The notes under the pieces: model-generated | What the model saw: only the letters and a program-made list of their open reading frames with translations | What the model was told of the DNA's origin: nothing | Databases searched by the model: none | Shown here: in pieces, positions 1-64,000 of the stretch | How the letters are laid out: each line of letters begins with the position of its first letter | Numbering within the stretch: position 1 is the stretch's first letter | Program-made: the position numbers and the translations under genes | Source of the DNA: Mobula birostris | Lineage: Eukaryota | DNA: 64,000 nucleotides | NCBI RefSeq assembly: GCF_030028105.1 | Contig: NC_092379.1 | Coordinates: 25,537,821-25,601,820 of the forward strand | Reading direction: 5' to 3'

Positions 1-2158
1 TTAAATCAGAGGAAAAGGAGGGGCACGACTGAGAGATGGATTAATGGGGGGATGGTGATGACGCCATCCCCCAATTTATTGTAACCTGACTGCTCTGAAG
101 ACAAATCAGCTGCCGGTGATGAGTTCCAGGGAAATGGTTGTTGCTCAGCGAGATTATCCGGGCAGTCGTACCATTTTGGCGGCTGTTGAACTGGGAGACA
201 AGGCTCAGGCGCAGAGGGCGAATTACGCGTCGGTACCTGCATTAATAGGAAAATGGCCTCGGTTGGAGCTGAAGAATCAGATCTTATACCGGGACACGTC
301 ACCCCCAGACCGATCCCGGCGTTGCCAGCTTGTTCTGCTACGAGACGTACTGGAAAACGGTGTTGAAATCACTTCATGATGATTCTGAACATTTCGGGGT
401 GGAAAACGACCTATGGATTGCTGAAAGACTGGTTTTACTGGCCCCCAAGAAAGTCGGAAGACCAACAATACTGCAGGTCATGCATACGATGCAAACGGCA
501 AAAGACACTGCCTACGCGGGCAGCTCCCTTGTCCCACCTGCAGAGTGCTGGGCCTCTGTACCTGATGTGTAAGGATTTGCTGTCAATAGAATCCGACGTC
601 AGCAACACGGTGATATAGTTTAGTCACCACGGGCCACTACACCAGATATCTCAGGAATTTTCTAACAAGAACCGGTGGGCGTCAACGGTGGCGAAGGCGT
701 TCTGAGAGAAGTATTTCATTCATTATGACCTCGCCAGGCGAATACAGCGTGAGAGGCGACGGAATTTGGAGAGTAGACTCTTCCGTGAGTCACTGGGCAT
801 GCTTGGATTCCAGAAGACGAGGGCATCGCTGTATCATTCACAGGGTGATCTCCAGCTAGAGCGGTTTCAAGGGACTTTGCTAGACTTGCTCGCGACACTG
901 GAGATCAGCAAGATGCGCAGTTGGAGGCAACATATTGGCATCTGGCTCAGAGTTATAAGTGTACACGAAATAAAGCTACTGGGTCAGTCAGTCAGTCAGT
1001 GGATGCCGTCCCGAACCCGGGGTTGGTGGCTAAGCATCTCAATCTTCTTCGATATTGCGATTGCTGCTGGGTACTCGGCATATTTTCTGATGTTTAGGAG
1101 CGAGGAAAGTTTGCGCATTGACCTTTGTTTTGGGACTGACTAGGGGGACTTACCACTGAAGACTATCTGAAGTATGTGTCTGACATAAGAAGAGAGTCGA
1201 AATGGGCTTATGAATTAGTTGGTGTCGCAGCTACCCAGCAGAATGAAGGGACTAAGGGAAGGTATGTTCAAAAGGTAAGGTCACGCATCTCTTGCCGAGA
1301 CCCAGAGTTCTCATAAGGAATTTGGTGCTACCTGGAAAGCTAAAGGTGGCTGTCCGCTGGGCGGCTACGCTCTATGCGCCCTATGCGCTGGAGAGTCAGA
1401 TGCTAAACTAGTTTTCCGGGTGAAACCACAGGATGGGAATGGTCCTGTCAAAATTATCTATTGGAACATCCTGTTGCCTCTGAATTGACCCAGAGCCAGA
1501 CATGGAGCCTACACCTAGTAAGAGGTCCATTCGGAAACGCGGGGTGTCTAGCGGGCCCAAATAAGCGAGGTAAGGGCGGCCCCCACACCTGAGAGGGATA
1601 CTGATTCGGAGGATGAGGACCTGGATGTGTGCTATATGCTGCAGTTCGCTAACACCCAGTGACTAAGAAAGAGACTACCGACCCTTCTCCGATTGAGACT
1701 GGTGAAATTGTGGGGGAGGGGCTATCCGTGACAGCCTAAGTTACAGCGGGACTCTGCAGGTGAGGAAGCGGGTTTTGATCACAGAACAGTGGGCTCCGAT
1801 TTGCGGGTGGGCACGACTGATAGACCGGGGGAGGCCTCAGCAGGTGAACTGGAAATATCCACAGTAGTTTCGGAACCTGAAGAGTTAGACGTTGTGTTGC
1901 GGAGTTCTCAGAGAATTAGGAGAATTAAGTAGGCTGGCCTATGTTGCACCAGGTTAACAGAGTGTGACCGCGTACTGTATTGAGTAGCTATCTCATTGGC
2001 TTTTACACCAGGATTGGGCTTTGTGTTTTGCAGGAAGGGTTGGCGAATTATCTCAAAGTCACGAGGACGTGACTTATTCCAGTGGGGGATGAGCGTAACA
2101 TGCTGTAGGGTTTCACTGCTTTGTAACATGCTGTACGTTTTCAATGAAAATGTAATTC
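1..2158 (+). mobile_element. Decayed Ty3/Gypsy LTR retrotransposon: integrase region, 3' internal region, PPT and start of 3' LTR
   Basis: Frameshifted ORF pieces carry integrase-type motifs (SLHDDSEHFG, FYWP, SCIRCKRQKT, PLSHLQSAGPL). A purine run GGGGGATGAG precedes an LTR-like start near 2094 (TGTAACA in the paralogous copy at ~42399). Confidence 0.85.
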
Positions 2159-3180
2159 TGTTACAATGAGCCACTGAAAGCGGACACAAGTGCAGGACAC
2201 AGACATGGAGGTAACATTCACAGAGGTATGCGTATTAATATTTGCAAAAAAGGCCGTAGAGCAAGTGTTAGCTGCTTACGTGGGCGGTAACCATGGACAG
2301 GAAACCGGAGGAGCCTGGACCTGGAGCTTCGTACTGGAGTCTGGACTAGGACACGGAGTCTGAACTTCGACTTGGACAAGGAACCTGGACTTCGACTCCG
2401 ACACGCACCCTGGACTTGGACTCCGACATGGAGCCTAGATTTAGAATCGGATACCGAGCCTGAACCTGGACTCGGACACCGAACCTGGACTTGAACTCGG
2501 ACGCTGAATCTGGATTTGGACTCCGACGCGAATCCTGGACTTAGCGTCGGACGCGGAACCTGAACTTGGACTGGGACTCGGACTCAGAGTCTGAACTTGG
2601 ACTCGGGACGACAAAACCAAACAAAGACAGAGAAATCGTATCTTGGTTCGGAACAGCGGCAAACGTCCTGCAGAACGCAGCTGGACGCGAGACGACAAAA
2701 CCAAACAAGGGCAGACGATATGTATCTTGATTCGGAGTTGCGCAAACGGCCTGCAATTCTTAGCTGGACATGAGACGACGAAACCCAATAACGACAGACA
2801 ATTCGTATCTTGACCTGTAGTTGCGGCAAACGGCCTGCAGTCTTCAGTTCGACACGAGACGATAAACTAAACAGCGACAGAGAATACGTATCTTGACTCG
2901 GAGTAGCGGCAAACGGCCGGATAACTCAACTGGACAGGAAAACGATAAAATTAACAAAGCAACCCCAAGAACCGAAGCAACTTAGAGTCAACTATTCTCG
3001 GCGTCCAGGAACGTGCGTTGCCGCACTACTCAGGAGACGGACCAGCTCTGAGCAGAAGTAAGCGGGAGTTTTAATTCTGCTGTTTCGGATGAAGATCAGG
3101 GGACCCAATCAAGGAGCCCCGTAGAACACGGGGAAAAGGAAATTGACTGAAATGATGAGTGAATGGACCGGACCGTGATA
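2159..3180 (-). mobile_element. Tf1/sushi-type LTR (3' LTR of a miniature element), inserted into the Gypsy LTR
   Basis: Ends read TATCACGG...TGTAACA on the minus strand. Internal GGACTCGGAC/GGACTTGGAC tandem arrays and ~60-bp repeats are present. A PPT (GGGGGGTGGG, 3185-3194) lies just before it. Paralogous copy at 42465-43300. Confidence 0.75.
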
Positions 3181-3400
3181 GCAACCCACCCCCCGGTGGG
3201 AGGGTCTAGGGGACTCAGCAGCCTTGCCCGGATTATCGACGACCAGGGCGGTTGAGGGAGTGTTTACAGGAGGGGACTCTGGTTAGCGAGAGTTTGTAAG
3301 ACATTGTCTATGCCGCTGGGTCCGAGGTTGACTGGTCCGTTCTGTTACAATGAGAGATTCGAAGCGGGCTCAAGTGCAGGCTACAGACAAGGAGGTAGGA
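3181..3400 (-). mobile_element. 162-bp internal domain plus truncated 5' LTR end of a non-autonomous LTR element
   Basis: 3343-3400 repeats the LTR end at 2159-2215. On the minus strand it is followed by GAACGGACCAG and a gag-start-like GACCCAGCGG (similar to 60970-60998), then the PPT. Confidence 0.65.
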
Positions 3401-3470
3401 TTAACAGCAGCATACCAAACCTCTTTGTATCTAGTCAAAACCCAAACATTGCTGCTACAAAGAAACCATT

Positions 3471-3912
3471 TGACACGGCGGGGGTCCGTTGACTCCTCAT
3501 TTCAGTTAATTTTCTTATCCTCGTGTTCTACGGGGCTCCTTGATTAGGGCACAGATTTTCATCCTTACCAGCAGCATAAAGACTCCGACTTACATCTACT
3601 CAGGGCTGGTCCGTCTCCTGAGCAGTGCAGCAATGCAGGTACCGGGCTGTTAAGAATAGTGGACTCCAAGTTGCTTTGGTTCCCGAAGTTGCTTTGTTAA
3701 TTCTGTCGTTTTCGTGTCCAGCTCAGTTAGCTGACCGTTTGCCGCTCCTCCGAGTCAAGATACAAACTCTGTTGTTTTCGTGGGCAGATGAGAATTGCTG
3801 GTCGCTTGCCGCTACTCTGAGTGAAGATAAGAATTATCTGTCGTTCTTTGGTTTGTCCTGTCCATGCTCCGTGTCCGAGTCCAAGTCCAGATGCCGTGTC
3901 CATGTCCAAGTT
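3471..3912 (+). mobile_element. Partial copy of the same LTR family in inverted orientation
   Basis: Starts TGACACGG. Reverse-complement match to ~2850-3180, e.g. GTGTTCTACGGGGCTCCTTGATT is shared. Confidence 0.75.
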
Positions 3913-3959
3913 TAGCCATCGTTTCCCAATCAACAACGTAAAAACCTGGGCCTCCATAA

Positions 3960-4200
3960 CTCCCTCTGTAAATAGGCCATTGAGGTATTAAGGTGGGGTT
4001 ACAGTATGTGCTGTTTGGAAACAATATTTCCTTCTCGTTGTAAAGCAAATTTGGCGCAGCTAGACTGTGTGTTTAGCCCACTGTTCCACTCTCATAACAC
4101 CAGGACTCTGTGGCCAGCAACAGCCCAAAGGTATTTATATGTTTGCCAACGACAGAACTATATTTTCAAGATGCTCCCTTAGTGATATAGATCGAGCCAC
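3960..4200 (+). mobile_element. L2/Rex1-like LINE reverse transcriptase fragment
   Basis: Decayed CVLSPLL and MFAND(R)T (FADD-like) RT motifs. Similar to 25800-26030. Confidence 0.6.
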
Positions 4201-4224
4201 AACTGCTCAAGCGCGTGAACGCCA

Positions 4225-7170
4225 GCTAGTTAGAACAGGGAGAAAAGTTTGAATGGATTTAGCCTTATAGAGCGGGTGTCCGAGGAGCGGGAGACGGAGT
4301 AGAGGTAGACAGACTAGTAGGGCTTTTGCTTAAGGGAGTTTAGACGATAGTATGTCGGGAAGGGGTCAGTTACTTCTGAAGAAGAGAAACAGGAAGTATG
4401 TGCGTAAGGCCTGTGTTCTATACTGGGTGTCAGATGTGGAAAGTCCCGGAGATTCCAGACTGCCAGACGACCACAACTACGACAGGTGCGTCGAACTGCA
4501 GCTGTTTAGGGACCGAGTTAGCAAACTGGAGATGCAACCCTCTGAAATACATCTTCTGAGGAAGGGTGAGGAGATGATAGAAAGGAGCGAGAGACAAGTT
4601 TTCAAATCGGGGCCTCGGGAGACAGGCAAGCCTGTACTAAAACGACATGTACTTGAAACCGAGGAGACCAATATCCTGCTAGGGCGGTTTGCAAAGGTTA
4701 TTGGGGACAGCTTAAACTAGAATTATTGGGTGTGGGAAACAAACTGAAGAGACGGAGGAAGGAACGGTTTGTGGACCGTGCGAGAAGGAGGATAAGCAGA
4801 TGACAAAGAAGCGTTGCGCTCAGGCGGTTGTTTTGAGATGTGTCGATTTTAATGCAATGAGTATAAAGAACAATAATGTTGAGCTTATAGCGTGGATAAG
4901 TATTGAAGCTATGATGTTGTGGCCATTACAGAGACGTGCATGGCTCAGGGGTAGGAATGGTTACTAGAGTACCAAGCTTTAGAAGTTTTAGAAAAGACAG
5001 GGTGGGAGGCAAAAGAGGTAGGGGCCTTGCACAGCTGATCAGAGATATCGTCACGTCTGCAAAAAAAAAAAAAAAAGAGGAAGTCTTGGAGGGATTGTCT
5101 ACTCCGTGTCTGTGGATGGAAGTCAGGAAGTGGAAGGAGTCAATAAATCTACTTGGTGATTTATGTATGTATATAATTAATTATTTGTTGCAATACCAAC
5201 AAATTGCATTCAATACAACCAGTTGCCAATTACATTTTGACTGCTCATCACCATCCCCCGCTACCCCTCTCTCCACCATCCCTCTCCCCTCCATCTAACA
5301 ACTGAATAGTAGTACATACACAGACATAGCATTCCTATTTTAACAAAAGATCTTTTAAGTTAGATATCAAATTTGTCCACATTATGATTGTGTTTGGTCG
5401 TGCTCATTTACTCTTGCTGATGAAAGTTCCAGGTAAGAAATGTCCAAAAAGCTCCGAAGCCAGTGAGTATTTGAAATATCATGGGGAGGTTTCCAACGCT
5501 GTACTACAATCTTCTTAGCTGCAGTTAGGCCAGACAGCCAAAGTTTGCGTGTTTTTTATAGTCCATCCAATAATAATAGGGACATCGTGGAGAGACAGGG
5601 AGGCAGATTTTGGAACGGTGTAATAATAACATGGTTGCGTGTTCTGAGATTTAAATTTTCAAATATTGATTGTCATCTCCGTAGCACAAAAGTTTAGATG
5701 CTGTGGAGTTTGTTGGCTGTGCTCAGAAATGTTTATTGAAACGATGTTTATATAAGTTTGAAAGAATAGAGGCTGCACATGATATAGTTTGAGAAACGAA
5801 CCTGGTCAGTTATGAAACCTCTGAGGGGGAGACCATTTTTGAGAAAGTGATCACTATTCCATCTCCTTTGTTGAGGGATAGTGACAGAGAAGTTAAGAAA
5901 ACGTTTAATTGGAGTAAGAAGGAATATGATGTCATCCGGCAGGAACTTGAAAATATAAATTGGGAACTGATGTTCGGAGGAAAATGTGCAGCTGAAATGT
6001 GGCAAATGTCCAGGGGATATCTGCGTGTCGTTCTGCATATGTACCTTCCAATGAGACAGGAAAGGAAAGTCGGGTACAGGAACCGTCGAGTACAACGGAT
6101 GTTTCAAATATAGTCAAGAAGAAAAGAAGAGCTCAGGAAATGTTCAAAAAACTAAATAATGATAGAGATCGAGAGGGTTATAAAGCTGGCAGGAAGGAGG
6201 TTAAAAATTAAATTAGGAGAGCAGAAGGAGCCATGAGAAACCCTTGGCGGAAGGATGAAGGAAAATCCCAAGGTGTTCTACAAGTATGTGGTGAGCAACA
6301 GGATAAGACCTCAGAGAATAGGGACAATCGAGTGTGACAGTAGAAAAGTGTGTATGGAAACGAAGGAGATAGCAGAGATACTTAATGTGTATTTTGCTTC
6401 AGTATTCACTACCGAAAATGATCGTGACGATTTCAGATATGACTTAGAGAGGATAGAAATGGTTGAGTATATAGATATTAATAAATAGATGTACTGGAGC
6501 TTTTCGGAAGCATCAAGTTGGATAGGTCAGCGGAAGTGGACGTGATGCAGCCAAGACTACTGTGGGAAGCAAGGCAGGAGATTGCTGAGCCTCTAGCGAT
6601 GATCTTTGTATCATCAATGGGGACGGGAGATAATTTGCAGGATTGCAGGGTTGCAGATGTTGTGCTCTTTTCTGAGGACGGTAGTAGAGATATACAAGGA
6701 AATTATGGACCAGTGAGTCTTACTTCATTGGTAGTTAAGTTGACAGAAAAAAATCCCGAGAGGCGCGATTGTTGAACATTTCGAGAGACAAAATATGATT
6801 AGGAATAGTCGGCCTGGTTCCGTCAAAGGCAGATCGTGGTTCCCGACTGTTCTTTTTTTTTTTTTTTTTTTTTTTGAGGATGTGACGAAACACATTAATG
6901 AATGTACAGAGGTTTATGCAGTGATTATGGATTTTAACAAGGCTTTTGATAATGTGCCCCATGGAAGACGTACTGAGAATATAAGGAGGCATGGCAATCA
7001 AGCGGTCATTGGTTTGCGGATCTGGAATGGTCTTGTCCATAGAGGGCACAGAGTGGTTGGAGATGGGTCATAATCAGCATGGTGGATAGTGCACAGGGGT
7101 GTCAGAGATTACAGTGGGGTATCGACAGGAAGCAAACCTGGACTGCGAAGTGCCAGATGGGGTTGAATCT

Positions 7171-7217
<47 letters not shown>

Positions 7218-7650
7218 ATACCTTAAGAGAATAGATTGAGTGAACTCGGTCTTTTCTACTTGAACAACGGAGGATAAAAGGTGACCTGATAGACATGTAT
7301 AAAATGATAAGAGGCATTGATGGTGCGGATAGCCAGAGGCTTTCTTCCCAGGGCTTAACTGGCTAACATGAGAGGGCACAGTTTTAAGGTGCTTGGAAGA
7401 AAGTACAGCAGAGATGTCAGTGGTAAGTTTTTTTTTGACGCAGGAAATTGTGAGTGCGTGGAATGGGCTCCCGGCGAAGGTAGGGTAGGCGGATACAGTA
7501 TGGCCTTTTAAGAGACTCCTAGAGATGTAAATGGAGCTGAGAAGAATAGAGGGCTATGATTAACTGTGGGTAATTTCTCAAGTGAGTGCATGTTTGACAT
7601 AGCATTGTGGACTGAAGGGCCTGTATTGTGCTGTTGGGTTTCTGTGTTTT
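4225..7650 (+). mobile_element. Decayed CR1 LINE (ORF1 start, endonuclease and RT pieces, 3' tail)
   Basis: ORF1 piece CVELQLFRDRVSKLEMQ. ORF2 pieces KENPKVFYKYV, YGPVSLTSLVVK and MDFNKAFDNVPHG. CR1-type 3' end. Confidence 0.9.
7173..7209. repeat. (CA)n microsatellite
   Basis: About 18 CA units followed by (TA)n. Confidence 0.95.
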
Positions 7651-7689
7651 ATTTTCTGCGTTTTCTAGGACCAGTTGGGTAGTAATAGA

Positions 7690-10390
7690 AGATCAGAAGA
7701 CCCTGATATATAAGCTATAAACCATTTTATCATGGTAGATCGAAATTTCCGATCAGCTCCAAACTCGTGCACTCTCCTAGTATCCTTTGCAGCCATGACC
7801 AATCAACTATCAAGCACTTGACTATCCATGACTATCAAGCACTTCCGTAATTATTTATATCGCCGTGACCTCCACTGCTGCCTGCGGCAATTAATTCCAC
7901 AGATGCACCACCCTCTGGCTAAATAAAATCATCGTCCCTTCTATTCAAATAGGATTATTCTCAGCATGTCCTCTGGACTTCCCACCAAAGGCAATGCCCT
8001 CTCTACATGCACTCTATCTTTTGATAGTTTTGAATGACGTCAATCCACATTCTTCTGAACTGTAGTGAATGCAGCCTTACCGCCATCGGACGCGCGTGAC
8101 ATCACAAGTCACTCAGTTCCATACGTCATTTTCGTGAACCTCCTTTGAATCCTCTCCACTTTCATCACAGCCTTTGTAAGGTAACGTACCCAAACCTTCC
8201 CACAATATTCTCAGTGTCGACCACCCACCGCAGTGCTTTAAATGTTCATCATTAGTTCATTGTTCCTACACTCTTGTCCTCTTGAAATTAAGTCTAAATT
8301 TGCCCTTGCCTGTATAAACACAGGCTCACTCTGCAACCAAACTTCTGGGTAACTTGCTCAAGGCCTCCCGAGACCCGTTGTGTCTCAGCACTTTTTCTAC
8401 TTCTATCCACTTATCACGTAATCAAACCTTTCATTTCTTGTACTAATTGAGTGATGATCCACTTCCGGAAGCTCTATTCCATGTACCATCACTATCCTCT
8501 TTCTACGAATTTGTCTTACTTCTTCTTTAGCCTGTTTGAATCCTCTCGACTACCTACACCTCCAGTTACCTTCATATCGTTTGCATACTTTGGGAAAAAA
8601 TAAACATCAACTGTATCATCCGAATCATTGACAAGTAAAGTAAAATTAATCGTTCCCAGTTCAGAATCTTGTGGATATCACTAGTCACCGAGAGCCAGTC
8701 AGAAAATGCTCCCTTTATTCCCACATTTACTCTCCTGCCAATCAGCCACTGCTTTGTACGTGCCTAAATCTTTCTTCTTACACCAATAAATTATAGTTTG
8801 TTTATTACCCTTATGTGTGGCCTTGTCAAAGGCTTTGTGAAAATCCATGCACGCAACATCAACTGATTCCCATTTTACTATCCTGATTTTTACTGCTTTA
8901 AGTATTTGCAACGCATTTTTTTCAGGCAAGATTTTCACTTGATGAAACCAAGTGTCTCCAAGTATCCTGAGATCTGATCTTTTATAATCGAATCTAATAT
9001 CTTCACAATCTCTGAGGTCAGACAAAATGGTTCATAGTTCCCTATCTTCAACCTCTCTTCCTTCTTGGAGTGGCATTTACATATTTCCGGTTTTATGGAG
9101 CTATTCTACAATCTATTAGTTCGGAAATATCATTCCGAATGCATCCACGATCTCTTCAGCCACCTCTGTCTGCAACCTGGATTGTATACCATCTTTTCCG
9201 TGTGACCTGTCTACCTTCAGATCTTTCACATTTCCAAGAATATTTTACTCTAGTTATGATAACTTCACAGACTACACCCCACTGACACGTAGAACTTCCA
9301 CCATACTGCTATTGCCTTTTTCAGTGATGACAGATGCAAAATACTTCTTCAGTTCGTCCTCTGTTTCTTTCTTCCATTTACTACCACTGCAGGGTCATTT
9401 TTTTTTTCCTGCTGCCCAATCCACACTGTCGCCTCCCTGTTAGAATTTATGTTTGTGAGGAATCTTTTCGTATCGGCATTAATATCACTTCATATCACAT
9501 TCCAGCTTTACACTCTCAATGCCTTTTTTTGGCTGCCTACTGTTGTGTTCTTTTTTTCAAGTTTCACAATCCTATAACATCGCATTAATATTTATTCTAC
9601 TCTATGCGTATGCTATATTCATATTGACTTCTCTTGCAAAACTTGGCTGTGGCGTCTTTCCTTTGGAATACTTCTTCTTTAGCATGTAGATAATGCTGTA
9701 CCTTTCGAGCTTTTTCCCCCCACAAATTCCACATATTGCGGTTCTGCCGTCAACCTTGTCAGTACTTTTTCTAGTAAATTCTGGAAAAAAGTCTCTGTCA
9801 TGCCTTTGTACTTTCGTTTACTCCAGCGTAATACTGACACACATGTGTTTAGCTTCCACTTCACGGATTTTAGATTGAATGCGATGAGTGTTTGATCACT
9901 TCCTCCGAAGGTTTCATTTGTTTCCTTTTGTTTGAATTATTTTTACCTTAAGCTCTTTAACCAATTCTGGCTCTTTGCAAAACAACCAATCGAAAATACC
10001 TGAACCTCTGGTGGTCTCAACCACGAGCTACTTGAAAAAAAAATATGCCTCGTAGGCATTTTCGAATTCCCCTCTTCTTTAAACCAACACCAACCAAGTT
10101 TTCACAACCTATCTGCATGTTGTCCCCATGTCAATTGTGAACTTTTCCATTTGTAATAAATTTGCTGTTTCATGCATTTACCAGGCATCCTCCTTACGCC
10201 TGTTTGGGGATCTGTGTATATCTTTCATCCTGGTCATTTAACACTTGGAGTTCCGTTACACTATTGACAATGCTCAACAAATTTAGCCATATCTTACCCT
10301 TTTCTAAGTTCATCCTTTTCATTCCAAAATTTGCATGCGATATTATCAACATCTGTCTCCACAATCTCTCCACTAATTGTTCTGTCACTT
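7690..10390 (-). mobile_element. Old, heavily decayed CR1 LINE
   Basis: Minus-strand piece WESVDVACMDFHKAFDKATHKG (RT domain). Paralogue at ~46200-48950. Confidence 0.75.
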
Positions 10391-10399
10391 GGATCCCAT

Positions 10400-10950
10400 C
10401 CCTATAAAACTCCGGTTAAAACCTTAACTTCTCATTGGGTTGTCTCGCAACGACAACCTTGCATTCAACATCATTAAGACCAATGGATTGATTAAGCACT
10501 TCAGAAATGATGTGGACGTAACACACCTGTCCCATTCAAGTGTTTAACTTTTGAAATGGTGAGCAGTTCCAAGTCTCCGAGTGTCAAAATCTCTAAAGAT
10601 ATATCTGCAGACTAACAGATTGATGCAATTACATGAATTGTGCGACAGCGGCTATATGTAGTTAAAAGCTTAGAGAAGAATTGAAGTGCTACCAAGGAGA
10701 CTCGGCAATTTCAACAGAGGCATGTGAAGAAAGTTCTAACAGGTTGCATGGCTGTCTCGACTCCGGAGGCCATTGCGCAGCTTATGGAAAGCTGCACAAA
10801 TACTTTAACACAGCCAGTTCCATCATGTGCTTTAACATCCAGGGAATCGGGGAAAGGTAACCTTCTAAAAGTTATACTTCAAAAAGAAGGCATAGATCAT
10901 TATAGACCCTCGTCTCCCAGGACATGCACTCTTCTGAATGCTAACATTAC
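10400..10950 (+). mobile_element. L2/Rex1-like RT C-terminal fragment
   Basis: RQRLYVVK and KVLTGCM resemble the QRLYFLR and ESILT.CI motifs. Paralogue at ~48960-49500. Confidence 0.6.
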
Positions 10951-12096
10951 GGAAGATGAACAGGAAGTTAAATTCACGAACTCAACGTTTCAAGGGCATC
11001 TTCTTTCCCTCGGTAATCTAATTTACAAATGGACAAGGAAACCGTAAATGCTATTTCACAATATGTTCTTTATTTTGCATTAGGTTATTTAAGACACTTT
11101 TTAAATATACTTGCAAATTGTATTTTTCTGATTTTTTTAAAATCTATTTTAAAGTACTGTTGGCACATAAACCAACAAAAAATATCACGATATATATCAG
11201 TAATATTAAACTTCTTGCTCAGTGTAATTTGTACAAAAAGTTCTCTCAGTGAAGTATGATGAGCTCCTGTAATGCTTGACTTTTACATTTTGTTATCGCT
11301 AGACCACTCTACCTGTGCTTTGCACCATTGAAGATAATAAAGGTATAATTTGGCAATTGAATGATAGCTGAACAGTCGTCGTAGTGGATGATTTTCGTGA
11401 TTTCTGATTGGTGCGGTCTTCTCAGGAGAAGTAATGTCGTTTACGATAGGAACCGGTAACAAGTGAACTAGTGGGGATCAATTGTTTTCTTGAGAACAGC
11501 AAACTCGGTCAGTAATTTAACTTTCTGCGTAATCATAGGGCAGGTGAACTCCACAACCCACACTTCCAATCCCATCTTATTGATTACAACACATAACCTC
11601 GAACAGGTTTGTAGAGGCATTGCACCAGAGATTTAAATACTATTCAAAATAAGTGCATGTAATATTGGATCATTTTCTCAATAAATAAATGAACAAGTAT
11701 GATGTGTTTTGTGTTTAGGACTTACATAAAGATCTACTCACATTTATGTCTAATGACGCAGAAATGGCGAAATTCTGCAGAGTTCACAAGCTCTCTGGCA
11801 CCACTCTATCAATAATTATATCAGACCTTCTGAATCAGGCTCATTCTTTGTTTATAAATAAACCAGACCTTAATTAGTTATCAGGAGCGGCTGAAGGAAA
11901 TTCCTACGATAGTAGACCTAAACTTGTTTCAGATTCCTTTGGGACGTGTTGCAGTAGACCAGTACGCTTAACATCCTAAAGTTCTATATATACAGTTAAC
12001 AGAGGAAAGTTTGCCACTGCAATTCCGCATTAGTGGCTGCAAGCTTGTGGCAAAGAGACCGAAACAGGCAGCAGCTGTGCCTCAGATACCATCTGC

Positions 12097-12135
12097 AGTT
12101 ATTGTACGAGGATAGGATCTGTTTCCACCACTGTG
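12097..12135 (-). other. Recombination signal sequence (23-bp spacer) of V1
   Basis: CACAGTG + GTGGAAACAGATCCTATCCTCGT (23 nt) + ACAATAACT, directly after the last V codon. Confidence 0.95.
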
Positions 12136-12437
12136 AGGTGCAGCACAATAATACGTTGCCATATCATATATCCGCATCGCGGGAATGGTCAAACGATACT
12201 CCATTTGGTCCTCCTGGACTACGTCAGCAAACCGGCCTTTGGCAAAATCCGCCTGAAAGACGTTATCACCAAGTGTGCTTCGCTGAGCCACAAACTCGAT
12301 CTGCCTACCAAGGTTTTGGCGATACCAAAATAAGTAATTAGCATCTCTGGTGTAGCTGCACGTGAAGGTAATGCGTTCGCCCTCAGTCCCGGTGAGTGAA
12401 GATTCCCGCTGAGTCACTGAAACGCCATCAATCAGAT
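12136..12437 (-). CDS. TCR alpha/delta-type V exon (V1), intact
   Basis: Acceptor CCCTATATTCTAG. 302-nt open phase-1 exon: LIDG-VSVTQRESSLTGTEGERITFTCSYTRDANYLFWYRQNLGRQIEFVAQRSTLGDNVFQADFAKGRFADVVQEDQMEYRLTIPAMRIYDMATYYCAAP. Cys23, Trp41 and D-x-A-x-Y-Y-C are intact. The V call is firm; alpha versus delta is not resolved. Confidence 0.92.
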
Positions 12438-13017
12438 CTAGAATATAGGGTGAATTAATATTTCATATTAAGAAACAATTAGCTGACCGCAGCCTGGCTG
12501 TTAACATAAAATAATATAAACTTACTACAGACTGTATAGTATGTTTTGTACCGACTGATACTTTCACAACACTACATTTCAAACTTATATACCTCAGGTT
12601 CTTGTTTACATTTATTCTTGTAATTCTCATCCAGTAATTCAGATAATGCAGCATATGCATCTGTATCATTATTAGATGACGACATTTCAACTGTCAACTG
12701 TCAAGCAGCAATGAACATAAATCTGAAGTTTTTGTTCATCTGATATCAGCGATGCAGTTATAGATAGTCTTTTGAACTCTATTCATTTTGAATATATTTT
12801 TGAATATATTCAAAAGTGAAAATTGACTCTACTTCCTGGTTTCTCATGAAGAAATATACAAACTGAAGTCCCCATGCTGACGGTTCAAACCTCAAGCCCT
12901 CCGTTTACTCTATACATACTTTATTTTAAACTGATAACTGACTCTAAAAGTCTGAAACAGTTCCATCCGCTGCATCCGAATAAATTAGTCACCATTAATA
13001 ACGGCTTCTGTTCTTAC

Positions 13018-13063
13018 CAATAATCAATGAAACCCACAACGTAACGAGTGAGTGGTGTCGCAT
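13018..13063 (-). CDS. Leader exon of V1 (MRHHSLVTLWVSLII)
   Basis: ATG + 14 codons + G, then a GTAAGA donor. 46 nt, phase 1, splices in frame to the V exon over a 580-bp intron. A homologous decayed leader lies upstream of V2. Confidence 0.85.
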
Positions 13064-13106
13064 TTTCTACTCCAAAAATGCCGAAACTTCTGAGTTTGAC
13101 AAGGAT

Positions 13107-13560
13107 CTGTTTCAGTCGAAGCAAGCAGCTGAGAAGAAGAGAGTGAGCAATCGGGTACAAGAAAGTTTTTTTTTAAACACTGCTCGGGGCGAAGGGTCTG
13201 CACTGCGCAGGCGCGTGACGTAACGCGCCAAGGTTAAAAAAAAAAGAATAATTTTCAACAGTTCTTGTTTATGTCGAAGCAATCAGCTGAGAAGAAGGGT
13301 GTGAGAAATCGGGTAGAAAACGTCTTTTGTTTTTAACTCTGCTAGGGGCGGAGTGCCTGAACTGCGCAGGCGCGTGACGTAAAATGCCAAGGCTTAAAAA
13401 GAGGAATTTTCAACGGTTCTTGTTCCAGTCAAAGCAAGCAGCTGAGAAGAAGGTTTTGAGAAATCGGGTAGAAAAATACTTTTTTTTAAACACTGCTCGG
13501 GGAGAAGGATCTGCACTGCGCAGGCGCGTGACGTAGAGCGCCGGGGTTTAAAAACAGACC
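13107..13560 (+). repeat. Three ~155-158-bp tandem units in the CR1 5' UTR
   Basis: GTC(G/A)AAGCAA(G/T)CAGCTGAGAAGAAG at 13115, 13273 and 13428. CTGCGCAGGCGCGTGACGTA at 13203, 13362 and 13516. Confidence 0.9.
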
Positions 13561-16500
13561 ACCATATACAGCGGCCATCGTTGTAGCGTCCATCGTCTGA
13601 GTGGACTCAGTCAGAGTCGGACAGCTTTTGCTCAACAGACTTCAGCGAGAACAGGCAGATGCCAGGGTAGGTTCCGGTAAGTTTTTTTCTTTGTGCAGAT
13701 TATTCAGAGTAGAGAGAATTCCAGGCAGAATGTTGGAATGCTCCTCTTGCAAAGTCACCTGCAAGAAGTGCATCCAGCTGCAGCTCCTAACAAAACCGCG
13801 TTAGGGAAATGGAGCCTGAGCTAGATGACCTCATGATCATTCGGAGAATGAGGAGATTGTAGATAGTAGCTACAGGGAGGTAGTTACGCCAAAGGAGCAG
13901 AGCACAAGAAATTGGGTCACTGTCAGCTAAGGTAGAGGAAAGGACAGGCAGAGCAGGGTTTCCCTGTGGCCATTCCCCTCACCAACAAGTATACTGCATT
14001 GGATACTGTTGTGGGGGATGACTTACCTGGGACAAGCTGCAGCAGTCAGATGTCTGGCACTGAGTCTGGCTCTGCAGTGCAGAAGGGAGGGTGGAAAAAG
14101 AGGACAGCGATAGTGATAGGGGACTCGATAGTTAGAGGTACAGATAGGAAGTTCCTTGGTCGTGACAGAGAATCCAGGATGGTTTGTTGCCTCCCGGGTG
14201 CCAGGGTCAAGGATGTCTCTGATCGCTTGCATGACATTCTCAACTGGGAGGGTGATCAGCCAGATGTCGTGGTGCACATCGGTACCAGTGACATAGCAAG
14301 GAAAAGCAGGACCTCGAGCGTAGTAATCTCAGGATTGCTACAGTTGCTACGTGCCAGTGAAGGTAAGAATAGGATGCTCTGGAGGATGAACAAGTGGTTG
14401 TGGAACTGGTGTAAGAGGCAGGGTTTCAGATTTCAGATCATTGGGATCTCTTCTGGGGCAGGTGGGACCTGTACAAGAGAGACGGGTTGCACTTGAACTA
14501 CAAGGGGACCAATATCCTTTCAGGGAGGTTTGTTAGTGCTGTTGGGAGGCTTTAAACTAGATTTTCAGAGGGATGGAAACCAGAGCTGAGAGTGTGGTTG
14601 GGGTGAAAATAAATGAGGTTAAAAGTTCAAGCAAAGTCACGAATAGAAAAATTGTGATTGGTGACAAAAATCCTCTGAGGTGTATATATTTCAGTGCTAG
14701 GAGAATTGCGGGGAAGGCGGACGAGTTGAGGGCGTAGATTGACAAGTGGAATTATGACGTTATAGCAATTAGAGAAACTTAGCTACAGGAGGGGCAGGCC
14801 TGGCGGCTTAATGTTCCAGGATTCCGGTGTTTCAGATGTGAGAGAGGCAGACGGATGGAAGTTGGGGGGCGGGGAGGTAGCATTGCTCGTCAGGGAAAAT
14901 GTTGCAGCAGTGCTCAGGCAGGACGGATTAGAGGGCTTGTGTACTGAGTCCTTATGGGTGGAGCTGATAACAGGAAAAGTATGGCCACATTAGTGGGGTT
15001 GTATTATAGACCACCCAATAGTCAGCGAGAATTGGAGGACCAAATCTGCAGAGAGATAGCACACACCTGCAGGAAACATAAAGTTGTGGTGTTCGTAGAT
15101 TTTAATCTTCAATATATTGTTTGGGACTCCCATACTGTTAGGGGTCTAGATGGTTTAGAGTTTGTAAAATGTGTTCAGGAATCTTTGCTAAATCAATAGG
15201 TATAACTACCAACTACAGAGGATGCAATATTGGATTTTCTGGTAGGAATGAGTTAGGACAAGTGACGGAAGTGTGTGTAGCGGAGCACTTTTTTTTCCAG
15301 TTATCATAACAACATTAGTTTCAACTTGAACATGGAGAAGCATATATCTGGTCCTAGGATTGAGGTTCTGAACTGGAAGAATGCCAAATTTGTAGAAATG
15401 AGAAAGGATCTGAAAAGCCTGTATTGGGACAGTTTGTTCTCTGGCAAGATTGTGATCGGTAAGTGGGAAGCCTTCAAAGGAGACATTTTGAGAGTGCAGA
15501 ACTTGTATATATCTGATAGGATTAAAGGCAAAGTGAATAGGAATAAGGAACCTTGGTTCTCAAGGGATATTGACACTCTGATAAAGAAGAAGAGAGAGTC
15601 GTATAACATGTATAGGAAACCAGGAGTAAGTAAGGTGCTTGAGGAGTATAAACAGTACAAGAAAGTACTTAAGAAATAAATCAGAAGGACTAAAAGAAGA
15701 CATGAGGTTGCCTTGGCAGTCAAAGTGAAGGATAATCCAAAAAGCTTTCACAGGTATATTAAGAGTAAAAGGATTGTAAGGGATAAAATTGGTCCTCGTG
15801 AAGATCAGAGTGTTCGGCTATGTGTGGAACCAAAAGAAATTGGGGAGATCTTAAATGTTTGTTTGTTGTTTTTTTTTTCCGTCTGTATTTACTAAGTAAA
15901 CGTCTATGAAGTCTATGGAATTAAGGGAAACATGTAATGAGATCATGGAAACTGTACAGATTGAAAAGGAGGAGGTGTTTGCTATCTTTAGGCAAGTTAA
16001 AGTGGATAAATCTCCAGGACCTGACAGGGTATTCCCTCGGACCTCGAAGGAGACTAGTGTTGAAAATACAGGGGCCCTGGCAGATATATTTAAAATGTCG
16101 GTGTCTACGGGTGAGGTGTCAGAGGATTGGAGAGCAGCTCGTGTTGTTCCGTTGTTTAAAACACGGATCGAAAAGTAATCCGGGAATTTATAGGCCGGTA
16201 AGTGTGACGTCGGTAGGTGGTAAGTTATTGGAGGGAGTACTAAGAGACAGATTCTGCAAACAATTGTATAGACAGGGACTTATTAGGGAGTCAGCATGGC
16301 TTTGTGCGTGCGAAGTCATGTTTGACCAATCTATTGCAGTTTTTCGAGGTTACCAGGAAAGTGGATGAAGGGAAGGCAGTGAATGTTGTCTACATGGACT
16401 TCAGTAAGGCCTTTGACAAGGTCCCGCATGGGAGGTTAATTAGGAAATTTCTGTCGCTAGGTATACATGGAGAGGTGGTAAAATAGATTAGGCATTGGCT

Positions 16501-17591
16501 CAATGGAAAAAGCCAAAGAGTGGTAGTAGAGAATTGATTCTCTGAGTGGAGGTCTGTGGCTAGTGGAGTGCCACAGGTATCAGTGCTGGGTCCATTGTTA
16601 TTTGTCATCTATATCAATGATCTGGATGATAATGTGGTAAATTGGACCAGCAAGTTTGCTGATAATACAAAATTGGTCTAGTGGACAGTGAGGAAGGTTT
16701 TCAGATCCTGCAGAAGGACTTGGACCAGCTGGAAAAATGGGCTGAAAATGGCAGATAGAGTTTAATACAGACAAGTGTGAGACATTACACTTTGGAAGGA
16801 CAAATTACGGTAGAACATACAGGGTAAATGATAAGGCATTGAAGAGTGCAGTAGAACAGAGGGATCTGGGAATACAGATACAACATTCCCTAAAAGCGGA
16901 GTCACAGGTAGATAGGGTCGTAAAGAGAGCTTTTGGTACTTTCGCCTTTATTAATCAAAGTATTGAGTTTAAGGGCTGGAATGTTATGATGAAGTTGCAT
17001 AAGACATTGGTGAGGCCGAATCTGGAATATTGTGTTGAAGTTTGGTCACTAAATTACAGGAAGGATGTTAATGAGGTTGAAAGAGTGCAGAGAAGGTTTA
17101 CAAGGATGTTGCCGGGACTTGACAAACTCAGTTACATAGAATGGTTGAATAGGTTAGGACTTTATTCCCTGGAGCGTAGACTAACGAGAGGAGATTCGAT
17201 AGAGGTATATAAAATTATGATGGGTATAGACAGAGTGAATGCAAGCAGGCTTTTTCCACTGAGGCAAGTGTAGAAAAAAAAAAAAAAAACAAAGGACATG
17301 GTTTAAGGGTGAGGGGGAAAAAGTTTAAAGGGAACATTAGGAGGGACTTCTTCACACAGAGAGTAGTGGGAGTATGGAAGGAGCTGATAGACGAGGTGGT
17401 AAATGCGTGTTCTTTTTCACATTTAAGAATAGATTGGACAGATAATGGATGGGAGGTGCATGGAGGGATATGGTCCGTGTTCAGGTCAGTGGGACTAGGT
17501 AGAAAATAGTTCGGCACAGCCAAGATGGGCCAAAAGACCTGTTTCAGTGCTGTAGTTTTTCTATGGTTTCTAAGGTTTATATGGTTTATAT
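13107..17591 (+). mobile_element. Near-full-length CR1 LINE (5' UTR, ORF1 with Cys motif and GDSL-like esterase, ORF2 APE+RT), frameshifted
   Basis: ORF1: MLECSSCK..CKKCIQLQLL and VIGDSIVRG..RMVCCLPGARV. ORF2: GLYYRPPNS, YRPVSVTSV, YMDFSKAFDKVPHGRL and GPLLFVI. The 3' tail is made of TTT(C/A)TATGG-like repeats. Confidence 0.92.
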
Positions 17592-17900
17592 GGATGACAT
17601 GGAGAGAGAAGACCAGACTGGGTAATAATGCGTCATTTACTGAGGAGCTGATAGCAGTATTTTTTTTTTTTTTTATATAACTTAGTTTGTTAAGGCTTGG
17701 GTGCCTACGCGACAGCAAAACGTATTCTGATTTCATCGAATTCAAACGGCAGATTGGTGTATTAAAATGCAAAATGTCAAAAGAAAGCAGTAAGTGTATG
17801 TGTCAGATATCTGAGAATACCAGAGATCCAGAATTGACTTCGTTTTCCTGGCATTTTATTGACACTTCTATTGATACTATTTTATTTTATTTTAATTTAA
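17592..17900 (-). promoter_or_regulatory. Displaced native upstream (promoter) region of V1
   Basis: Aligns with the sequence directly upstream of the V2 leader (~34140-34420). Contains a CRE/AP-1-like TGACGCA on the minus strand. Promoter function is inferred from position. Confidence 0.65.
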
Positions 17901-18084
17901 TATAATTCTTATAAAATAATAAGAATAATTATTATAATGATTATACTTTATCCTTTATTTTCGCCAGACAATCGATACTAAAACGTGCAACAATCATAGC
18001 GATATTTGATTCTGCGCTTCCCCCTCCCTAGATTACAATTCGATAGGAAATATGAAACATTAAATTATAAATCGTAAACAGAAA

Positions 18085-18487
18085 ATATAAAAATGGAAAG
18101 TAAGCTAGTCCAAAACAAAAACTGAGGTGCAGGTCCGGATATTTGGAGGGCACAGCCCAGTGCCGTGTCAGGATATGTTGAGCAGTCTTATCACAGTTGG
18201 AAAGAAGCTATTCCCAAATCTGGCCGTTCGGGTCTTCAAGCTCCTGAGCCTTCTCCCGGAGGGAAAAGGGACGAAAAGTGTGTTGGCAGGGTGGGTCGTA
18301 TCCTTGATTATCCTGCAGCTGTACTCCAACAGTGTGCGGTGTAAAGTGAGTGCAAGGACGGAAGATTGGTTTGTGTGATGTGCTGCGCCGTGTTCATGAA
18401 GTTCTGCAGCTTCTTCCGTTCTTGGACAGGACAACTTCCATACCAGATTGTGATGGAACCTAGAAGAATGCTTTGTACGGTGCATCT
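18085..18487 (-). mobile_element. L2/Rex1-like LINE 3' fragment
   Basis: HPANTLFVPFPSGRRLRSLKTRTARFGNSFFPTVIRLLN, a typical C-terminus of this clade. Confidence 0.8.
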
Positions 18488-18514
18488 ATTAAAAAAAAAA
18501 TATATACATATTTA

Positions 18515-18830
18515 TGGCTGACCTGGGATCCAACTCAATCCCGTACACCAGACTTCTCTCCGTATTATTTTATACCCTCACCAAACAAGAAACTGTCAAT
18601 TTCCGATTTAAATATACCCACGGTCTTGACTACCACAGTCTGCAGCAGAGACTTCCGAAGATACAGTACCGTGTGGGCAAAAACAAAATTTTCCTTTCTT
18701 GTATTCCAAAAGACCACCGTTAATTCTGAGGCTGTGGTCTTTCGCTTTAGATACTCCCAATTTAGGAACCATGCTCTCCACAGCCATCTTATCCAGTCCA
18801 TTCAATATACCTCATCGGGCTAAATTTTTT
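18515..18830 (-). mobile_element. CR1 3'-end fragment
   Basis: GHSLRI-like piece and FKSEIDSFL, followed by a CR1 3' UTR. Confidence 0.7.
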
Positions 18831-19087
18831 TTTTTTTTTTTTTTTTTTGGCATGCTGACTCTGAAACTGGATCAGAATTGAATGTATAGTGAGGAATAAT
18901 TTCTTTCATGAGTTTCTATTTTATAGAAAGACTTTGGTGAATAATAGGATTGTGTCAATGCATGTTGTCAGTTTGACTTATATTGCCGCAGGGTTCTGCA
19001 ACGTGTTGGGTTGTTCTTTCCCCTGGCACTTTCTACATGTCTATATATGTCTATATATTCCGAAAGAATCAATCTTTGTCACTTGTT

Positions 19088-19410
19088 GCCAATATACAGG
19101 AGGACACACCAGGAGCAAGGGAGATTGTGACGCCAATGCACTGACTGGTGAAGTGTCGCATCACCTGGAAGGACTGTTTGTGGCACTGAAGAATAGTAAG
19201 GGAGGAAGCACAAAGTCACGTGTAACATTTGTTCCACCTCTGCCGATAAATGCCAGGAGCTAGGCCAGTAGGGATGAACCAATTCGCAAGTGAATTACGT
19301 AAGGAGTAACCATACGGAAAACAGTTAGCGATGAGGGGTGGGAGATGTGTTTGCTGATGCGTTTGGAAATGGCATAATTTCCGGATGATTCCAGAAAACA
19401 GAAACATAAA
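19088..19410 (-). mobile_element. Penelope-like element fragment (region leading into the GIY-YIG endonuclease)
   Basis: Minus-strand pieces YSLRNSL, KQSFQVMRHFT and VLLYIG resemble the PLE C-terminal region. Paralogue at 51690-52010. Confidence 0.7.
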
Positions 19411-20164
19411 GAGCTATTGTAATACGAAACGGAGCAGCACGATGCATAGAAGTGATGGGTGAATAGGATACATAAACGTATCTGAGATATCTGCAAGTAA
19501 GGATCAAGGAATATATTCCGAAAAATTTAAAGCTTTTGGCAGAATTTACTTGAAGGCTTAAGAGAAACTATCAAACAGAGCTCAGTAGTACAGCATTATT
19601 TCAAAGGACGTAAACACTTGCGCTACCTGTATTGACGTATAATTTTGGCATAATATTTTGATCAAACAGCAAATTATAAAACTAACAAAAAACAACTAAA
19701 ATTGCATATTTCAGAAAACATTATGTGCGCTGTAACGCACTAAGAATAACACGACAAAACACAGAAGTAGGAAGTGGAATACAGATGATCTAATTCTATT
19801 TCAAGGTCACATAAAACGTCTGAGTACATATTTTCATTAAAACAACAGGATTTAACAAACTATGCGAGTGCATGCAATTCTGATAAGAGGACACAACACT
19901 AAATTCAACTGAGAGATTAAACATTAAAAGATGACAGAAAACCATCCATCTGATGAGAATGATCCTTCAAGAAAGACAACACCCTGGTCTAAACAGACTT
20001 GATGTCAAGAAGAAAGCGTCAAACACCAGGTCCAAAGATAAAGATCTCTTCTCACAATAAGAAGGCTTCCTTGCGGCAATATAGGACCAGTTGGTTACCA
20101 CACACACTCATATATAAGTAGAATGTAGAAACTGCTAAAGGAAAGAACAACGCAACAGGTTAGG

Positions 20165-23150
20165 AACATTGAAACGTCGAAAACCTGCAGCGCAATACAG
20201 GCCCTTCTGCCCGGAAAGCTGTGCCGAACATGTCCTTACCTGAGAAATTGCCTGGGGTTACCCATCGCCCTCTATTCTTCTGAGCTCCAAATGCCAATCC
20301 AGGAGTATCTTAAATGACCCAATCGTATCTGCCTCCACCACCACCGCCGGCAGCCAATACCACGCACTCACCACTGTTTGGGGTATTAAACGTACCGGTG
20401 ATAAATCCTCTGTAGCTGCATCCAAGCACCTTAAAACTGTGCCCTTTCGTGATAGCCATTTCAGTTCTGGGGGAAAAAAAAAAAAAAAACTTTTGTCTAT
20501 CCACACGATAAATACCTGTCATCATCTCATACACCTCTACCATATCAGTTGTCATGCACCGTCGCTCCGTGGAAAAAAAAAGGCTGAGTTCACTAAACTT
20601 ATCCTCATAAGGCATGCACCCCAATACAGGCAACATCACTACAAATCTCCTCTGCACAACTTCTACAGCTTCTACATTCTTCCTATAGTGAGGTGACTAG
20701 AACTGAGGCCAGTACTGCAAGTGAGCCTTCAATAGGGTCCAATATAGCTGCAACATTACTTCTTGGCTCCTAAACTTAATTCCACGATTGATGAAAGCCA
20801 ATGCACCGCATATTTTCTTAACCACATCGTCAACCTGCGAAACAGCCTTGAGTGTCATATGGACTAGCACCACCAGATCCCTCCGATCCTCCACACAGCT
20901 AAGAGTGTTATCATTGATACTGTATTTTGTCATCGTATTTCACCTATCAAAATGAACTACCTCGCATTTCTCTGGGTTGAACTCTAACTGCCACTTCTCA
21001 GTCCATTTATGCATCCTATCAATGTCTTGCTGTAACATCTGACAGCCCTCCGCATTATCTACAGCACTCCCATCATTTGTGTCATCAGCAGATTTACTAA
21101 CTCACCCCTACACTTCCTCATCCAGGTCATTTGTAAAAGTCACGAAGAGTAGCGGTTCCAGAACAAATCCTTGAGGCACTCCCCTGGGGACCGATCTCCG
21201 TGCAAAATATGGTCCGTTTAAAGTTACACTTTGCCTTCTGTGGGCAAGCCAGTTCCAAATCCAGTAAGCAATTTCCCCTTGGATATCATGCCTCCTTACT
21301 TTTTCATTAAGCCTTAAATAGGGTATCTCTTCAAATGCCTTGCTGAAATCCATATACACTCCATCTACCATCATCAAGATGTTTAGTCATATCCTCAAAA
21401 ATTTCAATCAGATCGAAAGGCATAGGCTGCGTTTCACAAAGCCATGTTGACTATTCCAAATCCTATTATGCCTCTCCAAATGTACATCATTTCTGTCTAT
21501 CACGATATTCTCCATCAACTTAACAACAACTGAAATAAGACTCACTGATCTAAAATTTCCTGGTCTATCTCTGCTCCAGTTCCTGAATAATTAAACGACA
21601 TTCGCTAGCGTCCAATTCTCCGGAACCTCTGCCGTCCCCACTGATGATGCAAAGATCATCCCCAGTAACTTAGCAATCTCCTCCATCACCTCCCAGAGTA
21701 GTCTGGGGTACATTTCGTCCGGTCCAGGTGACTTATCCCACTTGATGCTTTCCAAATACTCCAGCACATTGCCTTTCCTAATATCTACATGATCAGGCTG
21801 TTTAGTCCACTCTACGTTATCCCTACAATGGCGCAAGATCCTTATCTGTCACAAGTACTGAAGCAAATTACTCATTAAGTACCTCTGCTACCTTCTCTGG
21901 TTCCCTACAGACTTTTGCATTGTCACACTTGATTGGCCCCATTCATGCAGTCCTATCCTCTTGCTCTTCATATACTTGTATCATGCCTTGGGGTTTTCCT
22001 TAATCCTGTCCTTAATCGTGGTCCCTACTGGCTCTACTAATTTATTTCTTGAACTCCTTCCTGCAAGCCTTATAATCTTCTGGCTCTCTATAGATACCTA
22101 GCTTTTTGAATCTTTCATAAACTCTTCTTTTCTTCCTGACTAGATTTACAAAAGCCTTTGTGCACCACGATGCCGGTACCGTGCTATCCTTTCCCTGCCT
22201 CATTGGAAAGTAAATATGCAGAATTCCACGCAAATGTCCCCTAAACCGTTGTCAGATTTCTTCCGTCCATTTCCCTGAGAACTTTTGTTTCCAATTTATT
22301 TCTGCAAGTTCCTGCCTGATAGCCTCATATTTCCCATCACTCAATTAAACGCTTTCCCAACTTGTCTGATCGGATTCCCCCTCCATTTCTATGGTAAATG
22401 AGATAGAGCTCTGATCAGTACCTCCAAAATGCTCCTCCACTCAGAGCTGTGAAACCTGACCAAGTTCATTTCCCAATATCAGATCAAGTACAACCTTGCC
22501 TCTTTGAGGCCTATTTAAATATTGTGCCCAGAAACCCCCTTGAACACACCTAACAAACTCCACCCCACCTATACCTCTCTCTCTAGGGACATGCTGATCG
22601 ATATTTTAGAAATTAAAATCACCCACCAAGAGAATTCTGTTTTTAGTACAACTTTCCAGAATCTGTCTCCCTATCTGGTCCTCGATGACCCTGTTGCTGC
22701 TGGGTGGTCTATAAAAAATCACCCAGCCTGGCTCTCGAAGTATCTATTCCTGCCCCTGAGCCATGCAACTCTCTGTATTGGCCATAACATCATAGTTCCA
22801 AGTACTGTTCCACTCCCTAAACACATTCGCATTGTTCATAATACTCCTTGCCTTAAAATAGACACACCTCAAACTATCGGTGTGCGCGCAACCCTTCTGT
22901 ATCACCTACCTATTCTTCCTCTCGCACTGTCTACAAACATTCTCTATTTGTAAGCCAAACGCTTCTTCCTCCGTCTCTTTAGTTTGGCTCTCAACCCCTA
23001 GAAGACGGTCATCGAGCTGCATCTCCAGTTCACTAACACGGTCCTTAAGGAGCTGCAGCTGGACGCACCTGGCGCAGGTGTGGCCGTCCGGGAGACGGAG
23101 AGTGTCCCGGGCCTTCCACAGCTGACACCGAGCACAGAAAACCAAGCACA
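20165..23150 (-). mobile_element. Internally deleted CR1 LINE
   Basis: ORF1 start CARCQLW..HTCARCVQLQLLKDRVSELE. RT pieces VYMDFSKAF, PQGFVLEPLLFV and DKSPGPDEMYPRLL. Confidence 0.88.
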
Positions 23151-23867
23151 TTATAGGAGCCTACAGCAATATAACTCAATGTGGCTACTTGCATAGACAC
23201 CATCAAATGCTAAACATCATTCATCAAAGACTAGCATTATAATAGAAACTCATAAAAAAATCATACCTTGCTATAAATGAAAGTATGATCGAGTTTTCCA
23301 GTCGTAATGCCACAAATTTATTTCGATCAATCGGTTATATTGAATAGACTAGATTTTTTTTTTTTTGGGATATATATCTATATATCCTACATCCTGTCCA
23401 GTGATTTATCTAACTTCGCTGAAAAGCGTAGTATAGCCCCATTTGCTGATCAATTAATGATCGGCACAAAAAGCGACTGGCAGTTGCTGGTTTATTTAGT
23501 ACGGAAATGGGACTACCCTTGCAATGGACCAGTAGCTTTAAAAGCAGTTACTGTTCAGACACATTCTATTCCACAAAGATAGAGTGAGAATGCTTATATT
23601 GCCTGCGTGAGCAATAGAAAACTTTAAGGCACAGGATACTTAACAAAAAAAAATGACATTCCATAATTAGTTAATTTATTATTAAATACTATAAGGTATA
23701 CGCAGATATAAGCACTCTTGACAGGACTAGAATCCTATTCTGTTAAACCCCTTCACAGTCTTATGAATTTTGTTCCTTTCAAGATAAGAGTTTGTGCATC
23801 ATGCCGGTGCCTGAACAATTGTCAATTACAGACCAGAATCGGCAACAGCTGCACCCCAGGAACTGTC

Positions 23868-24147
23868 AGTTAAACTATTAAGATGGAGCCTACTCCGGGA
23901 ACATTCAGAAGTGAGCACACAAACATATTGCGGTGTAAGATAGGCGCAAACGTGAATGGTAAGTGATACTCTCTTTCTGAGAACTGCACGACATCAGGAT
24001 ATTGGCCTTTCAGGAAATCGACCTGCAGTTTTAGCGTCCTGTTCTGACTCCTCGGATCGTAATTATCTGCTTCTCGTTTGGATTAGTGGAGTACCAGGGG
24101 AACGCGGTTCCTTCTATCCATCCCATCGCTGTACAACCTAGAAACTG
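23868..24147 (-). pseudogene. Eroded TCR V remnant with degenerate RSS
   Basis: Frameshifted minus-strand pieces FLGCTAMGWIEGTAFPWY (Cys...Trp), QVDFLKGQYPDVVQFSEREYHL (matches QADFAKGRFADVVQEDQMEYRL of V1) and a final TGT GCT. The 3' flank (23830-23876) aligns with the post-RSS flank of V1-V4. Confidence 0.72.
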
Positions 24148-24149
24148 TC

Positions 24150-24480
24150 CCTGTTGTGTGGAAAACATCACGTGTAGTACCAGGACACAGAAAGAGACAA
24201 CCGAAAATCATGAATGATTACTGTCTAGTGGCCCTGATCTCAGTGATCATGAAGACCATAGAAAGGCTGGTCCTAGCTCACCTCCGAACCTTGGTCAGAT
24301 CAACACTTCATCCCATACAGTTTGACTACCAGGAGCATATTGGAGACTACGATGTTATCATCTACCTTCTAAACAGAGCCTGCTCACATTCGACTAAGCA
24401 GCGCATTAACTCTGACGATGATTTTTTTTTTTTTTGATTTACTAATTACCTTCAATACAATTGCTTGAGAGAGTTACTAG
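24150..24480 (+). mobile_element. Rex1/L2-like RT fragment inserted at the 5' side of the V remnant
   Basis: MNDYCLVALISVIMKTIERLVLAHL..LHPIQFDYQ, a typical RT N-terminal motif. Confidence 0.8.
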
Positions 24481-24830
24481 ATATATCCATCTGAACCTAT
24501 GGGAACTGGGTTAGACAGTCTTTCAGAACTAGACATGGTGTATTATCGGGTCAAGCAGTACGGCGTAGGATGACTCTGGACTTGATGCTCCTCAAGTTAT
24601 CTTCAGCTAGATGAAGTGTCTACTAATCTGGATACGACAATAGAGCCTTCTCCGCCAGCATTTGCTGTGTGTGTGCGTTGGCGGGGGGCGGGCATGTGTT
24701 GGTGAAGGTGTAGGGGTCCTCGGGGCATCATGCCATTTTTATTAATTATCTCATTTAGCGTTGTTGTATTCTTCAGATAAATGCCAGTCTACTACGTGCG
24801 TTAACATTGCCAAATGAAGATTGATGATTA

Positions 24831-24863
<33 letters not shown>

Positions 24864-24901
24864 GTTGTTGTTGTTGTTATTGTTGTTATTATTATTATTA
24901 T
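24831..24901. repeat. Compound trinucleotide microsatellite (GAT)n(GTT)n(ATT)n
   Basis: Read directly from the sequence. Confidence 0.95.
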
Positions 24902-25429
24902 ATGCTGCTCGTAGTGCATAAACGTGAATGGACAGAATTGGGGTCCAAACAGTTGCTAACTTTTATGCTGTCATGTAGGTCTCAAGTTCCTTTATTTGAT
25001 CATGCACATGCATTATGTTCCTGTCTACTTATAATGACCATTTTTTTTTGTGTGTGTGACTTTTGTTAAAGGCGTCTGTGATCTCAGCTGTCAGTGGACT
25101 GCTTCCCTGAGTAGCATCTGGAGCAGTCGCAGCCAGTGATGTTGGTGGATATCATTGAATGCTGCTGTTTTTTTTTTTCGTTGTTTTCCGGTGCCTGTCT
25201 GCCTATTGAACTGCACGACTAGGGGTTTATATTTTGCCACTCGGAGCGTAATCTCCAGGCATGCATTGGCCGTACCCAGACAGCTACAGTATCACATGAT
25301 TACTTAGAAATCTCCCCATTTTAAACGCGACATAGTACAACTTTTGACAGATAAAATCATGTTTTGGTTTCAGCAGCAATATGATTCCAGTGTCTATTAA
25401 AGGCTATATATATTGGATTCAAAACCAGT

Positions 25430-26035
25430 GATTCAGAACAAGGAAGTCCAGGTTCAAAATAGAGCAGGTTATTTTAGTAACTGCAAATATACTGATTGAG
25501 GTTATAGCCGAGTACATACAGTGTCTGAAAATTAGCACAGCACTGTACCTCAACGACTGATGTCCTGTGGCGCTTACAGCTACTGCGATGAAGTGCTTTG
25601 AGGGGTTGCTCATGGCTAGAAAATCCCCTACCTTAGTGTGGACGTAGACTCTCTGCTCATGCCTATCGACAGAATAGGTCAACCGCGGATGCAATAACAC
25701 TGGTTGTCCACTCGGAACACGTGGACAACATTATTAGTTACTGTTCATTTATTGCAGCTGAGAAGGCAACACAATCATACACATGAACCCAGTCAACAAG
25801 TTCTAAAGTTTTGCGCCTCTGTACCTTCTTCTATAAATAGCCCGGTGATCGCTGTGTGACCACTGTCTGTGGTGCCTTGAAACAACATCTCCTTCGTGAT
25901 GTCCAGCAAACCTGGCGCATTTCAAGACTGTGTTGAGGCCACTGCTCTAACCTCTGAATACCCACGGCTTACTGACCATGCTGAGCTCAAAGGCATTTAT
26001 ATGTTTGCCAATGACACAACTATTTTTTTTCCAAA
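25430..26035 (+). mobile_element. L2/Rex1-like RT fragment
   Basis: PVALTATAMKCFEGLLM motif and later MFANDTT. Confidence 0.65.
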
Positions 26036-26059
26036 ACAAAAAATCCCATGGTGATGAAA

Positions 26060-28470
26060 AAGCTTTCGGGAGTAATGGAAGTCCAGAAGACTATCAGGTT
26101 TATGATACCGATCTGGACTATCACCTTGCTCCGCCATTTTATCACGGCTGACCGAATTTTCCAATGAGATCCAAACTCCTGCCTTCTCACCATCCCCTTT
26201 CATGCCCTTAATAATGAAGAATTATCAACTTCTGCTTTAAATATGCATAACCACCTGGCTTCCACAGCTTCCTGTGGCAAAGAATTCCACAGATTCAACA
26301 CCCTCTAGCTAAAGAAATTCCTCCTCATCGTCGTTCGAAAGGAATTATTCTGAGGACTGGTCCTCTGGACATTGTCACCATAGTCATCGTCCTCTCTACA
26401 TCCAGTCTATCAAAGCCATTCATTGTTTAATAGATTACAATGAGGTCAATGCTACTTTATTCTGAATTCCAGTGAATACACGCCTGCAGCCATCAGGGGT
26501 TCTTTATATGACAAGACACACCGTTCTAGAATCATTTTCGTGAACCTCTTTTGAAACCTCTCCATATTTAGCACATCCTTCTTAAGACAATCTGCCCGAA
26601 TCTTCTCGGAAATAGTCGAAGTTTCGGCCACCTTAGGGCTTTGTAAAGTTTTGATATTATCATGTTTTTTTAATACTTTAGTCCTCTTCAGAATAATTCA
26701 ATCATTACCTCATCGTTGACTTACCCAGGAAACTAATACTTAAGGTACCATGTAGAAGAACTCCCAAGTCCCTTTCCATCTCAGCTCCTTTTGCCCCTTT
26801 TATTTTCTTTCCATTCAGATCATTGTCAACACTTTCATTTCTTCTACCTAGTGCATGGCCATACTCTTCCAGGCACCCTATTCTGCATGTTATTATTCTT
26901 TTTTCCCCCTTTCTTCAAATCTGCCTACGTCTCTCTCTAACCTGGCTACATCCTCTTCACGACATTTACCTGCTACTTTCTTCATAACGTCCGCAGACTT
27001 AATAATCCTCATCCACGTCCGCAATAATCGACTCCCATATCATCCCAAGCTCTGAGGTCAGACCAACTGGCCTGTAATTTCCTATCTCAAACTCTCTCCC
27101 TACTTGGAATGACAGCTATATATTCCCAGTCTTCTGAAACGATTTTGCAATCTGGTTATGTCACAGTAGGAGTGCTGAGAATGGCCCCAAATGCAAGACA
27201 CAGACACTGAAGTACAAGGAACAGGACTTGACTAGAGCAGGAACGTGACAGGGTTCAGACCAGGAGCAGGGTCAAGAACGCCGACTTAGGCTACGGAAAG
27301 CAGGACCAGGACTAGAAACCATGGACTAGGAGGAAAGACTTAAACTCGGAGCCCGAGCTGGACAAGGATCAAGAACCTGGGTCTTGCCTCGGGCTCGGTC
27401 CTCAGAAACAGGCAAGGACATGGCATGGATACAGACTGTGGTCTTGTGTCTTAAGCTCGGCTGTAGGATGGTGTCTTGGGTCTGGAACTTGGCTGCAGGC
27501 TGGGGTCTTTGGTCTTGAGCTTGGCTGCAGGCTGGGGTCTTTGGTCTTGAGCTTGGCTGCAGGCTGGGGTCTTGGGTTCATGGAGCTTGGCTGGGGATCC
27601 TCGAGATTTGGGTTCTTGGATCTTCGCTTGGGGTCCTCGAGACTTGGGGTCTTGTATCTTGAGCTTGGCTGCAGGCTGGGGTCTAGGACCTTGAGCTGAG
27701 CTTCAGGCTGGGGACTTGGATCTTGAGCTTGGCTGCAGGCTGGGGGCTTGGATAATGAACTTGTTTGCAGGCTGGGGTATTGGGTCTTGACCCTGGCTGC
27801 AGGCTGGGGTCTTGGATTTTGAAGCTACAGGTTGGGAGCTGGGGTCTTGGAATGCAGAGGCAAGGACAAGACAAGAGAGATCTTCCCACAGAGCCGCAGC
27901 AAAGCGGTCTGATGTACCCCACAGAGGCGAGGACAAGAGAAGACAGATCCCCCCGCAGGGCAACGGGAAAACGGCCTGGCTTACCCCACGGAGGCCAGGA
28001 CAAGAAGAGACAACATAAAAGAGCGACACATAGTTCCAGCTCTACTCCGGGGAAGCACCTAGTCTCAGTTCAGTCAACAACCTCAGGCGGCTACGGAAAC
28101 AACCGGATCCCTACCTTGCTTGGAGTGGCTGGCAGCCACACACCTGGCTCAGGAAAAAGCCGAATCCACACTGCAAAGTCTACTCCACGAGTGGGAACAA
28201 CCCAAGATGGGAATCAGGTGCCAATGATTAACTCACCCAAACCCGGAGTCCTGAGTCCACGGACCGGACAGTGAACCGGAATGCGGACTACACGGACCAG
28301 ACGATGACATGTCATTCCGGAAAGATCATATATGGTGCATAGAGGATCTATTCAGCCACCGCTGACTGCAAACTGGAGTGTACACTGTCTGTTACATGTG
28401 ACGTATCTGCGCTCAGGCTTTTTTACTTTCCAAAGTATCTTTCCTCTAATTACGATAAATTCTCACACTC
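26060..28470 (-). mobile_element. Decayed CR1 interrupted by a solo LTR
   Basis: Similar to the CR1 at 7.7-9.3 kb. The CR1 text stops at 27158 and resumes at 28310. Confidence 0.65.
27159..28309 (-). mobile_element. Solo LTR (sushi/Gypsy type) with internal ~31-33-bp tandem repeats
   Basis: TGTCATCG...CTGTGACA ends on the minus strand. Repeat unit GAGCTTGGCTGCAGGCTGGGGTCTT at ~27470-27850. Its end resembles 63480 onward. Confidence 0.75.
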
Positions 28471-28599
28471 CACAGCTCTTGACATTTAGAACGTCTGCGA
28501 TAACTACTGTCTTTTACTGTGAAGACAGACACAAAATACTGCCTCAGGTTATCCGCTATAACTTTGTTCCCCATTACTACCTCTCCACCTATCAGTACC

Positions 28600-29210
28600 T
28601 CCAGCTGAACTTGGAGTTTTGTGTGTTTTCCCCCAAACCGTCAGTCTGTGGTTCTGTATTGCCATGTGCTCATACTGTTTTCATGCCCGTTGTGCTCGTG
28701 TCCCTGCTCTGCTCTACTCCGGCCCTGTATTAATGAGTTCTCTGCCTCTCACCAGTTTCTCATTATTACCTGTTTTGCCGCCACTTCTGTCTCATTGTAC
28801 TCATTAATGATCTACCTCTCTGTTTATTTCTCTGTGTACCTTAGCCCTGTGATTTCATTGCTTGTCACCAGAGTATGACAGTAAATCTCCTGAGCCATTC
28901 CAATATTCGTATCTGTACTCTATCCGTCTGAATACTGATTCTGCCTGTTTCCAGATTCCGGATTTTTTTTTTTCTGAATCTTTCTGGTCTCTGCATGTAC
29001 TTTGCCGCCGACTTTGGTTGCAGCTCGGGATTGTAATCTATCAGTGTGAATATCGACTCTGCCTGTCTCCCGATTCTGGGTTTCTGGATTTCTCTGGATG
29101 TTTTGTTCTCTGCCTAAACTTTGACACCGACGTTGTTTGGTATTCGGGATTTGTTACTCAGTAAATACCACTGTGTCTGCGTCATTGGCTCTGCCATTGA
29201 ATCCCTGATA
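28600..29210 (+). mobile_element. Probable solo LTR of another family
   Basis: Pyrimidine-rich LTR-like text with a degenerate AGTAAA polyA signal and an end near CCCTGATA. The boundaries are uncertain. Confidence 0.4.
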
Positions 29211-29917
29211 AAGCATAGTTTTTTTTTTCAGCTGTCCAATGTCTTCTCTTGCCGCTCTTTTAAAAAATTATCAGAAGAAATTTTTGGTACAACTTTAAAA
29301 TCATTGGCTGACAGATTTTTTTTTTATACCGCCTTTACATATTTAATCATTTTTTTTACTGTTCAATACTGCTAAGTTTTCGATCATTGCGGTCCTTCGA
29401 AGGGAGCTTATGACGTTCACGATGGGACAGATAACACTTAGGCTAATGGGGATCAATTGCTTCCTTGGGATTAGCTGGCTCTGACAGTGACGTGCCTTTG
29501 TGTGCATTTTTTTTATATACGACAGGGCACCACTTCAACCCACACCATCAATATCATATCAGTCATTAGAACATCTGAATCCAAATATTACTTGTAGTGG
29601 CATCACACCAGGGGTTCACACACTTATTCCAATCAATATACGTAATATTGGAGCATTTTTTCAATAAATAAAATAACAAGTGTAATGTGTTTTGTGTTAT
29701 TTGTTTAATTGGACATCCTTTATCTAATTTTATGGCATACGTGTAATAGTTAGTTATCAGCTCCTCATAAGCCGCCAGTCCACGTGCATTACCGATAATG
29801 GCTGCTTCCAGAAGCATAGTGCCTATAAAATGAGCCACTGCACTTCGGTATCAATGCCTGGATGTTTGTGTCAAAGAGACCGAAACAAACAGCAACTGTG
29901 CCTCAGAAACCTTCGGC

Positions 29918-29956
29918 AGCTATTGTATGAGGATAGAATCTGTTCCTACCACTGTG
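29918..29956 (-). other. 23-RSS of pseudogene V2
   Basis: CACAGTG + GTAGGAACAGATTCTATCCTCAT (23 nt) + ACAATAGCT. Confidence 0.9.
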
Positions 29957-30038
29957 AATTACCGCACGATGATACGTTGTCATCTCATGGTGCCGCGGGA
30001 ATGATTAAACGATACCCCATTTGTTCCTCTTGGACTAT
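29957..30038 (-). pseudogene. V2 pseudogene, 3' part of V exon
   Basis: IVQEEQMGYRLIIPA matches V1 FR3. It carries a 5-nt deletion and Cys104 TGT changed to CGT. Confidence 0.88.
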
Positions 30039-33000
30039 GGAACGTAGAACATAGAACATAGATTAGTACAGCACCGTACAGGTCCTTCGGCCCACAATGT
30101 TTGCCGAAACTCAAACTCTGCCTCTCATATAAGCCCCCAACTTAAATTCCTCCATATACCTGTCTGGTAGTCTCTTAAACTTCACTAGTGAATTTGCCTC
30201 CACCACTGACTCAGGCAGTGCATTCCAAGCACCAACCACTCTCTGAATAAAAAACCTTCATCTATTACACCCCTTGAATTTCCCACCCCTTACCTTAAAG
30301 CCATGTCCCCTTGTATTGAGCAGTGGTGCCCTGGGGAAGAGGCGCTGACTATCAACTCTATCTATTCATCTTATTATCTTGTGCACCTCTATCATGTCTC
30401 CTCTCATCCTCCTTCTCTCCAAAGAGTAAAGCCCTAGCACCCTTAATCCCTGATCATAATGCATACACTCTAAACCAGCATTCTGGTAAATCTCCTCTGT
30501 GCCTTTCCAATGCTTCCACATCCTTCCTATAGTGAGGCGACCAGAAATGGACACAGTACTCCAAGTGTGGCCTAACCAGAGTTTTATAGAGCTGCATCAT
30601 TACATCGCGACTCTGAAACTCTATCCCTCGACTTATGAAAGCTAACACCCCATAAGCTATCTTAACTACCCTATCCACATGTGAGACAACTTTAAGGGTT
30701 CTCTGGACATGTACACCCAGATCCCTCTGCTCCTCCAGACTATGAATTATCCTGCCATTTACTTTGTACTCTGCCTTGGAGTTTGTCATTACAAAGTGTA
30801 TCACCTCACATTTCTCTGGGTTGAACTCCATTTGCCACTTCGCAGCCCACTACTGCATCCTATCAATGTCTCTCTGCAATCTTTGACAATCCTCTGCACT
30901 ATCTACAACACCACCAAACTTTGCGTCGTCTGCAAACTTGCCAACCCACCCTTCTACACCCACATTCAGGTCGTTAATAAAAATCACGAAAAGTAGAGGT
31001 CCCAGAACAGATCCTTGTGGGACACCACTAGTCACCATCCTCCGATCTGAATGTACTCTATCCACCACGACCCTCTGCCTTCTGAAGGCAAGCAAATTCT
31101 GAATCCACTTGGCAAGCTTCCCTGGATCCCGTGCCTTCTAACTTTCTGAATAAGCCTACCGTGTGGAAACTTGTCAGATGCCGTACTAAAATCCATATAG
31201 ATCACATCCACAGCACTACCCTCATCCATATGCCTGGTCACCTCCTCAAATAATTCTATCAGGCTTGTTAGACACGATCTGCCCTCACAAAGCCATGCTG
31301 ACTGTCCTTGATCAGACCATGATTCTCTAAATCCCAGAGATCCTATCTCTAAGAATCTTTTCCAACAGATTTCCCACCACAGACGTAAGGCTCACTGGTC
31401 TATAATCACCCGGACTTATCCTATTACCTCGTTCGAACACGCCTCCGGTACCATTTCCGTGGACAACGAGAACATAAAGATACTAGCAAGAGGCTCAGAA
31501 ATCTCTTCCCTCACTTCGTGAACAAGCCTATGGAATATTTTGTCAGGCCCCGAGGACTAATCCTTCCTAATGTATTTTAACAACTCCAACACCTCCTCTC
31601 CTTTAATATCAACATGCTCCAGAACATCAACCTCACTCAGATTGTTCTTAACATCATCAAAGTTCCCTCTCATTTGTGAATACTGAAAGAAGTATTCATT
31701 GAGGTCCTCGCTCACTTCCACAGCCTCCAGGCACATCTTAACACCGTTATCTCTAATCGGTCCCACCTTCACTCCTGTCATCGTTTTTTCTATTCACATA
31801 ATTGAAGAATGCTTTGGGGTTTTCCTTTACCCTACTCGCCAAGGCCTTCTCATGTCCCCTTCTTGCTCTTCTCAGTCCCTCCTTAAGCTCCTTCCTTACT
31901 TCCCTATATTCCTCAATAGACCCACCTGATCCCTGCTTCCTAAACCTAATTTATGCTGCCTTCTTCCACCTGACTGGACTTTCCACCTCACTTGTCACCC
32001 GTGGTTCCTGCACCCTACCATTCTTTATCTTCCTCACCGGGACAAATTTATCCCTAACATCCTGCAAGAGATCTCTAAACATCGACCACATGTCAAAAGT
32101 CCATTTCCGAGCAAAAACTTCATCCCAATTCACACCCGCAAGATCTAGCCTTTTAGCCTCATAATTTGCCCTTCCCAATCAAAAAAAAAAATCTTGTCCT
32201 CTCTGATTCTATCCTTTTCCATGATAATGCTAAAGGCCAGCGAGCGCTGGTCACTGTCCCCCAGATGCTCACCCACTGAGAGAACTGTGACCTGATCTGG
32301 TTTATTGCCGATTACTAGATCTAGTATGACTTTTTTCTCTATTCGGCCTGTCCACATACTGTGACAGGAATCCGTCCTGGACACACTTAACACACTCTGG
32401 CCCATCTAAACCCTTCGAACTATTCAGGTGCCAATCAATATTAGGGAAGTTAAAGTCACCCATGATAACAACCCTGTTATTTTTTTGCAACCTTCTAAAA
32501 TCTGCCTCCCAATCAACTCCTCTGTATCTCTGCTGCTACCGGGGGGGGGGGTGGCTATAGAATACCCCCGATGGAGTAACTGCTCCCTTCCTGTTCCTGA
32601 CTTCCATCCACACTGACTGAAAAGAGGATCCTGCTACATTACCCACCCTTTCTGTAGCTGTAATAGTATCCCTGACCAGTAATGCCACCCCTCCTCCCCT
32701 TTTTCCACCCTCTCTATCCCTTTTAAAGCGTTGCAATCCAGGAATATTGAGAATCCATTCCTGCCCTGGTGCCAGCCAAGTCTCTGTAATGGCCACTACA
32801 TCATAATTTCATGTATGTATCCAAGCTCTCAGCTCATCACCATTGTTCCTGATGCTTCTTGCATTGAGGTACACACATTTCAGCCCTTCTACCTTACTGT
32901 CTTTACACCGTTTATTCTGCTTCTCTTTCCTCAAAACCTCTCTATATTTTTAGATCTGACTTTACTCCATGCACTTCTTCCACTGCTCTATCGCTCTGGG

Positions 33001-33327
33001 TCCCATCCTCCTTGCAACATAGTTTAAACCCTCCCGAACCATGCCAGCGATCCTACCTGCAAAGATATTGCTCCCTCTCGAATTAAAGTGCAACTCATCC
33101 AATTTCTACATGTCCCACCTTCCCCAGAAGAGATCCCAATGATCCAAATATCTGAAATCCAGCTTCCAGCACCAACTCCTCAGCCACGTATTCAATTGCC
33201 ATCTCCTCCAATTCTTATCATCACTGTCACGTAGCAGTGGCAGCAATCCTGAGAACGCCACCCTTGAGGTCCTGTTCTTCAGCCTTCTGCCTAGTTCCCG
33301 AAACTGACACTTCAGGACTTCATCCCG
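30039..33327 (-). mobile_element. 5'-truncated CR1 LINE inserted inside the V2 exon
   Basis: RT motifs [18 protein letters not shown] and KFADDAK. Endonuclease piece VVIMGDFNFPNIDW. 3' tail (TTCTATG)n. Flanked by an apparent ATAG duplication (30035-38 and 33328-31). Confidence 0.92.
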
Positions 33328-33545
33328 CTATATCACCAAACCTGCCTTCAGGATAATCAGCCTGAATACCCTTGTCACTTCGTGTGCTTCGCCAGACCAA
33401 GATCTCAACCCTTATACCGTAGTTTTGGCGAAACTAAAATAAATAATAAGCATCACAATGTAGATGTATGTCAAGGTAATGCAATCGCTCTCAAACCCTG
33501 TGAGTACGGATTCTCGCTGAGCCACAGGTTCAGCATTACCCGGAT
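33328..33545 (-). pseudogene. V2 pseudogene, 5' part of V exon
   Basis: Acceptor AG at 33546-47. PGNAEPVAQRESVLTGFESDCITLTYIY (Cys23 to Tyr), a 1-nt deletion, Trp41 changed to TAG, then FRQNYGIRVEILVWRSTRSDKGIQADYPEGRFGDI. Confidence 0.88.
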
Positions 33546-34050
33546 CTTAAATATCGAGAGAACTAAGCTTCTTAACTTTCGTATTAAAACTAATTGGGTG
33601 CACCTCGCGTGGCTGTTTGCAGGATATTTTTTTTTTTTTCAATGACTTGTCTAGTATCTCTCTGCCCATGCAAAATTTCATAATACTTCGTCATGTCATG
33701 CAATCAAGCGTCTTTCCCTTAGGTACTTGTTTCCCTTTGAAACATTCATCTCATAAATACATAATGAAATTTCTCCTGATTTTAAAATCTAATCAAAAAT
33801 GACTGTACATCTGATGCTCCTGCTCATCTGAAGTCAACGACTCCGTTCTTTTCTAATGTAAAACGAGAATGACTTCTACCATCTACTCTCTTCTGTAGGA
33901 ATATGCACAGTCTGCTGATGGCTCAAATCTCACGCATTTACTTGATGAATGTTTTACCTGAATCTCAATTGTGACTCTAAAAGTGGCAATCTGGTCACGT
34001 TGCTGTATCCCAATGCATTAGCACCCTGTAAAAACGGGCTGTCTTCTTAT

Positions 34051-34096
34051 CAATAATCATTTCAAACCACAGCGCAGCGAATGAATGGTCTTATGT
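34051..34096 (-). pseudogene. Inactivated leader exon of V2
   Basis: Gapless 46-nt homologue of the V1 leader. The start reads ACA instead of ATG and the donor reads ATAAG instead of GTAAG. Confidence 0.8.
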
Positions 34097-36189
34097 TTTC
34101 TATTCCAAAGACGCAGACTCTTCTGAGCTTCTGGTCCTGGTTTGGCGTTAATGAAATGAAAATAGAAGCGCCGAGTGGGTGCACAGGTGTCATTTCCTGA
34201 AGAGCTGAGAGATGTCTTTGTTCTTCTGGATTTGGTTGGTCGGCTATGTTTGCCTATGAGTCAGTGAAGCGTGTTATGCAGAATTAGTAGATTAAAGTAC
34301 AAAATCTGAAAAGGAAGCACCGAGTGCATGTCCCAGATACAGGGGAATGCCAGAAAGCCCGAATTGATTTCGATTTTCATGGCTTTTTATCGACATTTCG
34401 ATGTGTATTATTTTATTTTAATCGAATATATAATTCTTTAATAATCACAATAATAATAATAATAACAACAACAACAATAACAATTATGCCAAGGGAGTGA
34501 AGACACCATCCAGCTCACTCCATTACAGGATCCTCCAGCTATGTAACTTAATCTGACTATTTGCATCGTCGCAATGAAATGACGAACATAATTCACCAGG
34601 ATTTTGCTTTGAAGTAGGATCTCATAAAATAAACCATAACATACAACACATGCAGGCCTGATTCAGTTTTAGAGTCAGAATGCCACATATTATATTTCCA
34701 TTGACCCGTTTTGTTGAATGGACTATTTAAGATAGATTTCGAAAGGCTGCTTCAAGACGGAAATTCGAAATGGAGCCCATGCCTCGCATTAGGGTTAGGG
34801 TTATGATCGGGTAATGAGTCGAACGCCGAAGTAATGTGTGCATATACCACATCCATCGTTCTGTATTCACTAACTTGTTTTCTCATCTTGTTGACAGCAA
34901 AAAAAAAAAAAAAAAGAAAAGAAAAAAAGGCTGGTAAAACAGGCTCTTCTCCTCACGATAAACACTGGTCTATAATTCATGTGATTTTACCTATAACCAT
35001 TTTTGAACAATGCAGCAACGTTAAAATCATCGAAACGTCTGTTACAACTCATGACCGGGGGTGGGGGGGGGGGGGCGAAAGTATGGATAAAAACGTCCTG
35101 CCATAATTTTCCTTTCTCTATGGGCCCAAGCTGACCGGAATCATCTGAGTATGTTCGGACATACCCCCAGATATGTTCTGTGGATTTTGCTTATGGCGTT
35201 GTACCTATTTTTTCTTTCGAAGTTCGTTTCGAATTTCATCGCAGTTCTCCTTTCCCGGATTATGTACTTCCCGACATCATCTGCAGTTTCGTCTTTCGAT
35301 GTCTATATTGCAGGTAAAGAGTTGGTAAATATTTTAAATGCTCTACCACGGGCTGGTCTGCCAGACAACCAGCTTCATTTCCAGAAGTAGATCAGGTGGG
35401 GCTTCTGTGGTTGTCTGGTACACTCTCATGACATTGTGTTTGCTGACCCACACGATTTAAGCTCTAATGAATGCGGTTTTCTTGTTGGATACAAACAGCC
35501 ACTAGTAAGCTCACTGAAAGGATATCACACTGTAACTCCCCAATCTGCAAATTATCGTTTATCCATTTTTTTTATTCTGAACTATTCCAACGATGGTTTC
35601 CCTCCCCTAATTTAGTTTGAAACAAGGTTCATATATTTTCAAGGAAACACTCTCAAGTGTAAAACAAAAATCATAAAACAAATCTTAAACCCAGCTGGGT
35701 TCAATATACAATATGGAACTACTGAGTCGTTATCTTGAATTTTGAAACATTTAGAAATATTTCAGAGAAGGCAAACTATTTTCTGAACCTGAACATTCAG
35801 CATTTCTTAAATCTATTTCCAGTGAACTCCAAAGTCATCTCAAATATGCAGAAAAAAAACGTGTTTTTAGAGTAGAAACGAAAGCTGGAAGGATAGGTTC
35901 TAATTATTTCTTGCCTGTTTCTGTTGGCGACCCGATTACTAAGAAGCGTGAAACTTTCCCTATGCTTATACCCTATTTATACCTCAGGGAGTTTGTATGA
36001 AATCTCTTTGTCTCAGATATTATTTACACAAAACGATTTAAAAACATATTTTGGAGACTTTGATCTTCGCTGGCTGCTATGCATGTTGTACGCGATAGAC
36101 ACTTCCAAACTCCAGGAATATAAGTCGAGAAAAAGTGAAAATAAGCATGAAACATTGATAAGAGAATCGGGAATGGAATCGGAAGTTTA

Positions 36190-39100
36190 GCATTTGGTCC
36201 ATCGAGTATGTTCCGGCATTAAATAGTTTCTGATCCTCACACACACCCCTCGCAGCCTCACACATCGGCGTTCACCCCGTAAGATTTTACGCAGTGGCTA
36301 ATCAAGAAACTGTCAATTTCCTCTTCCGATACACCAAACGACCTGGCCTCTACAGTTGGATGTGATAATATCATCATGCTATGGCGAAACACATTGCTTC
36401 CGCATCTCTGTTTTAAATAGATGCCCTTCTATCCTGAGTATGGCCCACTTGTCCTAGAATCCGCCCCCCACCCCCCCGCCACATGGAAATTATTTTCTAC
36501 ATCAATTTTGACAGTTTTTCAGCACACAAATCTTTTCAGTGAAATCCCTTGTCCTCTTCCTTTTCACTTCGAACTAGTACAGGCCCAGGTCGGCAATTCT
36601 TCCGCATGATATATCTTTTATTCCTGGAATCATCACAGTGAACTTCCTCTGAAGCTCAGAAATGACAATATATTATTTGCTAGAAAATTAGGACAAAACT
36701 GTTCAGAACACTCAAGGCCGGTCCTCACATTTACCATGCAAAGCAACATAACATTTTGCACTTATATTCTTGCTGTCGTCTTTTCTTTGTTTGTCAATAT
36801 TTGTATTGATTTCTATATAGAAGAATACAGAGTCCTATCGAATACGTATTAGAAAACAAAAAAAATCCATAATAGCAGTAGATACAGTATATTGAATTAC
36901 ATTAACAAACTCCTTACTTTATATTCATTTAGATTAGATTAATTCGTATATTAGAATATAAACAATTATAAATATATATTTATATATAAGATCTATACCC
37001 ACTGCCAAAGTCGAAGCTGTTTGGAACAAGAAAAAAACAAAGATTATCGGATAATAAAAGATGTTATTAACCAACTTCTGTACTGCAACAAGCAGTCAAA
37101 GATTACGAACATAGTTTAAAAACGGCCCCCACAAATTTAGAAAATCTTGGTTACATTCAGAAATAGAGTAACCAAACTTTTCCAAATTTAGGCATGCCAT
37201 AGTATCCGGTAACGACTGAGAATGATAAGGCAGAACAGCATCCTTCCATTTAAACGGGAAGCGATCTCCTACCCATAAGAGAAATAAAAGGCAGAATGCG
37301 CAAATCAGATGTCTTCAAGATGGTATATTTACTTCCAACAATAGCAAATAGGGCAGTCAAAGGATTAGGCTTAAAATTTTCTTTAAAGATTACAGAAAAT
37401 ATTTGGAGTTCCTTCCAATATATTCCAAGACGTGGGCATGTCCAAAACATATGAATAAGCGAAGCTTCCCCATTGTTACACCTATCACAGTAGGGAGATA
37501 TATTCATATAAAAATAGATAACTTATCCTTGGTCATATAAGCCCTACGAACCACTTTAAATTGGTGCAGGGAATGACGAGCACATGTAGATGAAGTATTA
37601 ACCAATTAAAATAAAACATTCCAAATTTCTTCAGAAATTGAAGTCTGTAAAGCTTGTTCCCAAAGATTTTAGATTTTGTCTAAGGAGTCATTTCTCATTC
37701 CCAACAACATATCATAAATATTGGATATCGAACCATTATGAAATGATTTCAAATTAAGAATTTCATGTAATACGGTCTTCTCAGGAGTATTAGGAAATGT
37801 ATACAATTGAGATCGCAAAAATTCTCTAATTTATAAATACCGAGGGAAAAAAAAAACTATACTTCGTTGACAATCGTTCGAACTAAGAAAGACTTCCTTC
37901 ACACGCAGATCCTGGAAACCTATAATGCCCAATCCTTCCATTGTTTTAAAACTACAGCAGTCATAGAAGGGCTAAAAAAGATAATTTTAAAAAAATATAG
38001 GACTAGAAAGGGAGAATCTCAATAAACCAAAGTGTTTTCTAAATTGCACCCAAATCCTCAAAGTATGTGTTACTTAAGGATAAAAGAAGTGAAGATCTCA
38101 AAAGAGAGATAATGGAAAATTTCATAACCGAGTTAGCTTGTAATGGAACTCACCCGGCACAGTCCTCGTGATTAATATAGTGTAACCAAAACGTGATATT
38201 CCGTATATTAGCTGCCCAGTAATAAAACCTAAAATATGGTAAAGCTAAACCTCCATTTTTTTTATTAGCTTTTAGGAGATGGACTTTATTCAGTCGATGA
38301 CGTTTATTTTATTTTTTTTCCCAAATATAAGAGCATAAAATAGAGTCCAGAGAGTCAAAAAAATGATTTCGCAATAAAAACCGGTAAAGCCTGAAAGAGC
38401 AGTGTAAATTTAGGTAAAACATTAATTTTAATAGAATTAACTCGACCGCTCAATGATAACGAACAGAACGACCAAATTGATTTTTTTGATCTAATTTAAT
38501 AAAATAGGACTATTTTCTATAAATAGGTATTTATAATTCTTAGTAAATTTTAGACCCAAATAAGTAATTGGTTTCTTTCATTTTTAGAAGGAAGATTAAT
38601 ATCAGTGGATACCAAACTATTCAAAGGAATTAAAGTTCACTGTTGTGTAGGTTCAGTTTATATCCAGAAAAATGACGAAAACAAGAGAGTAAAGTAAGCA
38701 CAGAAGTTAACGAAGTTTCACCATTCGAAATGTTAAACAATAAATCATCCGCATTAATTGAAACTTTCGGGGTAGTACCCTTCTGTAAAATACCAGTGAT
38801 ATCATTAGATTCTGCCAGGTCAAAGAGCAAAGGACTCAAAAGGAAGTCCTGTCTGGTTCCATGTTTGCAGTTTAAATGGTTTCGATTTCTGAGAATTAGT
38901 AAGAACCCGAGCAAAAGGAGACAAGTACAGTGATTTAATCCATTGGATCCACAATTATTTTTTATTCTAGATTAACTAAATAATGCCATTCAACACGATC
39001 AAAATCCTTCTCAGCGTCTAAGGATATCACACAGTTCGAAGTCGTCTTAGAGGGAGAATAGATAACATTTGAAAACCGACGAATATTAAAATGAGAATAT

Positions 39101-40250
39101 CGATTTTTAATAAAACCAGTCTGATCGTCAGAAATGATAGAGAGTAAGATATTTTCCATCTTACGGTCCAGAACTTTAGATAGGATTTTAGCATCAACAT
39201 TAAGTAAGGAAATTGGTCTTTGCGAAGAGCATACAGTTGGCTTTTTTTTACGGATAAGTTGAACGTGGTGTCTAAAAATGGATGCTAACATTGCATGTGC
39301 ATTGCTCACCAGGAAAATTAACCTTTAGGCGGTTTTGCACAATGACTCGCAGATCGGTTTGCATCTTCCCTTTTTTGAGGATTTTCTCATTGTTTCTGCC
39401 TCTTTGACACTTCCAGGAAAGTGCATTGGCACTCATATTCCAACGTCATATTTCATTTCTCATTTCTTGCCCATTTTCCTAATCTCTACGTACTTCTGCA
39501 TTCATCCTGTTTCCTGAACACTATCGGCCCCTCCAGTAATTTTGGTATCGCCTGCAAACCTGGCAACACAGCCATCTATTCCATCCTCAAAATCATTGCT
39601 ATACAACATTAAAAACAGGCCACCAGCACCAACCACTGTGTAACATTTCTAGCCATAGGCATTCAAACAGAACCTGATCTTTTTATTCCCACTTGCTGCC
39701 TTCTACAATTCAGCCCGTGCTCGAACTATGTTGGTAACTTCTGTAATAACATGGGTTGTCATTTTTTTTGAAACAGCTTCCTTTACGGTACCTTACCATC
39801 CCCTTTATCCAACGTACTTTTAAACTCCTCCAAAAAGGAAATCATGTCGACTTTGTTTTGCTCTGTGTTAACATGTCCTCCAGAGGCTCATCTTTTACAA
39901 TTGATTAAAATATATTCCCAACCAGTATGGTTAGGCCAGCTTGAATGTTGCCTCTCTACTTCCTAAACAATAGAGAGACATATGATTGTTCTGAGTCCAC
40001 TGGAACAATTCCACAGTCCAATGATTCTGGAAAGATCATTACTAATACCTCCATGGTCTCAACGCTAGCTCTTTCGGAACCCTAAGGTGCATTTCATCTG
40101 GTCCATTTGAGTAATGCACGTTGAGGTCTTTCAGCTGTTTGAGCACATTCTCCCTTGTCACAGTAACTGTTCTTAATGCTCTTTCCTCACACCCTTCAAA
40201 GACTACGCCTAGCTAGCTTTTTTTACAGTCAGGACTGGTGCATACAAACG
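36190..40250 (-). mobile_element. Old CR1 LINE (36190-36789 and 39273-40250) split by an L1 insertion
   Basis: RT pieces around 39.3-39.6 kb continue in register at 36789. CR1 3' tail near 36190. Confidence 0.7.
36790..39272 (-). mobile_element. 5'-truncated L1-clade LINE (ORF2 RT and C-terminal Cys-rich domain)
   Basis: QRPISLLNVDAKILSK..DQTGFIKNR..ISLDAEKDFDRVEW, GTRQ..LSPLLFDL and the C-terminal CDRCNNGEASLIHMFWTC. AT-rich. Confidence 0.9.
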
Positions 40251-40254
40251 TATT

Positions 40255-42464
40255 TAATTGGCGGCGTTGTCAGCCTATGATTGCAGCTTGAAGTACTGGC
40301 CGGGAAGCAGGAACGTTAATGCTGATGTTTTGCCCGACGGGCGCATGACAGTCAGGGACGAGGAGTGGGAGAGCGTTCATGCCCCAGGGGTGAAGGCTCT
40401 GTGCCAGTTTACCATCACAGTGAAAGCAGAGGAAAAGGAGAGGCAGAAGTGAGAGGTGGATCAACTGGTGGCTTATGATGCCGCCATCCCCAATTTATTG
40501 TAACCTGACTGTTCTGAGCACATATCAGCCGCTGGATTTGAGTTCCGGGGAAGTCGCTGCTGCTCACCGAGATGATCCGGGCATTGGTACCATTTGGACG
40601 GCGGTAGAACAGGGAGACATGGTTCAGGCGGACAGGAAATATTACACGTCGATGCCTCTATTAGTAGGAGAATGTTCGCCGTTGGATTTGAAGAAACAGA
40701 TCTTATACCGGGTCACGTCAGCCCCAGACCTACCCCGGCGTTGCCAGCTGGTTCTATCCGAGACGTATTGGAGGATGGGGATGAAATCACTTCATGATGG
40801 TTCTGGACAATTGGATTGCTTAGAGACGGGTTTTACTGGCCCCGAAGAAAGTCGTTGAACCAAGAAGACGGCAAGTCTTGCATTCGATACAAACGGCAGA
40901 AGACACTGCCTACGCGGCCAACTCCCTTGTCCCACCTGCAGAGTGCAGTGCCTCTGGATCTGAATGTGTATGGATTTTCTGCCAATAGAATCCGATGCCA
41001 GCAACACGTTGAATGTTTTAGTCATCACGGACCACTACACCAGATATTCTCAGGCTTTTTCTACGAAGAACCAATGGGCGTCAACGGTGGCGAAGGTATT
41101 ATGAGAGAAGTATTTCATTTATTATGGCCTTGCCAGGCGAATACATCGGGATCAGTTTCGGAATTTGGAGAGCAGACTCATCCGTGAGTTACTGGGCTTG
41201 CTTGTATTCGAGAAGTCGAGGACCCTACCGTATCACTCACAGCGTGATCCCCAGCCAGGGTGGTTTAAAAGGACCTTGCTAGACATGCTTGGGACACTGG
41301 AGATCAGCAAGAAGCGCAATTGAAATCAACATATTCGGCATCTATCTCACAGTTATAATTGTACACGAAATGTAGCTACTGGATACTCGGCATGTTTTCT
41401 CATTTTTTGGACACGAGGCAGGGTTACCCATTGACCTTTGTGACTGACGAGGGTGATTTACCACTGAAGACTTGCCCGAAGTATGTGTCTCACATGAGAA
41501 GGGAGTTGAAAAGGTCTTATGAATTAGCTTGTGTCGCGGCTGCCCAGCAGAATCAAGGGATTAAGAGAATGTATGATGAAAAGGTAAGGTTCTCCCAACT
41601 CCTGTCGGGAGCCAGAGTCCTCATAAGGAACGTGTGGCTACCTGGAAAGCATAAGTTGGCTGACAGCTTGGCAGCTACTCCCTATGTGGTGGAGTGTCAG
41701 ATTCCAAACCTACCAGTTTTCCGGGTGAAACTAGAGGATGGGAATGAGCCTGTAAAGATTCTCCATCAGAACTGCTTGGTGCCCCTGAGTCGACCCAGAC
41801 CCCGACATGGAGCCTACACCTAGTTCGAGGGCTCTTACGAAACGCGGATTGACTAGCGGGACCACAACAAGCAAGGTAAGGACTGCCCCCACACCTGAGA
41901 GGGGTACTAATTCGGAGGATGAGGACCTGGATATGTGGTATATGCTGCCTTTCGCTAACTCCTAGTGGTTGAGGAAGAGACTACCGACACTTCTCCCATT
42001 AGGACTGGTGAAGTGGTGGGGGAGCGGCTATCTGTGACACCCTAGGTTGCAGTGAAACTCTACGTGGGAGGAAGCAGGTTTTGATCACGGAACAGAGGGC
42101 TCCCAGTTGCACGTGGGAACGACTGAGAGATCAGGGGAAGCCTCACCAGGTGGATTGGAAGTATCCTCAGCAGTGTCGCAACCTGAAGAATTAGATGATA
42201 GGCTGCGGAGTTCTCAGAGTATTAGGAGAATTATATAGGTTGGCCTACGTTGCACTAGGTGAACAGAGTATGACACCGTACTGTGTTGAGGAGCTATGTC
42301 ACTGGCTTTTACATCTGGATTGGGCTTTGTGTTTTGCAGGAAGGGTTGGCGAATTAACTCAACAGTATCAGCGCATGCCTAAATTTGGTGGGGGAAGAGT
42401 GTAACATGCTGTATTGTTTCACTGCTGTGTAACATGCTGTAAGTTTTCATTGAAAATGTAATGA
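40255..42464 (+). mobile_element. Decayed Gypsy element (RNase H end, integrase, PPT, 3' LTR start); paralogue of 1-2158
   Basis: AALSAYD.SLKY.PG..NVNAD, GFYWP, KRQKTLP and NPVKILH.N.L pieces. PPT GGTGGGGGAAGAG followed by TGTAACA. Confidence 0.85.
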
Positions 42465-43300
42465 TATTATAATGAGCGACTGGGAGCGGACCCAAGCGCA
42501 GGACAGAGACATGGAGGTAACATTAAAAGAAGTATGCATATTAACAGTTGCATGAAAGGCCGAAGAGCCAGCATTAGGTGCTTACGTGGAAGTGAACCTT
42601 GGACAACAAACGGGAGGAGCCTGGACACGAGAGTTAGTCATGGAGCCTGGACTTAGTCACGGAGCCTGAACATGCACGTGGACACGGAACATGGACTTGC
42701 CCTCGGACTCGGACCGTGGAATTGGACCCGGACGCGGAGCCTGGACTTGAACTCAGACACGGAGCCTGGAGTAGGAGTCGGAGACGGAGCCTGGACTTGG
42801 ACTCGGACACGGAGCCTGGACTTGGACGCGGACAAGGAGCCTGGACATGGACTCGGACACGAAACCTGGACTTGGATTCGAACGTTGAACCTCGATTTGG
42901 CCTCGGACGCGGATTCTGGACTTGGAGTCGGACGTGAAACCTGAACTTGGACTCGGTTGCGGATACGAACCCTGGACTTGGACTGGGACTCGGACACGGA
43001 TTCTGGACTTGCAGTCAGACGCGGAACCTAAACCTGGACTCGGACGCGGATAAGAACCCAAGACTTGGACTGGGACTCGGACTCGGAGTCTGAACTTGGA
43101 CTCGGGACGACAAAACCAAGCAATTCGTATCTTGGATCGCAGCAGCGGCAAACCTCCTGCAGTACTCAGCTGGGCGCGCGATGACAAAACCAAACAAGGA
43201 CAGACAATTCCTGTCCTGACTCGGAGTAGCAGCAAACGGCCTGCAATGCTCAGCTGGAAACGAGACGATAAACCAAACAACGACAGAAATTCAGATAATT
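42465..43300 (-). mobile_element. Truncated sushi-type LTR; paralogue of 2159-3000
   Basis: Same insertion point in the Gypsy LTR and the same GGACTCGGAC arrays. Confidence 0.8.
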
Positions 43301-43309
43301 GGAGATTAG

Positions 43310-46170
43310 TGATCTCTTCTCGGGAAGGTGTGACAAGTACAAAAATGACATGTTGCATCTGATTCCGAGGGGTCCAATATCCTGCCAGGAAGGTTTGCTA
43401 CGGCTATTGGGGATAGTTTAAACTAGAATTACAGTGGGGTGGGGGGACGAACTGAAGAGACTGATGAAGGGGCGGTTGGCATAAAAATAGAGACAGTTTC
43501 AAGACAGTGCGAGAGGGAGGATAGGCAGGTGATAGAGAAAGTCTGCGCTCAGACCGAAGGTTTGAGATGTGTCTATTTTAATGCAATGAGTATAAAGAAT
43601 AAACAGGATCGAATTAGAGCGTGGATCAGTATTGGAGCTACGATGTTGTGGCCATTACAGAAACGTGGATGGCGCAGGGGTAGGAATGGTTACTCAGAGT
43701 GCTAGGCTTTGGAAGTTTTAGAAAGGAATGGGTAGGGGGCAAAAGGCACTGCTGATGAGAGATCTCGTCACGGCTGCAGAAAAAGGAAGAGGTCATGGAG
43801 GGATTGTTGACTAGGTGTCTGTGGGTGGAAGTTAGGAACATGAAGGGCTCAATATCTCTCCCGGGTGTTGTTGTTGTTGTTGTTTTTAATATATATAGAC
43901 CATCCAATAGTAATAAGGACATCGAGGAGCAGATAGGAAGACAGATTATTGAAAGGTGTAATAATAACAAGGTTGCATGCTCGGAGATTAAATTTTCCCA
44001 AATATTGATTCTCATATCCCTGGAACAAGGATTTAGATGCTGTGGAGTTTGTTAGCTGTGCTCAGGAATGTTTATTCACACAATGTTTAGATGACTCTGC
44101 AAGAAGAGAGGCTAAACAAGATATGGTATTGAGAAACCAACCTGGATCGCTTGTGAAACTTCTGAGGGGGAGACCATTTTGGAGATAGTAATCACAATTA
44201 TATCTCCTTTACCATGGCATTGTAGAAGGATAGTGACATAGAAGTTTCGACAGCGTTTAATTGGAGTTAGAAGAAATACGAGGTTATCTGGCAGGAAATA
44301 GGAAATATAAATTGGGAACTGATGTTCGCAGGGAAAGGTACGGCTGAAAAGTGACAAATGTTCAAGGGATATTTGCGCGGCATTCTGCATAGGCACGTTC
44401 CAATGAGTCAGGGAAAGGACAGTCGGGTACAGGAACCGCCGAGTGCAAATGCTGTTTCAAATCTAGTCAAGAAGAAAAGAAGAGCTTAGGAAACGTTCAA
44501 AAAACTAGACAAGGATAGAGATCGAGAGGATAATAAAGCTTCCAGGAAGGAGGTTAAAATGAAATTAGGAAAGCAGAAGAGGCCATGAGAAATCTTTGGC
44601 GGGCAGGATTAAGGAACAACCCAAGGCGTTCTACAAGTATGAGGTCAAGAGGAGGATAAGACTTGAGAGAATAGAGCGAAACGAGTATGATAGTGGAAAA
44701 GTGTTTATGGAACCTGAGGAGACATTAGAGATTCTCAATGAATACTTTGCTTCAGTATTCACTACCGAAAAATATCTTGCTGATATCAGAGATAACTTAG
44801 AGCGGACTGATATATTTGAGCATATTGATATTAAGACATAGATGTATTGGAGCTTTTGGGAAGTATCAAATTGGATAGGTCACCGGGAGAGTGCGGGATG
44901 TTGCCAAGACTACCGTGGGAAGTAAGGGAGATTTCTGAGCCTCTGGCAATGATTTTTGCATTATCAATGGGGACGGAAGAGGTTTCGGGAGATTGCAGGG
45001 TTGCAGATGTTGTGCTCTTTTTCGTGGAAGGGAGCAGAGATAGACAATGAAATTATGGACCAGGGAGTTTTACTTCAGTGGTAGGTAAGTGGATGGAAAA
45101 GATCCTTATAGGCAAGATTTATGAACATTTAGAGATGCATAATGTGATTAGAAACAGCGGGCATGGTTTTTTTTCAAAGGCAGGTCGCGGTTGATGAGCC
45201 TGATTAAATGTTTTGATGATGTGACTAACACATTAATGAAGACAGAGTGGTAGAGGTAGCGTATATGGACTTAAGTAAGTCTTATGATAAGGTACCCCAC
45301 GCAAAGCTTATTGAGAATGTAAGGAGGCATGGCATCCAAGGGGACATTGCTTTGTGGATCTGGATTTGGCTTGCCCACAGAGGGCAAAGATTAGTTGGAG
45401 ATGGGGCATATTCGGCCGTGACCAGTGGTGTCCCTCAAGGATCTGTTCTGGCACCGCTTATTTTTTTGTGATTTTTATAAATGACCTTGATGAAGTAGTG
45501 GAGGGGAGGGTTAGGACACACAAAGCTGTTACGCATGTTGCCTTGTGTTTCAGAAGACACACGGTGCATTGGTCTTCATCAGCCGTGGGATTGAGTCCAG
45601 GTGTCGACAGGTAATGCTGCAGCCATATAGGGCACCGGTCAGAACCCATTTGGAGTACCGTGTTCATTTCTGGTCGCCGCACTGCAGTACGGTTGTTGAC
45701 ATCATAGAAATGGTACAGAGGAGATTTGCAAGGATGTTGGGTGGATTGGGGACCATGCCTTATGAGAACAGGTTGAGGGAACTCGGTCTTTTCTCCTTGA
45801 ACGACGGAGGATGAAAAGTGACCTGATAGTCATGTATAAAATGATGAGAGGAATTGATCGTGTGGATACTCAGAGGCCTTTTCCCAGGGCTCAAATGGCT
45901 AACATGAGAGGGCACAGTTTTAAGGTGCTTGAAGATAATTGCAACGGAGATGTCAGTGTTTTTTTTTGATGGAATGTTGAGTGCGCCTGCTGGCGAAGGT
46001 GCTGTAGGCGGATACATTATGGTCTTTTAAGAGATTCCTAGAGAGGTACAAGGGGCTTAGTCAAGCAGAGGACTATGGTTAACTCTGGGTATTTACTGAA
46101 GTAATTACATGTTTTTGCCATAGCGTTGTGGACTGAAGGGCTTGTATTGTGCTGTTGGTTTTCTATGTTA
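43310..46170 (+). mobile_element. Decayed CR1; paralogue of ~4650-7650
   Basis: KEQPKAFYKY, YMDLSKSYDKVPH and GVPQGSVLAPL motifs. Collinear with unit A. Confidence 0.88.
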
Positions 46171-46199
46171 TTTACTGAGTTTTCTAGGACTAGCTGGGA

Positions 46200-49100
46200 A
46201 GTAGTTAAAGACCACAAGACCATAATATATAAGCTGTAAATCCGGGCTATATTGTCTGCTGTGCCATTTTGTCATGGGAGAATGAATTTTCGGATCAACT
46301 CCAAACTCGCGCATTCTCCCTGTATCCTTTCATGCCGTGACCAACCAACAGTCTATCAAGCTCTGCCTTAAATATTCATAAAGCCGTAGCCCCCACTGCT
46401 GTCTATGGAAATGAATTTGACAGATAGACAAGGTCTCGTTAAAGTATTTCATCTTCCCAAAAGATTCATCTTCCCCTCTATTCTAATAGGAATATTCTCA
46501 GAGAATGTCCTCTGGGCATCTTCACCATATTCAATGTCCTCTCTACATCCACTCTGTAATCTGATAGTTTTGTATGACGCCAAACCACATTCTTCTGAAC
46601 TCCAGCGAATGCACACTTACAGCCATCGGATGCTCGTCACGTGACAAGACACAGTTCCAGAATCATTTTCGTGGACCTCCTTTGAACATTCTCCACTTTC
46701 AGCACTGCCTTTGCAAGGTAACGTAACCAAACATTCTCACAATAATTTCTGTGCCGGCCACCCCAACGCTTGAAAAGTTCGACATTACTTCATTGTTCTT
46801 ACACTCCAGTCTTCTTGAAATTAAGTTTAAAATTGCCCTTGCCTGCATAACCACAGGCTCACTCTGCAAACCAACCTTTCGGGAATACTGCACAAGGACT
46901 CCCGAGACCGTTTGTGTCTCAGCAATTTTCTCTATTTCTCTCCACTTAGAACACAATCATATCTTTCATTTCTTATACCAACTGTGCGACTATTCACTTC
47001 CCGATGCTCTATGCCATTTACCATTACTTCCCCCCGTCTACGAATCTGTCTGAGTTCTTCTTTTTGAAACCTCTCGACTACCTATACCTCCAGTTATCTT
47101 CGTATCGTTAGCAAACTTTTGGAAAAAGGAACATCAACTTTATCATTCAAATTATTGACAAGTAAAGTAACAGTAATCGGTCGCAGCTCAGCATCTTGTG
47201 GACATCACTGGTCGCCTTGTGCTAGTCAGAAAAGTCTCAGTTCATACCCACATTTTCCCTTCTGCCAATCAGAAACTGCTTTATGCCTGCCTAAATCCTT
47301 CTTCTCATGCCAAGGACTCGTAGTCTGTTTACCCCTATAATGTGTGGCCTTGGCAAAGGCCTTGGGAAAATCCAAGTAGGCTACATACACTGAATCCCAT
47401 TCTTCAATCCTGATTGTAACTGCTTCAAATATCTGGAACAAATTTTAAGACAAGATTTTCCCTTGCTGAAACAAAGTGTCTCCAAGTATTCTGAGACCTG
47501 ATCTTTTGAAATCGAATCCAAAATCTTCTGAGTCTCTGAGGTCAGACAAAATAGTTCATAGTTCCCTATCTTCAACCTTTCTTCCTTCTTGGTGTGGCAT
47601 TTACATATTTCCGGTGTTATGGAGCCATTCCACAATCTACTAGTTCGGTAAGATGATTCCGAATCCAGCCAGGATCTCTTCAACAACATTTGTCTGCAAC
47701 TTGGATTGTATATCATCTGCTCAGTGTGACCTATCTACATTCAGAATTTTCACATTCCTAAGAACGTTTTTCTGTAGTCATGATAATTTCACAGACTACA
47801 CTCCACTGAGACGTAGAACTTCCAGCATACCGCTATTGCCTTTGTCACTGAAGACACCTGCAAAACACTTCTTCAGATCGTCCTCTACTTCTTTCTTCCA
47901 TTTAGAACAATTGCAGGCTCATTTTCCGGCTGTGCAATCTCCACTCTTGATTCTCTAATAGACTTTATGTTTCTGAAGAATCTGTTGGTATCCTCATTAA
48001 TGTTGCTTCCTATCATATTCCAGCTTTACACTTTCAATGCTTTTGGCTGCGTATTGTTGTTGTTGTCGTTTTATTTTCAAGTTCCACAACCCTGTAAAAT
48101 CTCATTGATCTTTCTTCTTCTCCATGCACATATTATGTTAGTATTGACTTGTCTTGAAAAACATGGCTGGGGCATCTTTCCTTTAGAATACGTCTTCTTT
48201 AGCATGTATATAAATCTGCGCCTTTCGATTTTTTTTCCACAAATTCCAACCATTGCGGTACTGCCGTCATCCTTGCCAGTATTGTTTTCTAGTAAATTCT
48301 GGAAAAAAAACAAAAATGTCTGTCATGCCTGTGCAATTCCCTTTACTCCTGCATAATACTAATAGAGCCACCTTTAGTTTTTGCTTCTCGAAATTCAGAT
48401 TGAATACAATTAGGCAATGATCACTTTCTTCGAAGGTTTATTTATTTATATATCTATCTATCTATCTATCTATCTATTTATTGATTGATTGATTGGCTTG
48501 ATTTGATTTTTATTTTTTATTTTAAGCTCTCTAATCAATTCTGGCTCTTTTCAAAGCAACCAATCGAAAGTAACTGAACCTCTGATGGTCTAAACCACCA
48601 GCTGCTCGGAAAATTCCACCTCGGAGGCATTTTCGTTTTTTCCCCTTCTTTAATCAAACACCAACCTACTTTTCACAATCTAGCTGCATGTTGTCCCCAT
48701 GACAATTGTGACCATGCTCTTTTGTAAAAAAAAAAAAATGCTGTTTCAGGCAATTTGTAGGCACCCTCCTTACGTCTGTTTGGGGTCAGTACACATCTCT
48801 CATCCTGGTCATTTAGCATTTGCAGTTCTTTTACTCTTTTCATAATGAGTCAACAACATTAACCCTATCTTATCTTTTTTATGTTCATCTTTTTTCCCCC
48901 CAAATTAGCTTGATGTATTATCGATATCTGTCTCCACAATCTCTCCACTAATTGTTCTGTCACTTGCATCCCATCACCATGAAACTCCGGTTGAAACCCT
49001 AACTTCTGATAGGGTTGTGTCGCAACGACAACCTTGCCTTCAACATCATTATGAGCAATGGATTGATTGTGCACTTCAGGAAGGAGTAGACGTAACACAC

Positions 49101-49500
49101 CTGTCCTCTTCCGGGGATCAACGTTTGAAACGGTGAGCAGTTCCAATTCTCCGAGTGTCAAAATCACTAAAGATCTGTCTGCAGACGAACATAGTGATGC
49201 AATTAAATGGAAAGTGCGACAGCGGCTATATGTAATTAAAAGGCTGGTGAAGAATTGAAGTGCTACTAAATACACCCACCAATTTCAACAGCGACGTGTG
49301 GAGAGCATTCTAACAGGTTGCATGGCAGTCTGGATTCCGGAGGCCGTTGCACAGGTTGTGGAAAGCTGCACAAATACTTCAAAACTGACAGTTCCCTCAT
49401 GTGCGTTTACATAAACTGCATCAAGGAAAGGAATCTTTCGAAAAGTCATACTTCAGAAAGAAGGCATGGATCATTAAAGACCCTCGTCAACCAAAATATG
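46200..49500. mobile_element. Decayed minus-strand CR1 plus L2/Rex1 fragment; paralogue of 7690-10950
   Basis: VYVAYLDFPKAFAKATH and RQRLYVIKRL pieces. Collinear with unit A. Confidence 0.72.
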
Positions 49501-50740
49501 CACTCTTCTGACTGTTAACATTACGGAACATGGATAGGAGTTTAAATTCACGTACTCAACTTTTCAAGGACTACTCCTTTACCTCGGTAATCTAATTTAC
49601 AAATGGACAATGAAACCATAAATGCTATTTCCCAATATGGTCTACATTTTCGTTTAGTTTATTTAAGACAACTTTTAAATACCCTTGCCAAGAGTATTTT
49701 TCAGATTTTTAATTATTATCTATTTTAAAGTACTGTTGGCACATAAACAAACAAAAATCACGATATATACCAGTGATATTAAGCTTCTGGCTCAGTGTAA
49801 TAGGTACAAAAATAGTCTCGTAATGTATGATGAGCTCCTGAGGAGAACATATACCGATCTGGGTAGAAAGCTGGAATGCTTGAGTTTTATATTTTGTTAT
49901 CGCCAGACCGCTCTGCCTGTGCCACACACCAGTAAAGATAATGGAGTTGCAGTTAGGCAATTGAATGATGGCTGACCATACGTCAGAGTGGATGAATTTT
50001 GTGATTTTTAATTAATGCGATCTTTTTAGGAGAAGTAATGTCGTTTACGATCGGAAGGTGTAGCACTTGAACGAGTGGGGATCAGTTGTTTTCTTCAGAA
50101 TAGCAGGCTCTGTCAGTAACTGAACTTTCTGTGTCATCATAGGGCAGGGCACCTCTACCATCCACAATTCCTATTTCATCTTATTGATTGCAACACGTGC
50201 CCTCGAATAAGTTTTGTAGAGGCATTACCCCAGAGGTTCAAATACTATTTTTTTTTAAAAATGCACATAAAAGTGGATCATTTTCTCAAAAATACATGAA
50301 CAAGTATGATGTGTTTAGTGTGTAGGACTTACATAAATATCTAATCACATTTATGTAATACTGACGCAGAAATGGTGAAATTCTGCAAGGTTCACAAACT
50401 CTCTAGCACCACTCTATCTATAATTATATCAGACCTTCTTGATTCAGGCTCATTCTTTGATTCCTATACACCAGAACTTAAGTAGCTATCAGGAGCGGCT
50501 GAAGCAAATTCCTTCGATAGTAGACCTACATTTGCTTTAGGTTCCTTTCGGGCGTGTTTCAGTAGACCAATACACTTAACGTCCGAAAAGTCTATATATA
50601 TATATATATATGTATCTATATCTATATATACAGTTAGCAGAGTAAAATCAGAATTAGCCAATGCAATTCCGCACCAATAGCTGGAATCTTGTGGCAAAGA
50701 GACCGAAACAAACAGCAGCTGTGCCTCAGACACCTTCTGC

Positions 50741-50779
50741 AGTTATTGTAAGAGTATAGAATCTGTTTCCACCACTGTG
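50741..50779 (-). other. 23-RSS of pseudogene V3
   Basis: CACAGTG + GTGGAAACAGATTCTATACTCTT (23 nt) + ACAATAACT. Confidence 0.93.
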
Positions 50780-51081
50780 AGGTACAGCACACTAATACGT
50801 TGCCAAACCATATAGCCGCATCGCCGGGATAGTCAAACGATACTCTATTTGCCCTTCCTGGACTACATCAGTAAACCGGCCTTTGGCAAAATCCGCCTGT
50901 TTGTAGTTGCCACCACATGCGTTTCGCCAAGCCATAAACTTGACCTGTCTACCAGGATTTTGGCGATACCAAAATAAGTAACTAACAACATTGCTGTAGC
51001 TGCACGTGAAGGTAATGCGTTCGCCCTCAGTCCCGGTGAGTGAGGATTCCCGCTAATTCACTGAAACGCCATCACTCAGAT
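50780..51081 (-). pseudogene. V3 pseudogene (paralogue of V1), two in-frame stops, no leader found
   Basis: 302-nt exon, same length as V1: LSDGVSVN*RESSLTGTEGERITFTCSYSNVVSYLFWYRQNPGRQVKFMAWRNACGGNYKQADFAKGRFTDVVQEGQIEYRLTIPAMRLYGLATY*CAVP. Intron homology to V1 ends at ~51535. Confidence 0.9.
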
Positions 51082-51544
51082 CTGGAATATAGGAAGAATT
51101 AATATTACATATTCAAAATCAACTGGCTGCACGAGGCGAGGCTGTTTACATTTAATAAAATAAACTTTATAAGGAATTGTATAGTATGTTATTTGCCTAA
51201 TGAAACTTCCACGATACCTCTTCACTTCAAACTTGTATCACTCAGGTCCTTGTTTTCATTATATTCTTGTAAATTTCATCCTGTACTTCAGATGATGCAG
51301 CATATGCATCTGTACCATTATTAGATGACGAAATATCAACTGTCAATCAGAAATCAACATAAATCTGATAATTTTGTTGATGTGAAATCAGCGATACAGA
51401 TATAGATACAGTCTTTCGACGTCTGTCCTTTTTTAGTATAAAATGAAAATAGACTCTATTTTCTATTTTCTCCTGAAGAAATATACAAACCGAAGCCCCC
51501 AAGCTGACGGTTAAAATTTCAAGCATTCAGTTTATAAACGCAAA

Positions 51545-52010
51545 CAACAGGAAATCTGCAGATGCTGGAAATTCAAGCCACACACATCAAAGTTGCTGGT
51601 GAACGCAGCAAGCCAGGGAGCATCTCTAGGAAGAGGTGCAGTCGACGTTTCAGGCCCAGACCCTTCCTGACGAATACAGGAATCCAGTATACAGGAGGAC
51701 ACACCAGGAGTACAGGAGATAGTGACCTTAATATACCCACTCGTGAAGTGTCGCCTTACCTGGAGGGACTGTTTGGGGCACTGAAGAATAGTAAGGGAAG
51801 AAGTGTAGGTGCAGGTGTAGTACTTGTTCCCCCTGTGCCGATAAATGCCAGGAACGAGGGCAGTAGGGAGGGACTAATGGGCAAGTGAATTACGCAGGGA
51901 GTGATTTCTATGGAAAGCAGTAAGCGTGGACGGGTTCGAGATGTGCTTGATGGTGAGCTCTCGTTGGAGATGACATAAGTTCCGGAGAATTCCGGACAAC
52001 AGAAAACGAG
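51545..52010 (-). mobile_element. Penelope-like element terminal repeat plus ORF fragment
   Basis: GAAATCTGCAGATGCTGGAAATTCAAGC..GTCGACGTTTC terminus, which I recall as common in ray genomes. It is joined to a region homologous to 19088-19410. Confidence 0.65.
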
Positions 52011-52774
52011 CTATTATAATATAAGCAGAGCAGCACGATGCATAGAAGTATGGATGAATGTGATACATAGAACGTAATGAGATACTAGCAAGTAAGGGTC
52101 ATAGAATATAGTCAAACAAAGGAAAAACTTTTGGCAGAATTTACCTCAAGGCTTAAGAAAAACTACCAAACGGAGCTCATTACTACAACATTATTTGAAG
52201 GACCTAAACACGTCTGGTATACCTATAATGACGTATTCTTTGGCATAATATCTTGATCAAAAAGCAAATTATAAAACTAAGAAAGGAAAAAAAAAATAAT
52301 AAAACTGGCATTGGATAATTCAGAAAACATTATGTGCGCTCTAACGCACTAAGATTAACACGGTAAAGGGCTGAAGGAGGAAGTGGAACAGCAGATGCTA
52401 TAATTCTAAGCTGGAGTCACATAAAACTTCTTAGTGCATATTTTATTATGGAAAACAGGATTTAGCGCACGATGCGAGTGAATGAAATTCTGCTAAGAGG
52501 ACACAACACTAAATTCAACTGACAGATTAAACATTCAAAGATGAAAAAAGATACCATCCATCTGATAAGAATGATCCTCCAAGAATTACGCCACCCTGGT
52601 GGAACAGGCTGGATGTCGATAAGAACGCGTCAAACACCAGATCCAAAGTTGAAGATCTCTTCTCACAAAAAAGGGCTTCCTTGTGGCAATAGTCAACCAG
52701 TTGGTTACCACACACAGTCATATATATGTGGAATGTGGAAACTGCCAAAGGAAAGAAAAAAAAAACGCAACACA

Positions 52775-53140
52775 TTAGTGACATAGAAATGCAGAAAAAG
52801 CAGCAGTACAATTCTGGCCCTTCTGCCCACAAAGCTGTGCCGAACATGTCCTTACCTGAGAAATGACCTGGGGTTACTAATACACGTCTATTTTTCCGAC
52901 CTCCAAATACCTGTCCAGGAGTCTCTTGAATGATCCTGTCGTATCTGCCTCCACCACCATCACCGGCAGCCCCTTCCACGCACTCACCACTATTTGGGTA
53001 ATAAACGTACCACTGATATCTCCTCTGTACTTACATCCAAGCACCTTAAAACTGTGCCCTTTCGTGCTGCCATTTCGGCTGCAGAAAAAAAAAACTCTGT
53101 CTATCCACACGATAAATACCTGTCATCATCTTATACACCT
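52775..53140 (-). mobile_element. CR1 3' end; paralogue of 20165-20530
   Basis: GHSFKVLG..VVSAW..LP..VVEADT motif, with the same junction as unit A. Confidence 0.8.
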
Positions 53141-53149
53141 CTCCCAGCC

Positions 53150-54060
53150 TTCCCCAGCGAGACGATAGTCCGGCCTCTGCGATGTGGAACAACGCAATAA
53201 TGCTGTATCGTACAAGGAGTTAGCTAGAAGTACATCCACGTACAACAGGGAAGCTAGAAGACAATGGCTGCTTCGAACATTTAGCTGAAAAACACTGTGG
53301 ATGACGAAGTATTTACCAGATTGTTGTATATCGGCCACCAGTAAGTTGACGCTCAAACCAATAAGTAGTGACATGTGAAACCAGAAGGGACTCACTGAAC
53401 GTAGAACAGGCCAATTACAGTATGTTTGTGTGCGTGTGTGTATGTGTGTTTTTGTGTTAAATACAAAAAAAATGTACGATGTAATTTCTGAGGTGTCAAT
53501 ATATATTCAGATATCTGATGGCAGATGGGCAGAGGGAAATAAGCTGTTCCTGAGTTGTTGAGTGTATGACTTTAGATCCCTGTACATCCACTTAATAGTA
53601 CAATGAGAAAAGGACGTGAACTGGATGATGAGGAGGCTCTTTCCCATGTAAGACTTGACATTCTGAAGCTGATGTATTTCCAGTGCAGCGCTCCTATAAC
53701 AGACGGTGATGCAGCCAGGATGAATGTTCTTTAATGTACAACCGTAGATAGTTCTGACTGTTCTTTGTGCATTACTATATCTCCTCAAGCTGTTAATGAA
53801 AACCCGATATCATATCTTCTCAGTAAACGTGTGGTATTGTCGGTCCCAGTATAGACAATCAGATATATTGATACCAACAACTTAAAATCGTTCACTCATT
53901 GCAATTCTGTGTGGGCTGCTGTGTGTTCCCTAGTCTTAACGTTTCTGAAATCCACAATGAAATATTTTGTATTCCGACACTGAACGCATATTTGTTGTGA
54001 CAGCATCAGCTATTGCTGTAACTCGATTGTGTTTTATATGAACTGGCTGGCTTAACGCTC
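53150..54060 (-). mobile_element. L2/Rex1-like fragments
   Basis: GCTLKNIHPGCITVCY and QQLRNSLFPSA pieces. Confidence 0.55.
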
Positions 54061-55602
54061 TAGACGAAATAACAGCCATGGCGCTCTAGGTGTTGCATAT
54101 TTCAGTAGCGAATACAGTTTCTGACTGGAGTGGTCCATTTAAATTCAGTAAAGGATTTTTTTTTTTTTTTACGTTGCACTTTAGCAATAGAAAAACCTTA
54201 GAAAATGAAATTATTCTTTTAGTACCGTTCTTTTTGATGAAACGTTGAGATCTACAAGATGGAAATTTAGTGACTACTTTTTTTTTTGTATAACCGTTCA
54301 CTTCAAGGACTTTGTTATGTCAATATTTAGCCTGCACTACATGTGCTATGCACTATCGTCTTCCACGCCCTTTTCTTTACTCCTCCTCTTCGTCCACAAC
54401 TCTTTAAGAGTGAGGAGCAGAGATTGTCCTGTTCATGTTATCTTTGCTCCTCCCCCTTTCTTTGTCCTGATTCGGCGGTCCAAAGAGCAGTTGGAGCAAC
54501 ACACAGAGCAGCCATTTTTGGCATGTTCTGCTGGTGAGGGTGGGAGTGTCAGCCTTTGGCTCAGATGAGGCTGCCGTTCAGAAGAGGTGGTGGCTTTCCG
54601 TAAACTGTCCCGGTATGTTTTGTTGTTTTCCATTATTGTCACTATGTAAGTGGAACATAGTGTAGTTTAAATGGCCGTTGTGTGTTCGTCATGTCCGATG
54701 CAGGGGACCTTGGAAATACACAAGCTACCAGAAAACTGCAACGACACGAACTGCATCTATCTGGATATCCATATCAAGAATCTGGAGCAGCAACTGGCTT
54801 GAACGTGAGAATGAGTAGTTTATCGATCAGAGTTATAGAGAAGTAATATCTCGTAGGTTGCATGAAGTGGGTAGCAGCGGACTGCCAGCAGAAGGGACAG
54901 GAAACAGAATAGAGTGTGTAGAGCACGCCTTTGGCTATTCTGCACAATGATGCATATACAATTCTGGATTCCGTAGCGGGCGATGGCCACTTAGGGAAAT
55001 CTCGTGGTGTACAGGTTACTGGCATTGAACACGAAACCTGTCGCAGAAGGGAAGGAGGGTGTGAAAGGACTTTTATTGATAGCGCAGTAGTTAAAGGAAC
55101 AGGCAGGTGCTTCCGTGTCTTGAAAGCTACACCTGGATGGTATGCTGCCTTCCACGTGTCAGGGGCAGGGAAGTCTCCGATCTTGTCCACGACAAGTTCG
55201 AGGATGATGGAGAGCAACTACATGTATTTGCATATATTTGCATCAATGACGTAGGAACTAAAATCATAGAGGTCCTGAAGAGAGAATTTACAGATCCAGG
55301 CTGAGTAGCAATCCTCCAAGGTTGTAATTTCTGGATGGCTAGATACACAGTGCGTCAGTGAAGGTAGAGCAGGATTGATTTGGCAGATATATGGACGGCT
55401 GTGAAGCTGGTGATGGAGGCAGAGTTCTGGATCAATAGGGTTTCTTCTGTGGGATGTATGACCAGTGCAAAAGTGACGAATTTTACCTGAACGCGATGGG
55501 AACATTCTCCTGAGCAACTACATTAAGGCTACCGGAGAAGGTTTAAACTAACTTGTCAAGGTCGGAAACCAGATAGGTGTGACTCAGGAACGGACGATGG
55601 TT

Positions 55603-55634
<32 letters not shown>

Positions 55635-55635
55635 A

Positions 55636-55669
<34 letters not shown>

Positions 55670-55680
55670 ACGACAACAAC
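55603..55680. repeat. (AAC)n microsatellite
   Basis: About 26 mostly perfect units. Confidence 0.95.
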
Positions 55681-56642
55681 AGAGCTAGCATGCAGTTTGA
55701 CTATCAGGAAGGACAGGCGGATGATAGGACAAAATTGCAACCAGCAGGGTAACAAGAAAATGAATAAGGGATGCGGGATCAAAAAGCGTCGAAAATAAAG
55801 TACTCAAAGTGTTATATCTCAATGCACGAATTGTAAGAAATAAGGTGGAGACTCTTGATAACATTTACAGATCGACGGGTATGATGTTATGGCCATCACT
55901 AAACCGTAGTTGAAAGATTGCTGTAGTTGACAGCTGAATGTGCAAAGTTAACCATCGTATTTGAGAGATAGGCAGGTAGGCTCATGGCCTGGCGTGGCTC
56001 TGCTGCTAGGGAATGACAACAAATTACTAGAAAATAGTTGTATTCGATTGAAATTGTTGAATCTTTTTTGGTTCAGTTAAGAAACTGCAAGGGTAAAATG
56101 ACCCTGATGATTGTTATATACAGCCTTACAAAAAGTTGCTGTGATATGGAGTATAGATTGCAATGGAAATAGAAAACTTGTGTCATAAGCGCAATGGTAA
56201 GATAATAATGGGCGATGTTTACATGCAGGTGAATTGGAAACATCTGGTTGTTATTCGACGTCAAAAGATGAATTTGTTCAATGCCGACTAGATGTTTTTT
56301 TTTAGAACAGCTTGTCGTTGAGCTTACGAGGGAATCGGCGAAACTGGTTTGGGTGCTATCTAAAAAAAAGCGGAGGCGATAAAGCAGCTTAATTTAAAGG
56401 AAGCCAAAGCAGCCAATGATAATAATATGATTGCATTCACTAGAAGGAGGCAAGGGTCTCTAAAAGACCCGCCTCAAGAGCCACGAAAAATCGGCACCCT
56501 GAAGGCGCGCTACTCTTTTTGGCCGCCTCCTTGGCATACTGAAAACCCGCCGGTCTTGCACCCCTGAGAGAGATTCCCATTTCTGCAAAGAACCGCAGTT
56601 AGTATGTTACTGTAGATTAGGGTCTTCGAAAGAACCCCGGAA

Positions 56643-56652
56643 AGAGAGAGGA

Positions 56653-56698
<46 letters not shown>
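56643..56698. repeat. (GA)n microsatellite
   Basis: Read directly from the sequence. Confidence 0.95.
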
Positions 56699-56699
<1 letters not shown>

Positions 56700-58327
56700 A
56701 ACTGAAAGAGCTATAAGGAACGAAAAGATGAAATATGAAGAAAGCTTGCAAACTATATCCAGGTCTACAACAATAGCATTTTTCAAGTCTAAGATATTAA
56801 AAAGGAAATGACAGTCGCTCTAGCACAGCTTGGTAATGTGGCAGAAGAAATAATTTCTTCACAGAGAAGAAATAACTGAGACAAATTGATAAAATGTGTA
56901 TTGAATAAGTATTTACACATCGGTCATCAATGTGGAAGAGTCCAGCAGAATGTACGTTTTGATGGGTAAGAGGGAAGAGAAGTGAGTGCAGTTACTAAGA
57001 CAAGGGAGAGTGTGCTCAAACTGCTGAAAGACTTCAACGTCCAATCGTAAAACGGACTAGATGAAATACACACTATGGTTCCAGCAGAGCTAGTCTAAGA
57101 GACTTCAGAGACATTAGTAATAATCTTTCAGGAATTATCTGACTATGGAGGGGTTCCGGAGGACTGCAATTTTGCATTTCTCACTCGACTCTCTAAGGAA
57201 GGAGAGAGGCAGCAGTTAGAAGTTTATAAACCAACTAGTCTGAACTTAATGGTTGGAATGATATTGTATTTAATTGTTAGTGATGAGATTCAGGGGTAGT
57301 TATTAACACAGTCAGGACAGGAGAAACTTAGCATGGTTTCTTCCTTTGAAGAGATTACAAATACGATTGATAAACAGCCTGACGTTGTGCCGCAAAAGAG
57401 GGTGCTTCCCAAGTTAAGAGTCTACGGTATTACAAAGAATATACGAGATGTGATTGATATGTCCGTGGCCTAAAGGAGAAGTAGTCAATTTTAGAAAACC
57501 TAAACACGTTTATTTTTCCTACCCTTACATACTTAGTTCAGGGGCCGTGGATCAGGCGGATCCCTTCTTTGTAGAAGTCGGTGTCTTGGAGCTCCAGAAG
57601 TGGTCCACAGCAGAGGTGGTTGATAAGTTCGTAGCCTAAGGTAGAAGGAGATGAGTTATTAAATACAAACTTTCAGCATTTTCAGTCATACAGAGCTGTA
57701 TGTCTCACTGACAAGTTTCAGGTGCTGAAAAACAGAGACAGACTATATCTGGAAGGATGATTTCTATTGCGGTGGCTGGCGGGGGGGGGTAGTAGTCCTG
57801 GGTAAGAGGGACGTCCTTTTAATACAGAGATGCGGAGAAATTTATTTCCCAATAACGAAGTGATTTTGTGAAATTTGACATCACATTCAGCGGTGGAGGC
57901 CAGGTTGTGTGGTGCATTCAAAGAGGGGATTGATAGGTTATTTTTGATACAAGGCATAAAAGGTAACAGGGAGAACATCGACGAGTGTGGCTGAGAGGGG
58001 TGGGGGTAAGGATCAGAAACGATTGAATGCCGGAGCAGGGTCGATGAACCAAATACCAAAAGTTCTCTCCTATGTCGTAAGTTCTTAGTAACTTTGCATG
58101 CGTGTTTTCATGTTTGTCGAGTTATATTGATGGGAATTGGAAGTGCTGTTGCGTATTATTAGTCTAATAACACAATCCCAAGGAACAGCAATACTGTATT
58201 TATTTTTTCCTGTCCGTCTTGAAGTTACGTATTTACTTTATAATATCGATATGTATATCTGTTTGCTATATTATGCAGTGGTGGAAGACTTAATTGAAAG
58301 AGATATAGAGTTACTCCTAAAAAAATG

Positions 58328-58328
<1 letters not shown>

Positions 58329-58373
<45 letters not shown>
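58329..58373. repeat. (TG)n microsatellite
   Basis: About 22 units. Confidence 0.95.
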
Positions 58374-58375
<2 letters not shown>

Positions 58376-59126
58376 ACATATTAACCAATTAATTTATCAT
58401 TTCTCAGAAATGTAAATTTAATATAGATGCTTCGAGATTTACAAAACATTAGATTGATTTTGAACAGCTGATGTGTAGGTGTTCTCTGTGTTACAGGTTC
58501 GACTGCAGGTTCAAGGCATTAGCAAAGGCAGGCTGTCTGAGAGGTATTTAACCTCTCCCACAGCCCTGTATTGGGTGGCATTACTGAAAGCAATAAACGC
58601 CATTTATTTGATGATTATGTCACTCTACCTATTATACACAACGGTTGTCCATTTGTTCCTGTAATCCTCAATAACGACTCTATCCTCGTCGTTCGTTACG
58701 ATATCATCCATAGAAGTGATAGCTTCAATCAGACAAACGTGCTTGTTATTTCGTTATACCCATAATTCCGTTGGTGGTATTCCTGCAATACAGCAAATAA
58801 AACAGTAAGCCAAATAATATTATCCCTGTTATATGCATTGCATGACAATATGCATAAAATTCCAAGAGTTTAGGTAACAGAACGGGCAACACTTCGATGA
58901 GTTAACTTTTTTTTTTATTTGGATAATGGAGAATTTTTCACTTAGGTTGAATCCGAAACAAACTAAATCGGCAGTCATGAACGTGTATATGTGACTGTTC
59001 AGAATCCTGTTGAATCAGATTAACTGTATCATCTTTCGCACAATAGCTGTGTTACAGCGTTAACAGATGTACGCCCGTTTGAAACAGACCACAACAGACA
59101 ACAACTGTTTCCAAGAAATACGTGGT

Positions 59127-59165
59127 AGTTATTGTACGAGGCATCAGCTCTATCTCAGCATTGTG
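59127..59165 (-). other. 23-RSS of V4
   Basis: CACAATG + CTGAGATAGAGCTGATGCCTCGT (23 nt) + ACAATAACT. Confidence 0.9.
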
Positions 59166-59478
59166 ATAATCATGGACCGCTCTGCACAATAATATGTAGC
59201 TGTGTCAGACAGCCAGACCCCTCTGATAGTTAGTTGGAATTCCTTGAATGAATCTTCTACTGTTTCAAGGAAACGGTCTTCAGCGAAGTGGGCCTTGATT
59301 GAAGTTTTGTCCTTTATGCCTCTCCCGACGGCAAATTCCGGCTCTCGACCTGGGTATTGGCGGTGCCAAGACAAGTAATAGGCACTCTTGGTGTACATGC
59401 AGGTCAAAGTAACGACGTCCCACTTTTTCCGTGTGAGGGATGATTCCCGGTGTTTTATGCCATTGGGGTCAGCCAAGC
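59166..59478 (-). CDS. TCR alpha/delta-type V exon (V4), open frame, different subfamily from V1
   Basis: Acceptor TTCTCCTTTCGTTAAGCAG. Translation GLADPNGIKHRESSLTRKKWDVVTLTCMYTKSAYYLSWHRQYPGREPEFAVGRGIKDKTSIKAHFAEDRFLETVEDSFKEFQLTIRGVWLSDTATYYCAERSMI. Cys, Trp and DTATYYC are intact. Confidence 0.9.
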
Positions 59479-60119
59479 CTGCTTAACGAAAGGAGAAAAT
59501 ATATCCCAACTGTTAATCAGAAGGCAATATTCGAGATCGTTTTCAAAGAATTTTATATACATAACGTAATTTCAAGGACAGGTTAGGGCTGAGCCTAATG
59601 AATCCAAAAAAGGCCTGCGTATCCCACACCAGCTTCTGCTGCGCTTTTTTCACTTCGTTCCGTCAGGTTGTCGCTATTACTCTGTCCTTCAGGCACATAG
59701 CACGGTTGCATGGACTATTGCAATTCACCCTAATTACTCTGTGATATATTCAAGTAGCACAACGAATAAAATTCACTAATTATATTCCAAATCCAACCCC
59801 CATTGCAGAGAAATAGGACCAGGATTCCTTCCACACTTACTCTCCTAAAACTCAGACTATCTGAAACCAATACGCGGACTGACCCTTCCGAAGAAAATGA
59901 CGCTACATTGTAGAATAAATACCAGTGTGCAGATCCTGCAATTTTATAGTTTTGTCATATTGTTCACTTTCCGTTTTACCTCTAAAATGCCGAATCCCTT
60001 CATTATCTGCACCCAAGTCAGACACTGTCATGGACTTTGGAAAACTGAACAACGCCTCTTCTAATTTGATTTATATTCTTGTTGAAACTACACCACTCGA
60101 AATATTTGAAACCTCGTAC

Positions 60120-60165
60120 CGAAACTGAAAGTCAGGTAGAACCCAATGAGCGTAAGCAGATCCAT
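60120..60165 (-). CDS. Leader exon of V4 (MDLLTLIGFYLTFSF)
   Basis: 46 nt, hydrophobic, phase 1, GTACGA donor. Splices in frame over a 641-bp intron. Same length as the V1 leader. Confidence 0.8.
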
Positions 60166-60254
60166 TTCGACTGCTCTCGCCATTCGGTCTAATATCTATC
60201 ACGGAGCAGATATGAGTAAGATTATGATATCACAGAAAACTATAGCTGGGTTTA

Positions 60255-60300
60255 ACATCGTTACGTCCTGTGCAAAACCAATCAGAAAGAGTCACAAATA
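60255..60300 (-). promoter_or_regulatory. Candidate V4 proximal promoter motifs
   Basis: CRE-like GACGTAA (60261-67), CCAAT (60278-82) and AP-1-like GTGACTC (60289-95), about 100-130 bp upstream of the ATG. These are short motif matches only. Confidence 0.35.
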
Positions 60301-60576
60301 CATGATCTACAGGAAATCTGCTAGAAGAGCACAGCTGCCCAGACAGCATCCAAGGCAAAATTGCGTCTTCTTTCCATTGTGAGGGTGATTATATTTCTCA
60401 TTTTGGTCTGTGTTGGAACTGTTAAAATCTTGGAGCAATTTTCTGACAGCAACAGATATTTAAGAAGTAAAATGTAGTGGCAAAGAAACGCAATGGATGC
60501 AAATCGTCCAGAAATTCATTTTTAGTCTGCAAATGCTAGTCTTCACATCAAAGGTTTATTTGATCTGTGGGAATGT

Positions 60577-63479
60577 TGTTATGGTCCCGTACGGCAACGC
60601 TCCTTCTTGCTATTATCTCCTTGATGAGGTCTTAATCCCCTCGTCTGATTTCTAATTTTTCCCAGTTTTAATTAATTACAGCACACCTTCTTTCCATCAG
60701 CGAACTGAGGATCAGAACTCTGGCATCACTGTCATGCTTCGCCAGTTTGTTAATCTATTCTAACTGTGTAAACCTCGTTTCCTGATTCCTCAGGACTGTC
60801 AGTTCTAAGCCCCTCACCATTCCCTGGATAATCTTCGTAAACATTTGTCTCCGTCTAAAGGTTCTCCTGAATACCTGTTCCACGTTCGCAGATGCGCTAA
60901 CGCTTCACGACCCTATCCCCATGCCTGTGTCCTGCTCTTGTGTTCGTCCGCAGCCACGTCCTTGCAACAGAACTAACTAGGCAGATTGAACCCAGCGGAC
61001 ACGGACCCCGTACGACAGGCCCTAGCGAGCCAGGGCTACCTACTGGGCGCCCACGACCAACTGCTCAGAGGGGTCAGGGAAAAAACTTTGTACGCTGTCT
61101 ACGAATGTAAGGAAGGTCAGTCAGAAGGTTGACCGACTCTCCGCATCCCTTACCCCGTCCTTTCCAAGTATAACGCTCCGCTATATTTGCTCGAATATGT
61201 CTAGGAGAAATCCCGCCCTGCACCGGCCTGTACTCTGCCCGCTAGGTTGGTTGCTGTACCAATGCCACCCGAATCAGACCAAAACATCAATCGTCAGCCA
61301 ACACACACAGTACGTTTAACCAAGTACACTTTATAGATATTACTAAGTCTATAAAATTAATATAAGGTCGATACAGAAAAATAAGTAATGGGGGGGGGCG
61401 GGTGGAAAGCGCCAGACTTATCAAAGTTCAGCCTCTTCGTGCACAATTTAGAGCTCATAAATTCTTGGCGACCACCCGGACCCTGTCGCTTCACGGCTAG
61501 GACCACCCGGAGTGATCGACCGGACCCTGTCTGCCGTCCCCTCCGTCTCTCCTCCGACTCCCCGCTAAAAAATCCCATTATCAGTCATATGAGACGGCAT
61601 TATCACCCCGAGAAATGATAACATGATTATCCATTGGCTAATAGCAGACTGCTATCTGTATTAACCCAAGCAAATTTTTAGCTAGAGACTTTCTCAGCAT
61701 TTAACACAACATAGAAGCCATTTTAATCCACTTATGCAGCAATTTAAAAGATTAACATAACAAAGAAGCCATTTTAAATTTAACATACAAAGAAGATATC
61801 CCGTACACAAGCACCCCGTCTGACCAAACCAAGCTGTGTCCTGGGATGTCTACGCCCCTTGGTTCCGCAAACAATCTCCTCGAGAGCCGTACCTACCCGA
61901 AATTGAACCATACGCTCCGGACCTAGGGAAGTGCCGGGCCATTTATTACAATGCTCTTTGGTCTTTGAGAAACAGCCACGTACGTACCCCTCTGACAGAT
62001 CAAAAAATGCGCACAGCATGGAGTTATTACGAGGGGATGCCTTGGAATGGGCCACCGCGATCTGGGACAACGGAGCAGAGGTCTGTTCCTCCTTCTCCTC
62101 CTTCGACTCTGAAATGATTAATGTCTTTGAACAGCCCATTCGCTGTAAGGACGCCGCAAAGTGCTTGCTAACCCTCTGTCAGTGTTCACAAGGCGTAGCA
62201 ACATACTCCATCGAGATCCGAACATTAGCAGCCATCTCTGGGTGGAATGATGAAGCAATACGGTAGGTATTACAGCAGGGCCTCTCAGATAAGATAAAAA
62301 AATGAATTGGCAGCGGGCAATGACGCGGACAGCCCGGTCTCTCTGATGTCTCTAGCCAGCACGCTAGATAATCTACTTCAAGAGCTTCTGAGAGAAAAGA
62401 CCAGCCGCCCCAGTCCTCGGGTCAGCCCACGGCCCATCTTACCATCTACAGCCAGCCTCCCTTCCCCGGCATCTCCAAGTACAGCTCCTGCTCCGACCGT
62501 CCCCACTACCCTGGGGGAGGAACCGAGGCATCTGGGTCAGAACTGGCTCTCCCTTGCCGAGCGATTCTGAGGCGGAGAGCTGGGGATTGTGACTTTTGCG
62601 GCCACCCTGGACATTTCCGGGTTACCTGTCCTCTCCGAAAAAAAAGAAGGCTCACCAGTGGAAAGGGGGTCCCTGGTGAGCCCGACGGCACTCCCGTCTG
62701 TCCCCCAGACCTGGCTGCAGATCCCGGCTACCGTGAACTATCAACGACAGTCCCTTTCCCTATACACAATTGTGGATTCCGGTGCCGAGGTAAATCTGCT
62801 AGACGGCGGCATAGCGTCTCGGGTCGGAATACCTCGGGAGCCGTTAATTACCCCTCTGGAAGCACGGCCGCTGTAAGGAAAACTGTTGACTCGGTTACCC
62901 ACTGTAGGTCATCCCAACCTCCATTCTGGCCTGTAACCATCGAGAGGACGTACGTTTTAATCTCACCCGTTATCCTCAAACTTCTGTAGTTCTAAGATTT
63001 CCCTGGCTGAACCGCCACACCCCTTACTCAACTGGTCCACTGGGAGGATAACCAGTTGGAGCTCCTTTTGTCCCATCACCTGTCTGCAGTCGGCTCCATC
63101 CCCTAGGGAGACTTCCACCATCAAGCTTGTCTTGGAACCACTCGACTTCTCCGGAGTTCCTGCAGAATACCATGACCTAGGAGAGGCATTCAACAAACAA
63201 CAGGCTCTTTCCCTGCCTTATCACCGCCCGTATGATTAAGCTATCGACTTTCTCCCCGCGACCTCGCTACCCACCAATCGTCTTTATAACTTGTCCTGAC
63301 CGGAGAGAGAGGCCATGGAGAAACACATTAGTGTGCCCCTCGCAGCGGGCATTATGCGACACTCATCCTTCCCGGTGGGAGCTTTTTCTTCTTTGTAGGG
63401 AAAAATGATGGGCCTCTTCGACCCTTTATTGATTACCGATGCCTATATAATTTAACGGTTAAACTAAATACCCACTACC
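60577..63479 (+). mobile_element. Tf1/sushi-type (PEG10/RTL1-like gag) LTR retrotransposon: 5' LTR 60577-60969, gag, protease, start of RT; decayed
   Basis: LTR TGTTATGG...TTGCAACA. Gag LLRGDALEWATAIW..EIRTLAAISGWNDEA. CX2CX4HX4C knuckle CDFCGHPGHFRVTC near 62590-62630. Protease IVDSGAEVNLLD. Confidence 0.88.
61255..61807. mobile_element. Probable solo LTR of another family inserted in the gag region
   Basis: TGT...ACA ends, and gag coding resumes after it. No clear target-site duplication. Confidence 0.45.
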
Positions 63480-64000
63480 TGTCACAATGGGGTTTTGGGA
63501 ACGGACGCAAGTGCGAGACACAGACAGTGAAGTGCGAGGAACAGGTCTTGACTAGAGTAAGGACGTGACGGGATACAAACAAGTAGCAGGGACCAGAACA
63601 CAGACTTCGGCTAGGGCATGGACAAGACAGGGAACCCAGACAAGGAACTATGCACTAGGAGCCTGGGCTTGTGCTCTGAGCCAGAGACTGGACAAGGACC
63701 CAGAACCTGCGTATTGCTTCGGGCTCGGGCTCTTAACCAGGCAAGGACATGACATGACTAAGGGACAGAACGTGACTGAGGTCTAGAGGCTAGGGATCTT
63801 CGTGGTTTGGGTCCTGCTCCTGAGGCTTGAGGGATGGCTTGGGTTCTTGGAGGAACTCCTGGGCAGGACACTGAGACTTGGATGCCGCCAGGGACAGGAC
63901 ATGACTTGGTACTTAGATGCCGCCAGGGACTGGGCTTGACTTGGTACTTGGATGCCACCAGGTAATGGCGAGCTCTGGACTCGGCCCGGGCACGGTAGAT
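63480..64000 (-). mobile_element. LTR (same family as 27159-28309) inserted into the sushi RT; runs off the window
   Basis: TGTCACAATG..GACACAGACAGTGAAG..GACTAGAG matches 27159-27240. Confidence 0.78.

What the first reader, a model, noticed from the sequence alone, without database searches (positions are those of the whole stretch)
13063..17900. A 4.5-kb CR1 LINE inserted ~44 bp upstream of the V1 start codon displaced its promoter
V1 and V2 upstream sequences match up to TTCTGAG (~13095 versus ~34127). V1 then switches to CR1, and the match to V2's upstream region resumes right after the CR1 tail at ~17592. A GGAT at both junctions (13103-06 and 17592-95) may be a target-site duplication. 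V1 therefore has an intact ORF, splice sites and RSS but no adjacent native promoter. It is either a silent gene that would be annotated as functional or it is driven by the LINE.
Basis: partly seen in the sequence, partly recalled or inferred. Interest (0 to 1): 0.7.

Follow-up and report, generated by a model that had tools for sequence, protein, structure and literature searches.

The report
LINE-fused 5' end of a V gene
An old, dead CR1-type jumping gene sits head-to-head about 40 bases in front of an intact T-cell-receptor-type V gene segment of a ray, and public RNA data show the V gene is still transcribed and correctly spliced, with a leader that runs into the jumping gene, so it is not silent.

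Summary
A 4.5-kb CR1-group LINE lies on the + strand from about 13096-13108 to 17595. It has 2.8 tandem 155-bp 5' monomers, an esterase-type ORF1, APE and RT remnants, and a (TTTATATGG)n tail. It sits 33-45 bp upstream of the ATG (13063-13061) of a minus-strand V segment. Removing it restores colinearity with the upstream region of paralogue V2 (E 6e-33). The proposed GGAT target-site duplication is not above chance.

The element is old. It is riddled with frameshifts, and DNA of a second species, about 4% diverged, appears to carry the same 5' junction.

V1 is intact and it is not silent. One spliced contig joins 13137-13018 to 12437-12057, and a second run shows the same leader-to-V form. 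Both use the predicted donor and acceptor.

The leader reaches at least 74 nt upstream of the ATG, which is 30-40 nt into LINE monomer 1 in antisense. This rules out a promoter confined to the retained ~44 bp.

The contigs run through the RSS, so they are germline transcripts. V1 use in rearranged receptors is not shown, and the true start site is unmapped.

The most likely source is antisense or bidirectional initiation in the CpG-retaining monomers, which carry CRE-like motifs. This is a new example of a known kind: a TE-derived promoter or 5' UTR.

The parts
12097..12135 (-). V1 recombination signal: heptamer CACAGTG (12135-12129), 23-nt spacer, nonamer ACAATAACT (12105-12097)
   Evidence: pattern scan; sequence
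12136..12437 (-). V1 V exon (302 nt). It holds the end of the signal peptide and a V-set domain with FTC, WYRQ and YYCA landmarks.
   Evidence: Pfam V-set E 1.6e-10. Open frame. The acceptor at 12437 is used in RNA contig X1 record 1.
12438..13017 (-). V1 leader intron (580 nt, GT..AG)
   Evidence: Spliced out in the X1 and X7 contigs. RNA depth is zero at 12601-13000 in X1 and X2.
13018..13063 (-). V1 leader exon coding part (ATG 13063-13061; MRHHSLVTLWVSLII)
   Evidence: the donor at 13018/13017 is used in the RNA contigs
13064..13137 (-). Observed 5' untranslated leader of V1 transcripts (minimum extent). 13064-13095 is retained native flank and 13108-13137 is antisense LINE monomer 1.
   Evidence: X1 record 1 covers 13018-13137 with 0 mismatches, and X7 record 24 covers 13018-13114 with 0 mismatches. 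No upstream ATG.
13096..17595 (+). Full-length but decayed CR1-group LINE, head-to-head with V1. The left end is uncertain within 13096-13108.
13108..13560 (+). LINE 5' array of 2.8 x 155-bp monomers. Each has the identical 21-nt core ACTGCGCAGGCGCGTGACGTA (13202-13222, 13361-13381, 13515-13535). CpG o/e is 1.19. The antisense strand of monomer 1 carries a TATA-like run (13177-13166) and an Inr-like TCACTCT (A at 13144).
   Evidence: TRF; alignment A1; CpG counts; motif coordinates
13936..14552 (+). LINE ORF1 remnant: SGNH esterase type (GDSIV motif), frameshifted
   Evidence: PDB 4c1b (ZfL2-1 ORF1p esterase) E 4.2e-12; weak Pfam Lipase_GDSL_2 hit; frame map
14561..17506 (+). LINE ORF2 remnant (APE endonuclease around 14954-15199, RT around 16244-16680, C-terminal region to 17506), broken by many frameshifts and stops
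   Evidence: Pfam Exo_endo_phos_2 E 3e-7 and RVT_1 E 1.6e-4; frame map
17558..17593 (+). LINE 3' tail: (TTTATATGG) x 4, no poly-A
   Evidence: TRF
17596..17937 (-). Displaced ancestral upstream region of V1, homologous to V2 34150-34465. The best-kept block is 17630-17651, which reads TCAGCTCCTCAGTAAATGACGC on the V strand. That block would lie about 72 nt upstream of the ATG without the LINE.
   Evidence: No RNA contig cover in three runs apart from a T-run artefact.

Best explanation
A full-length CR1-group LINE retrotransposed, in opposite orientation, into the 5' flank of a TCR-type V gene segment, 33-45 bp upstream of its start codon. This cut the segment off from the upstream sequence it shares with its paralogue V2.

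The element has since decayed, and the insertion appears to be shared with a second ray species. V1 nevertheless kept an intact leader, intron, V exon and 23-RSS, and it is still transcribed and correctly spliced.

Its transcripts carry a 5' leader that continues without a break into the antisense strand of the LINE's first 5' monomer. Transcription therefore starts inside the LINE.

Most likely the start comes from antisense (bidirectional) activity of the CpG-retaining 155-bp monomers. On the V strand each monomer offers a CRE-like TTACGTCA next to a GC-rich NRF1-like core. Monomer 1 follows this with a TATA-like A/T run and, 33 nt further on, an Inr-like TCACTCT about 81 nt upstream of the ATG.

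Shown: the insertion, V1's integrity, the splicing, and the LINE sequence in the leader. Inferred: the exact start site, promoter activity of the monomers, and use of V1 in rearranged receptors.
For: Insertion and displaced homology: (composite HSP E 6e-33).

LINE identity.

V1 integrity: 116-codon spliced ORF, 23-RSS, V-set domain.

RNA evidence:
- X1 has a 501-nt contig joining 13137-13018 to 12437-12057, with 0 and 2 mismatches.
- X7 has a 160-nt contig covering 13018-13114. The depth pattern suggests its other ~63 nt lie in the V exon.
- X2 has a contig covering 12075-12430.
- The intron has no cover in X1 or X2, so these are RNA and not DNA.
- All four listed runs of study P1 hold V1 exon words.

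Second species, DNA run X12: contigs tile 12001-13135 at about 96% identity, and a 483-nt contig reaches 13135.

Monomer features:
- CpG o/e is 1.19 against 0.29-0.52 in the LINE body.
- A 21-nt core is identical in all three monomers.
- The antisense strand of the monomer array has no ATG, where about 4.5 are expected. V1's AUG is therefore the first AUG for any start within the array.

Only about 0.6% of family copies reach the monomers, judged by X12 depth of about 5,700 against about 900,000. The full-length state of this copy is therefore unusual.

A read-through transcript from the old promoter would carry 45 upstream ATGs and 4 poly(A) hexamers.
Against: - All laid runs are assembled contigs, which cannot show a transcript start.
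- The RNA contig ends at 13137 and the second species' DNA contig ends at 13135. Both ends are probably graph breaks at the repeat, so the true start could lie anywhere further upstream.
- The runs are only guessed to be RNA, and tissue is unknown.
- The contigs run through the RSS. Only germline (unrearranged) transcripts are seen, and no V1-J joint.
- The high CpG of the monomers may reflect the family consensus rather than hypomethylation.
- The motif matches (CRE-like, TATA-like, Inr-like) were found by eye or regular expression, with no functional test.
- The second-species contig has only 28-40 nt on the LINE side of the junction.
Confidence: 0.6

Rival explanations
1. The ancestral V promoter at 17596-17700 still fires. 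V1 transcripts are long read-throughs across the antisense LINE, and the contig simply breaks at 13137 because of repeats.
For: The contig ends at 13137 (RNA) and 13135 (DNA of another species) suggest repeat-induced breaks rather than a true start. The conserved block 17630-17651 is still present.
Against: - There is no RNA contig cover of the unique sequence 17596-18000 in three runs, except an 18-nt T-run artefact. This is weak evidence if the native start lay downstream of the insertion point.
- A 4.5-kb antisense leader would contain 45 ATGs and 4 poly(A) hexamers.
- No splice joint from the LINE tail to the 13131 region was reported.
Confidence: 0.12
2. The transcripts are incidental LINE-promoter noise in non-lymphoid or all tissues. 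V1 has effectively dropped out of the receptor repertoire, being poorly expressed after rearrangement or seldom rearranged, and is an intact-looking relic.
For: Only unrearranged transcripts are seen. The contigs run unbroken through the RSS to 12057 and 12075. All four listed runs of the study hold V1 words, which suggests broad rather than lymphoid-specific expression. Both close paralogues, V2 and V3, are pseudogenes.
Against: The V1 ORF, splice sites and RSS are intact although the LINE around it has decayed heavily. Exon divergence to the second species (about 2-3%) is no higher than in the intron and flank (about 4-5%). Contigs drop rare variants, so rearranged forms could have been missed.
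Confidence: 0.25
3. The start lies within the antisense LINE but outside the monomer array, at a cryptic site in the ORF1/ORF2 remnant.
For: Contigs cannot exclude it. LINE-body cover in the RNA runs is swamped by other copies.
Against: The first upstream ATGs appear just beyond the array, at 13565-13593. Such leaders would therefore carry uAUGs. The body is CpG-depleted and the monomers are not.
Confidence: 0.1

Closest known systems
LINE-1 antisense promoter (ASP) chimeric transcripts of mammals, and TE-initiated alternative promoters in general (reviews such as PMC7913837; PMC12587700)
   Same: A LINE 5' region lies upstream of a host gene in opposite orientation. The host transcript carries antisense LINE sequence at its 5' end, spliced or continuous with the gene's exons.
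   Different: Here the element is a CR1-group LINE rather than L1. The candidate promoter is the outermost 5' monomer rather than an internal 5'UTR/ORF1 site. The driven unit is a recombining antigen-receptor V segment, and the LINE replaces the only proximal promoter rather than adding one. The start site is not mapped.
Mouse L1 5' monomer arrays (A, Tf and Gf monomers of about 200 bp; recalled from general knowledge) and the 5' repeating subunits reported for some vertebrate CR1-group elements (PMC13343379)
   Same: Tandem 100-500-bp subunits at the LINE 5' end, presumed to be the element's promoter. Here there are 2.8 x 155 bp.
   Different: PMC13343379 reports such subunits in ORF1(-) elements, whereas this copy has an esterase ORF1. 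Antisense activity of CR1 monomers has not, to my knowledge, been described.
Canonical CR1 / CR1-group LINEs (ZfL2-1 ORF1p esterase, PDB 4c1b, PMC3905857; PMC13343379)
   Same: Esterase ORF1 plus an APE-RT ORF2, about 4.5 kb long, a short tandem-repeat 3' tail instead of poly-A, and massive 5' truncation of family copies.
   Different: No RT phylogeny was done, so CR1 proper versus L2 rests on literature rules: chondrichthyan L2 lack ORF1, and only Zenon has poly-A.
Germline V-segment promoters of TCR/Ig loci (for example the CRE-containing decamer of TCR V-beta promoters; recalled from general knowledge)
   Same: A proximal promoter within about 100-200 bp of the leader ATG drives germline and, after joining, rearranged transcripts. 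A CRE-type motif lies near -70 to -160.
   Different: The CRE-like motif now nearest to V1 belongs to the LINE monomer (-154 to -160). The ancestral TGACGCA block is 4.5 kb away.

Membership tests
CR1-group non-LTR retrotransposon (LINE) | ORF2 with an APE-type endonuclease and a reverse transcriptase | tested here: met
   Pfam Exo_endo_phos_2 E 3.1e-7, above the cut-off. RVT_1 E 1.6e-4, on a 60-aa fragment and below the cut-off. The frames are broken.
CR1-group non-LTR retrotransposon (LINE) | Esterase (SGNH)-type ORF1 | tested here: met
   phmmer against PDB 4c1b (ZfL2-1 ORF1p esterase) gives E 4.2e-12, with the GDSIV motif aligned. The identity of 4c1b is confirmed in PMC3905857.
CR1-group non-LTR retrotransposon (LINE) | 3' end made of short tandem repeats, with no poly-A tail | tested here: met
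   (TTTATATGG) x 4 at 17558-17593. PMC13343379 says poly-A is unique to Zenon within the group.
CR1-group non-LTR retrotransposon (LINE) | RT phylogeny placing it in canonical CR1 rather than L2, Rex1 or Zenon | not tested
   No reference RT set was available offline. The assignment rests on the ORF1 rule from PMC13343379.
CR1-group non-LTR retrotransposon (LINE) | Target-site duplication flanking the insert | tested here: inconclusive
   GGAT (4 nt) and TGACA (5 nt) are both shared at the junctions. 67% of random pairs share a 4-mer.
Functional germline V gene segment (TCR alpha/delta type) | Leader exon, intron and V exon with an open frame and conserved Cys-Trp-Cys landmarks | tested here: met
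   116-codon spliced ORF. Pfam V-set. The splice is used in RNA.
Functional germline V gene segment (TCR alpha/delta type) | Canonical RSS | tested here: met
   CACAGTG, 23-nt spacer, ACAATAACT
Functional germline V gene segment (TCR alpha/delta type) | Found rearranged to J (and D) in expressed receptor transcripts | tested here: inconclusive
   Only contigs running through the RSS were seen. Contigs drop rare forms, and tissue is unknown.
Functional germline V gene segment (TCR alpha/delta type) | Assignment to the alpha/delta locus | tested here: inconclusive
   Atlas feature hits include TCR alpha/delta and beta V clusters. Earlier scan notes place a TCR alpha/delta V array on the same piece. 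No C or J region lies in the window.
TE-derived promoter / LINE antisense chimeric transcript | Host transcript whose 5' end contains TE sequence contiguous with the gene's first exon | tested here: met
   X1 contig 13137-13018 joined to 12437-12057, with 0 mismatches across the junction
TE-derived promoter / LINE antisense chimeric transcript | Transcription start mapped inside the TE | not testable with these tools
   Only contigs were available, and they cannot show starts.
TE-derived promoter / LINE antisense chimeric transcript | Promoter activity of the TE fragment in the gene's orientation | not tested
   Needs a reporter assay. Only motif and CpG evidence is available.

The most novel reading that the evidence does not exclude
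The antisense face of a CR1 LINE's 5' monomer array was co-opted as the working promoter of a T-cell-receptor V segment after the insertion removed the native one. Only a rare full-length insertion could have rescued the gene. The arrangement has been kept under selection in at least two ray species, and V1 is used in the repertoire from this LINE-derived promoter.
Probability: 0.3. Interest if true: 0.65.

Novelty: new member of a known kind. Interest (0 to 1): 0.45.

Why it matters
V-segment promoters control germline transcription, and with it accessibility to RAG. They also control expression of the rearranged receptor chain. A natural case in which a LINE has replaced the whole proximal promoter, yet the segment stays intact and transcribed, is a ready-made experiment. 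It can show how much promoter identity matters for V usage in an early-branching jawed vertebrate. It would also be a first hint that CR1 5' monomers act bidirectionally.

For annotation, the case shows that a V segment with no native promoter should not be called silent without RNA evidence. Conversely, the transcription seen here is germline only, so a 'functional' label still needs repertoire data.

Tried and rejected
- **GGAT as a target-site duplication:** rejected as uninformative.
- **Fixing the junction by scanning all break-point pairs against V2:** the scores are flat over 13095-13118 and 17580-17591.
- **V3 (50729-51052) as a better empty-site comparator:** not usable. Its homology to V1 stops at 12907/51534 and resumes at 19089/51684. 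The leader and the whole insertion site are therefore deleted and replaced by about 150 bp of another repeat.
- **The search for homologous proteins with the V domain:** no candidates. This blank says little.
- **PDB search of the V domain:** dominated by multi-domain scFvs and useless for locus assignment.
- **PDB search of the ORF2 C-terminal piece:** nothing relevant.
- **Rfam on 12000-18200:** no match.
- **The 9-mer GACGTAACG shared by the LINE monomer and the V4 upstream region:** about one such match is expected by chance (my own estimate), so it was dropped.
- **RNA 'cover' at 17601-17800:** traced to an 18-nt T-run match of an unrelated contig.
- **Assembly artefact:** rejected. The source-sample DNA runs hold all junction words. 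RNA contigs from other samples and DNA of another species cross the 5' junction.
- **Earlier scan notes searched by words and by sequence for the monomer:** nothing found.
Full report
**What is in the sequence**

The window holds a translocon-type array of antigen-receptor V segments on the minus strand. V1 consists of:
- a leader exon with its ATG at 13063-13061, coding part 13063-13018;
- a 580-nt GT..AG intron;
- a V exon at 12437-12136;
- a canonical RSS: CACAGTG, a 23-nt spacer, then ACAATAACT.

The spliced frame is 116 codons with no stop. It shows the Cys, WYRQ and YYCA landmarks of a V-set domain.

Language-model look-alikes are V-set clusters that include TCR alpha/delta and beta V families. 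Earlier notes of this scan describe the genome as a ray with a TCR alpha/delta V array on the same piece. I take the locus label from those notes as a lead and not as a test.

**The observation**

V1 and V2 align from 12875 to 13097 against 33913-34130, and again from 17749 to 17937 against 34278-34465. When 13096-17595 is removed, a single HSP runs across the junction: 590 columns, 65% identity, E 6e-33 (alignment).

The 4.5 kb in between is a LINE on the + strand, head-to-head with V1. Its parts are:
- 2.8 tandem 155-bp monomers at 13108-13542;
- an ORF1 remnant that matches the ZfL2-1 SGNH esterase, PDB 4c1b, at E 4e-12;
- APE and RT remnants;
- a (TTTATATGG)x4 tail with no poly-A.

Every reading frame is broken many times, so the copy is dead and old.

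A 2026 survey of CR1-group elements (PMC13343379) reports three relevant points. Esterase ORF1s occur only in CR1 and L2 among vertebrate members. Chondrichthyan L2 lack ORF1. Only Zenon has poly-A. 'CR1' is therefore the best label, although I ran no RT phylogeny.

Summed contig depth in a second species' DNA run gives independent boundaries. It jumps from about 8 to about 5,700 at 13001-13200 and drops from about 480,000 to 2 after 17600. It also shows the classical 5'-truncation gradient: only about 0.6% of family copies reach the monomers.

**What does not hold**

The GGAT 'target-site duplication' is not evidence. Two thirds of random pairs of pieces of that size share a 4-mer, and a 5-mer, TGACA, is shared at the junctions as well. 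The left junction can be placed only within 13096-13108, because that stretch aligns about equally well to V2 and to the monomer consensus.

V2, the comparator, is itself a pseudogene. Its ATG reads ATA, its donor reads GATAAG and it contains stops. Its V exon is split by another LINE at about 30038-33333.

The closer paralogue V3 shares 73% of amino acids with V1 and has a stop in YYC. It has lost the whole leader and insertion region.

**Expression**

Two searches for public runs found the following:
- four DNA runs of the probable source sample;
- four small runs of one study in the same organism, guessed to be RNA;
- runs of a second organism.

I laid three of the RNA-type runs and one DNA run of the second organism on 12001-18000.

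- **Run X1** holds a 501-nt contig whose first 120 nt lie on 13137-13018 with 0 mismatches. Its remaining 381 nt lie on 12437-12057 with 2 mismatches. This is exactly the predicted leader-to-V splice.
- **Run X7** holds a 160-nt contig covering 13018-13114 with 0 mismatches. Its other ~63 nt match the V exon by depth.
- **Run X2** holds a contig covering 12075-12430.

In X1 and X2 the intron at 12601-13000 has zero cover. The material is therefore RNA, and V1 is transcribed and correctly spliced.

The leader reaches at least 74 nt upstream of the ATG. That is 30-40 nt into the antisense strand of LINE monomer 1. A promoter confined to the retained 33-45 bp is therefore excluded, and the 'silent gene' reading is wrong.

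The contigs continue through the RSS. What is seen is germline (unrearranged) transcription, and I saw no V1-J joints.

**Where transcription starts**

Contigs cannot show a start. The RNA contig ends at 13137 and the other species' DNA contig ends at 13135. These ends are what a de Bruijn graph would give if the repeated (LINE) sequence begins at about 13106-13108. I therefore read them as repeat breaks rather than as the start site. The start is at or upstream of 13137.

The monomers are the most plausible source, for these reasons:
- They keep CpG at the expected frequency (o/e 1.19), while the rest of the LINE is depleted (0.29-0.52).
- The 21-nt core ACTGCGCAGGCGCGTGACGTA is identical in all three monomers.
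- On the V strand, monomer 1 reads TTACGTCA (CRE-like; the shared heptamer TACGTCA at 13222-13216), then a GC-rich core, then TTTAAAAAAAAA (13177-13166). An Inr-like TCACTCT, with its A at 13144, follows 33 nt downstream of the start of that A/T run.
- The whole antisense monomer array contains no ATG, against about 4.5 expected. V1's AUG would be the first AUG for any start in the array.

By contrast, a read-through from the displaced native region would carry 45 upstream ATGs and 4 poly(A) hexamers. The unique sequence 17596-18000 has no RNA cover beyond a T-run artefact.

These points are inferences and are not a mapped promoter.

**Age**

DNA contigs of the second organism tile 12001-13135 at about 96% identity. 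One 483-nt contig runs from 12653 to 13135, which is 28-40 nt past the junction. This is at the edge of the tool's 31-nt bridging rule.

The insertion is therefore probably older than the split of the two species. It is not a recent polymorphism, which fits the decay of the element. An RNA-type run of the second organism holds 31% of V1 exon words. That is about what a fully covered orthologue at 96% identity would give. It is a lead that the orthologue is expressed too.

**Comparison with known systems**

The arrangement works like the antisense-promoter chimeric transcripts of mammalian L1, and like TE-initiated transcripts in general. Three things are unusual:
- the element type, a CR1-group LINE with 5' monomers; PMC13343379 reports such subunits only in ORF1(-) elements;
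- the target, a recombining V segment;
- the fact that the TE replaces the proximal promoter rather than supplementing it.

My literature searches found no case of a TE-derived V-segment promoter, but they were shallow.

**Verdict**

It is a new example of a known kind and is of moderate interest.

Noticed in passing
window 29909-30038 + 33329-33525 (V2 exon halves), 30038-33333: The V exon of V2 is split by a second CR1-like LINE in minus orientation, 65-73% identical to the V1 LINE. V2 also lacks the ATG and the donor and has in-frame stops, so it is a pseudogene several times over.
   Followed up: partly
window 50729-51052 and 51534-51684: V3, the closest paralogue of V1 (80% nt, 73% aa), has a stop in the YYC motif. 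The region equivalent to V1 12907-19089 (leader, insertion site, upstream) is replaced in V3 by about 150 bp of an unrelated repeat.
   Followed up: partly
window 59183-59458 (V exon), leader ATG about 60181: V4 is an intact, more distant V segment (42% aa to V1). It has the RSS CACAATG-23-ACAATAACT and an upstream ATTGG plus GGACGTAACG about 85-100 nt before the ATG.
   Followed up: no
window 23873-24082 (-): Weak V-like ORF (phmmer E 1.6e-4 to V1), possibly another V relic.
   Followed up: no
window 12601-12800: Run X7 shows contig depth of about 6 inside the V1 leader intron, where X1 and X2 have none. It may be an intronic repeat, an unspliced transcript or an unrelated contig. A 39-nt palindrome lies nearby, at 12782-12820.
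   Followed up: no
window 17601-17870: The second organism's DNA run tiles the V1 side (12001-13135) but shows almost no cover of the unique right flank at >=90% identity. The 3' junction could not be confirmed in that species.
   Followed up: no
window 17274-17293: An A20 run lies inside the LINE ORF2 C-terminal remnant, about 300 bp before the true 3' end. It could be mistaken for a poly-A tail.
   Followed up: partly
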